Source of the DNA: Cladosporium halotolerans | Lineage: Eukaryota | NCBI RefSeq assembly: GCF_011745625.1 | Contig: NW_027191473.1 | Coordinates: 310,001 to 374,000 of the forward strand | Direction: 5' to 3' | DNA length: 64,000 bases | Shown: in pieces, positions 1 through 64,000 of the stretch | How the letters are laid out: every line of letters begins with the position of its first letter | Position numbering within the stretch: the stretch's first letter is position 1 | Program-made: the position numbers and the translations under genes | Notes under the pieces: generated by a model | What the model was told of the DNA's origin: nothing | The model's input: the letters and a program-made list of their open reading frames with translations, nothing else | Databases searched by the model: none

Positions 1-439
1 ACGGGAAAAGGTAGTACCACATAAAACCCTTTTCTTTCAGAGGATAGAAAATTCTAGATGTGATGATTTCACTGTAGAGCCTCATGGAGCTCATTTTTTT
101 GGATGAGAGATGGTAGCCTCGGCCGCGGACTTGCTGTGTGGGAGAAACAAGATAGCCATTATGAATCCTTACGGAGAAGCTCTTTAATGACCCCCACGTT
201 AGCCGTTCTAGGTCGCAGTCTGTCGCCACAAACAAGTATGCAAACGAATTCAACATGCAAATTCATGTAGTCACGGTGCGAATAAGTCGCATGCATTCAC
301 TGAAGTGAGGTCTTCAGCAACGCTCGGGCCCGAAACGCCGAAGCGCGCGCCTCGTCATGATCGCGAACTTTCCCAGAGCTGTGGTGGCATGCATGTGAAC
401 ACTCTATTCGCTTGCGCCAGAACGCACACCATCTCAGCC

Positions 440-2123
440 ATGCTTTCTACAGATCAGATACTTGAAGAGGCCGCTCGCGATGGCTCCATCGATATGTACG
501 TATCGCTCATCCTCTCGCAACGGCCTCTTGACTAACTTGCGACAGCGCCGAGTGGCCTCGCGTGCTCGAGAACGTGCTCCAAAGGCTGCACAACGTGCGT
601 TCCTCCTTGCTTCGCATCTGCCCTGACTCCACTGATTGCAAGTGCAGATTGTCTATACCGATTTTCCACTTCCCAGCATACCTCTCCCAGCCCCTCTGCC
701 GTCCACCATCGACCCCGAGGTTGTAGCCTCAACACCGCCGCAGGCCGCCGGCGAACCCGACAATCGCGACCCAGACATTACCCTGCCCGACGCCGACGAC
801 GATACCGCTCCCACCGCTAGCCAGAGTAGCACGAAAGAGAACGATGCGCCGTCCGGTGGTGCCACAGTCAAACCCCCAGTCCCCAAATTCGACGAGCAGC
901 GCTCGCCTCAGCAGAGTCAGCAACAGACGGACAGTATAGAGCCGCCATCCGGCACTTTGCCGCCGGATCTGTTGAGCTCATACCAAGCCTCTACGCGCGT
1001 GCTACAGGGCTCATTTGCGCAAAGCCCTCCATACACCATCCAGCGTCTGGCGGAGCTGGTATTATACCCTCGCAAGCACTACCGCTTCCTGCCCGCTTAC
1101 CTGCGCGCGCTGGATCGCGTGATCGCTGTCAGCTCGCCTGTATCAGACTTCCCACTACCCAGCGGCATCAACACTGCGAATGGTGGCTTTCTCACAAATG
1201 GCGACTCGAACGGAGCACAAGAGAGGGAAGGACTTGGAAGTGATGAGAGCTTAGGCGGCGCGCTTCTCACACCGATCCCATGGCTGCGGAATAGCAATGG
1301 CCTCAACTCTGGCCAAGGAGACGGCGAACTCCATTCTGAAGGCACGGAAACCATCCAAGGCCCGAATGGCGCAGGGAGCATTGAGACTGTTAGTGTCACC
1401 GTCAACGGCGTACCCTCCGCCAGTAGTGCCTCGCACACATCCCCCAGCACCAGCACCCCCGCTTCACCGACGCTTAGTGAGCAGTCGGATGCGAGCACGG
1501 GCTCATCGACGGGATCTACAGAACAGCAACTGCGTGAGCAAGGCGGGGTTACACAAGGGGAATTGCTGAGACAGGAACAGGAAGCTGGTGTCGTGCCAGT
1601 CGCACAGACGGCTCCCAGACGTACGTTACTTTCTACAAGCGCGGCCGCAGTCGGGCGGGAAACGCCTAGTGGAGATGTGGTGATAGAGGGTAGCCCCGAG
1701 GAGATGGAGGAGCGGCCGGAGGAGCATCCTCATGCTCGCGGGCCAGATGTCATTGGAATGGAAGACATGGGCCCGCAGCAGCATCCGCTGGGAGATCAGC
1801 GCATCGACATGGAAGCTGCTGTTGGCAGACATCATTCGCCGCCGCTCCCTGCTTCAGAGGCAGAGGCGCCGGATGCAGATGCTATGCTTGACGATGCGAA
1901 GCAGGACGACGCGGGCAAGCCCGGGCAAGATCCTGCGGATTTTGAGAAAGATATCGCCAAGTTGAAGGAGACGTCGAATGAGGCAAAGGAGGAAGCGGCG
2001 AAGGATTCCCAGGGAGACGTCGTTGTTGGTGACGCTGACGGGCGCTCGGTGGATGAGATCGAGAAAGATGAGCCTTCGGCCAATTCGGGTGAACCTGACG
2101 CTGCGGATGCCACGGCACAGTGA
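440..2123 (+). CDS. Protein phosphatase 4 core regulatory subunit R2 (PPP4R2/Psy4 family), 3 exons
   Basis: Family core PPYTIQRLAELVLYPRKHYRFLPAYLRALDRV and LTPIPWL. ATG at 440 (MLSTDQILEEAARDG). Introns ~496-545 (GTACGT..CTAAC..CAG) and ~595-647 join it to the 636-2123 ORF. Confidence 0.85.
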
Positions 2124-2949
2124 ATCCCGAACTGTCTAGCTACGAGAAATCAAACGACTAATGATATTCCATATGACTGCTGAATCGGATATGGATGTGA
2201 GTACGCGTAGTGCCGAGGAACGGACCAGTCTATGCAGTTTATTCGTCATGCTCGTTTCTTTCGATGTCTCCCATTATTACATGCAAGCACGAATTCAGCT
2301 ATTTATTGTGTTCAACAGCATTTCTCGTTGTGCATAGATCTCCCAGAAATGGGATCCCGCAGCGTCGGCAATCCCCATCAGGCTACAAGGCCAACTCAGG
2401 CTTGCCACCTCACACAACCTCACTCACAAACATACGCGTCCGCGCACACCGAGATAACAGACTTCATCGCATTGACCGACATCAACACCATCAGATTGAT
2501 ACCCCTCTCGTATCATCTGACCAACCATGAACGGAGCTCTCTGCCCTACACGGTCCCGCGACCGCTCGGTGTCCTCGGGCGCCGACACTAGCCCGAACGT
2601 GGAGATTTTTGGCCGCCAGGCGATCATCGGCCGTCAATGATTAATCGGCCATGACGGCCTTATATGTTCCTGAGCTATGCTTTCGCGCGGAGCGAAAGTT
2701 GAAGAGAGGGAAGAGAGTGAGGTGTGATCTATGCCAGACTGGAGAGTCACCGCGGATTTTTTCGTCTCTGGCTCTTGGAAGAGCTTCGCTCGCCACTTTG
2801 GATTTTCCACCTGGTTGGATCAAGAACATACACGACTTAGATGAAGAGCAATAGTCGCAAGACGAGCTGTATCCTCATTAATACACCTACCCTTGAAATC
2901 ACTACACACCAACCAACACCACCAAAACCAGCTGGACCAAGCCGCCAAA

Positions 2950-4473
2950 ATGTTCGCCTGGTACACCGGCACACCCACCACGCCACCCCTGTGGCTCGCC
3001 GCCCGCACCTCCCGCACCTTCATCACGCTCACCGTCGCCATGGCCATCTTCACCGACATCTTCGTCTACGGCATCATCGTGCCCGTGGTGCCCTTCGCCC
3101 TCACCTCGCGCGCCGGCGTGCCCGAGTCCCGCATCCAGACCTGGGTGTCGATTCTGCTGGCCGTCTACGGCGCGGCACTGCTCGTCACGGCGCCCGTCTG
3201 CGGCTGGTTGGCGGATAGGTCGACGTCGAGGCGGGCGCCGTTGCTGTTGGGGTTGCTGGCGCTGGCGGGGAGTACGGTTTTGCTTTGCGTGGGGCGGTCG
3301 GTGGGGGTTATTGCTGCGGGGAGAGTGCTGCAGGGTGTTTCGGCTGCTGTTGTTTGGGTTGTTGGGTTGGCGCTGTTGGTTGATACGGTTGGGGGAGACG
3401 AGATTGGAGAGGCGATGGGGTATGTGGGGTTGGCGATGAGTTTGGGCGTTTTGCTGGCGCCGCTGCTGGGCGGTGTGGTGTTTGAGAGGGCTGGGTACTA
3501 TGCTGTGTGGGCTATGGCTTTTGGGCTCATTGGGCTGGATATTGTGCTACGGTTGGCGATGGTAGAGAGGAAGATCGCTGTCAGGTGGGACGCGCAGTAT
3601 GCGCCTAAGAGAGCGGAGATGGACGATGCCACCGCTGCGGGAGATACGGAACCGAAGCAACTGGATGAGAAAACCGACGGGACTTCCAGCGACGACGAAG
3701 CGGCAGAACCAAACAACGCTCCCTCACCATCTCCAGCCCCCGAACCATCATCACCCGACCACCCCACCCCGAAGCCCAAACCAAAATGGCACGCCCACCT
3801 CCCCCCCATCCTCCGCCTCCTCGCCTCCCGCCGCCTCCTCGCCGCCCTCTGGGCCGTCCTAATCCAATCCTCCCTCCTAACCTCCTTCGACAGCGTCCTC
3901 CCCCTCTTCGTCAAAACCACTTTCAACTGGTCCGCCACCGGCGCCGGCCTCATCTTCCTGCCCATCGTCATCCCGACCTTCCTGGGCCCCTACATCGGGC
4001 ACCTCAGCGACCGCCACGGACCCCGCTGGTACGCGGCGGCCGGCTTCCTCGGCGCCAGCCCCTTCCTGATCCTCCTCCGGCTCGTGACGGCCAACACGCT
4101 GCGCCAGAAAGCCCTCCTCTGCGCGCTGCTGGCGCTCGTCGGCTTCTTCCTCATCCTGGCGATCACGCCCGTCATGGCCGAGGTCACGTACGCCGTCATG
4201 GCCAAGGAGCGCCGCCGCCCGCGCGGCTACTACGGCGCGCACGGGGCGTACGCGCAGGCTTACAGCCTGTTTAATATCGCCTGGGCGGCGGGGTGCATGG
4301 TCGGCCCGCTGCTGGCGGGGCTGGTGGTTGAGGCGGAGGGGTGGAGCGCGGCGACGCTGATTCTGGGGTGCGTGGCGGTTTTTACGGTGGTGCCGACGGT
4401 GGTTTGGACGGGGGGGAGTTGGCGGAAGAGAGGGCGGGAGGGGGTTGGGGAGAAGAAGGGGGAGGGAGTGTAG
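2950..4473 (+). CDS. MFS transporter, vesicular amine transporter (SLC18/VMAT)-like
   Basis: About 12 hydrophobic segments, MFS motif A (GWLADRSTSRR; GHLSDRHGPR), FTDIFVYGIIVPVVP in TM1, AQAYSLFN. ATG at 2950 in CAAAATG context. Confidence 0.88.
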   Translation: MFAWYTGTPTTPPLWLAARTSRTFITLTVAMAIFTDIFVYGIIVPVVPFALTSRAGVPESRIQTWVSILLAVYGAALLVTAPVCGWLADRSTSRRAPLLLGLLALAGSTVLLCVGRSVGVIAAGRVLQGVSAAVVWVVGLALLVDTVGGDEIGEAMGYVGLAMSLGVLLAPLLGGVVFERAGYYAVWAMAFGLIGLDIVLRLAMVERKIAVRWDAQYAPKRAEMDDATAAGDTEPKQLDEKTDGTSSDDEAAEPNNAPSPSPAPEPSSPDHPTPKPKPKWHAHLPPILRLLASRRLLAALWAVLIQSSLLTSFDSVLPLFVKTTFNWSATGAGLIFLPIVIPTFLGPYIGHLSDRHGPRWYAAAGFLGASPFLILLRLVTANTLRQKALLCALLALVGFFLILAITPVMAEVTYAVMAKERRRPRGYYGAHGAYAQAYSLFNIAWAAGCMVGPLLAGLVVEAEGWSAATLILGCVAVFTVVPTVVWTGGSWRKRGREGVGEKKGEGV

Positions 4474-4761
4474 ATTTGTGAGTGATGGGTTGCCAACGCG
4501 TGGCGTTGCGCTGCGTTGCATTTGATTGTTTGTATACGATTGGAGATAGAGATACCCCTGTGGATAAATGCATTGCGATAGAAATAAGCTCGTTATGGAA
4601 ATAAGGTCGTTATGGTCCTCTATCAAAAACTTCTTCGTAACGTCGTCACCGGCCAAAATCGTCACTCTCATCAATCCCATCATAACGAACCCAATACAAC
4701 AAAAACCCAAAACTCATAACCTCATCCCCCCAACCCCATGACTCATCAACCAACCGCCTCC

Positions 4762-6549
4762 TCAGCCCACCCCAAAAACCCTCGGCCCCCCCTCCAGCAC
4801 CCTCCTCCAAGCCCCCAGCGCGCCCTCGCCCCCCTCCCCGCAACCCCTCACCCACACCCAGTCCATTTGCCAGAGAACGTCGAGCGGCAGCGCGGCGTCG
4901 GGGAATGTGCACCGCGGCGCGGCGGAGAGGAAGTACTCCTTGCTCGTGTCGGAAGCGAAGAGGGCGCGCACGGCGGCGACGAAGGGGGCGTAGAAAGAGG
5001 GGTCGGCGTCGGCGTCGGAGGACTCGGGGGCGAGGTCGAAGCCGTCGAGGATCACGGAGGGGCCGAAGGGGCGGAGGGGTTGCGTGGTGGAGTTGGTGGT
5101 GGGGGAGCCGAAGAGGTGCCAGAGGGTCTGGGCGAGGGTTTCTGCTTCGGCGGCGGAGGAAAAGGGGGTGTTGGCGGCGCTGAGGGAGAGGAGGATTTTC
5201 TTGCCGTGATGCGTTTGGCAGGTTGCGATTTGGGAGGCGAGGGCGGGGCAGGATTGGAGGGCTGGAGCGCCGGCGGCGAGTTGGGCTGGGGAAGGGGGGT
5301 CGCAGGCGGGGCCGAGCGAGAGGGTCGGGTAGTTGGGGGAGGTCGGGGAGGTGAAGGAGGTTAGGGAGGAGAGGAGGATTATGTCGACGGCGGGGTTGGC
5401 GCAGAGGGTTAGGAGGCTGTCGGGGGTAGTTGCGGAGGTGCTGTCGTAGTAGACTGCGACGTTGGAGGTGGAGTCGGGGTCGAAGGTGTATGAGGAGGGT
5501 GTGGGTGAGACAGGAGCGTACGAAGGAGGCAGGACTTCTGTGGTGGATGGAGGGGGCTCAGATTCCGCTGAGGACTGCAGCACTTGCGTGAGCGTTTCTG
5601 TGGGTGCATCCGTGTTGGACTCTGTGTGGCCATCCACATCCGACCATGGAGCAGGCGGAGTGAATTCAGGTTCGAGAGAGACGTTGGTTGTAGTCATGTC
5701 CGAGCTCGTGCTGGACATGACATCCGACTCTGGTGGAGATGGACTGGGCTCAGAGTTGAGTGCCTCTGTGCTTGAGTCTGTAAGTTCGCTCGTACTAGGC
5801 TCGAGAGTTGGCTCAGGCGTGAGTGCCTCCGTGCTCGACTCAATGGGCTCACTCATGCTGATCTCGACAGTCGACTCAGGCCACGGCGCAGGCTGAGTGA
5901 ATCCCGGCCCGAAGAAATCCGTAGTCACCGCGACATCCTCCGGTGTACTGGGCTGGACATCGGATTCAGGCCAGGGTGCAGGCGGCGTGAGGAACGTTCC
6001 ATTAACAGTCAGCGCCGTTTCATTAATCGCCCCTCCCGTCACCATTGACATGTGCTTCGTGATGGTTACGTTCGACGTCAAAGTGCGGGTGACGCGGATC
6101 GTGCTGGTAGTAATGGAATCGGTAGCGTGAGAGGAGGCGTTAGTTGCAATGGAGTTGTTTGTGTTCACACTTCCTGTGACTATAGGCGGTGATGGAGACA
6201 AGACCGGACCGACAGGTGAGACAGGACTGGAGCCAGAATTGTTGATGATGCTGGCGACCAGATCTTCGAGCTCCTTGAGGCGCTGCTCTAGCCCTACGAT
6301 GAAAGACCAGAGATCTTCGGGAAGGTCGCTAAGGCCGGAAGAAATCTTCTGCATGTCCTCGATTAGGGCATTGGCGGCCGTGAAAGAAGGTGAAGCTGCG
6401 CTCGTGGTTGAGGAGGCGAAGGTGCCTATACGATCACGGGGGTAATGGCGGTGGTTTGGTCTTCGATGGGCATGTCGAGCGACAGCTGTATGCGGGAATA
6501 CGAAGAGGATGCACAAAAATATGCTGAAGCGAGAGATTCGTGAAATCAT
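4762..6549 (-). CDS. Secreted protein: long Ser/Thr/Pro/Glu-rich region plus C-terminal degenerate, truncated GH18 class III chitinase-like domain
   Basis: Signal-peptide-like MISRISRFSIFLCILFVFPHTAVA. GH18 elements NVAVYY, CQTHHGKKILLSL, LWHLFG, RPFGPSVILDGFDLAPE, YFLSAAPRCTFPDA, DWVWV. Confidence 0.8.
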   Translation of the reverse strand: MISRISRFSIFLCILFVFPHTAVARHAHRRPNHRHYPRDRIGTFASSTTSAASPSFTAANALIEDMQKISSGLSDLPEDLWSFIVGLEQRLKELEDLVASIINNSGSSPVSPVGPVLSPSPPIVTGSVNTNNSIATNASSHATDSITTSTIRVTRTLTSNVTITKHMSMVTGGAINETALTVNGTFLTPPAPWPESDVQPSTPEDVAVTTDFFGPGFTQPAPWPESTVEISMSEPIESSTEALTPEPTLEPSTSELTDSSTEALNSEPSPSPPESDVMSSTSSDMTTTNVSLEPEFTPPAPWSDVDGHTESNTDAPTETLTQVLQSSAESEPPPSTTEVLPPSYAPVSPTPSSYTFDPDSTSNVAVYYDSTSATTPDSLLTLCANPAVDIILLSSLTSFTSPTSPNYPTLSLGPACDPPSPAQLAAGAPALQSCPALASQIATCQTHHGKKILLSLSAANTPFSSAAEAETLAQTLWHLFGSPTTNSTTQPLRPFGPSVILDGFDLAPESSDADADPSFYAPFVAAVRALFASDTSKEYFLSAAPRCTFPDAALPLDVLWQMDWVWVRGCGEGGEGALGAWRRVLEGGPRVFGVG

Positions 6550-7614
6550 GATGCTGGGCTTAAGCGCCACTGAGTTGCTCGACGACGTCCCTTTCACCTA
6601 CCTTCATCGTTGCCGGTGGATATATGTCGATGGTCATGGTGGAGGCTGAAGAAAGAATGGTGGCAGAAAGAAAGATGGCAAGTGCATGAAGACGCTATGC
6701 AGGTGATGAAGCTGGGTGGATGCACGAGAGGCCAAGTCCACATTCCTGGAGGTTTGGCAGGAATGTTGGAGCCTCGACTCACCTATACTGGTGGGTGAAC
6801 ATCAGTTGGACCAAAAGGCGATACGGTCAATGTTCACTATAAATGCACAGCAATGTGAAGGTGAAGTCGCATGTTTAACCGCGTGTAAGGTTAAAGCTGC
6901 TCTCTCCACGTTTAGCGGGCAGAATTGGCTGCAGTGGTGCATGGAGACATGCAGCTGTCACGCATGATCGACACTACTGGAGTTTGTCTGATCTCACCAC
7001 CTGTCGATCCGGGGCAGCCGGCCGCTGCACATTTGATACGCGTGCATGAGTGGATGGTGATGTGATGACTGCACCGGTTGAAAGTGGGCGTTGTCGCTCT
7101 CGCCAGGTCGACAGGTCGAGCAGCGTGACGGCAGGGCAAGCTGACAGATTCTCGCAGCTAGCGGTAGCTGTGGCTGCGGGCTAGAGCATTGCGGCGCAGC
7201 TATCGTGCGTGGTAGCCTCGATCGTGCGCGTGTTGACGGCGAGAGCCGTTTGATGCGCGCTGAACGTGAGTGGAAGGGTGTCGGATGGGTGTCTCTGCCA
7301 TCCGTTTGAAATGGCGGGGAGGTGTATGATGATGATGCAGGGAGGTGTATGATGCAGCGTCGAAGAAGGACTACATCATCAGGGTTGCAGCGAGGCTGGA
7401 GGTGTCTCGGATTGCAAGACAGCAGCAGCGCTCGACGGACGGCACGGCAGCGCAGCCCTACCCCGCCAAGCGCGGCGGCGGTGGAGGCGGGTGGAGCGAG
7501 TGGAGCGGGCGAGAGAAAAGCGCAGGCAGAGCGCGCACGAGGTGGAGATGCCGATGCCGAGGCTGAGCGGCGCTGCAGCAGGCCAGTGGTAGGTACCTTA
7601 GCCCAGGCGCAGCG

Positions 7615-7668
7615 GTGCCAGTGCCAGTGCCAGTGCCAGTGCCAGTGCCAGTGCCAGTGCCAGTGCCA
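7615..7668. repeat. Hexanucleotide microsatellite (GTGCCA)9
   Basis: Nine perfect tandem copies read directly. Confidence 0.97.
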
Positions 7669-8657
7669 GCCGTCTGGACTGTGGCAATCCGCGCATGCAT
7701 GCGAGTGCGAGATGATACCCTAGGTACAGTAGTAATCTGCAGCTGCCTTGCTCAGCGATAACGGGCGCTGAGAGGAGGCGATGGCCTGATGGAGTGACAG
7801 CACTCAACAACAGCACTCGCCATCAATCGACAGCACTCGCCGTCAATAATCGACAGGAGACGGCTCAGAATGCTGATGGACGGTCCAGGGACGGGCGACA
7901 AGCGAGCGGCGGCATGGCAATGATGCAAAGAGCCGCGCGAGAGCCGTGTGCGCGCCTGTCGCATCGCAGTCCATCAGCCTTTCTGCTCCGTCTGCCCCGT
8001 CTGCCTTTCGGGGCGAGCGCTGCTGCACCGCGGTTGGCTGCTGAGCCTGCCCGCCCCGCAGATCGCAAGGCCCTGCGCCCGCCAACTGCCAAACCTTCTT
8101 GACTCTCGCGACCCTCGTCCGCTGCTCTGCTCGTGCTGACGCTCCGTCCATCCCGCCTGTGCTAAAACCACTCGGCACCGCTGCTGGCGCCGTGCAGGTT
8201 GCAGCCGGTGATAAGTGCTGCCGTCACATTCCGCCGCCGCCGACAACCCGTCTCGCTAATCCTCACTACCCACGACAAGGGTGCACACCGCGCATAACCC
8301 CAGAGTTGCTGGCAACCGGTCCGCCGCGAATCCCTGTGTCCCTCGTCTAGTCGTCTACACTACTCCTCCACCGCCGACACCGCCACGGCCAGACGCCAAA
8401 CAAACACCTGTGCAGGCCGCAGCAGAAGAGACTCAGCCTCGAACAACACACGAATCATCCTCCCCCTCCCGCGCCAACACTACCTACTTCCAACAGCCTC
8501 GCTGGCTCCGTGGCTTAGCGCGTTCCGTGACAGCGCTGCCTTCTGCTTTGAAAGAAAGAAGAATGTACTAGGCGCTGGCGCCGAATCCTGCCGCTCTGTT
8601 GTCGACCAGCATTTGTTACACCCGTCTGCTCGCCAAAACACTTAGCGATACCACACA

Positions 8658-10064
8658 ATGTCGTCCTACGGCTCGACAATGACCGCTCCAGCGGCTACGA
8701 AGCAACCTCGAGCAAAACTCCACAAGCGCGGCAACTCCGGCTCTTCCACTCCCACCAGTGGACCGCCCTCGGCACTGCGAGGTAGCCTCGACGCTTTCAC
8801 AACACCATGGGTGACATACGAGGAGCCCACTTCAGAAATCTCCTCGCCCAAACCCTTGGTACCAACTCCCAGATTAAAACCATACCTCCGGAAATCCTCT
8901 TCACAAAAAGACGATCAAGGGAAGCTTGACCTGTCAACGTCAACAGTAGAAAACGAAGGATTAGCAGGCTTAGGAATACAAGATTTCGGCACAAGGACCG
9001 CCAGCGACGTCTCCTTCTCCCGCTCAAGTCGCCGAACAGCCTCCCACTCGCGAACAGTCAGCGGCTGCTCCTCCGCCTCCACCGGCTCCGGCTCCTTCAA
9101 ACCCACGCACCCCTTCATCCACCCCATGCGCCGCGAACCCCGCCCCTACACCCCTCCCCTCGGCCACTCGAGCGCCTCCTCCCTGAACGAAGAAGAAGCC
9201 AACGAAAGCAGCGACATGGTCGACGACGAGTTCAAACCCGCCGGCGGGGGCTACAGCTACCACTCCCGCCGCAGCACCTCCATCAGCTCCACGCCACAAA
9301 TCGCCCCCACGCCCCTCTCACAATCCCACACCGCCCTCGACCTCGACCCCACCACCCTCGGCATCCCCCCCAAACTCACCTCCGCCCCCTCCCAGTCCCC
9401 CCTGGACCCGGACCCCTCCCCGCCCAACACCAAACTCCCCCCTCTCCTCCTGCACAAACGCTCCGCCTCCGCCGCCACCGCCCCAACAGCCAGCACCTCC
9501 TCGCCGACCGAGCCCCGCCCCCGCGCCAGCATCGACCGCGCCGTCTCCTACATCTCCCGCCGCTCGACAAACACAGAGCCCGCCGAGCCCCCGCCCTCGC
9601 GCTCCGAGCGCATCCGCCTCGCGCGCGCCAAGTTCGACGCCAAAGAGGCAAGCAAGGACCGCAAGGCGGCGCAGAAGCTGGCGCGGCGCAGCGAGGCGGA
9701 GGAGCAACAGCAGCAGCGCGCGAGCAACGTCAGCAGCGGGCGGCGGCCGAGTCTGGCCGCGCTGCAGAGCGGGCGCTTGCGGAGGGACAGTAAGCGGGAC
9801 AGCAGGGAGATGAACACGTCCGCTGGCGAGAAGGAGAAGGGGAGGCGGGATGTGGGTTGCAGGCCTTACGAGGCGCTGGAGGGCGCGGGGTTGCCGGTCA
9901 GGAGCGACGCCGCGGCGGGGGTTTGGGAGGAGAAGACGCCGGAGGAGGTCGTGCGGAGCTTTCCGAGGCGGAGGGGTGCGGGTGCGGCGGCCAAGGGCGG
10001 GTGGGTGAGGTTCGAGACGTGGGTGAGGACGCGGGTCGCGAGTTGTGGGGGGGAGAGGAGGTGA
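8658..10064 (+). CDS. Hypothetical Ser/Pro-rich fungal protein with a short coiled coil and C-terminal amphipathic helix
   Basis: 468-aa ORF, CACAATG start context, coding-like codon usage. Motifs FIHPMRREPRPYTPP and GGWVRFETWVRTR. Confidence 0.8.
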   Translation: MSSYGSTMTAPAATKQPRAKLHKRGNSGSSTPTSGPPSALRGSLDAFTTPWVTYEEPTSEISSPKPLVPTPRLKPYLRKSSSQKDDQGKLDLSTSTVENEGLAGLGIQDFGTRTASDVSFSRSSRRTASHSRTVSGCSSASTGSGSFKPTHPFIHPMRREPRPYTPPLGHSSASSLNEEEANESSDMVDDEFKPAGGGYSYHSRRSTSISSTPQIAPTPLSQSHTALDLDPTTLGIPPKLTSAPSQSPLDPDPSPPNTKLPPLLLHKRSASAATAPTASTSSPTEPRPRASIDRAVSYISRRSTNTEPAEPPPSRSERIRLARAKFDAKEASKDRKAAQKLARRSEAEEQQQQRASNVSSGRRPSLAALQSGRLRRDSKRDSREMNTSAGEKEKGRRDVGCRPYEALEGAGLPVRSDAAAGVWEEKTPEEVVRSFPRRRGAGAAAKGGWVRFETWVRTRVASCGGERR

Positions 10065-10957
10065 TCTTGAGAGTGCCGGGAGAAAGCAATGCATCGCCCT
10101 CCTCGGAGATGGCAAGAGAGAGAGGAAGATATCCAACGACATGTAGGACTACGCACATTGAGATGAAGGAATGAAAGAACAAAAACATTTTAAATACTGT
10201 CTTGCCTTGAGCTATCCTCGTACTCAAAAGCTCTCATTCCTAACATATCCTATGTGCAATGAGAAGATGTACTGTACCAATGGATTGTGTACACGCTGAG
10301 ACTTGGTCAGAGAAATGTCTAGTAGCCTGACAGTCACAGTCACTTGGGCGTATGAAGGTCAACTTCCGAGTCCGAAGTAATGAACATGTCGGCGATGGCC
10401 GACTTTATCTTTTTTCATGCAATTCTATGCACAAGTGACGAGTGTGTCTCTACAGCTGTTTCACTCAACGGCCTCTTTTCCACGTGATTCCACACAAGAG
10501 TGCCCTGTGTCACTGCTTCTCCTGAAATACCAATGGCCAAGAGTGCACCAGCCGCAGAAACATCCAGACTTCATCTTCAAGACGACATGACAGCAACTTC
10601 GTCATCACGTCTCCACCCGCGGACACGATTATGCCCAAAGAGCACAAAGCTGTCACGAAATGGTGCCTGAGCACGGCCGAAGAGGGTCTCGTTTCAGTCA
10701 AGCCCCACGCCAACACAGGAGCAACCAGCGGCTACGTCACTTGGCCTGAGCTCTACCTGCCCGCATCATCCCACCTTGCACGCGACCTCTCCTCTCGCGA
10801 GGTTAAAGCTGCTCTTGTCCATTGAAAAGCTACTTGCCTTCTCCTTCTTCTCCTCCAATTCAAACACAAGCAATCAAACACTCCATCACCGCAACTCACC
10901 ACCAACAACCTCCACAACTCACCACCACCACCTCATCCCACATACACAACCACCATC

Positions 10958-11463
10958 ATGCGCGGAAACGCCTCCCAGATCAAGGTCCACCTCAAGGGCG
11001 CCGAGGACGACTTCGTGATCTTCGCCGACAGCAAGCAGGCCGTCGAGGACTGGAAGAAGGACAAGAGCGTGCCCCTCGCCCAGGTCGTCAGCGGCTTCAA
11101 GATCTTCGTCACCCACAAGTAAGCATACCTCATCACCTGGCAGCATAGCTGTCGTTTTCGAGCGTCTCGGCTGACAGTGCTTCTCTTCCACAGGCAGGGC
11201 AACCAGGGCGTGATGGACGGCGCTTCTAAGGGCCAGCTCGAGGCCGAGTTCGGTACTTCCAAGGACGACGAGGTCGTTGCTCAGCTCCTTGAGAGGGGCA
11301 CTATTATCGAGAGCGAGGTATGACTCAGGCGTCCATTTCCCTTCTTGGATCAAGGTCCGAGCAAGATGCAATTATTCGTTCAGACATACTAACCCTTGTT
11401 TAACAGAACACCGGCCGTGACGGCGTCAAGAACATCAGCAGCGGCGGCTCCGTCGCCCACTAA
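10958..11463 (+). CDS. RTC3: SBDS N-terminal-domain protein (Rtc3/YHR087W-like), 3 exons
   Basis: Spliced product MRGNASQIKVHLKGAEDDFVIFADSKQAVEDWKKDKSVPLAQVVSGFKIFVTHK-QGNQGVMDGASKGQLEAEFGTSKDDEVVAQLLERG. Introns 11119-11193 and 11318-11406. Confidence 0.88.
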
Positions 11464-12521
11464 GCATATCCCACAATCACCATCATCATTACGACAAGCA
11501 AAGGAAGACGAAGGTTACGATAGACGATCATCTCGTGCGTTGAACGCATGTCAGGGAGGGAATAGCAAGCATGGATGCGGACGGGAGAGCACGGCGTGAG
11601 AGATCGCCATGCGGCTCCTGAGCTGCAACAGCAAGCCTGCTGTTGTTCATTGTCGCCTTTGAGAAATCTATGGCGCAATGAGCGTACGCTGCATGCATGG
11701 CTGGAAGTCTGATCATGGAATCAAGTAAGCAGAAAACCGAAAAAATGATAATGCAAACCCCCCACCCAGTCTCGTCTATCTTTCAAAGTGAACGCACCCA
11801 TGTCTTATATTTTATTGTCCAGACCACTCCAGACCACTCTCCTCGTACAGTGTCCCAAGATGAAGATGCTTCCGTCACTCTGGTTACCTCGCCTGGGTCG
11901 CTCCTTCCTTACCTTGCGCGCCGGGTGACTGCAGCCCACGCGCGTGCGCGCATAAACATCGCACTGAAGCTTCTCCAGCTTGACTTCACTCAACCACTCA
12001 TACGATGGTCGAGCGACCACATAGACAATCATTCAAGCCCACACGCACGCCACGCGAGTAGGGATTCTGAACCACGCTTAATTGATAATTGGTGACCGCC
12101 TGTCGGTAACGCGTCGTCGTTACCTGACTGCGCGTGAACCAACGACGGCCGTTTGCGAGTGAAGTCCACTTGCTGAAAGACTTAAATTCAGTGAGAGACA
12201 TACCTCAGCTGCACGTCTGAGAGTGAAGCGCTTGCCACTGCCACTGGCCGCTTTGCTTTGCTCTCACTGTCTTGCTTGCGCTTCAAGGGGGACCCTGCTG
12301 GCATTGTTCTTGGGCAACTTCGCGTCGGCCACGTTCACGTAAAACGCGACACCCACCTTACCTCAGCACAACTTCTCGCCTTCAACATCGTGACACCACA
12401 ACAACAGTACCGGTCATCGCGCTGCACCAACACCATCAAAACTCTTCAACGAACCTGCGAATACGCACTTCGCTTACCTCTCGCGTCACTCCACTCCCTT
12501 TCATCACAGTCCAGCGGTAGT

Positions 12522-14843
12522 ATGCAGGACTCACCCAATCACACTCTGTGGGCCACTCAACATCTCAAGCAGCGGCTGCCTGCTGAGATAGTTGAAACCA
12601 TCATGGATCACCTAGATCCTCTCAGAACGGGCTCGCGCAACCAGGCGGTGCGCCAGGCCAAAGCGACGCGCGATGACAAAGCGCAGATCGCATACATCCC
12701 TCCGATCGACGGCAAATGCTGGCTTGAAAGAATGCCCAACGAGGTCTTCAGAGGAATCTTCTCTGACTTCATGCCGCCGCGTGACGAAGTGATCGCTCCG
12801 ACTTGCAACGACCATCCGCGCGTCAAGTCCAGCAGCGACGAGAAGTCACCGAATCCGCGTGGCCAGCTCGTCGACCTGTTAACGCTCAGTAAGAAGATCC
12901 GCGATCAGCTCTCCGAGGTCATTTACGAGGAGCGCAGTTTCAGCATTCACATCCACCAAGGCATTCGCGACGCTGGCATCGAGTTCCTCCACGTGGGTCG
13001 CCAGCCCCTCCAGTACCTCGACAACCTAGATGACGTCCGTTTCGACAAGTTCCGCACCGGCGAAATGTTCGGATTCCAGCGTCTGCAGAAAATCCGAATC
13101 TTCATCTTCCCTAGCAATGAGACGTCTCGCAACACTGCTATCAACACATACTTCATGTCCCTCGCGCTCAGCAAGCTCCTTGCTCGTGACGGACAAGAGA
13201 AGAACCGCATCATTTCGATCGATATCAGTTTCATTGAGCCCGTGTCTAGCTCTCCTCATTCAAAATCCGGCAGAGCCGCCATCATGGCCGCCGAGAACTT
13301 GTGGTGGGATCCGGACAAGCAGCGCGCCCGCGAGACCAGCATCCACGGCATATCCGACCTCGAGCTCGCCCTCCGTCCCTTTGCCAACCTTTCCGCAGTC
13401 CACAACGTGGAAATCCTCCTCCCTTACAAGCTCCAGATGGATCCCGCCAGCGTTTCTTTCGCTTCCGCGCTCAAGCGCAGCATGGAGGCCCCGACTCCCG
13501 ATCCCAACTTCACCAGCGACGAGCTAGAGAGAAAGATCGAGAGCGCCCGCTACGGCCTCCAAGACTACATCAACAAGATGCTCTTTGGCGGCACCTGGGC
13601 TCCGGTCCCCAAGCTCACCGAAGCCGAGATCGACGCCGACAAGGCTGATGGTTCCGGCGACGTGGACCAAGACGGCACGACGACCGACCTCAAGCCCTCG
13701 CACTCCCTCTCACCGACCATCGACTCCGACTATCTTTCAAGAGGCAAACGCAAGCGCTTCGTCGACGTCGACGCCACCGAGCGCCCTGACATCCGCGACC
13801 ACGACTTCGACGCCGAGGACGAGTACGACGATTTCCTCTTCGGCGACGACGCCGAGATCACCGCCAACCCTCTCTCCGACAAAGTCGCGCAGTTCGCCGA
13901 CATGTTCCAGGTCTCGGGCGATATTGCCCGGCGCGTGCTGGATCGCGTCGATAACAATCTCGACCGCGCGGTGGAGAGCTTCATCACCGATCGCGAGAGG
14001 GTTATGAGTTTTGCCGAAAGGAGGGAGAAGACTTCTGAGAAACCGGAGAAGCCGCGTTCAAAGGAACCAAAGACGGAGGAGCCGATTACGTTGAGTGACG
14101 CTGAGGAGGAGGAGACAGAGGCGGACTATGAGACCTTTAATCGCACGCGCCCGTCCCCTGTGTGGCTTGACAAGCATCTGAAGACGACGTACGGGAGCGC
14201 ACCCGCCCCTGTGGCGCATTTACCGCGGACAGGATCCGATCGCGACAGGAGCAATGGCAACCAGGACGAGGCTCGCGCGGCGCTCAAGCAGGGGGAGACC
14301 ACTCGCCGCGCGACCCGTGCGTCGGCTAAGAGCATGCAGCATCATTCGGCTCTGCTGGGCGCGCGCGACGACTCTGCTTACTCGAGCGGCGCGGAGCAGG
14401 GCATGGCTTCCAGTCGCGGTCGTTGGAACTCAACCAAGTCGTTGGGGGCTCAGCCGAAGAGGAAGAAGAAGAGCGCGAAGACCTGGTATGAGAAAGAATA
14501 TCATGCCCGGAAACTCAGGGATTCGATCGATTCGAGTGGGTCTGGCGCTGATCCCACTGGCGTCGTGAGCGGTACCGACAATGTCTTGGGTTCTGGAGAT
14601 GATTCTCAGGACCAGCAGCCTGGTGGCCATGCATTGAATAAGCCTGTTTCGGAGATCGCTCGACCGTCGCCGAACCAGGTTCCTTCGCCTGGCGGGAACG
14701 CTCATCAGAGCAAGAAGAGACTTGATTCTCCGAACACTCACGGCAGCGGCTCTGGAAACAACAGCTTGAATGAGAACAACAACTCCGGCCCGACCGCTCT
14801 GCCACAGCACTGGATCTTAACTTCCTTCCAGCAGCCCGCCTAG
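12522..14843 (+). CDS. Hypothetical protein with F-box-like motifs, a globular core, a UBA-like helical motif and a disordered tail
   Basis: Long ORF, first ATG at 12522. RLPAEIVETIMDHL and LERMPNEVFRGIF resemble F-box starts. KVAQFADMFQVSGDIARRVLDRVDNNLDRAVESF resembles UBA-like domains. Confidence 0.75.
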   Translation: MQDSPNHTLWATQHLKQRLPAEIVETIMDHLDPLRTGSRNQAVRQAKATRDDKAQIAYIPPIDGKCWLERMPNEVFRGIFSDFMPPRDEVIAPTCNDHPRVKSSSDEKSPNPRGQLVDLLTLSKKIRDQLSEVIYEERSFSIHIHQGIRDAGIEFLHVGRQPLQYLDNLDDVRFDKFRTGEMFGFQRLQKIRIFIFPSNETSRNTAINTYFMSLALSKLLARDGQEKNRIISIDISFIEPVSSSPHSKSGRAAIMAAENLWWDPDKQRARETSIHGISDLELALRPFANLSAVHNVEILLPYKLQMDPASVSFASALKRSMEAPTPDPNFTSDELERKIESARYGLQDYINKMLFGGTWAPVPKLTEAEIDADKADGSGDVDQDGTTTDLKPSHSLSPTIDSDYLSRGKRKRFVDVDATERPDIRDHDFDAEDEYDDFLFGDDAEITANPLSDKVAQFADMFQVSGDIARRVLDRVDNNLDRAVESFITDRERVMSFAERREKTSEKPEKPRSKEPKTEEPITLSDAEEEETEADYETFNRTRPSPVWLDKHLKTTYGSAPAPVAHLPRTGSDRDRSNGNQDEARAALKQGETTRRATRASAKSMQHHSALLGARDDSAYSSGAEQGMASSRGRWNSTKSLGAQPKRKKKSAKTWYEKEYHARKLRDSIDSSGSGADPTGVVSGTDNVLGSGDDSQDQQPGGHALNKPVSEIARPSPNQVPSPGGNAHQSKKRLDSPNTHGSGSGNNSLNENNNSGPTALPQHWILTSFQQPA

Positions 14844-15898
14844 CCCCCGACCTGGTTCGGACACCCTCGCAACCGTCCTTCACAGTCAACACACGGCCCA
14901 CCTCCTCCGACTCTGCGCGGTTTCCGCGCGCCTCCGGCAATGTCGCCGCAGAACCCCGCCCCAACCGCATCCTCCTACATCATCACCTCCGACTCCGCCG
15001 CCGGAACCACGCCCCGCTTCCCGTTACCGCTCGCTTCGACGACTAACGCTGCGGATGGAGCAGACACGACGACTCTGACGCCGACGCTGCAGCGTTCGAA
15101 TCTTAGCGGTGGGTTGGAGAGCATGGCTGTGAGCGAGAAAGAGAGTCCGGAGGGCGGCGTGCTGGTTGGAGAGCGGGAGGGGGTTGGGGAGGGGTTTTGG
15201 GGGAGGGGGGATGTTTGATGAGCGGGTGGCTTCGTTTGAAGACGACGATGGGATGAGGTGGGAGGAGGGTGGGATGTGCAGCTTTGCTTGCTGCTTCGTC
15301 ACGGGATGAACATGAGGATGAGTAAACATGAGGGTGGAGTTTGTTTGCGATGATGGGAGTACGGGGTATGATGGGTGGAGGATGGTTGGTTCCAATCTGG
15401 CGGCATTGAGGGAGTCGAGGCATTGGAACGGGTGGCTATCGGGGAAATGTGGGTTTTGGTTTTCTTTGATGATTGGTGGGGTTGATGGATTGTTTTTCTG
15501 AATGGGTTTCTTCTTAACTGTCGTCATTGGAGGGTTAATGTGGATTGGTCGAGTTGACTGAATGAGCGGCAAAGAAATGAGAAGCGAATTGAATGAATGC
15601 AGAATGGAAAATGAAACTTTATTGAATGAGCACTACCAGTACTACTCCATTGGACGAGCTATCGAGTGAATCGATCAATTTGCATCTGCACAGTTCGTGT
15701 TCAGCGAGAACTCGGGAGGTTGGCCTAGGCGTCTTGCCAACGTGCTTCGCTCGCGTCGATCACAGCTCGCACGAACTGGGAATACAGTACGCGTGGTCTG
15801 GGTGCGAGATCGTCGTCGATAGGCAGCTGACTAGAGCTTGTAAGCATACAACAGCCTCGAGGCGTGTTCAGACGCGGGTGAGGTTGGACCGGTCTCCT

Positions 15899-16876
15899 TC
15901 AAAACATGAAGTCGCGTGAAAAATCCTCGTAAATGAAGTAAAGCCGAACATCGAGAAACGAACTCCCAAAGCCTCCTTGACAGATGTCTGGCCAGTCAGG
16001 TGCCAAAGAATAGTCCTTGGAGGGCGGCTCGCGGTAAGTGCCGTCTTTTACCTGCTGGCGCTTGATCCGGCGGCGCGCGGCGCGATTGTGTGTAAGTCCA
16101 GACTCGTCTCGCGGCTGTTCGTCGTCGAACTCTCGGCGAAGCTTGTTCAGAAACGAGTTGATCCATTCCATGTATCCCCTTAGTAGCATCTTGAGGTAAT
16201 CTCGTCTCGATCCGGCCGGCCACAGAGCGGCTGCCCAGCCTTTTACGGTTTTCATAGTGCGTTGTGCATAGTACTTCAGCTCCCCGAACTCTCTCTGGAT
16301 AAACTTGTGCAGCTTCACATTGAGCTCGTGGCGAGCAGCTGCTTCATCAAGCTCCTCGTGCTCATACGTGACTTCCGAGTTCCAGACGCCGCACAACTTA
16401 TATAAATGCAGTTTGATGTGCGAGCGGGCTGCGTTCTCCGAACATCCAAGGTTCAGAAAAAGCACGACCTGGAGATGCTCGATGCATCCGAACTCCTCGT
16501 CGCTGACGCCGCAGATGTCGTGTAGTTTTATGTTGTTGAGATTGTCGCGAGCGATGTTGATCTCGAGCTTGAAGTCATTGAGCATCTTCCAGCTGCGCTT
16601 ACCATTCCAAAGAATTCTGTAGTCTTTCATCAAGAAGTTGTCGTACGCCTTGCGCTGCATTGCTGTGGACTCTTGATGGACGCGTCGGCATGTGAGAGGA
16701 AGGCTTCTGGAAGGTAGAGCTTCTGAGCGGATGTTGATTGTTCCGTCGTGATCGGGAGTGGCGAGGAAAGCGTACTCGTAAATCGCGGTCCGAATCTCAG
16801 CCGGGACTTTGAATAGCGGGCTCTGTAGCTGCGAATGCATTGGGCGTGAGTTCGTTGTTTGCTTGGAGATCTGCAT
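15899..16876 (-). CDS. Hypothetical protein with an N-terminal F-box-like motif
   Basis: QLQSPLFKVPAEIRTAIYEYAF followed by LPLTCRRVHQES, typical of expanded Pezizomycotina F-box-like families. First ATG at 16876. Confidence 0.75.
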   Translation of the reverse strand: MQISKQTTNSRPMHSQLQSPLFKVPAEIRTAIYEYAFLATPDHDGTINIRSEALPSRSLPLTCRRVHQESTAMQRKAYDNFLMKDYRILWNGKRSWKMLNDFKLEINIARDNLNNIKLHDICGVSDEEFGCIEHLQVVLFLNLGCSENAARSHIKLHLYKLCGVWNSEVTYEHEELDEAAARHELNVKLHKFIQREFGELKYYAQRTMKTVKGWAAALWPAGSRRDYLKMLLRGYMEWINSFLNKLRREFDDEQPRDESGLTHNRAARRRIKRQQVKDGTYREPPSKDYSLAPDWPDICQGGFGSSFLDVRLYFIYEDFSRDFMF

Positions 16877-18023
16877 TGCTAAAGACTGAGTCAGCCATTG
16901 ATACTGTTCGTTTCGCTCCGCGTTGCTGCTTACTTGCAATGCCGTAATCGCAACGCTGCGGATGAGGCTGCGCTTGTCGAGTAAGTTTGTCGCGGCGCCG
17001 GAAGATTTCACTTTTGAATATGAAGTGTTTGAGAGGGATTGAGTCGTTTGTGTCTGAGTTAAGCTTGCAGAGGAGAGTTTTGACCCAAGTTAGTGAAGCC
17101 GTGAATTGTTGCCGACCTGTGGCGATTGAACTTCTGTGACGAGGCGGATTTGTAGGCGAGCATGAGTGAAGAGATCAGTGCTGCAGCCGTAGAGCCAACG
17201 TTACAGTGCCATCACACGCTCAGCTAATTGCGCGCTCAGTCTGCCGTCAAAGCGCTAGCGTACATGTGATTCGTCATTCATGTGAAAGACTCTGCAGCGA
17301 ATCGCGAGGAATCAAGTCACCTTGACCAGGTTTTATATCTCTTCACCACATCAGCTTCATGCGAGATCTCAATGTAGGTACGGTCTAGGAGTGACATTCT
17401 CTGTCATCGAATCGTTGCCAGCCAGCGATTCGTGATTGATGTCTTTCAATGGTGTTAGTCCATCTCGGCAAATGGAAGTTGAGGGCGGCACTACCAAGGG
17501 CAAAATGCCTCCTTGATTCAGCGACATGCATGTTGTACGCATCGGTATGTCAGCAGGAGGCTCATAGGAAGTCTTGCGTTTGCTTCCAGCGAAACGATTC
17601 TGACGAAGCTTGATTCTCGGCGAGAATACAAGCTTGCGGATTGAAATTCGCAAGGCCGGTGGGAACTTTGGGAGCAAAAGTTCTCTCTGCATATGGACTG
17701 GTTTTCATGGGTCTCCTGACATGAGTACTGCATCGCTATGCTCAGTGGAAATGAGCTTTGATCTCAATTCGATTTTCGTCATTGGCTCTTATTTGACGAT
17801 GGAGCAGTGCTTCGCAATGGCACAGGAGGTCGAGTCTTTGTGCTATGCATTCTGCGGATGCGAGCTGTGAAACCCTGTCTGTCCACCTTGGTCGCGGGCC
17901 AGGCAAGGCCGGAGCATTGTTAAATCCTTCGTTGAGATGTTTTGATGCCAGACGATAGATTTGTAGTCATACATTGGTCATCTTGTGGAGCATAACATCT
18001 CCGACGTCTTCTCATCAGCAAGG

Positions 18024-18912
18024 TCAGTCCACCCTTCGAACTCCAACCACCCGGTGCAGTCGCTCTTCGATTTCATCGACTGAATCTTCCACTCGTGAAA
18101 TGGTTCCAACAAGGTCGTTCATTATCAACGCCATGCCGCCGGCCTGCCGGGAGGTGCGTCTAGTTTGCATTCGGCTGAGCTGCTCAAACAGCCGCTGTGC
18201 CTTGCCTTTCCTCCGCAGCCATCGAAACCGGCAAACGAGAGAAAAGTTCCGATACTTCACTCTCTGCGGCCAGAACATATTGTCATCTCCATCGTCGTTC
18301 GCACTCCGCGCCCTTTTCTCGTATGAAGGAGAGTTGTAGGCTTCGTGTGTGTAGTATGGGCTGGAAGATTCGCCTCGTCTACGAGGCCTCCGGTCATTGG
18401 CCTGCTTGATGCCTGTCTCACCTGGCCTCAGGAACGGCTCCTCAAGTTCCTGGAATTGCTTGATCATGTGTCGAACTGCATCGGTCATGGTCTTGATGGT
18501 TGCTTCATCTAGCATTGTGTCGATGTAATCCTCGACTTGTCTACTGTGGCGAGCATCTCGGTCTTTCCGCCTCGACTTGCTGTTCTTCTTAAGGAACCTC
18601 AGACTAGTTCGCTCTTCCAGTAGTTCTTGCCGTAGATTGGTAAGATAACTAGAGAAATCAGCCAGAATGCCGCAAGAGCACGTGTGAGGGGGAGACGGTA
18701 CGTATGGACTTCGTGCTGTGCCTCTGTAAGGGTCGCAAAATTCTCCGAAACCACTTTGATGAAGGTGCCTAGTGTGAAAGCAAAAGACACCATGCCAATA
18801 ATCCCTCGATTACGTTCAGTCGGAGATCTTCATACATCGTGCTTCGAACAAACATACCGCTGACCAGGAAGAACGGCGACGTTGGCGTCGGGCTACTGAC
18901 CACTATGCCCAT
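18024..18912 (-). CDS. Hypothetical protein with an N-terminal hydrophobic segment and coiled coils, 3 exons
   Basis: Spliced model MGIVVSSPTPTSPFFLVSG-IIGMVSFAFTLGTFIKVVSENFATLTEAQHEVHT-YLTNLRQELLEERTSL... joins ORF 18024-18515. First intron has a GTATGT donor. Confidence 0.7.
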
Positions 18913-20298
18913 CGGGTTTGTTGAGCAACCCTTCGCTGACTTCTCAGACCAATAAGTAAACGCTCTGGCGTGGGCAGTTATCCAGTATCGAAGAGACAAA
19001 CAGTGGCCCCATGTTTACATGCTAGCTCGCCTGAGCCGTCTCTGCGGAGGTCATCAACAGTCTACGAAGTCGACCCGCCGATTTGCCGAGGCCTCGGAGC
19101 TCTCTCCTTGAATCTCGCGCATGCTCACTCAGCAGCGTGGTGCGATCTTAGTAACATGGCAGAGAGTATGAATTCAAGATAGCAACGATGAGTCTTCCTG
19201 ACCTTGAACGAAGATCATCCGTCTTTTTGGTGTCAACAATGTGAGCCCTCGAAGCGCATTTCTCCACTCGTAGGTTGATGGCCGGGCGCGAATTGTCCAG
19301 GCGATGAGGCGCAGTCGCTTCCTAGATTGCTTCGTATATGATATGAAGCGAAATTTCACTGTCTCCACGAATGCGCGCAATTAGGACCGGGCTGTTCCTC
19401 AGAGCTGGTAGCCGTATTCGCAGACGAGCGTGGAGTCCGGTTCGCCCGGCATTTGCTGCGATTGCTAGGAGGTGGTCGCACATTGCCGTTGCTGCCGGGC
19501 GTGTCTGGGTTCCCAGCCCGATCTGCATCAAGTCAAACAAGGTATGCGACTCTGATACAGAAATTATCTGGGGACGTCTGGAGTCGTTACGCAGCATTCA
19601 TCCGTCCGATCCGCGGAGTTTGGATGCCGCCTGACTGTTCTCTTTTCCCATCCCATTAGGTTCAGGGCTGTCGTTTCAAATTGGCCAAGCGAACTTGCTG
19701 CCATCTCCGACTGGCTTGCCCTAACACGCCAACTTTCATCCTACGGTCTCCATTCCATCTAATTGTTATTCGCAGAGTGAATTGATCGGGTAGGTGTAGA
19801 ATTCATCGAGAAAGCCAAGACGATTGGCACTTGCCTTGCTGCAAGGATTGTGTTGCTACCAGGAGTCTGGAAGCTCCCAGGCCGGCTAAGTTCAAAAATC
19901 GTTCAATCTGTAACACCGCCAGCTTCTCAGACCCTCCACAACTCGTCATTCCGAGAGCAAGGCGGCACGTCAAAGCCCACGTTCCATGAGATCTGGACCG
20001 GCTTAGGCGGATTCCGCATCGCTCATTTCACGATCCCAGGCACGTGGAGAAACAAGCTTCCCTGCTTGTATAGATTAGATGAACAACAAGGAACGGAAGC
20101 ATCGGATCACCATGCGATGGCCCCCGCCTGTAACATTGGCTTCGATCTAGTGCGATATGCTGTCCTGGGGTCACGCATCTCAAGTACAAATATCAGTCTG
20201 GACTCACTCAGCCTTAATTCTTTTTTCTCCTCACCCAGAAAGCTTACTTCTCCAAACCTCAGAGCCCTAGAATTCTAGAAGCCTTCGAAATATTTACA

Positions 20299-21422
20299 AT
20301 GTCTTCCTCGCTCAAGAACATTGCGCTCCTTGCGCTGGCCACTGGCCTCGTCTCTGTCAGCAGCGCGGCTACCTCTGGATCCGGCAAGACCACTCGCTAC
20401 TGGTATGCAATCCAACCATGACTACATGCAAACGCATGTTAACACTGTTGAAGGGACTGCTGCAAGGGTTCCTGCTCGTGGCCCGGCAAGGCTGATGTTT
20501 CAAACCCCGTGGCCATCTGCGACAAGAACGACTCTCCGCTCTCAGACTTCAACACCGCCTCTGCTTGCAATGGCGGCGACGCTCACATGTGCTCTGACCA
20601 GAGCCCTTGGGTCGTGAATGACAACCTCGCTTACGGCTTCGCTGCCGTTTCCGCTGGCCTCTCTGAGTCTGAGACCTGCTGCTCTTGCTTCGAGTTAGTA
20701 TCGACCTGAATCAGACTCATGACCCATGGCTGACTTTCAAACAGGCTCACTTTCACCTCCACCGCCATTTCCGGCAAGAAGATGATCGTCCAGGCCACCA
20801 ACACTGGCTCTGACGTTGGTGAGGGCCAGTTTGACCTCGCCATCCCTGGTGGTGGTGTCGGTATCTACAACGCCTGCACTGCTGAGTGGGGAGCGCCCTC
20901 TTCCGGCTGGGGTGCCCAGTACGGCGGTATCAGCAGCAACACTTGCAACGAGCTGCCCTCTGCTCTTCAGCCCGGCTGCGAGTTCCGCTTCGGCGACTGG
21001 TTCCAGGGCGCCGACAACCCTACCGTCGACTACAAGGAGGTCACCTGCCCGAAGGCGATCACCGACAAGACCGGCTGCGTCCGCTCTGGCCAGACTCCGT
21101 CTGTAAGGTCGTAACGTCATTTTTCAACTCGGTTGACCTCGCTAACACCTTTTGCAGTGAGGCTGACGCCGCTCCGTCTTCTGCGGCCTCGTCCGCTGCG
21201 GCCACCTCTTCGAAGGCTTCCTCGGCTGCTTCCTCGGCCCAGTACTCTGCCCCTGCCTCGTCGGCTGAGTCTGCCTCTTCGGCGCCGGCTTCCTCTCAGG
21301 CCTATGTCTCCAGTGCGGCGACCGGCGAGACCGCTGCTCCTACTGCTCAGTCCTCCGCTGCTGCCCCTAGCCAAGCCTCTGACGACAACGAGGAGTGCGA
21401 GGTGCAGTACGTGTACAACTGA
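20299..21422 (+). CDS. Secreted GH45 endo-beta-1,4-glucanase, 4 exons, no CBM1
   Basis: Signal peptide; GKTTRYW/DCCKGSC (catalytic motif split by intron 1); KMIVQATNTGSD; QFDLAIPGGGVG; WGAQYGG; WFQGADNP. Ser/Ala linker follows. Confidence 0.95.
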
Positions 21423-21675
21423 GCTTTTGTCACTCGTTTCTGTACAACTTGCGGCTGTCTTTGGGAAATTTCAGACTTAAATGTAAAAAGACGAACATAG
21501 AGACGCACGAAACACAGTACCTTACCTTTGATAGATAGCAAGGAATCAAAAAGGGAAAACAAAGCATCGAGAATCGTGTTCATCTTTCATTTCATTTCGT
21601 TTTCATTTCAGCTTCCTTGAGCTTACCATACGCATACTCTGGGCTCATGGCTTGCTACCCTCAAGCAGCTCGCAC

Positions 21676-22152
21676 TTAGTAGGTCTGGTGCTTCTTGACC
21701 TTCTCCCAGAGCTCGGCGTCCTGCTCGACGCGGACCTGCTCGGAGGTGTCGAGCTCGTTGAGGCGGCGGAGGTCCATGTCCTTGGCGAGAAGAGGGACGA
21801 CGTACTTGTCGAAAGTCTGCCAGTACGGGTTCTCGAGGTGGTACCTTAGCGAGATTTTGTCAGCATGGGAGCTCTGCTTGCAGGTGTGGGAAGGGCTCAC
21901 TTCTGGCTGGACTCGTTCTCGTAGCGCTCGACGATGGTGAAGGCGCGCGGGTCCTTGTGGTCCTGCATCACAAACCTGGCATTCTTGTTCAGCGCTCATT
22001 CTAGATCGTTTTGGGGGAGATGAGTCTCACCAGCCAAGAGTCTCCTTGTCGTTGCTGTAGACCTGGCTAGCTTCCTGGAGCTTCGCCACGAGCTTGCGGA
22101 TGCTCTCGGCATCCTCCTTGGCGTAGAGATGAACGACGAGGGTGTAGACCAT
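21676..22152 (-). CDS. Small dimeric alpha-beta barrel (ABM, antibiotic biosynthesis monooxygenase-like) protein, 3 exons
   Basis: Spliced MVYTLVVHLYAKEDAESIRKLVAKLQEASQVYSNDKETLGW-FVMQDHKDPRAFTIVERYENESSQK-YHLENPYWQTFDKYVVPLL. CAAAATG start. Confidence 0.85.
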
Positions 22153-22480
22153 TTTGGCGGTATTTGTAGGTGGTGTACTCAGGTTTTGTGTCTGAGATTG
22201 TATTACTGTTGCGTTTGTTGCTGGAGATGCTGCCGACAGACGTCACGAGAATAGAGTTTGGACAAGCTGTTGCGTTGTTTGACCGCAGTAGCGCCGCCTT
22301 GGATTTCGACCTGCGTCACCGATCATGAATCGATTTTCACGCAGAATTGTGGAACTTCTGACAGACACGGACGGTGTGGATGTTGGTTGAGCTGTATTAC
22401 TTTATATATCTAAGAGCTGGGGAAAACGCAACGCTCGCGTACAGCGAGAGAAAGCTGCTTGCCGGGGAGCGAAGGGTTCC

Positions 22481-24448
22481 TTATTTGATCGCATACTTCG
22501 ACTTGCTCCTTATCCATGGCCCGTACTTGTAGAATACAAAAGGCACAGGAGTCAACAAAGCGCTCAAGCAAGCCATTATGGTGAGGGTGTAATGTACGCC
22601 CATGTTCTTATAGAAAGGCGTGGCGACAATAACCATGCCTCCGGAGGCCATGTAGCGGATCATCGTGATCGATGCTAATGCACTGGCGGCGTAGATCTCG
22701 TACGAATCAATGATGTATTGGTAGCTGTTCACATGGTGGTCAGCGAATGTAGTGTCTCCGGGCTTTGGGAAGAGACAAACCTTGTGATAAAAATGCAGAG
22801 AATGCCGTAGCCGAATAGCACTGAAGATGCCAGAGGGCTCCAGATTGAAATGTCGGGGCGAGACGTCCAAGCCATCCAGAACAGGCTGATAGGAATGGCG
22901 AAAGAACCACCCAGCATTGAGAACTGGATTCTTGGTCAGTACTCCAACGTGAAGCGTCTAGAATATCGGATCGCTTACCCATAGTCTGAATTCCGGGTCA
23001 AGCTTGTCGCGACCTTGTTCTTGCACCTTCACCATCTCCTCCTTAGCCCACTTATATATTATCGGTACCAATCCCAGGGACGTGAATAGGCCGATAATGA
23101 TACCAACGAAGCACAAGCCTGTGATGCCCTCAGACGTGCCGTGAATCTGCGCAAAGATGTAGTCGTAACCTTCGAGGAAGGTGAACAAGACTGTTGATGT
23201 GTCAGCTAGCAGAATCGACGAGATCTAGCATACCTAACACTTACCGATATAAACGATCGTCAGATACAAGGCGATCAAGATGATAATTGGCTCCGAGAAT
23301 GTCAATAGGAACGGCCTGTATAGAGCAACTCCCAGTCGTTGCAGAAACGTGTCGGAGCGGATCTCCAATTCTGCTCTGTACCGATCGTCTCCAGTCAAAT
23401 CGCGCAGATGTTTCGCCTTCCACTTGAGTAGAATCGGTGGGAAGGTCTCAGGCTGGAACAAGGCAACAATGCCGAGGACAAGGCCTGACATGATCAATGT
23501 CATCCATTCAACCCACCGCCACGACAGATAAGGGCTCTGCACAATCCAGCCTCCTATCACTGGTCCTAGAAGAGGTCCAGCGAATGCAGAAACAGCAAAG
23601 ATGGGGAAAGTGTACACTCTTTCCATCGGAGACCAGATATCGGAGATGGTTCCTCCAGCGCATACGAGCGGTGTTGCCGCAAAGCAGCCGGCTATGAAGC
23701 GAAATGCCAGCTGAGCTCCGATGTTAGGGGAGAGTCCCGAAGCCATGATAAAAATCATGTAGAGGATCATGGTGACAATGTACACGGGATTGCGGCCAAC
23801 GGTCTCACTGAATGGCCCAGCGAACAGAGCACCAACTCCAAAACCAATCAGAAAGAGACCTGTCGCCATGCTCTCGACAACCATGGAGACGCCAAACTCT
23901 GCCGAAGCCTCGCGAATGGCGCTGCTGTCGATCGCGCTGGCGATTCCGACGATCGCGCCGATTGAGGCCACCGAGAATGTGACAGCAAAGCGTTTCGTCC
24001 GCGACCAAGATTTCGGATTCATGGGATCGTTGGGTCCTTCGTATCCGACAACAAAGACGCTTCCTTGTCCGCCCTCATTTGTCTTGCGCCGTCGCACCTC
24101 GATTCCAGTCAACGTTCGACCAAGCGCTGTGCCTTCAGTTTGCTGTGTCGTAGTACGAGAAAGAGTACTCGTCGGGACGCCCTCGTGCTCCTCCTTTTCC
24201 TCTTCGCTTTCATCCTCGTCTTCTGGCGGCGGTGGAGGGAAATCTTCCTTCTCTTCGGTCTCTTCTCTTATGTTGCGCAGCACATGTCCAGTTTCCACGT
24301 CGCGGTCCTCTCCATTTGCGCTTGACTCTGATGATGATGCCTGATTGGGATCGCGAAAACCTGAGGTGCCTTTCGTTTTGCCATTGTTCCTTTCGAATTG
24401 GGCATCTAACTGGGCGCGAAAGCGTCGATATTGGAATATCGACTGCAT
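22481..24448 (-). CDS. MFS drug:H+ antiporter DHA1 family, multi-exon
   Basis: DPMNPKSWS, GPFSETVGRNP, WRWVEW, PETFPPILL, RPFLLTFSEPI, LDPEFRL, YIIDSYEIYAASALA, YGPWIRSKSKY spread over ORF segments separated by short introns. Confidence 0.92.
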
Positions 24449-25604
24449 GGTGCAATGCGCGTTGCGATACAAGCGCGAAAAGTAAAGACCAGAACCGAAG
24501 GTGCAGGGAAAAAGTTGGGATAGAGAACGTATTAAACATCTTGCGACTCACCGTGATAACCAATTAGTAAATCTCAAGGGGCATAGCCGACATAACCGTG
24601 ACGGCGCCACATCAGAGCATCATCACCACGCTACCTTTCACCTTATCAGCATCAAGCTCCGGGTGCGGACCGCCCGGCGCCCCGCAGAGGGTAGGTGTCA
24701 ATGGAAATCAGTGGTCACGTTTGAAGAGAGAGCACGGAGTGTGATCGGACATGCTGCGGACTTTGCACAGTTGTGGTTCGATTGTCGTGCACATTCGGAT
24801 GGAGATATCGGTAGAACGCGGATTTTCGAAGGAGAAATGATGATGTCACTCGATCAAACGTCCTAGCTCTCACATGAGCCTCTCAAACCCTTCGGTTTAC
24901 CCTGGATTATTAACACGGCTAGGAGGGATCAGCATGTAGGTACGGAATTCGTTCCTCACCGTGCGCTTCATTCCGTTGGACGTCGTTGTGAGCATCGCTC
25001 ACTGAGGTCAAGGTCACTGTAACGTAGAATTGGGCGAAAGCTTAGTTTCTGAAATTGAGCACAAATACTTCATACGAAACAACATGTAGCCATTTTCTCA
25101 ACGTTGTTGCAACCCGTAGTCTTTTGATCGATTGAGTGACTGGTAGTACAGACAGTTTTGACGAAATGATTCTGGAATCTTAGAGTGGCTATGCATGTAA
25201 TCGTTGTTCAAGGTCTCGATATTTCTTGTAGACAGCCATTCGATGAGTGAAGGCCTCCACATTTAGTGAAGTCAATTGTAATGCTGACTTCGGAGTTGGC
25301 GTCGCTCTCTGTAACGTGGAGGTGCTACCTTCGATACTCGAGTCACAGCGAACCTCACTTCACTTCAGAAGCTATGGCCTCCAAGCGCGCAGTGCGACGC
25401 GGAGCTGCTGCCCAGCAACGCTGCACCTGCACCTAACCTCACCTCACAGAGAAGCTTTGGCCGCCAGGCGCGCGCTTTGTAGCTAAAAGCCGCCTTGAGC
25501 TCCTTCCCACTCGCACCCACTCTCAACACCGTCGACCGCAACTCTTGCTCGCAGCACCAGCATATCGAGCTGCTTTCGACGACGACCACCACACAACAGC
25601 GACG

Positions 25605-25624
25605 ACAACAACAACAACAACAAC
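25605..25624. repeat. (ACA)n trinucleotide microsatellite just upstream of ATG 25659
   Basis: acaacaacaacaacaacaac read directly. Confidence 0.85.
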
Positions 25625-25658
25625 CACACACGTCGCTGTCGCTGTCGTTGCCGCCGCC

Positions 25659-26954
25659 ATGGACTCCTGCGCGCCGCTCGACACCACCATCATCACCATG
25701 CGCGAGGCAGCCAACGCTGCCATCAACTACCTCGTGGGCATGCCGGCCGCCCACAAGGCCCTGCTCGCCTGGGCGCTGGTCACCGGCGCCGTTATCATCG
25801 CCGCTGTTTACATCAGCATCTCCCTCGGCGATGAGTTCTGCCTGTTCTCTCCCGAGGGGGAGGAGGACGACGATGACGACGACGACGCTGCCTCTGGCCT
25901 CCTGGTTTCCGGTCTTCTCGCGGTCGCATACGAGGCCGCCTCTGGTCATATCTCCGGCTTCCTGCAAACTCTCCAGGACACGCCGCTTCTCCGCTTGGTC
26001 TTGCTCCCCCTGCTGCTCGTTATTTGCGGTAGGGCAATCGGCTGTGGTGTCATGGGCTGGTACCTCGGCGACGAGGTTGGCTCCATGCCCACGAAGATGG
26101 AGAGCAAGAGAGCTGCATCGGCCACCTCGTGTGGAAGCCTCGCGGCTTCTGGAAACGCGGCGGCCGACAGCAGCACCAAGGCGCCGGGGATGGGCGCTTT
26201 TCAATCCGTCCAGGACCTCCTCGCGGACTTCGACGCACGTGACAAAGTGGTCGAAAACACCCTCCTGGAGCTGCAGAGAAGCCTGGAAGAAGACCAGAGG
26301 ACCCTCGGCGACGCGCAGACCGCCGACGACGAAGAAAGCGACGAAGCTTTCTACACTCCGGCTGAAGTCAGCGACGAGGAAGCCGAGCCAGAGAGCGTTA
26401 ATGCTCTCACATGGCCGGCTGAAGTCGCTGACGAGGAAGCCAGGCCGACGCCTGCGGCCGCTGTGACTGGATTGCAGCACAGCTGCCACGCCGTGTCGGA
26501 GCCTTGGACGCCTGCGGATTACCGCGAGAAGCCCGCCGCCGCGCCGTTCCTCCCTCCGCGCATGAAGCCCGCCGCGCCCTCCGTCCCTCGCGGGAAACAG
26601 GCTTTGAACCCAGGCGCCCAAAGATGGACGCCACCAGCCGGTCCGACGACGGCGACAGGGAAGGGAAACGCCATTTCTACGCCAGCACCGATGCCGCTGA
26701 ACGTTGGATTAGCTGCGTCGATGCACGCGGGACCGGCTCTGAACCCAGGCAAGGCTAAACAGCAAGAGCGCCGCAAGGGACCCGCCGCCGCGCCTTCGAT
26801 CTCTCCTCACAAGAAGCTGGCTGTGAACCCTGGCGTCAAAAGATGGGTCGTTCCGACGTCGGTGTTAGAGGATAAGCAGGAATACATGGATTTCAAGCCG
26901 GAGCCACTGCCAACGACGAACGGTGGTTTAGCCGCGTCGAAACATGCGAGGTAG
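25659..26954 (+). CDS. Orphan membrane protein: 2-3 hydrophobic segments, acidic coiled region, duplicated C-terminal modules
   Basis: ATG in GCCGCCATGG context, long ORF with C-ending codons, hydrophobic stretches (LLAWALVTGAVIIAAVYISISLG; LLRLVLLPLLLVIC), repeated xxNPG and GLAASxHA. Confidence 0.7.
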   Translation: MDSCAPLDTTIITMREAANAAINYLVGMPAAHKALLAWALVTGAVIIAAVYISISLGDEFCLFSPEGEEDDDDDDDAASGLLVSGLLAVAYEAASGHISGFLQTLQDTPLLRLVLLPLLLVICGRAIGCGVMGWYLGDEVGSMPTKMESKRAASATSCGSLAASGNAAADSSTKAPGMGAFQSVQDLLADFDARDKVVENTLLELQRSLEEDQRTLGDAQTADDEESDEAFYTPAEVSDEEAEPESVNALTWPAEVADEEARPTPAAAVTGLQHSCHAVSEPWTPADYREKPAAAPFLPPRMKPAAPSVPRGKQALNPGAQRWTPPAGPTTATGKGNAISTPAPMPLNVGLAASMHAGPALNPGKAKQQERRKGPAAAPSISPHKKLAVNPGVKRWVVPTSVLEDKQEYMDFKPEPLPTTNGGLAASKHAR

Positions 26955-27429
26955 AGGCAGAGTCGGAAGTGAAGTGCGTGCAGCTGCATGCGTCCTCCCA
27001 GCAGCCAGGCACGCGCACGGTGGCACGGCAGGGCCAAGACTCGCTAACCCGCATCCCGCAGCCGACGCGCAGCACCCCACGGCGCCGTTTGGGCAACGCA
27101 AGGCACGAGGCGCAAAGCCCGACATCATCGTTTCGGGTCATGCGCGCGTCGAAAACTCAGGGCCTCGTGATGTCGCGCAAACAGCTTCGGAAAGGCTCTC
27201 GCAGGGCCCGCGTGCTGGCCGAGCTGCCTAGTGGTGCTCGGCGGGTCAGAGGGCAGCGTCACCAGACTGGCCGTCCACACCACCTCATCCTCCCTTCGCT
27301 CCTCCCGCCGTGCGAGCCAGCTATTCAGGACAGCCCGGCGCCGCCCTGACTCTCCCACCTCGCTCTCTCCAGGCCTCGCCAGGTCATTCGTAAAACTCTA
27401 AAATCATTAGACGACCTATCTGTCTCAGC

Positions 27430-29963
27430 ATGCCCTCTCTGGGCGCGATCACCGCCGTGGCAGCGAGTCTGCTCAGCGCAACCTATGCTTCGAGTCTCAC
27501 GCCGCCAGTGCTCCCGCTGATCGTGCGCAATCCCTATCTTTCGACATGGCTGGGCAACGCAAGGGAAGAGCCGTGGACGAAATGGCCTATGTTCTACACT
27601 GGACAGGAGATGGGCTTCTCCATCTTGGCCTCCGTTCCTGAATCCAACACTGTGTTCCCTCTGCTGGGCAGAGCGTATGATTCTCTTGACGATAAAAGTT
27701 CCCACTACAACTTGAGCTTTCCTCATTATCTCGGAGCAAAGTACGATGCTTCCACCACCAACCTGACGTACTCCATTCCTTCTCCCAAATCGCGAGACGA
27801 CGAGCCTGTCGAGATCACCGTCAGCTTTCTGTCTCCCATTACGCCGACTTCGACCCTGCGGCAGGCGATTCCGGCAGCCTACGTCAAGGTGTATGCTAAA
27901 GGCAGCTTCAATGTCAACATATACATGGATGTCAATGGCCAGTGGGTCAGCGGAAACCGAGGTTCGAAGATCACCTGGTCCTTGGAAGAGACGAAATACA
28001 AGGATACAAACCCCTTGAAGTCATTCAAAGTGCAAAGAGAGAACCAACAACTCTTCACAGAGTGGGGCGACCGTGCGGAATGGGGCACGCTCTACTTCAC
28101 AGGACCCAAAGATGTCACCCACGAATGCGGCGTCTCAGGCCCACTGCGTCGACGTTTCGGCAAGAGCGGTCACTTGGAGAACAACGTAAGCGATTCTCGT
28201 TTCCGTACGATCATGGATGAGGAACCAGTGTTTGCCTTCAGCAAAAGCTTCAATTTGAGCAGCAAGCACAGCGATACTGAAGACTCCGCGTCGAAAGAGG
28301 AGAGCGTTCTCTTTACCATCACGCACGTCCAAGATCCGGTCACCCAATTTGCTTCAGCCCGCGGCTTGACCTACATGCGTCCTCTTTGGCAGAGCTACTT
28401 CCAGACCGATCTCGCCTTGATCACTTTCCACTACGAGGACTATGAGCACGCTGCCAAGCTGGCTGCCAACTACAGCACGCAACTGGCGAACGACGCCTAT
28501 CTCAGTGGTAGTGATAACTACAAGGACATCGTCGCCCTCAGTGCACGCCAGGTCATGGGCGCCACGTCCTTCTCAGGCACGCCCGACAACCCTATTCTTT
28601 TCCTGAAGGAGATCAGCAGCAACGGCAACTCGCAGACTGTAGATGTCATCTTCCCTGCCTTCCCGTTCTTCCTGTACACAAACCCGCGCTGGCTCGCGTA
28701 TCTTCTCGAGCCCTTGATTGAGCACATGCTCAGTGGGCAGTACCCGAACGATTACAGCATGCATGACTTGGGCACCCACTTCCCCAACTTGACAGGCCAT
28801 GCGGATGGCAGAGACGAGTACATGCCTGTAGAGGAATGCGGCGACATGCTCATCATGGGCCTCGCTCTCGTCAACAGTCTCAACTATGCGAACGGACACG
28901 ACGCGCAAAGCATCTGGTCCATCGAAGGAACAGAGAAGCCTCTTAGTGTCTTGTCTGAGGGCGCCTCTGCCTTCGCCATGCCCGCCAAGCTCGAGAAGCG
29001 CGACGGCATCGTCGGTCTCGACGACCGCTGGGGTGGCACGACTGCGAAGAAGCAAGCCCAGAAATGGCTCGGCAGGTCGTACACCCTGTGGAAGCAATGG
29101 ACATCTTACCTCGTGGAATACAGCCTGCGCCCTCACAACCAGCTCTCTACAGACGACTTCGCCGGCTGGCTTGCTCTGCAGACTAACCTCGCTCTGAAAG
29201 GCATCGTCGGCATCAAAGCTATGTCTGAGCTCGCCGAGGTCATGGGTAAAGACAAAGATGTCGAGTACTACCGTAACGTTTCCGCCACTTACGTCAAGAA
29301 GTGGGAAGAGTACGGTATGAGCCGCGACGGTGGTCGTGCGAAGCTGGCTTACGATTGGCATGGAAGGTGAGCGGATCAGGCAACCCTTTGATCCTACAAT
29401 TGGCATTCTTGCTAACGTTCTGACCAGCTGGACAACTCTGTACTCGCTTTACGCCGACGCAATCCTATGCTTCCACCCCACGTTTACAGACAACACCACT
29501 GCCTCGTCAAACATGCACTTGCCCGGCGAGCAAGCCCCAATCATCAACCACCCGAACAAGGGAACAAGCAGGGACTTCATCCCCGACCATGTCTACAAGA
29601 CCCAATCGGAGTGGTACCTGACGGCGATGCAAAAATACGGTGTAAGTCCTCACCCGAAGGACCTGGTATCAGGCATCTTTTCTAACACTTTTCTAGCTCC
29701 CCCTCGACTCACGCCATCTATACACCAAGTCCGATTGGGAGTTCCAGGCCGCTGCCGTCGCTTCGCCCAAAACTCGCACCGAAATTCTCGAGCGTGTGGC
29801 CAACTGGCTCAACGAAACGGCTTCAGACCGCCCGTTCACCGACCTGTACAAGACTGAGGGTGATGGCGGGTTTCCAGGGCCGAACTTCTTTGCAAGGCCG
29901 GTGGTTGGGAGTCATTTTGCGTTCTTGACACTGGAGAGGGCTTGTAAGGCTGGTGGGTGGTAA
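27430..29963 (+). CDS. gtaA: Secreted glutaminase A (GtaA family), 3 exons
   Basis: PPVLPLIVRNPYLSTW, FLKEISSNGNSQTVDVIFP, HDLGTHFPN, MPVEECGDM, QLSTDDFAG, TNLALKGIVGI, LPLDSRHLYTKSDW, FFARPVVGSHFA. Introns near 29367-29427 and 29642-29696. Confidence 0.92.
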
Positions 29964-30601
29964 AGACGAAGGTCAAATGGAACGAGCACGTGTTTGGAGA
30001 AAGGTGGATGATGGAAAGTCTGAAGGTTGGACATGATTGGCGGCTCTTTTCTGAGAGGATCAATATCGGGTTGATTGGGAAAACGGCAGGATGGTTGGGA
30101 ATCAATTGCTCCGTATGACCTCGAATTCCTCAAATTTTCTGTCTTAAACGTGCGCCTCAAAAATGTCTGTCAATGCTGGAGTGGAAAACTGTCTCAAGAA
30201 GCATGGGTTACCTCCGAAAGGACAAGCCGATAAGACCTGGTGTAGCAGCTCCCAGTAGGAGAAGGACTATGAATGAACATGAGTGAGTCCGTTCTATCAG
30301 GCCATATCCAACGATTCAATGAATGCACATTTTTGAGTGAGACTGAAATGATAACCATCTCTATGCGCAAGAACTGTATCACGCAGCATATATATCCTCG
30401 CGCTATCAGCCCCACTTTTCGAATCGTACCCATGCATACGTCAGGTCGCAGCCAACATCAAAGCTCCCCAAGCTCACATCCCAGAGCGATCTGAAACAAC
30501 AACGGCACGCAGCGTTCAGTAAACGCGTCTCACGACTCCTCCAGACCATGCCCGCGCAATAGACCCTGCTCACTTAATTCTGCGTGCCTGCATCGCCCAA
30601 G

Positions 30602-33550
30602 ATGCCGCGCAAGTCCTCTTGGAACCCCATCGCCTTCGTGCCACCGCAAGTCACGCTGCTCAGCTTCGCCGTCTACGTCGCGCTCTTCGCTACACTTCTC
30701 TGGGTACACCATGTCGTCCCTCCTGCCCCCTCGAACCCAGTGCCTGCCGACGGCGTGAATTTGACCACCGCCTGGCTCGACCTCGAGCAGCTCACCAACG
30801 GCTTCCACCCGTACAACAGCCGGCGCAATGGCGAGGTCAGAGACTATCTCGCCAGCCGCGTGGAAGAGATCCTGCACAAGAACGGCTTCCCTAAAGACTC
30901 TGAAGATGCTGTTGTCTGGAACGGCGGCAGCGATAACATTACATACGCGAATAAATGGCTCGCCAGCTCGCCGACGGTCCGGTACACGGAGAATGAGAAC
31001 ATCGTTGTGTACATCCGCGGCGACGAGGACGAGGCGGGTGCCTGGTGGGCAGACGAGAAGAAGCCTTACGATGGGCCCGGCGGCGTGCTGGTCAACGCGC
31101 ACTATGATAGTGTCTCGACCGGGTATGGCGCGACTGACGACGGAGTGGGAGTTGCGACGGTCCTGCAGCTGATCTCGTACTATACAACGGAAGGCCACAG
31201 GCCGAAGAGAGGAATCATTGCTCTGCTGAACAACGGTGAGGAAGACGGGTTATACGGCGCCCAGGTGTACACAAAGCATGTCACGGCGAAATTTCCGCGA
31301 GTGTTTCTGAACCTTGAGGGAGCTGGCGCGGGAGGCAGAGCCATGCTGTTTAGGAGCACGGATGCGGAGGTCACGAGATTTTACTCTAACAGCCGGTATC
31401 CGTTTGGCACTGTCGTCAGCGGCGATGGGTTCAAGCGGGGGCTTGTTCGGAGTGGCACAGACTATTCTGTTTTCGAGGAAGAGCTAGGTCTGCGTGGGCT
31501 GGATGTCGCGTTCATGGCACCAAGAGCTAGATACCATACCGATCAGGATGACGCGAGGGATACAAGCCCGGACTCCTTGTGGCACATGCTGTCTGCCGCT
31601 CTGGACACGACGAAAGCGATGACTTCCCACGGTGGAAGTGAGTTCTCGGGTTCCTCCGACCACGGACTCGATCGAGCCAACGCCGACAGAGCCAGCAATG
31701 GCGTTTGGTTCGACGTCTTCGGCCGCACTTTTGCGGTACTCAAGCTGCACGATTTGTTTGCTCTTTCGGTTACCCTGCTCGTTGCCGCGCCGATTCTTCT
31801 GATCATCCTAGAGGTTGTACTATCGAAGTTGGACAAGTGGTACCCATTCACTCGGAAGCAATACTTGCACAATTCTGACGACGATGAGGCGGTCTATTTC
31901 AACGGCATAAGGGGCTTTTTCCGCTTCCCCATCATCTTCGCGGTGGCTACCGGCTGTGTTGTCGCATTAGCGTTCCTCATGGTCAAGATCAACCCCTACA
32001 TTCTTTACAGCTCTGAGTATGCGGTGTGGTCCATGATGCTCGCAGCCTGGTTTTCTATCGCTTGGTTTCTCTCTACGATGGCCGACAAAGTCCGCCCCAC
32101 GGCTCTCAGCAGGATGTACACCATAATGTGGCTCTACATTATCAGCTGGATCGCTCTCGTGTTTGTCACCATCGGAGAGAACAACTTGAAGATTGCCAGC
32201 GGCTACTTCATGGTAATCTACAATGCCAGTGTCTTTGCGGCGTTGCTAATCAGCTACCTGGAGCTTCTCGCCTTGCCCAAGAAGGCTAAATACGTCGAGC
32301 ACGTCGCAGGCGTTGGCTCGCCACGGTCGACGAGGCCCGGTAGTGTCGCGTCTCGGAGACTGTTGGACGACAACGAGGAGCCTCCAAGAAGCAGCGAAGG
32401 CGACAACGAGGAGCCCACCGAGCGGACAGGTCTGCTACGCGGCGGTGAAAGAAGGACCCAGAACACTTTCGCCCGCTTCGGCAGGAGAAGAAACCAAGAC
32501 GTTAATGGACCACTTGACGAGACCGAGGACCCTTTCCTTGCGAAGGCATTTGGTGACGAGCAAGCTTGGTCTGGATCGTTGCCTCAATGGACTTGGATCT
32601 TGCAGTTCCTGATCCTGGCTCCCATCAATGTCATCCTCGTTGGACAGATCGCGCTTTTCACCACATCAGCTCTACACCAAACCCCAGCGGACGGCAGCGC
32701 GATCCTTCCCATCTACCTTGTGATGGCTGCTCTCACGGTCCTCTTAATGCTTCCCCTGGCACCATTCCTGCACCGCTTCACATACCACCTTCCAACTTTT
32801 TTCTTCTTTATCTTCGCTGGCTGCCTCATCTACAATCTCCTGGCCTTCCCTTTCTCACGGGACGCCAGACTGAAGCACTATTTCCTTCAGACCGTTGACC
32901 TGGACCACGGCACCAACACCGTGCAGCTGACGGGTGTCGAAGGCTTCGTGCAGGACATCGTCGACGAGCTTCCTAGCGTAGCAGGCCAATCTTTCAACTG
33001 CAGCACAACCGACGACCCGCGTAGAGCAGGCTTGCAGTCCTGCCGTTGGGCAGGTCTTACGCCAAACGTCGTCTCGAACAGCTCAGAAGCTCTCGTCTCG
33101 TCCTCCAACGCCTCAGACTATTACAAAGACTGGGTCCAATACAACATCTCCACCCACGCCGACTCGGCGCTTCTGACCTTCAGTGGAAAGGAAAGCAAGA
33201 ATTGCCGCCTCCTCTTCGACTCGCCTGTCTCTTCGCTGCACATTCTCAACACCACCGACACCATCCGCAGCAGCTCCAAGCCTGTGCGCCGCGAAGACGG
33301 CAACTACCAGGGTGCCACAGAACTGCGCCTCTTCAGCCGCGACTGGGCCAAGAACTTCCAGGTCAATGTCACATGGGCTGATGGAGAGGCAAAGGGCAAG
33401 AGCGGCAAAGTCGGCTGTATGTGGAGCGACGTTAATGAGATCGGCGTCGTGCCGGCTTTGGATGAGGTTTGGCTGTACGAGCCGGTTTGGAGTGTGGTGA
33501 GCAAGGCGGGAGATGGGCTTGTGGAAGGGTGGAGAGATTGGAAGACTTGA
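30602..33550 (+). CDS. PFF1: Vacuolar membrane protease, peptidase M28 (Pff1/FXNA-like)
   Basis: VLVNAHYDSV, GATDDGVG, NNGEEDGLYGA, FLNLEGAGAGG, TDYSVF, YHTDQD, then multiple TM segments. Confidence 0.93.
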   Translation: MPRKSSWNPIAFVPPQVTLLSFAVYVALFATLLWVHHVVPPAPSNPVPADGVNLTTAWLDLEQLTNGFHPYNSRRNGEVRDYLASRVEEILHKNGFPKDSEDAVVWNGGSDNITYANKWLASSPTVRYTENENIVVYIRGDEDEAGAWWADEKKPYDGPGGVLVNAHYDSVSTGYGATDDGVGVATVLQLISYYTTEGHRPKRGIIALLNNGEEDGLYGAQVYTKHVTAKFPRVFLNLEGAGAGGRAMLFRSTDAEVTRFYSNSRYPFGTVVSGDGFKRGLVRSGTDYSVFEEELGLRGLDVAFMAPRARYHTDQDDARDTSPDSLWHMLSAALDTTKAMTSHGGSEFSGSSDHGLDRANADRASNGVWFDVFGRTFAVLKLHDLFALSVTLLVAAPILLIILEVVLSKLDKWYPFTRKQYLHNSDDDEAVYFNGIRGFFRFPIIFAVATGCVVALAFLMVKINPYILYSSEYAVWSMMLAAWFSIAWFLSTMADKVRPTALSRMYTIMWLYIISWIALVFVTIGENNLKIASGYFMVIYNASVFAALLISYLELLALPKKAKYVEHVAGVGSPRSTRPGSVASRRLLDDNEEPPRSSEGDNEEPTERTGLLRGGERRTQNTFARFGRRRNQDVNGPLDETEDPFLAKAFGDEQAWSGSLPQWTWILQFLILAPINVILVGQIALFTTSALHQTPADGSAILPIYLVMAALTVLLMLPLAPFLHRFTYHLPTFFFFIFAGCLIYNLLAFPFSRDARLKHYFLQTVDLDHGTNTVQLTGVEGFVQDIVDELPSVAGQSFNCSTTDDPRRAGLQSCRWAGLTPNVVSNSSEALVSSSNASDYYKDWVQYNISTHADSALLTFSGKESKNCRLLFDSPVSSLHILNTTDTIRSSSKPVRREDGNYQGATELRLFSRDWAKNFQVNVTWADGEAKGKSGKVGCMWSDVNEIGVVPALDEVWLYEPVWSVVSKAGDGLVEGWRDWKT

Positions 33551-34223
33551 TAGGTGGTTTGCTGTTGTGTCTGTGGTGGAATTTTGATTTGCGCGATGTA
33601 TATACGAGTGTTTGATGAGTTCATGGTTAATGTCTAGCTTTGCTTGTTTGCGTATCACCTGGTCATCCGTTACCTGAAATGTTGTTCACCGCAATGCATC
33701 ATTCAACCAGGCTACCTGTTAGAGCACTGGGTTTGGTAAGACCAGAGGTGACTGAAGCACGCTACTTATTATTTTATTCTGCTCTCAGGCCGAGGTGCTG
33801 AGAGGCAGAGCATGAGATGCAGGCGAGATTTACTCGGCAATCTAGAGATTGTGATTCAGTGTGTTCACATCGCTTGAGAAAATGAAGGCTACACCCCGCG
33901 CATTTTTGTTGTTGATGATGACTGTTTCATTTGTCTGTAGCTCTTCAATCCATCCCCAGCCCTCCGGATTTCGACCCACAAGTCATGACAGATTGACTTT
34001 GGACGGTGAAGTGTGGGACCGCCAGCGTGAATGGGGCGCTCTAGCAAACACGTTTACGATACACGATCAGTAAACGTCCTACCTCTTCCTGTGACAGTTG
34101 CGAACGAGTCTCTCTGAACCTCGGTCTTTATCACGTACCTTAGAACCGTGGACTGCATTTTGCATATCTAAACGCCCACGCTTCCACGCCTCCCTAGTTC
34201 ATCACCACATTAGAAGTTCAAAC

Positions 34224-35330
34224 ATGTCTAAACCGGTTCCTATTTGGCTCGACTGCGACACTGGCCACGATGATGCCTTCGCGATTCTTCTCGCAGCCTA
34301 CCATCCTGATGTCAAACTCCTCGGCATCAGCACGATCTACGGCAACGCCCCTCTATCACACACAACCATCAACACGCTCGCGATCCTGAAGGCTACCGGC
34401 CGTGAAGACATTCCCGTCTACTCCGGAGCGAGTCAGCCCTTCTGTCGCCCCGTCGCGCTTGCACCAGACATTCACGGCGAAAGCGGCCTCGATGGAACCA
34501 CATGCCTCCCCACGCCAGACCAGAAAGCCCGGTCCGACAACACCGCTGTCGAAGCGATGTACAAGGCTCTATCAAGTGAGGACGCCGGCACCCCATGGCT
34601 CGTCTGCACCGGTGCCCTCACCAACGCCGCCCTGATGTTCGCCGTGCACCCTGAGATGGCGGCGCACGTCGGCGGCCTGACGCACATGGGCGGCGCGATC
34701 GGAAACGGCTTCTCAGACGCGCCGATGGGCGCACTGAAGGGACGCGAGAATGAGGACGGCCGCTTTGGCAACTGGACGAAATTCGCGGAATTCAACGTCT
34801 ACATTGACCCCGAGAGCGCGTCCTCGATTTTCAACAATACCGTGCTCGCAGCCAAGATCACTATCTGCCCGCTCGACTTGACGCATCAGCTGCTGGCTAC
34901 ATCCCAGATACAGCAGGACTTGCTGAACGGGTATCAGATGGGGAGAGGCGGTGCAGGGCCGTCGAAGGTTCGCAAGCTATTTGTTGAGATTCTCACTTTC
35001 TTCGCGCAGACGTACGCGGATGTGTTTGGGCTAGTGGAAGGGCCGCCGCTGCACGATCCGCTTGCTGTCGCGGCGGCATTCCTGCCTGCCATTTTCGAGG
35101 ATAATGGAGGGGAGAGATTCGGCATTGAGGTTGTGACGGATGGCCTACATGGGTCTTCAGATCACGTGAGGGAGAGCGGGAGTCAGTGTGGCAGGACGGT
35201 GGCGACGCATTTGCCTGCTGGTCAGCAGGGTGTGAGGATTCCGCGTGGCGTGGACCAGATGCAAATGTGGAAGATGATTGATGAGTGCCTTGCGAAGGCT
35301 GAGAAGGCTCCGTTCAGCCAGTCGGCATGA
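34224..35330 (+). CDS. URH1: Inosine/uridine-preferring nucleoside hydrolase
   Basis: WLDCDTGHDDAFA, DIHGESGLDG, TGALTN, AEFNVYIDPE, PLHDPLAVA. Confidence 0.93.
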   Translation: MSKPVPIWLDCDTGHDDAFAILLAAYHPDVKLLGISTIYGNAPLSHTTINTLAILKATGREDIPVYSGASQPFCRPVALAPDIHGESGLDGTTCLPTPDQKARSDNTAVEAMYKALSSEDAGTPWLVCTGALTNAALMFAVHPEMAAHVGGLTHMGGAIGNGFSDAPMGALKGRENEDGRFGNWTKFAEFNVYIDPESASSIFNNTVLAAKITICPLDLTHQLLATSQIQQDLLNGYQMGRGGAGPSKVRKLFVEILTFFAQTYADVFGLVEGPPLHDPLAVAAAFLPAIFEDNGGERFGIEVVTDGLHGSSDHVRESGSQCGRTVATHLPAGQQGVRIPRGVDQMQMWKMIDECLAKAEKAPFSQSA

Positions 35331-35693
35331 TTGATGGCTGCTTCGGATGACGTGAGATATATGATAGAATACTACATGCAATGGGCCCGTTTGGCCTCGT
35401 TGAAATCACATGACAGATGTTGAAGAACGCAATGAAGTCATTGCAGTCCTTGCGAGCCAAACTCGACCGTCTGTCTTGACTACAGGCATGTTGCGAAGTC
35501 GTATTTATTCAAGAGTTCTTGATCCAGAGGGAGCATGGCATATAGGCTTAGTCAAGCGGAAGCTGGCCCGCCGCCCGCCAAGCCATACCGAGGCGGCCAA
35601 TGCGCCAGGCCGACTTCGACCGCAGAGGCCGGCTCACGGGTACGCCATTGGCTGCTGTGCTTGCTTGCTTGAACCACATACACACTCTTCAAG

Positions 35694-36224
35694 ATGTCTT
35701 CAGGATTTGGTCTGACCGGAGGTACGTAGAAATGGTCGGACGCGTTGCTGAGAGCGCACGAAAGAGGAGAGCGACCGGCAAAGAAGCGAGCAACATGCTG
35801 ACCACCTCTGGTTCGCGACAGGTCCCTCACGATGCTTTCCCTTCTGGCAGGACGTCCTCGCCTGCTACGTCGTGAACACCACCACTGAGGACGACTCCGG
35901 CAAGAAGAAGTGCGGCGGCCCCCTCGAGGACTACTACGAGTGCCTGCACCACAGGAAGGAGGTGCGCTACCACCCATTGAGACCCAGCAGGAAGTCCTCA
36001 AGACTCACACTTCCAATTTGCAGGCTGCCAAAATCTCAGCACTCCAAGCCGCATACCGCCGCAAGGAGGCCGAAACACCCAGAGACGAGAACGCGCCCAC
36101 CGCGGGCCAGATTAGGACACTCGGTCTGCTGGACCGCACCGACGAGGAGGTCAACATCTTCCCTGCCAAGTTCATTCCTAAAGTCGAGCACAACAACGGA
36201 CCGAGGAAAGACGAGAGGAGATAG
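35694..36224 (+). CDS. NDUFS5: NADH:ubiquinone oxidoreductase accessory subunit NDUFS5/15 kDa (NIPM), 3 exons
   Basis: MSSGFGLTG-GPSRCFPFWQDVLACYVVN...KKCGGPLEDYYECLHHRKE (twin CX9C). Introns ~35722-35821 and ~35962-36023. Confidence 0.9.
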
Positions 36225-36345
36225 GCTAGGGTGGGAGGATGACGAGACAAAGGAAGAGGGCTTTAGCAGGGATGGAGCACATGCACATGTACAGATACCA
36301 CGGCTAGAGAAACATGAGCTGCGCCCCGAGCGGACAGTTACTTTT

Positions 36346-37413
36346 TTACGATACTGCTGCGAGACCTCCTTCTGGCTCTGTACGAAATGCCGCCCAGTGG
36401 CCGACGCGATTGTTGTGCCGGTCTTGCATCACTTCCAGCACGCTCGCTAGCTTTTGGCTAGGCTGAGGTATGGCACTGTGGGTTGCGTACACGCTTTTCG
36501 CATCCTCTGCGGTCATTGGCACCTTGTGCAACAACAGGTGCAGATCGAGCGAGTATGCGAAGCTCTTTCCCAGTGCAGGCCGCAGCGAGCAAGATGAGAA
36601 TATACTCGGCGTGGCTTCCGTCGTCTGATCGCGTGGGTAAGTGACGGCGGTGTTATAGACGAGTGTGCATATGTCATGTGCTCGCGTGAGGTGAGCGAGC
36701 GATCGCATAAATGTGGCAAGGAGAGCTTGGCCTTGCACGTGGCTGTTCTTGAGTGTTGGTGAAGTGATGTGTGCGATGTTGTCAATGACCAGCAGATTGC
36801 GGAAGTCTTCTTCTTCTACAGTTGCGTCCGAGTGCATATTTTCAGGCTTCTCTGGCCATCGTGGGTCGTCGAGCATTTCCTCTTCGTCTTCGCTGTCTCC
36901 CACAGTCCCTCTCGGAGCCTGTACATCTTGCTTTGCAGAGGCTCGATCTAGGCCATCGTTTTCGTGCTGTGAGTTTTCAAGCCTCTCTCTCATCTCTACT
37001 ACACACTCCGTCATCCCCACAAAGTCGAAGGCCTTCATGATGCGGACTCGCTCAAGCACCTGCATCGCTCGTTTCCCTGCATCGACCTCGCCATTTCGCT
37101 CACGCAGCGAGGCCACCAGCCGTTTGTGTAGCCTACGAACGTCGAAAGAATTGGTCGTGTCAATGACCGTCACTGCCGATCGGTCCAAAGCAAGCAGTTG
37201 TGAAGCTATTAGAGAGTGTGAAAGCTCTTTACCGCCGCTTTCTATATCTGCGCTGATGCAAGATATCGATCCGTACTCGAACCCGCCGTCGAGACACTTG
37301 TCGATCGTGTGGCAACCCGTGGCCAATCTTTTGGGTTCGCTTACAGAGGCATCCTGCCCAGATGGTTTCTCAACGCTCCATATGGACGAGGCGAGAGCCG
37401 GTTCGACCGCCAT
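36346..37413 (-). CDS. Divergent RecA/Rad51-paralog fold protein (RAD51D/Rdl1/Psy3-like)
   Basis: LATGCHTIDKCLDGGFEYG, VIDTTNSFDVRRL, LERVRIMKAFD, LLVIDN, RPALGKSF are Rad51-family elements. Walker A is degenerate. Confidence 0.78.
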   Translation of the reverse strand: MAVEPALASSIWSVEKPSGQDASVSEPKRLATGCHTIDKCLDGGFEYGSISCISADIESGGKELSHSLIASQLLALDRSAVTVIDTTNSFDVRRLHKRLVASLRERNGEVDAGKRAMQVLERVRIMKAFDFVGMTECVVEMRERLENSQHENDGLDRASAKQDVQAPRGTVGDSEDEEEMLDDPRWPEKPENMHSDATVEEEDFRNLLVIDNIAHITSPTLKNSHVQGQALLATFMRSLAHLTRAHDICTLVYNTAVTYPRDQTTEATPSIFSSCSLRPALGKSFAYSLDLHLLLHKVPMTAEDAKSVYATHSAIPQPSQKLASVLEVMQDRHNNRVGHWAAFRTEPEGGLAAVS

Positions 37414-37925
37414 GCGAATAAGTCCTTGGATGATGGTTGCGGCTCTGGACGATTCGATCGCACAGTTGCCTGATGAGGAAATTTTTGAACTGAGCTCGGA
37501 ATCGCTCGCCCAGAATCGTATGCGGTGAGTAAGAGTCAAACGTTGTATGATTCCTCTTGACTAGTCAAGCGGAAGAGCATCCATGTATCTCGTTTGCTCA
37601 GGGAGCGATGTAGGGACTTGGAGGTGTGAACAAAGTTTAAGGTTCGAGCTAAGCTTCTTCGGGTAACAACAGCAAGGCAGAGAGGGAGAGGCACACTGCT
37701 AATAGAAACCGTTCTCGGATTTTATGATATGCTGAACCGGTAGCAGCATCTCCTGTTAGAGTTGCCGCACATTCACGGCTTTCAACGTTTCGAGTGTTTC
37801 ATTGGCATGGAATGTTGACGCAATTCAGCTACACCTTCAAAAGCCATGTCTCCAGTAGAGAGCCTACTGTCTACACTGCTACATGATATTTGATGAAATG
37901 CATGTAGTAGTTTAATTTCTGGACA

Positions 37926-39886
37926 TCACAGCCCATATCTAAAAGTGAGCTTGTCGTCTCCCTTCCTTGCACCATCCAGACCGAATCGATCAAGCAGATG
38001 GCCCTCTTGGAGCTTGCCCCAAATCCTAGTCCCATGCCTCGTCTCACGCTGTACCGGCACATCGCCCATCGATTCCTCCCTCACCCTATCTTCATCAGTC
38101 CAATCCGCGATCATCGCATCCCTCCGCCCATTCGTTCCGATCAGCAACACCCTGAACACCGCAAAGCCTGCAAAAGCCAGCCCAACGCAAATCAACGTGA
38201 CCACAAACGGCCTCACGTAGCCCTCCTTCTCGTCTTCGGGCGTGAACAGCAGCGCGCTGAACACGCCCGCGAGATTGCCCCAGCCGTTGATGCCGAGCAG
38301 GATCGCGCGTTTGCCTGGCTCGGGCGTGTTGTTCGTCAGCCATGCGACGGTCAAGGGCGAAGCGACGAAGGAGCCCGAGAGTAGGACGCAGAGGCTCATG
38401 TAGCGGAGCACGTAGCTTTCGGTGGGTGTCATGACTGTCAGGGTCAGGCCGACGAGGAGAAGCGCGAGGCCCCAGAGGATCGGGATGAAGCGTTGCTGGC
38501 TGCGGTCGGACCAGCGGGTGAAGAGGAAGAGGACGATGGCGCCACAGGCGAATGGTGGAGCTGAGAGGAGGTTGGATGCTGCTGGTGAGAGGTTGAGGCG
38601 TGGGGATAGCTGTTTCATGACGAGAGGGAGGAAGACTCCGAAGGCTGTGGCGGGAATTGCTGAGAGGATGTTGCAGATGAGGAGGTGCCAGATCTTGTAT
38701 TGCGCCACGGCTGAGAAGACGTCGTGTCTGTTGAGGCCCGAGTCTGCGGTCAGCGACATGGCTGATACGGTGGACATCTTGCGGCGTCGAGGAGGTGAGC
38801 GGTGTCTAGGATCGAGTAGGCCGGCACGGTCGTCGACGGCGTGATCGTCTTCTTCACCGGATTGACGATGATTCGTCTCAGGCTCCGCTTCTTGATCAGA
38901 TACCTGCGTTTGTTGGTCGGCGTGCATTTTCCTGTGCGCCGCCAAATCCTGATCAAGACGGATGCGCTGCTCTGCCCACTTTCGTTCCCTTTTCGTCAAG
39001 AACCACGCCGTGTCTGCGCTGTGAGGCAGCCAAAAGAACCCGACTAGAGCGATCGCCATGGTCAAACAGCCTTCGATCAGAAAAAGTACCTCCCAGCTCC
39101 TCCAACCGCCACTGGTGTCGCCTTCACCTGACGACTCATCGTTACCGCTTCCCGGAAATCTCTCAAACACCGCCCAACTCAGCACTCCGCCAACTACTCC
39201 AGCAACAGCTGTCTGTCCGTAGAAGAAGCCAAGCCTCACAGCGAATTCGTATCTGGTGTAAAACAAGCTCAGATAGCTGACCGTAGTAGGGTAAAATCCA
39301 GCCTCGAGAGTGGCGATTGCAATTCGCAAAGTAATTACCTGCCATCGCTTGTTGACCCAGATATGGAGCAGCGTGCAGGCACCCCAAAGACTCATACATG
39401 CGGGCACCCAGCGCGTCATGCCATACTTGCGGCCCAAAGCGGCACCCACGGGTTGCAGGGCGACAAAGAAGGCGAAGAAGAGAGCCAGCGAGGTGTTGAG
39501 GTCGCTTGGGGAGAGGCCGGCATCTTTTGTGAAGCCTGCGATTATTACTTAACAATGGTACTCAAACACTGTCAGTTGATATGTGGTTTCGTACCAGCAG
39601 TCTCAGCGTTGCCAATGTTGCTCTTGTCCACGCTGTTCAAGAGGAACAAAGTGCTGAGGAAGGGTAACAGTATGAAATCGAGCTTGCGCAGCGTCCGCCG
39701 ATTCAACTGCTCATCGAGCCCGGAGACTTGGTCCAGCGATTCGCTCCCTGCCAAGCTCTCGTCTTCCATGTCGTGACTGTCGTGAGGCGTCAGGTGTGAT
39801 ACACGTGCTCCGTCCTCGACTTCTTCCTCGGTAGAAGCCGGGTTCGATCGCGTGGCCAATTCGTAGGATCGCTCATCGTGAGGCAT
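37926..39886 (-). CDS. MFS anion:cation symporter family permease (allantoate/nicotinate permease-like), 2 exons
   Basis: LRKLDFILLP, VDKSNIGNA, EAGFYP, FYTRYEFAVRLGFFY, GWRSWEVLFLIEG, AWFLTKRER, FRYGL C-terminus. Intron ~39535-39594. Confidence 0.9.
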
Positions 39887-40409
39887 GCTCACCAGTGCGA
39901 AGGCACATGGTTGAACAGTTAATGAACATATTGCATGCAGCGGTTGCGATAGGGTAGTAAGGTCGCGGTGTGGCTGCGCGCGTGAGTTCGTGAGGCTGAA
40001 ACAAGAGGTTGCGGGGTTTCTCGGGGAGCACGCGATTCGCTGAACTGGGCTCGACGCATAACGGTACTACTTCAGGTATTATTGTTACGTGTACATTCGC
40101 TCGACGGTTACATGGAAGAATCCATGCATTCAAAGCCACGTTGATTCGGTTCGGTCAAGAGCTCGTCAAATTGTTGAAGAATCACACGTCGCGAGTCGTG
40201 AACGTAGAGTACCATTCATCATGTACAATAATCCGACATTATCATTCGCAAACGCCTTCGCTGCAAAGTCACCGGTGTAGTGACATTCAAAGAAGAAACA
40301 GTCCGCCTTGCAATGCACGGAAAACAAAAGCGGGCATCCAAACAAATGGCTCGCTCAAAGTCATGATTGCCATATTGTCAGCAACAAGTCGATTCCGCCA
40401 AATGGCACC

Positions 40410-41552
40410 TTAAGAAGCGTGTCGAACCGCAGCGTCATCAAGGTTCTTCAGTACGCCTTGCGTCTCCTTGACCAGTTCCTTTCTCTTCGCTCTAGCCTCT
40501 TGGTCGCCCTCTGTCTCAACTGCGTCCAATTTAAGCAGAACTTGCGTGAGGATCGTCTCGCTCAATCTCTTATGCTCAAACTCGCGCTTGGCTGGCTCAG
40601 TAGGCGGTGTGCGGTCAAAGACATCAACCTCCTTAGCGTACGTGTGTAGCGTGTCGCGGAGAGACGCGATCTTCTGTTCGGCCGACTGAGGTGGTTTGGG
40701 TGATGGTGCACGCGAAGTCTGCGGCGGAGGGATAGGCACACCAAGGTTGGATGCATCGGGCGTGCTGGTGCCTGACGTCTTGGGCTTGTTGCGACGCTTC
40801 TTGTTCTTGTTGCGGTTTCTCCGGCGCTTGGCGTTGTCCGGATCTGCGCTGTCCTCAACGCCATCCACACTGTCGTCCTCGTCATCACTACCAGACGCCG
40901 ATGGCATGTCGCCAATCGTCAGGAGGACTTGTGCTTCGTGCTTGAGACCCTCCTGCTTGCACAGCCTTGCGTCATCCTTCAAGTTCTTGCCCTGGAAAAT
41001 GAGCTTCACTCTCCTCGCGTCAACGCCAATCTTTCTACCGGCCTGCTCGCGCACTTGACCAACGGTCAGCCCGCCTTTCGCGATGCTGTACGCCGGGAAG
41101 TGCACGGCGTAGCTCTGGCCCTTGTTCCGGAGACTCAACATGTCCGTGTCCCGGGAAGGGCCCAAGTCGTCTGCTGCCTGCTGTTCATGACGCTTCAGAT
41201 CCTCGGTCGTAATGTAGCTGAAGTCCGCGTCACTCACGGTTGTGCTGCCCTGCGGCGGACTGCGCGTAAAGGGAGAGAAGCGGCCAAGGTTGCCGAACCT
41301 TGATGTCCAGCTCATGACGAGAACGAGGAAAGTAGCCGCTGCGAGAGCGACCGAGGTGTTTTCGAAGGCGGTGCGCTCGGCGAAGAAGTCGTAGACTCGG
41401 TCCTGCCAGGACGTAGACGCAGATGCCGGGGAGAAGACGTTGTCGCTGGCTTGAGCTAGCGCGGCGTTCAGGTGCGCGACGGACAAGAGCGCAGTCAGAT
41501 TGCCGTGCGACAGGCTCGAGAGGAGTTGGTCGAAAAGACTGGAGGAAGCCAC
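40410..41552 (-). CDS. BAG-family Hsp70 co-chaperone (ubiquitin-like + BAG domain); first AUG at 41315, in-frame GUG at 41552
   Basis: UBL: LTVGQVREQAG...VKLIFQGKNLKDD. BAG: EHKRLSETILTQVLLKLDAVETEGDQEARAKRKELVKETQ. Confidence 0.9.
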   Translation of the reverse strand: MASSSLFDQLLSSLSHGNLTALLSVAHLNAALAQASDNVFSPASASTSWQDRVYDFFAERTAFENTSVALAAATFLVLVMSWTSRFGNLGRFSPFTRSPPQGSTTVSDADFSYITTEDLKRHEQQAADDLGPSRDTDMLSLRNKGQSYAVHFPAYSIAKGGLTVGQVREQAGRKIGVDARRVKLIFQGKNLKDDARLCKQEGLKHEAQVLLTIGDMPSASGSDDEDDSVDGVEDSADPDNAKRRRNRNKNKKRRNKPKTSGTSTPDASNLGVPIPPPQTSRAPSPKPPQSAEQKIASLRDTLHTYAKEVDVFDRTPPTEPAKREFEHKRLSETILTQVLLKLDAVETEGDQEARAKRKELVKETQGVLKNLDDAAVRHAS

Positions 41553-42199
41553 GGTTGCGGCTGCTGCGGTAACGCAGAGAGATGGACTATGCTGGCAGGT
41601 ATGCGGTCAGTTGTTTCACGCCAGAGGATTTTGAACGGCAAGGTGACGACAGTTGTGCAGCAGGGTCTTTGCTGGGGAGGGCGGGCTGGCGGGCCCCACG
41701 CCAGTCGGAGGGCAGCGCGAGCCTTGGAGTGCGAGGCGGCGCGAAATAATGTCCCAGGACATACGAAGTTTGAGGAGCTGCCTGAAATATAAACCTACTG
41801 TGGATTGTTTGTGGGAGAGGAAGTGTTTTCAAGCAGTCGAGCATCGGCGGAACATCCACTCAAGTACTGTAGGACGTGAGGTGTGAAGACAACGAGTATC
41901 CTCAGGCGACAACAGCCATAGCCATAAGGGAGGCCAGTCGCAACTTCTGGCGCTCAAGCGACGGCCAGCCGCCGAAGCGCGACGCCCGCGCCCACGCCCA
42001 TAGGGCTGAGCCATGCCCAGATGTACGCCCCTCCGCAGACTCTTCAGCCCGCGCCGCCCCCTCGGCTTTCCTGCCGCACACTGATTTTTGCCAAGCGCAC
42101 CTGCTGCGAATTCAGAACGGCGCTACCACCATTCAGTGCTGGCAGACGACGACAACATCGACCAGCCCGTCAATCACCACCTGTACTAACCGCAGCAAA

Positions 42200-43078
42200 A
42201 TGTCGACTTTCGAGCCTGTGGTACGCATCCCCCGAAAGCGAGAAACTCCTTGCGCGCAGCCGCACGATCTGGTGGACATGGGGGTTGGGAAATGCAGGAC
42301 AGCGATGGCTGATGGAATACACAGGTTGTCGTCGACGGCAAGGGCCACCTTCTCGGCCGCCTGGCCTCCACGGTCGCCAAGCAGCTTCTGAACGGCCAGA
42401 AGGTTGTCGTTGTCCGCTGCGAGCAGCTCAACATCTCCGGCGAGTTCTTCCGCGCGAAGCGTACGTCCACCCACCGAACCACCCCACCGAATGCGAACGA
42501 GCGAGGCGAATGAGGAGGAAACGGGCCAGCAACACCAGCACCGATGACTAACTCCGGTTCGAATACAGTGAAGTACCAGGCCTTCCTCCGCAAGCAGACC
42601 CGTTTCAACGCCTCTCGCGGTGGCCCATGGCACTACCGTGCGCCGGCCAAGATGTTCTGGCGCACCGTCCGTGGCATGATCCCTCACAAGACTGAGCGTG
42701 GTGCCGCTGCCATGAACCGCCTGAAGGCTTTCGAGGGTATCCCCGCCCCCTACGACCACAAGAAGCGCATGGTCGTCCCCCAGGCGCTCCGTGTCCTCCG
42801 CCTCAAGCCCGGCCGCAAGTACTGCACCGTCGGCCGTCTCGGTCGCGAGTTCGGCTGGAAGTACGGCGATGTTGTTGAGAAGTACGTTTTGGATATCCTT
42901 GTCACGTGGAGAATGGCTGGAATACTAACGATGTTGCAGGCTCGAGGAGAGGAGAAAGGTCAAGGGCTCTGCCTACTACGAGCGCAAGAGGGCTCTCCAG
43001 AAGAAGCTCATCGACGCCAAGAAGAGCGCGCCTGTCGACGGCAAGGTCAGGGAGGAGCTCGCCCAGTACGGTTACTAG
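42200..43078 (+). CDS. RPL16: 60S ribosomal protein L16 (uL13), 4 exons
   Basis: [88 protein letters not shown]. Confidence 0.97.
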
Positions 43079-44134
43079 ATGTTTTCTCGACGTTGAGGGA
43101 CGGGTGGCATGGTTTTGGCGAAGCGGCGATGGCGCTGTGGTTTTAGCGAACGTATGAAAGGGCACGATCGCAAACACAGATGCCTGCAAGCTGTGAGACC
43201 CAGGCACGTTGCTGATGTGCAGGGTTTCGGGGCACCTTGATGCATATACTATCAACCCCAAAGATTTCACGCATTCAACAACGGGCCTGCACGGTCGCAC
43301 CGGAACTGTCTTCTCCTTCGCTCTTGGTCGCATGATGTGTGTCAAGAAAAGCAAGCAAATCGATACCAGGCAGTACTCAATGGCAAAACTTACGGCTATT
43401 ATAAGAAGATGGAAATCATCTCGTGATCAGTCCTATTGTCCGGTTGTAAGGAGTGAAAACTCACTAGCCCAGAGTGCTGACAAAATATGCAATCACACGA
43501 GCCATTACTTCTCTCGGAAGGCTCCCCATCAGCAATGCCCGTCTTGTGCAGCAGTGGTCGAGGCCTAGTACAGTAGTACCGTATTCTTGTTAGCTTCCTG
43601 ATCCGGGGCCCCGGTGGCGGGAAGTGTGGATGGCGAGTTCCCGGTAGGTCATCCAGCGACCTAAGGTACCAATGCGAGAGGCATCGGTTTGAAGTCTGCT
43701 TTGCGACCAGAGCCACCGGTGGCAGCGATCCAGCGGACCGAGCGTGTCGCAAATGGAGCCCAACATGTAGACAAAACGGCGCAGCAATCTCCTGCAGTAA
43801 ATAAACTCGTGGGACTTTGTCCTCAAACGTACTCGACTGAAGAAGCTTAGGTCGCCTTGGCGGTCGGGAAGCGAGTCGCTCTTGCTGCCTCGAAGCTGGG
43901 CAGCCAGCATCTCCACCAGCCAGCCAACGCTCTCTCATTTCCTCTCTCCACCCAAACTCTCTCCTCGCGACTCATCCAAATCCCGAGCAACTCTATTTGT
44001 ACAGTATCGCGAAACAGCCTGGCGCTGTATTACCTTTGCAGCTTTCGCGCAGTCCACCGTACTGGCGGCGGATAGGCCACTCTACCTTGCGCCCGGAGCC
44101 TCCCAGCACAGAAGCATGTGCCCCTGCGCCTGGC

Positions 44135-47100
44135 ATGAGTGGGAGTAAATCGCCAGCGGCAGTCTCTGCGTCAGCAGATCACACAGGGCAGCAGGATTCG
44201 AGCAATGCAACAACAAACGGACACCGGAGCCCTGGACCAACGACGTCGGAGCCACAGAAAGCGTTGAACGGGAGCCCAAAGCGCTCGATCGAGGACAACG
44301 AAAGCAGCGAATTGCCAGACGCGCCGCCGCCTGAGACTAACGGCCACCCTACCGGCGCGACTGATGGCGATGAAGACGCGAACTCCGAGGCGGAAACGGT
44401 CCTGACGAGCCCTGTCAAGAAGAAAGAGGCGGAGAAACGCGTAAACGCTATCAAACAGGAGAAGACGGACCTCCCGGTGCCCGACATCAAGCCTGCCGTC
44501 GAGGACGAAAACGACGACGATGACGAGGCAGACGCGCCTGGATCGCCCGACGACAGCACTGCTCCAACCTCCGCAGTACCCGCGAGCAATGCGACTGCCC
44601 AGGAGCAGCAGGACGAGAACGTCCGAAAGAGTCGCGAAGATAGTAGCGAACCTCTAAGCGATGTCAGCCCCACGCGCTCCCCCGGTTCTGCTCGATCTTC
44701 GCGCCAAAGCTCGAACTCACGCGCTCAGTCTGAACGACCGGGCTCCGGTCGCAACAGCAAAGAATCGCCAAATCCGAGGAAACGAAAGCATCGCGCATCT
44801 TCGGTGAACTTGCCTAACAAGAGGCCAAGCATGGACGTCGCCAAGCGCCGGCTACGTGATATGCACTCGGAGGGTGTGGGCAACAGCAATGCGACAGCAA
44901 GGTCGCCTTCCCCCGGTCGCAGAGGGCATCGGCGCGCAGTATCCACTCAGTCCGCTATGCTCGATGGATCCTCTGAGACGCAAGGCAACCGAAAACGCAG
45001 GGCTGTCACCCAATTTCCTGTCCGCGAGCCCAAGGCTGCTAAGGGTACTTGGGATGAATCTAGTGTGTCATCCGAGTCGACCTCGCACGGGCAAGGAGAA
45101 GCTCCCCGGCGACAGCGTGGCATCGGACGATCTACATCTACACCTGGCAGGCCCGCTGGACGTGAGCATAAACGACATATCAACAAGTATGGCTTTACCA
45201 AGCTTGCTGAGGCGTGCGAAGATGGCGATCTGGATCTTGTCAAGGAGTGGAGAAATAAGGATCCCGACCAACTGGAAATTGAAGAGTTTGCTAAGAACAC
45301 TCCTCTTCAAATTGCTTCTCTGAACGGAAACTCGGAGGTCGTGGAGTACTTGATTGGTGAAGGCTGTCGTGTGGATTGCGCAAACGTCGATAAAGACACT
45401 CCGCTCATCGATGCCGCCGAAAATGGACACGCCGATGTGGTCGACATTCTTCTAAATGCTGGCGTAGATCCTTTGCGGCAGAATCTTAAAGGACAACAGG
45501 CACTGGACGTTGTTAATGACGACACTGAAAACGCCACCGAAATCAGAGCATCTCTTCGCCGAGCTATGGAAAAGTGGAACAGTGTCGACGCCAGGAAACG
45601 CAGGGAACATGAGGAAGAACAACGGTTCAGCAGTCGCCCCTCGGGCGAGCTCCACTTCATGGCTAGGACCTACGAGAATCTCCACAAACTGGTTGTGAAT
45701 AACGATCGCAACAGTGTTCGTGAGTTTCTTGACGCTCGCGTCCCCGTTGACAACAACATCATAGCGGCTGCAGCCAAAACCGGCGATTCCTACCTCATTA
45801 ACATGCTTCTTGCAGAAATGACCGAGAAAAAGGCATTTCAGAAGCCCGAGAAACCGCTCCTCAGCGTCCTTGGAACTTCGCATTACGAAACGGTCAAGTC
45901 TCTCACGGAGCTGGATCAATTCAATCCGCTCTGGCGCAACAGACAAGGCAAAACCTGGCCGGAAATCGCGGACGAACGTCACGGGCCTATGTGGAAACAG
46001 GAATCTGAGCTTCTCCATCGACTCTATAACGAGGCACGCGGCAAGGCTGAAAGACGGAGCTCCAGCCCGGTCACTAAGCGTGACGAGGCAAAACGTCGGC
46101 CGCCGCCCAAATCAGGCGACAACAGCGACGAGGAATCACCTCCGAAGCGCAAGAACGGCAAGCGTCTGATGTCTAGAAGGGAGATGCGCGCCGCGAGCGG
46201 AAAGCCGTTCTCCGAATCGTCTTCCGAGGAATCGAGCTCCGAAACTGCCAGAGAGGCGGAGGAGAGCATGAAACCGCCCGAGAGCCCGAATACAAAGCGT
46301 GGTCCTGGACGGCCCAGGAAGAAGAGTACGTCTGCGCAGCCTGCAGAGACGCCTCAGGAAAGTCCGAGGACACGTAGGCGGAGCTCTTCGCTTCGTGAGA
46401 AGGCTGAGCCAAGCCTGCCGGCTGTCGATGAGCAAATGGAAGATGCCGACGCTAGCGTTACTGTTGGTGGGAAACCAGAGGGGATGGAGACAGGGAGCAA
46501 GAAAGATGACGACACTGCCGCGCTTGAGAAGGCCAAAGCTGAGGAGGAGGCGAAGCGGAAAGAAGACGAAGAGAAAAAGAGGAAGGCTGATGAAGAAGCT
46601 GCCGCAAAGAGAAAAGAGGAAGAGGCGAGGAAGAAAGAAGAGGAGGAAGCGAAGAGGAAAGAAGAGGAAGAGGCGAAGGCACGTAAGACCGAGGAAGACG
46701 CTCGGAGAGCTGAAGAGGAAAGGAAGGCCGAAGAGCAACGCCAAGCTGAAGAGGCCAAGGCCAAGCAGGAGGAAGAAGCGAGGCGAGCAGAGGCTGCGCG
46801 AGAGGCAGAAGAGCAACGCAAGAAGCTTGAGCAGGAACTTACTGAAGCTAAGCGCAAGCATCGTCAGGAACTGGCTTCTTCATTACCGATTGCGTTATCA
46901 AGGTTCCTCAACCCAGCGGCCAATGATGGTACGGAAAGCTCTCGCTTAGACCCCGATGTACTCGAGGTGTTCACTCCGCTGTACGCCATGCCTATTACGG
47001 GCAATTCCACGGATCTATCGCAACTCAACTCGCAAACAGAGCTCTTCGTTCTCAATGCACAAGCGGCGCCTTTGCTGGGCAAGGTTGGACTGGACCTTTT

Positions 47101-47620
47101 ACTCCGACGAAGCGCGCCCGGCTTTGAAAAGTCGCTGGCTCACAATTGGACCGCATTCCCCGTCGAAAGCGGAGAAGAGCACTTTGTTCGCACGATCCTG
47201 CCCTCTCACGTGCTCAGCAAACAGCTCGTGGACGAAGATGCAATGGATGACGGGCTTTCATTTACAGCGGAACTCGACCGCACGGCCCGACACATGCACA
47301 GCATGCGCGAAGCACAATCTCAATTCGACGCGGCCGATATCGAACTGCGATGGGTCAAACTGCAGGACGTCCTCGACAACCTCCATACGGACCTCCAGGG
47401 AGTCTCCATCGAAGTGCGCAGCGATCTCAGACGACCCCAGGACCACGCCCGCGCCCTCAAGACCATTCAGGCGAATGACACAACAGACTTATTCGGCCGC
47501 GTGAGCGAGTGGTGGCGGCACGCTAGTCTCCCGCGCAGTATCGATAATGGCAAGATCTCGGCGCCGCCTGCCGATGCCAGCGTCGGGCTGACGGATGTTC
47601 GCGTCTCGCACGAGAAATGA
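44135..47620 (+). CDS. Ankyrin-repeat protein resembling Set3C histone deacetylase complex subunit Hos4
   Basis: Ankyrin repeats (NTPLQIASLNGNSEVVEYLI; DTPLIDAAENGHADVVDILL), NSEAETV motif, AT-hook-like KRGPGRPRK, long E/K/A charged helix. Hos4 orthology is inferred. Confidence 0.82.
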   Translation: MSGSKSPAAVSASADHTGQQDSSNATTNGHRSPGPTTSEPQKALNGSPKRSIEDNESSELPDAPPPETNGHPTGATDGDEDANSEAETVLTSPVKKKEAEKRVNAIKQEKTDLPVPDIKPAVEDENDDDDEADAPGSPDDSTAPTSAVPASNATAQEQQDENVRKSREDSSEPLSDVSPTRSPGSARSSRQSSNSRAQSERPGSGRNSKESPNPRKRKHRASSVNLPNKRPSMDVAKRRLRDMHSEGVGNSNATARSPSPGRRGHRRAVSTQSAMLDGSSETQGNRKRRAVTQFPVREPKAAKGTWDESSVSSESTSHGQGEAPRRQRGIGRSTSTPGRPAGREHKRHINKYGFTKLAEACEDGDLDLVKEWRNKDPDQLEIEEFAKNTPLQIASLNGNSEVVEYLIGEGCRVDCANVDKDTPLIDAAENGHADVVDILLNAGVDPLRQNLKGQQALDVVNDDTENATEIRASLRRAMEKWNSVDARKRREHEEEQRFSSRPSGELHFMARTYENLHKLVVNNDRNSVREFLDARVPVDNNIIAAAAKTGDSYLINMLLAEMTEKKAFQKPEKPLLSVLGTSHYETVKSLTELDQFNPLWRNRQGKTWPEIADERHGPMWKQESELLHRLYNEARGKAERRSSSPVTKRDEAKRRPPPKSGDNSDEESPPKRKNGKRLMSRREMRAASGKPFSESSSEESSSETAREAEESMKPPESPNTKRGPGRPRKKSTSAQPAETPQESPRTRRRSSSLREKAEPSLPAVDEQMEDADASVTVGGKPEGMETGSKKDDDTAALEKAKAEEEAKRKEDEEKKRKADEEAAAKRKEEEARKKEEEEAKRKEEEEAKARKTEEDARRAEEERKAEEQRQAEEAKAKQEEEARRAEAAREAEEQRKKLEQELTEAKRKHRQELASSLPIALSRFLNPAANDGTESSRLDPDVLEVFTPLYAMPITGNSTDLSQLNSQTELFVLNAQAAPLLGKVGLDLLLRRSAPGFEKSLAHNWTAFPVESGEEHFVRTILPSHVLSKQLVDEDAMDDGLSFTAELDRTARHMHSMREAQSQFDAADIELRWVKLQDVLDNLHTDLQGVSIEVRSDLRRPQDHARALKTIQANDTTDLFGRVSEWWRHASLPRSIDNGKISAPPADASVGLTDVRVSHEK

Positions 47621-48995
47621 AGACGGCCGCTTTGCTCGGACTGGGATGGAGACACGAGCCTACCTTAGGGTTTATTGATAGCCCTTTTTGCACGTAGCTG
47701 CACGTATCACGAATGCTATGAACTACGAGACCCTACATTCATTTGTACCTAAGCTATGCGTGTTTGTGATCAGGTGTAATGTGAAGAACCTGTCATTCCG
47801 CAATTTATGTGGGTTTGCGTAAGCAGTGTCTTTCGGCCTCGAAGAATATTGTAAGGGCCTGGCGTGGGATGACAGCGATACGGCCTCATGCATACAAGTA
47901 TATCCACATCAGGTACTCTGTACGTTCACATCCCACCTTGGCGCCAGCGGAGCTTTCGCAACACCCCTGCGGAACCTTCAGCTCCTCACAACCTCACCCC
48001 TACTTCTTCCCAGAGAGCGCAATACTCCCGCACAACATCTTCGGACCACCCTCCGCCGTCTGGTCCAGGCTCCTCGCCGTCGGCCTCACGGCGCCGCCTC
48101 CTGGTGAAGCACAAAGGAGCTGCTTCCGAGAACGGGTGCAGCCATTAGCGCCTCGACGACAAAGTCCAATCGTCGTCGAGCCCATTTGGTCTAATGCGCC
48201 GCGATATCGCCGTGCAAGAGGTCGGAGTCATGAACGCAGGGCGCCGGATGCCCGTCTCGGCATCATCGAGCGTCTATATCGAGTCGTGGCAGGGACGGCG
48301 GGAGGGGCGGTGTACGACAGCGCGAGTGTGGAAGGAGCGTGCTCCGAGGATTTTGGTGCACCCGTTAGCGGGCGCGTGGGCGTGGCCAATTGCTGTGCTG
48401 GCGCAGGAGTGTTTCGGAGCGAAGAGCGAGATCTTGGTAGGAGCTGCCTCCGGCGCTTGACAGAAAGCCTGTTGTCGCGTGATGGAACGTGTCTAGACTG
48501 CGGAAAAATGACGCGGGAGCCAGTCGGAGGGTTTGATGCAAGATTGCCCTCATGTATGTCACCAGAATGACGTTTCATTGGGTATTAGACGTGTGATCAA
48601 TGTTAGGTTTTGGGTTGGCTAAAGAGCAACAGAACGGCCGTGGTAGAATTGCGAGATGTGGTGGTCAGACTTTTTCGAGATGATCATACTGCTGTGCTGA
48701 AAATGATGGGAAGCCTTTCACATGCAGTCTCCCTCCATTGCCGCCTGAGAAGATAAGTGGCGAACGTATTATCCCTTAAAATGGTATTACTGGTGGCAGT
48801 TGCTGATGGCAGTGGATGAGTTGATGTTGGCCTTGAAGCCTGAGGCATCATCACTTCCGCTCCCGTTGCCGCCGCCCACCGCGCCTTAGCGGCTTGGCCG
48901 AGGCCACCGCGAACTTTCAGAAATAGGCCCTCAAAGCGCGACGACGCTTGCGACTTGACTCCCTCGACAGGACAACGATACCGAAGCCGCCCATC

Positions 48996-49864
48996 ATGTC
49001 TCAGCAGGCCCTTAACAAGATCGCCCCCAACTCCCCCTCGAGGGCCAAGCCCAACGAGATCGAGACCAGCATTGCGACTGCTCTCTACGAGCTCGAGACC
49101 AACATCCCGGACATGCGCGCCGCCCTCAGGCCGCTCCAGTTCGTCTCCGCCCGCGAGGTAAGATGAAAACCACCCGCCGATGCGATGCAATGGTTGCACG
49201 CACGAATATACACACACACAATCAAGAGGAGGAACCATGACGGCGGCGGGCGTCAACCGCCCGCCGCCAATGGACCGGTATACATTTGGACACATGGAAT
49301 ATCTCGATTTGGGAGAGGCGGTGGGCACTGGGCAGCTTTGCGCTGACACCAGGATTCTTCAGATCGAGACCGGCCACGGCAAGAAGGCTATCGTCATCTT
49401 CGTCCCGGTTCCCCTCCTCCAGGGCTGGCACCGTTCCCAGCAGCGGTAAGTTTTTTTCTCCAACTCACTGTCAACCATGAACCTCCACTGACATCCCCAC
49501 CAGTCTCACCCGTGAGCTCGAGAAGAAGTTCTCCGACCGCCACGTGCTGATCATCGCTTCCCGCCGCATCCTGCCGCGCCCCAAGCGCAGCAACCGCAGC
49601 CGCTCCACCCAGACCCAGAAGCGCCCGCGCTCCAGGACTCTGACCGCCGTCCACGACGCCATCCTCGCCGACCTCGTCTACCCCGTCGAGATCGTTGGCA
49701 AGCGCATCCGCACCAAGGAGGACAACTCCAAGGTCCTCAAGATCGTCCTCGACGAGAAGGAGCGCGGCGGCGTCGACTACCGCCTCGACACCTACTCCGA
49801 GGTCTACAAGCGTCTGACCGGCAAGGGTGTGAACTTCGAGTTCCCCCAGCACACTGAGCACTAA
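48996..49864 (+). CDS. RPS7: 40S ribosomal protein S7 (eS7), 3 exons
   Basis: [80 protein letters not shown]. Confidence 0.97.
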
Positions 49865-50237
49865 GCGTGCCCAGCACCAGCTTCCAGCAGGCTGTCGGTA
49901 GGCGGACGTAAAGTTGCCGTCGATGGCTCGCAGTTGGGTCGGCACGTAACGGGACGAAATGGGCAAATAAAAAGGTTTTCTGGGACAGCGTATCGGCGTT
50001 AAGGTAGCTTCTGTCAAGTCATATTCTCAATGCTACTGTTCCGAGGGCCTGCCCACTAGCTCGTGCAGACAATCTCACATCGTATCACTTCTGCACCCCC
50101 CCCTCGGTAGCCATCTTTCACCTGCCAATCGCCGTCCTCACCTGAAACATTGTTCCAACGCCCTGCCTGTGGCACAAAGCTTTCGACATTCAACATGATT
50201 TATTCCTGGGTATCTTTCGATCGTTCATCGTATGTAG

Positions 50238-50263
50238 TAAAAAAAGAAAAAAGAAAAAAAAAA
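50238..50263. repeat. A-rich tract between convergent RPS7 and PAS kinase 3' ends
   Basis: aaaaaaagaaaaaagaaaaaaaaa read directly. Confidence 0.8.
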
Positions 50264-50544
50264 TGACAGACAAGAAGCAAGCAAGACCCCACCATCGGTC
50301 AGTCAGTCAGCCACTCTCTAAACGAGCCTTGAGGACCTCAGCGTCCGGCCCCTTCATCCATCTTGCAAATGTCCGTCCCGTCGTGCCGCGTGTGCAGCCA
50401 TAACCCCCTAAGCGAGACGTCCAGTCCCGTTCCGTGTTGCATGCGTGCCCCATGCTTGCCATCATCACACCCGAACCCAATTCAAAATCAAATTCAAATT
50501 CAAAACGGCGTCCCCTCCCTGACCGCCCGCTCGAAAGCCGCGCC

Positions 50545-53500
50545 CTACGCCGCCTTCTTGCCAGCAGCCAGCGCCGCGTCCGCATTCGCCTCCTCGCTCC
50601 CTTCTCCCTCCTCCTCGTCATCGCTGTCGTCCACGACCGTGCACCAGGGGTGCTCGAGCACAGCCTGGATGCCGACGCGGCGCTCGACGTCGCGGTCCAG
50701 CATCGCGCGGATCAGGTCGATGCACTCCTCGCTCGGCACCCACGGCACGCGCAGGTCGTGGTCCATGATCTCGTCGATGCTGTAGAAGGGGTTCTCCTTG
50801 TAGACGATGGTGTACAGCAGGATGCCGAGCGCCCAGACGTCCTGCTCCTTGCCGCGGTAGGGTCTGCCCTGCAGGACCTCGGGCGCGGCGTAGTCGATCG
50901 TGCCGACGAAGACGTCGAAGGGCCCGCTCTTGATGTAGGCGGCGGAGCCGAAGTCGACGAGCTTGACCTTCCCTTCGCCGTCGAGGATGACGTTCTCGTC
51001 CTTGATGTCGCGGTGCACGACTTTGGCGGCGATGTGCAGGTGGCGCAGGGCCTCGGCGACCTGCTTGAAGATCTTGCGGCACTCGCGCTCGTCCATGGTG
51101 ACGCGCAGCTCGATGTAGTCGAACAGGTCCATGCCGGGGAGGCCGTGCGGGACCATCTCGATGTAGTAGTTGACGTCGTCCTCGAAGAAGTCGGCCATCT
51201 CGACGATGTTGGGGTGCTGCAGGCCGTCGCGGCGGAGGTAGTCGAGGACGTGGATCTCGAGCGGGACGGTGCCGAGGCGGCGGTCGCGGTGCCAGGTGTC
51301 GACGAGGATGCGGCGCTTGGTGACGTACTTGATGACCATCTTCTTCGCGGCGGACTTCTTGTAGCGCGCCAGCTTGACCTGCCCGTAAGCGCCCTGGCCC
51401 ATCTCCTCGAGGATGTTGAAGTCTTCGATCTTTTTCTTCTTGATCACTTTGCAGCCGGCTTCGAGCAGCTCCGGGGAGGGGTGCTCGTAGACTTCATTCT
51501 CGCCGTTGGTGGCGGGGGAGGAGTCGTCGGAGCTGGCGGCGGCGTCTTCGACCTGGCGGGAGAGGAGCGCGATGCGCGGGTCGTCCATGTCGATTTTGGA
51601 TTCTTCGTTGGCCATGGGTGTAGGGATGGACTCGTCGATGCCGGAGCCTGGGCGAGGCTGCGAGGGTGGCGTCGTGGGCCGGCTTTCGGGGATCGTGACT
51701 GAGCCGATGCCGTGGTGGACCGCGTGCAGCTGCCTGCTGTACGTGATCCAGAGAGCGAACACAACTTCACTGCTGGGCGTTGAGGTGAAGCCCTCAACGT
51801 CCTCCTCGATCACGCTCTCGTTGTAGATCGCGTCACGGCCCGACTTCACCACGCGCATCTGCACGTCGACCATGATGTCCGCGCCGTCTCTGTGCTTCGC
51901 CGGCAGGCCGCTGGGCCGCAGGAAGTACTGAGCCGCTTCAGCGCTGCCTTCGCGCATGGCTAGGAGCGACCTCGCGCGCCTGAAAGAGTGCTCGGGAATG
52001 ACGATGCCATCCACGAGCTTGATCTTGTCCTCATCAGTCATGATGCGAAGCACCTTGTCAAATCCAGGAATCAGATCCGTCACTTCCATGCCATCGGGAT
52101 CAGTGTGGCCAAAGAGCGCAGCGGAGAAGACGGTGTTGCTGCTGCTGACACGCATGGTGCGCGGGTTCAGCACCATGATGCCGGCAATGTGCGGGAAGCT
52201 CGAGACTCTGAACGTGCTCTCCCCCGACAGCTGGTCGATCGTCACAGGGATGGAGATGGAGTTGCTCGTCCTGACGGTGAAGCGCCGCAGCCTCGCGACT
52301 TCATCGTAGTCCAAAGCGCCAGTGTAAGTGCCCGCCATCTTGGGGAAGCTCGGGATCAGCTTCTGGACGTCCATGCCCTTCCGCACTCGATCAATACCCC
52401 AGATAGGCTCGATGTCGCCACGCCCGCTCACGACAGAACCAATCTCATCCACGGTCAGATACGCCACATCCTCAGCGATCTCCTCCATGACCCAGATCAA
52501 ACCGCCGCTCTTCTCCTTCACCCAAAGCGACGCACTGCCGTACGTCCCATTCATCTTCTTGATAGGAACAACATCACCGCACAAAAGCACTCCGCGAGAC
52601 CGGTTGCCGGCGTGGTTAGGAGACTTCGGCGACGAGCTCCTATCCCCGTTCTCCGTCTTGCTGCGGCGGGACTGGTACGTCTCGCGCGCAGGAGGCTTCG
52701 ACAGCAGTTTAGCAGTGACCCCGTTCCCCATGGCGGCAATGCTGCCATTGCTCGGCCCGGCCTTGGGACTACTCACCGGCTGCTTGGGCTGGCGCTGCGC
52801 CGTGCCGGCCTCCGGGTTTCTGAGCTTCTCCTCCAGCCACTTGCGGCGCTCCTCTCGGATCACCTCCATGATGCCGAGCGTGCGGACCTCAGCGCGGGTC
52901 ACGCCGAAGATCAGACAGGCGAGGTCGTTGGCTGCGGTGATGGTCCAGGGTGCTTTGCTCTCGGTGGTGAAGATCGCTTGCGGGTGGTTGTTGCGGTGGC
53001 CGTGGGGTGCGCGCTCGTGCATGGTGTTGGCGCGGCTGGGTCCAGGTTGGGGCGCTTCCCGCGAATGCGCGGGGGGTACGATCGGTGTCTCGCGAGGGGC
53101 AGTGTGGTAAGGCTGTGCCATGGCCTCTGTAAGTCGATGTTGTAACGATAGGCCAGATGTATCGGTATATGTCCGCTTGAGAGCTGCACGCCCCAGACCA
53201 GGGCGCGCATTCGAGCTGGGGGCATCTTCTTGCGTCGGAGATCTTGATAACCGGAAAGGATCAGGTTCCTCGTTCTCGTCCTCGGGAGAAACGATCACTT
53301 CACCCTTGGGCCCGGTGTTTTCACCCAGAGTATCAGATGATTGATCATCGGAGGGACTTTCAACCAACTCTTCGCTGGGCTGGACAAAGCTCCGTTCAAA
53401 GACGTTGTCGCTGACTAGGTGGGCCGGACCCGTCAGAGGACCATGATCGATTCCCAGCCCTGCCGCCGTGATCGCTTCCGGGCTCATCATGTTGGCCTTC

Positions 53501-54489
53501 TGCAGGAGCTCCATCATGCTCAGCAGCTCCTCGTCTCCCGCCAACCTAGCCTGCGCACTCGCAATGCGAGGCGACGAAGAAGCCCAGCCCAGCTTGTCCC
53601 GCATGAACTCGATACTCCGCTTGAGGACTTGCTGCCTGTTTTGCAAGGTGTCGCTGTTGTTGTGGGCAAACGAGAACGAATGCAGGGATTCCGAAGGAAA
53701 TCGAGTCAGGTCTTCGCTGAAGGGCAGCACTGGCGACGCCGGCCCTGACTGGAGGTTCATGGAGGACTTCCGCGAGGTCGCGGCTGGCGTCGAGAGCGTG
53801 CGGAGCTCGAAGGCGGGAATGTTCGGCGAAGAGGGATTGCGCGCCTGCCTGATGCGCCGGAGACCGGTGTCGCGCTCTGCGGTTAAGACGGGTGACCTGT
53901 TTGCAGCGGAGATGCGCGTCAGCGATTGTGTCTCTCGCATGTCTTGTGCCTGCAGTCATGCGGCCTCCGCATTCGGCTTATTTGTTTGCCGTGCATGGCC
54001 CGTGAAGGCGGCGGAGGCACGGAATCATGCCTGACATGTCCGCTCCGGCGGTTTGTACGCACCTGGCCAAGTCATAGTCTACGCCCGCATCCACGCTCAG
54101 CCGCGCTCTCTGCGACTGGGCGGAGTAAGGACTGCTGTTGCTCGCGTGGGCGGCCAAGTTGCCGGCAGATCTGTTTTTGGGAATCAGCAGGCCAGGCGTG
54201 GCTCTGCGGTCGGAGATCGACCCTGTACCCGGGGTTTCAAGGTTCGACACGCTCGTGTTTCGCGAGGCGGCGGAGAATGTCGTGGAGTCTGCGAGGAAGG
54301 CAAAAGGCAGGCTGTTAGCGGTTGTTGGGGTAGAGCGTGACGCGGGCTCTGGCACAGGCGGCACGTGGAGTTGTGAGGATGACTGCGCGAGACAAGGCGA
54401 ATCTCGTGGTCGGAGGCAGGCGGATGCGGAGGGTGGTATCGGAGGAGAACAGACGACTCACCATCTTGCCGGCCGTCTTGCGGATTCAT
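50545..54489 (-). CDS. PSK1: PAS-domain Ser/Thr protein kinase (Psk1/2, PASK family), 3 exons
   Basis: MGQGAYGQV, VVHRDIKDEN, DFGSAA, FVGTIDYAAPE; PAS-like QAIFTTESKAPWTITAANDLAC. Model: ATG 54489, introns ~54461-54289 and ~54062-53897. Confidence 0.92.
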
Positions 54490-56420
54490 GCTCTCGCGCG
54501 GCGCAGTCGGAGGGGTGACGATGGCCCGGCGAGGGCTGAGAGGCGTCGAGGCTTGGTATGGCGGACTAATCAGGGGCGGGCGGTCTGGGGCGTGAGAGTG
54601 AGACCTAAGACCGGGCGCTGGGCGGCAGCGCACCGCAAAGCACTGCTGGGGGGGTGGTGTGCTGTTTGGGACGGGGCTCGCTTTCACGTGGGGTTCGCGT
54701 GGCTGCGAGTCACGGGTATGCAACGAGAGCCAGGGCGGGCGGCGGCGGAGGGCGACTGGGGGGTTGTGAGGCGTGGCAGCGACAGGGGGCCACGCTACTG
54801 TATGCTGCGGGAGGAATATTCAGTAGTCGGGCGAGGGCAGGGAGAGAGGCACAGAGGGCAGCACGGGCAGCTGGCGGTGGTGGGCGGCGGAGGATGGTGA
54901 CGAGGGAACTTTGCTCTCAGTGCTCTCAGGGCAGGGCAGCGCGGGCGGATCGTCGGTCTGTGGCTGCCCCGACTCGCTGCCAGCGCTGGCGGCGTGTGGA
55001 GAGAGCGGGCACGGCGGGCCCACGCTGAGAGCCGAGAGAGCCTGCCCAGGTGGCCGGCGCCATCTGAGCGCGCAACAGCCACCATGACTTCCAGTCGCTC
55101 AGCGCTCGTCTCGCCGAAAAGCCTGGCTGATGACCATCGCGCCGACTCTCCCGGCGACACCGAATCACGAGCCCCACCTCACGAACCCACGCCCGCCGCC
55201 GCATTCAGCATTATGTACATCTACAGTACACACAGTACATGTCATCCCCATCTCGCATCCCGCTGTAGCGCCCCGTTCAGCCTCGATCGCCGTGCGTGCG
55301 TGCAGCCCCCCGGCCGGGCACGGCAAGGCAAGGTCACCACCGCACTGTCATCCGTTCGACACTCGCCTTGTACCCGGCAGCCAGCATCCCTCCACGCCAA
55401 GGCGAGCGCCTCGCAGCCGGGCCGACCTGTCTCAGCCGCATAGCCTTTGCCAACAGATTCTCTCACCAGACATCCCAAAAAATTCCCCCTGATGATCTCG
55501 GCTTGCCTCGCCAAGCTGCCCGTCTTCATGGCGGACGGATGCGCGGAGCACCGAGTCTCGAGACGGGCCAGGAACCGTTTCTGACGACATGTGGTCTGAA
55601 TTGACTCGCGAAGAATGCAAGGGTAGGTATGTAGGTAGGTACAGCACACAAGACTCCCCGCCATCACCTGATTCCCGCCTCTCGCACATGGTCAAGTGCT
55701 CCCTCCCATCCACCGGCACGCCGAATCTCGGGTATCGCCCGAGGGGTACATTGCACGTTCTGCGAGATGTGCGTCTCTCCACGCCCGCGTGTCACGCGAC
55801 ATTGTATGTGTGTACTTCGTGTACACGGCGTCAGTGAGTGGTGCGGCACCAGCTTGCGCCTTCTCCTTCCCGCAACCGCAGAGGGCGTCGATATCAGGAG
55901 AGTGGAGATGCGCGAGGTCAGACACACTTATGTGTAAAGACAGGCAATCTTGTGAACCTCGTAGCAAGGGACGTTACATACATGGAAGTTTCAGGTAACT
56001 TCAGCAATTCGTCGAACACGCTCGCTCTTCTGGCATCGCAAACGCACGTCAGATCCAAGAGAGAACAAACGACTTGATCGATCAATACCTGAGATCCCAT
56101 ACCGTACTGTAGCTACCTTAACTCACCTTAACCGTGATCCGACCTACGTTCCTTTCCCGATCGCCTCGTGTCTGCATTCCCGTCCTGGGAGTCCGATGTG
56201 GTTGGCTGGTCCATGCAAAAACAAACGCCAGAAAAGCCAAAGGATCCATCCATCCTTCCTTCCCAGATACCGTGACCCGTTCCGTTCCCAAACCCTTCCC
56301 ATTCCTTCCCTTTCCCTGTCCGCGCATAGAAAAAAAATCGAAAAACCAGCAAATAGCAAGCAAGGCAGCAAGAAAGAGCAAACGCCCCGCAAAATGCCCG
56401 TCCCCCAAAAAAGCAAAACC

Positions 56421-56440
56421 CCATCCCATCCCATCCCATC
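56421..56440. repeat. (CCATC)4 pentanucleotide repeat in the 3' region of the F-box gene
   Basis: Read directly. Confidence 0.8.
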
Positions 56441-56520
56441 CCCGGCCCTTACAACCGTTCCAGAAACCCGACTCCCGGCTCCGTGAAAGCTCAACTCACT
56501 CGGCCTCAAGTCAATCAACA

Positions 56521-58737
56521 TCACATAACCGCACACCCCCCGCTCCTCGCCCTCCTCCTCCTCCCGCCCCCGACCCCCGCGCTCCCCTCCTCCTCATCAG
56601 CATGCATCATCTGCGCCTCGCGCGCCCTCCTCCTGCGCCTCCTGCCGCCCGCGCCCGCCGCGCCCGCCTCCTCCTGCGCGATCATGAAGTCCGCCCACTT
56701 GCGCTCGAGCCGGCGGGCGGCGGCGAAGTCGCCGCGCAGCACGCGCTTCGTGTGCTCTTCGACGGTCGGCTGGTAGGTGTAGAAGCATTTGAGCTGGATG
56801 ATCTGCGAGGGGTAGGCGTGCTCGCGGAGGATGTGGATGCGGGGCGCGGGGAGGTTGTCGGTGGAGGAGGTCGGGGTGGCGCTTGGGGTGGCGGGGTCGG
56901 TGGTCGGGGGGAGGTTCTTGTCGAGCGGCGGGAGCTCGGCGGCTTTGGTCGTCGTGTGGACTTCGGCGTTGCGCGAGAGGACTTCGCGGACGCCGGTCCA
57001 GGTGACGTTCTGGCAGTCGTAGGCGATGAGGCGGAGGCCCGTCGTGGGCTGGAAGGGCGTGTTGTCCGTGAGGATGGTGCGCGGGGTCCGCGAGCGCATC
57101 ATGGCGGCGGCTTCGGCGAGGACGAGGTCCGAGATGCGTGTGTTGTCCATTTCGAGGGATTGCAGGTTTGTGCAGGCGCGGACGAGCGGGAGCATGCCGG
57201 TGTCACCAAGGTTCTCGCAGTAGGAGATGTTCAAGTGGCGGAGACGAGGGGCGCAGGGCGAGTTGGCGAGGCATTGGAGGACGACGTTGGAGAGAGAGTC
57301 CAGCTCTTCGAGATCGAGGTGGCTGAGCATCGGCGTCGTTGGCAGGAGGTCGGTGAGTGTGTCATCGAGGATGCCGTGGCATTTGGACAGCTGCAGACCT
57401 TCGATGTCGGGAATGTTGCTCACGCATGTGCGAACTCCACGATCCGTGATGCCTCGACAGCGCGTGAGATCCAAATGCTTCAGCTTCCGAGGAGGAACGA
57501 TAGGCCTGCCAGTGATGAAATCGATCTCGCTTTCCTTGCCTTCCATCAGCACAGCCAGCGACTTGTCGGTCAAGCTGTCGCAGTTCATCAAAATGAGACG
57601 TTCGAGGTTGTTGGTCTCGAAGAGCACCTGCATGAAATCAAGATCATCCCAGCCACTGACTTCGCCTGCCCGAACGTCCTTCAGATTTGGGCATCCCTCG
57701 ACTACCTTCCGAAGACCGTTCGTGTTGATGTTGTTGCACCAGGAAATGTTCAGATGCTCGAGCTTCGGGCAGTTACCCGCAATGATGCGCATGGCTGAAT
57801 TGGTAGCGCCAGCAAGGCCAGAAAGGTTGATATGCACAAGCCTGTTGTTCGCATAAAGAAAGCTGTGAATGGAAGTTCGATCGATCCTGCACCCTTCAAG
57901 GGAGAAGTTCTCGAGATTCCTGCAAGCGTCCGAGAGACCACGGCTGTGCCAGCGCTCGCGCAACTGCACGCATCCTCGCAGATTCAAGTCACGCACAAAA
58001 GGTCCGGCCTTTGTGATGATGCTGACGAGCGCATCGGCGGAGATGTCTTGGTAAAAGCCGGCGGTATCCATGATACTCCAGAGCTGACCGTCGAAGCACA
58101 TCCGGTGCCAATCCTTCGACACGCGTGATGAGCGAACGATTTGCCGCGGCTCGAGGTACATGAAGATCTGCATCTTGATTTCGGAAGGCATGTCACGCCA
58201 GAAATTGAACTTCTTGCGCGGTGGGCTCTGCTTCGCAACCGGCCTCGTGAAGTAGTCCTCGTCTACCTCCGCTATCCCCGGCGTGTCGCTAGGCTTTGAA
58301 GACACTCCAAGCCCCGACGGTATCGCCGCAGAGCTCTTGCTGTCAAGACCTGATGGTGTCTTGAGCCTGGCACGTTCATCCCACGACGGTATGGCGTTCC
58401 CTGGAGTTGTCACAGCGGACGTTGGTGCTGTAGAGTAGCCGTTGGAGTATTCTGATGCCAAAGAAGTGCCGAAGGAGGCACCATAACTAGAGTTCGCTGA
58501 ATTAAGCGAAATGCAAGAGACTGAGCCCCTGCCAGTGCCGCTGTATGTCCTGGCTCGTGTCCTGCCCATCTTTGCGAGTGACTGCGACGATGCTATGCGC
58601 TGAAGACCGGCGGCCAGCCGTGCCCTTCCCTTGAGTTTGAGAGGTTGTTCGGCGATCGGGCGTGCTGGTGTTGGGCTCTGGGTGCCTTCGCTCCCACCCG
58701 ACGCTTCACGTACGGATTCCGCCGATGAGCTCGCCAT
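56521..58737 (-). CDS. F-box/leucine-rich repeat protein (FBXL, SCF substrate adaptor)
   Basis: F-box FWRDMPSEIKMQIFMYL...VSKDWHRMCFDGQLW, followed by cysteine-containing LRRs (LNLRGC, LNISWC, LDLTRC, LQLSKC, LNISYC). Confidence 0.93.
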   Translation of the reverse strand: MASSSAESVREASGGSEGTQSPTPARPIAEQPLKLKGRARLAAGLQRIASSQSLAKMGRTRARTYSGTGRGSVSCISLNSANSSYGASFGTSLASEYSNGYSTAPTSAVTTPGNAIPSWDERARLKTPSGLDSKSSAAIPSGLGVSSKPSDTPGIAEVDEDYFTRPVAKQSPPRKKFNFWRDMPSEIKMQIFMYLEPRQIVRSSRVSKDWHRMCFDGQLWSIMDTAGFYQDISADALVSIITKAGPFVRDLNLRGCVQLRERWHSRGLSDACRNLENFSLEGCRIDRTSIHSFLYANNRLVHINLSGLAGATNSAMRIIAGNCPKLEHLNISWCNNINTNGLRKVVEGCPNLKDVRAGEVSGWDDLDFMQVLFETNNLERLILMNCDSLTDKSLAVLMEGKESEIDFITGRPIVPPRKLKHLDLTRCRGITDRGVRTCVSNIPDIEGLQLSKCHGILDDTLTDLLPTTPMLSHLDLEELDSLSNVVLQCLANSPCAPRLRHLNISYCENLGDTGMLPLVRACTNLQSLEMDNTRISDLVLAEAAAMMRSRTPRTILTDNTPFQPTTGLRLIAYDCQNVTWTGVREVLSRNAEVHTTTKAAELPPLDKNLPPTTDPATPSATPTSSTDNLPAPRIHILREHAYPSQIIQLKCFYTYQPTVEEHTKRVLRGDFAAARRLERKWADFMIAQEEAGAAGAGGRRRRRRAREAQMMHADEEEGSAGVGGGRRRRARSGGCAVM

Positions 58738-60409
58738 GACGGTGTGTGTGTGTGTTTCCGAGAGATATGGCGCAGGGCAGGCCTGGTCACTTGTTGCTTC
58801 GCGGGTTCAGAGTCCAAGTAGGGACAGTCGTGGAAGCCTGGCGCACGAGTCGCGACCGGGTTTTTAAACCACAGTGCGCACGCTCAGTGGCAGTCAATGA
58901 GGTGTCCGGCGGGTGTCAAGGTTGGGTGTCGCGACGCTGGGGTTGGTGGGGCAAGTTGATCAGGCGGGCTGCTGCGAATCAGCCTCGTGCCTGCGTGACT
59001 CAGCTGCGAGGCTACAGAGGGCTGATAACAAAGTCGCAACGAATCGCTGCCGGATGCTGCGACCCGTAGGCCTTGCTCGGGCTGTCTCGCGACTCTGTTT
59101 CGTCGTCGTCTTCGCCGTCAAGTGTCCCGCCTCTTATCGCCGGTCGTTATCGCCTCGGCTGATCTGGAGGTGAGGGCGGGATGGACAGTCTGTGCGCACC
59201 GACGCCGTTGCGCCTCAGGCTTCGCAGCACGTGAACGAACGGCTTTGAGGGTTCGAGTGAAGTGAATGATGGAGTGAGAGAAGAGGAGGAACCCCGAGGC
59301 CTGAGAGCAGAAGCACTTGACAGCTCGGCCGGAAGTTTGCGAGCACACGAGTTTGTTAGCCGTGTCTCGTCGCCATCCATGCCTCCACCTCCACGCGGAC
59401 GCACATGCACCCACCCGGGCTAGCACGGGAAACGCGCATGCAGAAACAGCCAGTGAGAGAGGGCACTGGCGTCCGCGGGCGGTAGGATCCATCTGCAGGG
59501 TCATCTTCGACCAGCCTCTGCTGCCGACAATTCGGCGGCCGACATGCTACGGTGCCTTGGATTGCATGCGTCTACAGGAATCGCATACCCCTCGCCCGCT
59601 GCTCTGTACAGCAGCATATTATTACCCCGCTTCCATTTGTCCCTGCGAGGCGTCTACGGAAAATCCTCCAGGAGTCATCACATCAACCTATCATCACCAC
59701 TTGCTTCCGTTCCCCTCCGTGAAACAAGCGGCAAGGCCAGGCTCTTCGGCGAAGGTCCGGAGCAAGCCTAACGATCCAAGCGACGGGCCAAGCAAAGCGG
59801 CGCAGTCGCTCAGCGTTGAGGTGTGGGGATCCCGCAAACTCAATTCACACCTTCTAGAAATCCCGCAGAATCCACCCACCACACGAGCGATCGATCGCTT
59901 GAACCACAGGCAGTAAAATAGGCAGTAGGGCAGGCTCAGCAAGCAACGAGAACATATGATCCATTCCTGGCTGGTTCAGAACACCTCACATCAGCCCCAA
60001 ATATGCACCCACAGAGCTGATTTTTCCCCGCCAACCGTAGTCCGTCCCTGCCGACGTACCTGCGCGACTTTTCCTTGGAGGCGCGGCACTGTGGCCCGTC
60101 TGAGCGGCTGCAGGCCTCCCCACATGGGCGAAGGTGCCGGCCGCGCAGCCGCGCAGACGCCATGGATCTGACAATGGTCTCTTCTGCCAATCGTAGCAAA
60201 CCCGAAAATCCGAGGCGGCACGTCGGCTTGGAAGCGGACTTTTTGTAGCTGCGAGTCTGGCTGGAAAGAGGTATGCCGTGCTGTGGACTATGCACGTGGG
60301 AAGCAATTCATGGCATGGTAGCTTGACCTCTCTCCAGACATTGATTATACATTACTATTTTTCGTAGCTGCAATCCAATAGTCCTAGATAGGGTAGGTAT
60401 ACATCCTTC

Positions 60410-61561
60410 TCACTCAGTCTTTCCCGCCCTCTTCGCAGCCTCCGCCTCAACCTTCGACTTCAACGACGACTCGCCGTCCTCCCTCCAGTAGCTTCCAAAA
60501 ACGCTCGGCAAGAACCTGCCCACCTTCTGCTGATAGACCTTGTACTCCGGGTACTTGCCGGCAGAAATGTACTCCGTCAACGGCGTGCTGCCCGCGAAGA
60601 CGCTCAGGTACGACAGCGCGCCGGCCGCCGTCCAGTTCCACCAGCTGCCCGTGCTGTACGCGGCCCACGCGTACAGCGTCACCCAGATCGTCTGCTCGGC
60701 GGCGAAGTTCGGGTGCCGCGAGAACTTCCACAGCCCGCTGGTGTTGAAGCCGCGGTCGAGCTGCGCGCGAGAGTAGCCGGGCTGCGGCTTGGCCGTGCGC
60801 TGGTAGGCGCCTTTGGCTTGGTGGTAGTTCCACTGCTGCTGGTCGGCGATGAACTCGATCGCGACGAGGAAGATGAGGAAGCGCGAGATGGTGGTGTCGA
60901 CGACGGTTACGCCGGGGTCGATGCGGGAGGTGAGGAGGAGGAGGTAGGCGGGGGTCGTGACGGCGAAGAGGAGGACCTGGCGAACGTGTTAGTCTTGCGA
61001 AAAGTGAGCAGGACGACTGAGGCGTGATGGACTTACGCTTTGCACAGATGAGGTGAACAGGACGTTCAGCAGGAAGAAGGCGGGTGTTCCAATCCAGCCC
61101 TTGATCAAATTCCAGCGGTAATCCTCGCTGCCGATCTGGTATCCTCCTCTTCTCCAGTAGTTGAATGTCAAGCGGATAGACCACACCACGCTGAACGCCA
61201 TTACATGATCCACCTTCGCAGTCGGAAGGTCGTTAACTCTAGCCCACACGGCATAGTGGATGTGGTATAGTGTCGGGAGGATTGACCACACGCGATCAAC
61301 CTGGCTCCAGTTTCTGTTGATCTCAGAAACGACAAGAAAGATCGGAAAGAGGGCCAAGGAGAACGCAAAGCCAGAAATGACCGGGTTCGTCGCGGCGTAT
61401 ATGCTCTTCAGAGCTTCCACGTCACCGATGTTGGCAACAATTTGATCGGGCAGTGCGTATAGCTGGGGAATGTAGGGCTCGACGGTCTTGCTCCAGGATG
61501 CGCAGTCGGAGAGCGTCTTGATTATGGGCAAAGACAGCCCAGCTGGCGGAGCGACGGGCAT
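60410..61561 (-). CDS. DUF1295 / steroid 5-alpha-reductase-like membrane protein, 2 exons
   Basis: NWSQVDRVWSILP, WSIRLTFNYWRRGGY, EDYRW, ADQQQW, GLWKFSRHPNFAAEQ, STPLTEYISAGKYPEY. Intron ~61036-60978. Confidence 0.92.
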
Positions 61562-61735
61562 CTTGGCGGATATGAGAGACCGTAGTGAAGATTGTGTTTG
61601 TAGGCAGGAGCTGTTTGTCGTGTGCCAGGATATAAACGTCGTATTGACACCTTCGCGCAGCACAGCCAATTCGCTTGTTCATGGCGTCATCATCATACGG
61701 ATTCAGCCGCCGGCATTGCGGCCCATCTGAGCCTC

Positions 61736-61762
61736 AACCCTGATTAACCTAACCCTAACCCT
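61736..61762. repeat. Short interstitial telomere-like motif (AACCCT)n
   Basis: aaccctgattaacctaaccctaaccct read directly. Confidence 0.7.
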
Positions 61763-62095
61763 CTGTACCCTATTCTTGTCAAGCAGGATGGCGCAGTACT
61801 TGCACGGTCGGGGTCTTTCTGATCTTCCACCCAGTATACATGGTCAAATGTAATAATAGATGTCAGGGTTTGTCATGACTGTTTTTTGGGCCATATCGCT
61901 GCCTCGCTGTCGTTCGATGTCTCACCATCTTTCGCAAAGCCTTCGTACTTGACATTGCTTGGGGTAATGGAAGCGTAGGAGGATGCAACGAAGTGAGGTA
62001 GACAATAGAACAGATCACCGTACTGAAGACCAACCGGACTCTCCATCTTGCTATCTAGAGCTCGAAAAATCGGCGTCGAATCGCCGATACCTTCT

Positions 62096-62583
62096 TTACT
62101 TCCTGCCTTCGACCATGACAATGTGGTATCCTTCGCTAGTCTTGCATCTGCCATATGGGTCAGCAATCGAGCAGGTAGGCTGAGGCCATTATGCTCTGGA
62201 CTCACTCTGCCCACTTCGGGCTATTTGTCGAAGACGGCTCGAGCTCGAAAGCGACCTTTTCGAACTCTGGGAGCAAGGCACCTTTGCCCTTCCAGCCAAG
62301 CGATCCACCTGAATATTGTCAATTGACGGTTCAAGCTGCGAGCACCGGCTCACTGTATAGAGTTCTTACCAGCCCTTGCTTTGTCTTCCGAGTACTCCTC
62401 AGCGACCTTGTTGAAAGCAACACCCTCATTCAGCTTCTTGAGTGCTTCCTCCTTCTTGCCGTGTTTCTCGCAGAGGATGTGGCGGACGTTGACCGACTGG
62501 GCACCCTTCTGAGCGCCGCCTTTCTTATCTCCGCCCTTGTCCGCCCCTTTGCCCTTGTCGCCTCCCTTGCCCTTGGGTGCCAT
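62096..62583 (-). CDS. PIN4: Parvulin-type peptidyl-prolyl isomerase (Par14/PIN4), 3 exons
   Basis: [79 protein letters not shown]. Confidence 0.92.
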
Positions 62584-62799
62584 GACTGTTTATCGATGGT
62601 CGGATTTGTGAAGGCTGTTAGGACTATTGCGTGCTGAACGCTGGAGGCAGGAAGTTTGGTCAGCCCCGCACACTTTTGTCGATTGTTCGATGCGCATTCG
62701 TTCACTTCGACTTCACCATACCGCGCACCAAGGTCTAAGATATACAACACAAGTCTCGCGTCGCTTATTCTGTAGAAATCTGGAACACGCCTCATCCTA

Positions 62800-63596
62800 A
62801 TGATGGACGAAATCACACCAATAGGTCTCTTGGAGCAGCATAAAATTCCCGATCTGCCTGCTGCGATGTACTACATACCCAACTTTATCAACGAAGACGA
62901 AGAACAACGCATATTGGAGAAGGTAGGTTGTGGTTGAGTCTACTACCTACAGAGTAAAAGACAAGGTCTAAATCACACCAGATACCTGCAAACCGCTGGA
63001 TCTCCCTCACCCACCGCCGCCTGCAAGCCATCCCTGCCCAACTCACAGCAAACAACACCCTCGTCGCCTCGTCTAAAATGCCACCTTGGCTCACAAATCC
63101 CGTCGTCGATCGTATCTCATCTTCCGGAATCTACGAAGGCGCGCCCCACGGAATCAACCATTGCTTAATCAACGAATATCTCCCCGGCCAGGGCATCATG
63201 CCACACGAGGACGGCGCGGCGTACCACCCTGTAGTTGCCACTGTCAGTCTTGGAGGAAGCTTGGTGCTCGATGTGACTGAGAAAAGGAAGGAAAATGATG
63301 CGGATGCTTCAGACGGCGCGTCAGAACCTAAGAGGTGGCGGATTCTGCAGGAGCCGCGGTCTTTACTGCTCACAACTTCTTCGGCCTATACGGACACGCT
63401 TCATGGCATCGCGGAAGTGAAGGAGGACTCGGATCTAACGCCGGAAACTGTAGCTAACTGGAAACTGCTTGGGAACGCAGGAGTGATCGAAGCAAATGGT
63501 GGCTGTAACACGAGGACGGATCGCATCAGTCTGACTTATCGAGACGTGAACAAGGTTTCGAATGTCGCTTCGAAACTGTTCGGAAAGACAAGATGA
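62800..63596 (+). CDS. ALKBH6: AlkB homolog 6-like 2OG-Fe(II) dioxygenase, 2 exons
   Basis: YYIPNFINEDEE, WISLTHRRLQ, NHCLINEYLPGQGIMPHEDG (HxD), LHGI, RISLTYR. Intron ~62923-62981. Confidence 0.92.
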
Positions 63597-64000
63597 GGAC
63601 AGACGGGCGTCTTGCCGAATCTGTCAGCCTTTGTTGCACATAAAGTCCAAATACAACAAGAGGACTAAGGCTATTCGGTTTCCCGGCCGCAGAGGGCAAG
63701 ATCAAACTCGGTCTTAATCGTACAAGAGCATACCGGCACGCCATAAATCGGACCCAAAAGCATGCCCGACCCTGAGAGGAAGATCCAAGATCCGCAATGT
63801 GGAACAGAGCAAGCTCGCTACCTTCACCTTGTCCTGCTGAGCCAGACTGGCAGCCTTTCAAAAATGCCTTTGGCTTTCCAGCGACAGCCCCTGGTCGCGA
63901 TATGGCCGCCCATCATTTTGCTCTGCTGAACCCCGATACCCAGCTCTTTACACGCTCAGTGGCAGGCGAGTCTTGGTCAGGACTGAAGAGCTTTCGCTTT

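What the first reader, a model, noticed from the sequence alone, without database searches (positions are those of the whole stretch)
41313..41764. BAG co-chaperone with a GUG-initiated, membrane-anchoring N-terminal extension: two isoforms from one gene?
Seen: on the minus strand the reading frame is open for 79 codons upstream of the first AUG (41315, MSWTSRF). It starts at GUG 41552 in a near-optimal context (GCAACC-GTG-GC; A at -3, G at +4). There is no ATG in any frame on this strand from 41316 to 41759. The extension reads like protein and ends in a hydrophobic segment (TSVALAAATFLVLV) directly abutting the AUG. Known: human BAG1L starts at a non-AUG (CUG) codon; yeast Snl1 and S. pombe Bag102 are TM-anchored BAG proteins, while Bag101 is soluble. 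Inference: leaky scanning past GUG yields both an ER/nuclear-envelope-anchored and a cytosolic Hsp70 nucleotide-exchange factor, tunable by start-codon stringency. Similar near-cognate extensions may already be reported in Neurospora, so novelty needs checking. Alternative: an intron from GTATGT (41764) to the second acceptor TAG (41587) would splice ATG 41844 in frame; the first acceptor CAG (41592) would not.
Basis: partly seen in the sequence, partly recalled or inferred. Interest (0 to 1): 0.8.

Follow-up and report, generated by a model that had tools for sequence, protein, structure and literature searches.

The report
GUG-started membrane anchor on fungal BAG co-chaperone
A fungal Hsp70 co-chaperone gene appears to start translation at a conserved non-AUG (GUG) codon that adds a membrane anchor, while the next AUG would give a soluble form, so one gene probably makes two differently located proteins.

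Summary
On the minus strand, GTG 41552 (GCAACC GTG GC) opens a 79-codon in-frame extension of a ubiquitin-like + BAG co-chaperone gene. It ends in the protein's only hydrophobic helix, and the first AUG (41315) lies inside that helix.

Of 39 distinct orthologous extension sequences (the window plus metagenome loci), 35 carry an in-frame GTG or CTG with A at -3 and G at +4. It sits where protein conservation begins, and no in-frame ATG lies within the conserved extension. Three lineages have an ATG at that site, each in weak context.

The extension evolves as coding sequence (dN/dS 0.20-0.47). The internal Met is invariant.

Twenty-six named gene models from Sordariomycetes, Leotiomycetes, Sarea and Dothideomycetes have unrelated N-termini upstream of a shared x-[V/L/M]-A-[S/T] motif. 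The feature is therefore probably Pezizomycotina-wide and widely mis-annotated.

One RNA contig ends 21 nt upstream of the GTG with adapter-like letters. The proposed AUG-supplying intron is not conserved and was not seen in RNA.

Protein-level proof and the isoform ratio are missing. This is a new member of a known kind: a near-cognate start giving dual localisation.

Also found: an in-frame alternative intron that removes the most conserved motif.

The parts
41553..41573 (-). Shortest observed 5' leader (21 nt, GTTACCGCAGCAGCCGCAACC). It holds no AUG and no near-cognate codon in any frame.
   Evidence: The RNA contig of run X11 matches 41238-41573 and then carries 22 non-genomic letters (tables 7 and 8) that are absent from the window. 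Leader content. In the sister-species contig L005 the sequence breaks at -21..-19 from its GTG.
41550..41552 (-). GTG near-cognate start codon in the context GCAACC GTG GC (A at -3, G at +4). It is the first in-frame near-cognate after the stop at 41609-41607.
   Evidence: GTG with A-3/G+4 lies at the aligned site in 25 of 39 distinct extension sequences, and CTG with A-3/G+4 in 9 more. L019 has GTG with G at -3 and L039 has CTG with A-3/G+4.
41316..41552 (-). 79-codon N-terminal extension: a low-confidence helical N-domain with an NLT sequon (residues 18-20 counted from the GTG, 41493-41501), followed by the TM-like helix.
   Evidence: Open frame. dN/dS against 16 relatives is 0.20-0.47, with codon-position differences 3>1>2. 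Alignments. Sequons.
41298..41369 (-). Single TM-like helix (residues 62-85 counted from the GTG) that spans the internal AUG.
   Evidence: Kyte-Doolittle 19-residue maximum is 1.65, and the next best window elsewhere is 1.06. AlphaFold2 predicts a helix at 62-85 with block pLDDT 68-78. In 20 of 20 orthologs the best hydrophobic window abuts the internal Met and the C-flank charge is +1 to +4.
41313..41315 (-). First AUG (Met80 of the long form; context CTCGTC ATG A). Proposed start of the soluble isoform.
   Evidence: The Met is invariant in 31 of 31 and 20 of 20 aligned sequences. Many NCBI models start here.
40410..41315 (-). Body of the gene. The ubiquitin-like fold is at about 40914-41147, the BAG three-helix bundle at about 40416-40682, and the stop TAA at 40410-40412.
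   Evidence: Pfam BAG PF02179, 75.7 bits against a cut-off of 23.4. Ubiquitin PF00240, 25.2 bits against a cut-off of 25.4. AlphaFold2 strands and helix at 136-213 and helices at 291-379, both with pLDDT about 90 or more.
41178..41237 (-). In-frame alternative intron ('exitron'). The 5' splice site is GTGAGT at 41237, with tandem acceptors CAG|CAG, so it removes 57 nt (41181-41237) or 60 nt (41178-41237). This deletes VSDADFSYITTEDLKRHEQ(Q).
   Evidence: Joints in RNA contigs of two runs: X11 skips 57 nt and X13 skips 60 nt, with GT..AG on the gene strand. Retained forms are present beside them (tables 5 and 8). The sister-species protein P0017 lacks the homologous 19 residues. GTGAGT plus in-frame AGs at +57/+60 occur in 9 distinct close sequences only.
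41601..41610 (-). Conserved upstream motif CTGAC(C)GCAT, which contains the in-frame stop. It may be a promoter or leader element.
   Evidence: It aligns in 9 of 9 close relatives, about 45-65 nt upstream of the GTG.
41587..41764 (-). CAG 41592 / TAG 41587). Not supported.
   Evidence: The arithmetic is confirmed. GTATGT does not align in the 8 close relatives compared.

Best explanation
The gene encodes the fungal BAG-1-type Hsp70 co-chaperone, with a ubiquitin-like domain and a BAG domain.

Its mRNA has a short leader without any AUG. Some scanning ribosomes start at GUG 41552, which sits in an optimal context (A at -3, G at +4). They make a 380-residue protein. Its extra 79 residues form an N-terminal domain of about 60 residues followed by one transmembrane helix. 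The helix probably acts as a signal anchor, with the N-terminus on the luminal side and the ubiquitin-like and BAG domains in the cytosol or nucleoplasm, as in S. pombe Bag102 and yeast Snl1.

Ribosomes that pass the GUG meet no other AUG in any frame until AUG 41315. That AUG lies inside the helix, so they make a 301-residue soluble protein without the anchor. One gene thus supplies both a membrane-tethered and a free nucleotide-exchange factor.

Shown here:
- coding conservation of the extension;
- a conserved near-cognate start with conserved context;
- GTG, CTG or weak-context ATG interchanging at one site;
- an invariant internal Met;
- a single TM-like helix with a positive C-flank;
- one RNA 5' end upstream of the GUG.

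Inferred:
- actual initiation at the GUG;
- production and ratio of the two proteins;
- leaky scanning as the route to the short form;
- topology and organelle.
For: 1. Start codon. In an objective scan of 39 distinct extension sequences, 35 have an in-frame GTG or CTG with A-3/G+4. At the aligned site it is GTG in 25 and CTG in 9. Where the residue is Val the codon is always GTG. By contrast, the invariant Val of the VSDADF motif in the same gene uses GTG 14, GTC 14, GTA 3 and GTT 1 of 32. The residue before the start varies (T, N, I, K, V), but the base at -3 is A in all of these sequences except L019, where it is G.

2. Site strength looks tuned. Where an ATG sits at or next to the site its context is weak: L022 C-3/T+4, L014 C/C, L048 T/C.

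3. Conservation begins at the start codon. Upstream DNA aligns poorly and with indels. NCBI models have unrelated N-termini upstream of x-[V/L/M]-A-[S/T] (26 of 30 named models; the other 4 start at the internal Met).

4. In L017 the in-frame stop lies only 4 codons upstream of the GTG.

5. The extension is coding. dN/dS is 0.20-0.47, against 0.07-0.14 downstream. No in-frame ATG occurs within the conserved extension in 0 of 39 sequences.

6. Room for leaky scanning. No ATG in any frame lies between the GTG and the AUG in 16 of 19 distinct orthologs. The Met is invariant.

7. Anchor. There is one TM-like helix abutting the Met and a C-flank of +1 to +4 in 20 of 20 orthologs. The hydropathy maximum is at least 1.6 in 17 of 20. 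An N-x-S/T sequon precedes the helix in 17 of 20. AlphaFold2 predicts a helix at 62-85.

8. RNA. The X11 contig reaches 41573 and then carries 22 letters that I recognise from recall as the end of a template-switching cDNA adapter followed by Gs. They are not in the window. The sister-species transcript-like contigs L001, L003 and L012 begin 84, 72 and 82 nt upstream of their GTG, are collinear with genomic L002, and have no ATG in the leader.
Against: - There is no protein-level or ribosome-profiling evidence.
- The RNA evidence rests on assembled contigs of metatranscriptomes. The 5' end is seen in one contig of one run, and reading its loose letters as an adapter rests on my recall.
- That L001, L003, L005 and L012 are transcripts is inferred only from their coinciding ends.
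- The ATG depletion is weak per locus: codon-shuffle P(0) is 0.26-0.91, and 3 of 19 orthologs have one ATG.
- Hydropathy in the window's own protein is only just at the classical threshold (1.65), and 3 of 20 orthologs fall below it.
- Four of 39 extension sequences have no strong-context GTG or CTG: L022 has an ATG instead, L042 runs off its contig, and L047 and L050 have neither.
- The loci are phylogenetically related, so the counts are not independent events.
- For the named Sordariomycete and Leotiomycete models only protein sequence was seen, so their start-site codons are unknown.
Confidence: 0.72

Rival explanations
1. Two isoforms exist, but the short one comes from a second transcription start downstream of the GUG (an mRNA that lacks the GUG), not from leaky scanning.
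For: Alternative transcription starts are a known route to dual localisation in fungi (PMC7049704, passage seen). Transcript-like contigs in the sister species already suggest more than one 5' end, at about -84/-72 and about -21.
Against: No 5' end downstream of the GUG was demonstrated. The pattern of near-cognate plus strong context, or AUG plus weak context, and the scarcity of ATGs between the two starts are what selection for leaky scanning predicts. They are not needed under a two-promoter model. A GUG start is inherently leaky (general knowledge).
Confidence: 0.12
2. Only the GUG-initiated, anchored protein matters. The internal Met is conserved for structural reasons, and any AUG-initiated product is a minor by-product.
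For: The Met sits in a conserved MSW motif at the cytosolic end of the helix and is kept even where an upstream ATG exists (L022, L048).
Against: Near-cognate starts capture only part of the scanning ribosomes (general knowledge). The next AUG is in frame and is reached without any intervening AUG. The upstream ATGs that do occur are in weak context. One lineage (L047) has the MSW start with no TM-like extension in frame. Short models are the annotated form in many species.
Confidence: 0.08
3. The extension is translated from an AUG in an upstream exon joined by splicing.
For: GTATGT, CTGAC and YAG signals are present, and the TAG acceptor keeps the frame. Aureobasidium-like relatives have a conserved intron-like element ending 18 nt upstream of their AAA CTG GCT.
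Against: GTATGT 41764 is not aligned or conserved in 8 close relatives. The peptide it would add is not conserved. The first AG after the branch-like site (CAG 41592) breaks the frame. The X11 contig leaves the genome at 41573, 13 nt inside the putative exon 2, into letters unlike the exon-1 end. The sister-species contigs are unspliced through the leader. In the Aureobasidium-like loci no conserved in-frame upstream ATG exists: MDE-GT occurs only in L037, and the ATG at -130 is out of frame and absent in L024.
Confidence: 0.03
4. The region upstream of AUG 41315 is an untranslated but conserved leader, and the open frame is fortuitous.
For: An open frame of this length alone has P of about 0.08.
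Against: The frame stays open with no stop in every ortholog found. Indels are in multiples of three. Substitutions follow 3>1>2 by codon position, and dN/dS is 0.20-0.47. A hydrophobic helix and charge asymmetry are conserved down to 37% identity.
Confidence: 0.03

Closest known systems
Human BAG-1 isoforms (BAG-1L, M, S)
   Same: The domain plan is the same: a ubiquitin-like domain plus a C-terminal BAG domain. One mRNA gives N-terminally different isoforms by leaky scanning. The longest starts at a non-AUG codon (CUG), and the isoforms differ in location (PMC6821271, passages seen).
   Different: Here the near-cognate is GUG (CUG in some lineages) in an optimal context, whereas the human starts are described as suboptimal. 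The extension carries a transmembrane helix rather than nuclear-localisation sequence. No sequence relation between the two extensions was tested, so independent origin is the default assumption.
S. pombe Bag102 / Bag101 and S. cerevisiae Snl1
   Same: Bag102 is a ubiquitin-like + BAG protein with a single TM near the N-terminus. It sits at the nuclear/ER membrane with its C-terminus facing cytosol or nucleus, while Bag101 is soluble (PMC3907333, passages seen). Snl1 is ER/nuclear-membrane anchored by an N-terminal TM, with its BAG domain in the cytosol (PMC3962485, passages seen). The predicted long form here has the same layout.
   Different: Fission yeast uses two genes for the anchored and soluble forms. 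Here one gene would give both through two start codons. The pre-TM segment here is long (about 60 residues), against a TM within the first 31-39 residues in the yeasts. Orthology of the TM segments was not tested.
Fungal near-cognate-initiated dual-localised proteins ('DualNCC' aminoacyl-tRNA synthetases; peroxisomal 6-phosphogluconate dehydrogenase)
   Same: A near-cognate start in strong context lies upstream of the annotated AUG and adds a targeting signal. Weak AUGs and near-cognates interchange between lineages (PMC7049704, passages seen; PMC7214817, abstract seen).
   Different: The signal here is a membrane anchor rather than a mitochondrial presequence or PTS2, and the client is the cell's BAG-type Hsp70 exchange factor. 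'BAG' does not occur in the main text of PMC7049704 or PMC5487733.
Neurospora cpc-1 N-terminal extension (Ivanov et al. 2017)
   Same: It is a Pezizomycotina-wide conserved near-cognate codon, with A at -3 and G at +4 perfectly conserved, and an extension under purifying selection that is weaker than in the main ORF (PMC5487733, passages seen).
   Different: The cpc-1 extension works within uORF control of a transcription factor. Here the leader is short and free of AUGs, and the extension changes membrane association.

Membership tests
BAG-1-type co-chaperone (ubiquitin-like + BAG) | C-terminal BAG domain (three-helix bundle) | tested here: met
   Pfam PF02179, E 4.2e-21, 75.7 bits against a cut-off of 23.4. 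AlphaFold2 helices 291-314, 320-343 and 351-379 with pLDDT about 90 or more. Weak PDB sequence hits to the BAG domains of BAG3, BAG4 and BAG5.
BAG-1-type co-chaperone (ubiquitin-like + BAG) | Ubiquitin-like domain N-terminal to the BAG domain | tested here: met
   PF00240 scores 25.2 bits, just under the 25.4 cut-off. The same family is precomputed on many homologs. AlphaFold2 gives a strand/helix pattern at 136-213 with pLDDT about 90. No fold search was run.
BAG-1-type co-chaperone (ubiquitin-like + BAG) | Binds Hsp70 and acts as a nucleotide-exchange factor | not testable with these tools
   Inferred from domain membership only.
Membrane-anchored BAG proteins (Snl1 / Bag102 type) | Single N-terminal transmembrane segment | tested here: met
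   There is one hydrophobic window, 1.65 in the window and at least 1.6 in 17 of 20 orthologs, and none elsewhere above 1.15. A helix is predicted at 62-85. No dedicated TM predictor was available.
Membrane-anchored BAG proteins (Snl1 / Bag102 type) | BAG domain on the cytosolic/nuclear side; ER or nuclear-envelope location | not testable with these tools
   Predicted only. The C-flank charge is +1 to +4 and the N-flank -2 to +1 in 20 of 20 orthologs. A sequon precedes the helix in 17 of 20.
Near-cognate-initiated N-terminal extension with dual products | In-frame near-cognate codon in strong context at the 5' edge of protein conservation, conserved across species | tested here: met
   (35 of 39 distinct sequences). 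Protein-level motif in 26 of 30 named models.
Near-cognate-initiated N-terminal extension with dual products | Coding-type constraint between the near-cognate codon and the annotated AUG | tested here: met
   dN/dS is 0.20-0.47 in 16 comparisons, and third-position changes dominate.
Near-cognate-initiated N-terminal extension with dual products | mRNA includes the near-cognate codon and has no upstream AUG | tested here: inconclusive
   One RNA contig ends at 41573. Sister-species transcript-like contigs hold ATG-free leaders. No raw reads, CAGE or 5' RACE were available.
Near-cognate-initiated N-terminal extension with dual products | Direct evidence of initiation at the near-cognate codon and of two protein products | not testable with these tools
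   No ribosome-profiling or proteomic data were available.
AUG supplied by a spliced 5' exon (rival gene model) | Conserved 5' splice site and an in-frame upstream AUG | tested here: not met
   GTATGT 41764 is not conserved in 8 close relatives. No conserved in-frame upstream ATG exists.

The most novel reading that the evidence does not exclude
Across Pezizomycotina the sole BAG-1-type Hsp70 exchange factor is split between a membrane-anchored pool and a soluble pool by a deliberately leaky start site. That site is a GUG or CUG in perfect context, or an AUG in poor context, kept for hundreds of millions of years. The ratio of the two pools would then respond to start-codon stringency and stress signalling (eIF1/eIF5 levels, eIF2-alpha phosphorylation). 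This would link ER or proteotoxic stress directly to where Hsp70 nucleotide exchange takes place. In the window's clade a second, splicing-based switch removes the most conserved motif, giving up to four proteoforms. Published fungal BAG studies that used the AUG-defined ORF would have missed the anchored form.
Probability: 0.3. Interest if true: 0.75.

Novelty: new member of a known kind. Interest (0 to 1): 0.6.

Why it matters
- **Annotation.** Current gene models for this gene disagree. Some start at the internal Met. Others use unrelated upstream AUGs or invented introns. A conserved GUG/CUG start gives one consistent model for a whole subphylum.
- **Cell biology.** It suggests that filamentous fungi obtain both a Bag102/Snl1-like anchored exchange factor and a Bag101-like soluble one from a single gene.
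- **Earlier experiments.** Work on fungal BAG genes may need re-reading. For example, the 298-residue BcBAG1 was linked to ER-stress sensitivity (PMC6467101, passages seen). The native gene may also encode an anchored form.
- **Translation.** It adds a clean, deeply conserved case to the small set of non-AUG starts that set protein location. The weak-AUG versus strong-near-cognate exchange is visible at a single site.

Tried and rejected
- **RNA cover.** X11 and X13 contigs show no cover between about 41640 and 42108, and the X13 contig stops at 41514. X1 and X2 cover everything and look like DNA.
- **Loose-end letters.** The 22 letters are not in the window with up to 3 mismatches. The organism's whole genome is not held (error), so an origin elsewhere in the genome is not excluded.
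- **ATG depletion between GTG and AUG.** It is real in count (0 ATGs in 16 of 19) but weak per locus by codon shuffling (P(0) 0.26-0.91). I use it as supporting evidence only.
- **Region-restricted homolog search** (residues 19-120). It returned 50 proteins, and all but 2 (P0122, P0123) were already. It gave no wider taxonomic reach.
- My first regex took the wrong Val in L019 (GTC). The aligned codon is GTG with G at -3.
- **NCBI model P0116 for Aureobasidium (MDE + VAITT).** An ATG-GAT-GAA-GT exon exists only in L037, 228 nt upstream, and not in L024 or L028. I therefore treat that exon as a prediction artefact and propose the conserved AAA CTG GCT as the start there.
- **PDB sequence search.** It gave only weak BAG-domain hits. 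No fold search was run.
- **Earlier findings of this scan.** Nothing by place or by sequence.
- **Literature.**
  - No paper holds 'BAG domain' + 'non-AUG' + 'fungi' (0 papers).
  - Wei et al. 2013 (J Biol Chem 288:9549) is cited in PMC5487733 as the source of the cpc-1 extension. It is not held and I did not see it, so it could list further Neurospora extensions.
  - I opened no supplementary files.
- **Motif VSDADFSYIT.EDL.** I considered, from recall only, an Atg8-interacting or FFAT-like reading. I did not test either and do not claim them.
Full report
**1. What is in the window**

On the minus strand a frame is open from 41606 to the stop TAA at 40410-40412 (398 codons from stop to stop).

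[quoted passage not shown] It also finds a ubiquitin-family match just below its cut-off (25.2 against 25.4 bits). AlphaFold2, run on a 20-sequence alignment, gives a confident strand/helix domain at residues 136-213 and a three-helix bundle at 291-379, counted from the GTG. The gene is therefore a BAG-1-type Hsp70 co-chaperone.

The best named relatives are Dothideomycetes: Cryoendolithus, Hortaea, Elasticomyces, Cercospora and Aureobasidium.

The neighbours are an MFS transporter downstream and, divergently upstream on the + strand, ribosomal protein uL13.

**2. Check of the observation**

- GTG lies at 41552 in the context GCAACC GTG GC.
- The first ATG is at 41315, 79 codons later.
- No minus-strand ATG lies between 41316 and 41759.
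- A hydrophobic stretch abuts the ATG.
- The splice arithmetic for the alternative model holds.

The window by itself is only mildly unusual. An open 97-codon stretch has P of about 0.08. About 3.5 ATGs are expected in the ATG-free stretch, from the base counts.

**3. Comparative evidence for a non-AUG start**

A scan of metagenome contigs gave 57 loci that encode relatives. Where the 5' region is present, the frame upstream of the conserved MSW Met is open in every locus. Protein similarity begins at a motif x-V-A-S.

The Val codon is GTG with A at -3 and G at +4 in sequence after sequence..GCAACC GTG GC.., and GCCACC GTG GC in L015 and L016. More distant orthologs show the same:
- L040, at 40% protein identity;
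- L053, at 32% identity and closest to Sordariales models;
- L036 and L026.

Other lineages carry CTG in the same context:
- L039;
- L027;
- the Aureobasidium-like loci L024, L028 and L037;
- L034, L045 and L048.

An unbiased listing of in-frame start-like codons covered 39 distinct extension sequences.
- 35 have a GTG or CTG with A-3/G+4.
- The 4 without are L022 (an ATG instead), L042 (runs off its contig), L047 and L050.
- No sequence has an in-frame ATG inside the conserved extension.

The three lineages with an ATG at or beside the site have it in poor context: L022 C-3/T+4, L014 C/C, L048 T/C.

As an internal control, the invariant Val of the VSDADF motif in the same gene uses GTG 14, GTC 14, GTA 3 and GTT 1 of 32 distinct sequences.

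The amino acid before the start varies (T, N, I, K, V), while -3 stays A in nearly every sequence, with G in L019.

DNA upstream of about -25 aligns poorly and with indels, apart from two short motifs. In L017 an in-frame stop lies four codons upstream of the GTG.

Taken together, this is the signature of a conserved near-cognate initiation codon.

**4. Breadth**

A profile search with four distant loci returned named models from many groups:
- Sordariales, Xylariales and Diaporthales;
- Leotiomycetes (Lachnellula, Stipitochalara, Diplocarpon, Pseudogymnoascus);
- Sarea;
- Botryosphaeriales.

Of the 30 named models I printed, 26 have mutually unrelated N-termini that converge on x-[V/L/M]-A-[S/T]. 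The residue at the site is V in 19, L in 6 and M in 1 (Cercophora newfieldiana). The other 4 start at the internal Met. Only protein sequence was available for these, so their codons are not known.

The pattern suggests that the feature spans Pezizomycotina. It also suggests that gene predictors, which need an AUG, have improvised.

**5. The extension is coding and carries the anchor**

Against 16 relatives, the extension has dN/dS of 0.20-0.47 with third-position changes dominant. The first 110 codons after the AUG have 0.07-0.14.

In 20 of 20 aligned orthologs the single best hydrophobic window abuts the internal Met. It is at least 1.6 in 17 of 20 (1.65 in the window), and the next best window elsewhere is at most 1.15. 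The 15 residues after it carry net +1 to +4, and those before it -2 to +1. An N-x-S/T sequon precedes the helix in 17 of 20.

AlphaFold2 predicts a helix at residues 62-85 that spans Met80. The first 60 residues are low-confidence helices.

By the positive-inside rule (established knowledge) this predicts a signal anchor with the N-terminus luminal and the ubiquitin-like and BAG domains cytosolic. That is the layout reported for Bag102 and Snl1 (PMC3907333 and PMC3962485; passages seen).

**6. Two products**

The Met at 41315 is invariant in every aligned sequence (31 of 31; 20 of 20). Between the GTG and this AUG there is no ATG in any frame in the window and in 16 of 19 distinct orthologs. 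Three orthologs have one.

A near-cognate start lets many ribosomes pass (general knowledge). The next AUG is in frame and lies inside the helix, so a soluble 301-residue form is the expected by-product.

The evolutionary exchange between 'strong-context GUG/CUG' and 'weak-context AUG' argues that intermediate start strength is itself selected. The same exchange has been described for dual-localised fungal tRNA synthetases (PMC7049704, passage seen).

Whether the short form arises by leaky scanning or from a second transcription start is not settled here.

**7. RNA evidence**

Of the runs that hold the stretch I laid four. X11 and X13 are on record as RNA. X1 and X2 behave as DNA.

The X11 contig matches 41238-41573 and then carries 22 letters that are not in the window. 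Read in mRNA sense, I recognise them from recall as the 3' part of a template-switching cDNA adapter followed by Gs. That would mark a cDNA 5' end 21 nt upstream of the GTG. That 21-nt leader has no AUG or near-cognate codon.

In a sister species (about 75% protein identity) three 1.4-1.5-kb contigs have ends that coincide (L001, L003, L012). They begin 84, 72 and 82 nt upstream of the GTG. They are collinear with the genomic contig L002 and hold no ATG in the leader.

A fourth contig (L005) joins a duplicate of its own internal segment onto position -21..-19, the same place as the X11 end.

These are assembled contigs, not reads, so they are hints and not proof.

**8. The rival gene model**

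The GTATGT at 41764 is not conserved in the 8 close relatives aligned. The peptide it would add is not conserved. The first AG after the branch-like CTGAC breaks the frame.

The conserved CTGAC(C)GCAT is better read as a promoter or leader element.

Aureobasidium-like loci do have a conserved intron-like element (GTATGT ... CTGAC ... YAG). It ends 18 nt upstream of their AAA CTG GCT, and no conserved in-frame upstream ATG exists there.

**9. A second finding: an in-frame alternative intron**

RNA contigs of two runs join 41180 to 41238 (57 nt removed) and 41176/7 to 41237/8 (60 nt removed). Both have GT..AG on the gene strand, beside contigs that retain the segment.

The 5' site is GTGAGT, which also encodes Val-Ser. 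The acceptors are a CAG|CAG tandem. The removed peptide, VSDADFSYITTEDLKRHEQ(Q), holds the most conserved motif of the family (invariant columns).

A sister-species protein, P0017, lacks the homologous 19 residues. GTGAGT with in-frame AGs at +57/+60 is confined to the close clade, in 9 distinct sequences.

**10. What is known, and novelty**

Non-AUG starts that add a targeting signal are established in fungi:
- PMC7214817 (abstract);
- PMC7049704 (passages);
- PMC6582344 (search listing only);
- a Pezizomycotina-wide conserved near-cognate extension in cpc-1 (PMC5487733, passages).

Human BAG-1L starts at CUG, and the BAG-1 isoforms arise by leaky scanning (PMC6821271, passages).

I found no report of this for fungal BAG genes. 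No paper holds 'BAG domain', 'non-AUG' and 'fungi' together. 'BAG' is absent from the main text of PMC5487733 and PMC7049704. BcBAG1 is described as a 298-residue protein (PMC6467101, passages).

Wei et al. 2013 could not be read and I opened no supplements, so prior mention is not excluded.

Verdict: this is a real, deeply conserved feature and a new member of a known kind. It is moderately to highly interesting, and its main claims are testable with a tagged allele and three point changes.

Noticed in passing
window 41178-41237 (minus strand): In-frame alternative intron inside the coding region (GTGAGT ... CAG|CAG, 57 or 60 nt). It is spliced in part of the RNA contigs of two runs and in the sister-species protein P0017. 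It removes VSDADFSYITTEDLKRHEQ(Q), the most conserved motif of the family.
   Followed up: partly
window about 41199-41237 (minus strand); residues 106-118 counted from the GTG: The motif V-S-D-A-D-F-S-Y-I-T-x-E/D-D-L lies between the anchor and the ubiquitin-like domain and is nearly invariant down to 32% overall identity. It has no Pfam match. Its function is unknown, and a short linear binding motif is my untested guess.
   Followed up: no
window 41601-41610 and about 41655-41670 (minus strand): Two short non-coding motifs upstream of the GTG are conserved in close relatives..GAAACA(A/C)CTGAC(C)GCAT.. and ..AGACCCTGCTGCA... They are candidate promoter or leader elements. The first contains the in-frame stop.
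   Followed up: no
window 42169-43146 (+ strand): The divergent neighbour is ribosomal protein uL13 (Pfam PF00572). RNA contigs start near 42168/9, the ATG is at 42200, and a loose end continues at 42327. This implies an intron of about 104 nt (about 42221-42324) after the seventh codon. The two genes would share about 600 bp of intergenic DNA.
   Followed up: partly
L024, L028, L037 (Aureobasidium-like loci), about 100 nt upstream of the GTC-GCA codons: A conserved intron-like element (TGG|GTATGT ... TTCTGAC ... YAG|) lies in the leader and ends 18 nt upstream of a conserved AAA CTG GCT. The two NCBI Aureobasidium pullulans models P0114 and P0116 have different, non-conserved N-termini.
   Followed up: partly
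L005:1-115 versus L005:554-668: The first 115 nt of this contig are an exact direct copy of an internal part of the same gene, joined at -21..-19 from the GTG. It looks like a reverse-transcription or assembly artefact at an RNA 5' end.
   Followed up: partly
L047 (around nt 1258): This ortholog has the conserved MSW start but no hydrophobic in-frame extension and no strong-context near-cognate codon upstream. It may be a lineage with only the soluble form, or one with an intron that I did not resolve.
   Followed up: no
window 40371 region (3' untranslated part of the gene): A 14-nt deletion and small insertions relative to the window appear in contigs of runs X11 and X2 (table 4). This is probably strain variation.
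   Followed up: no
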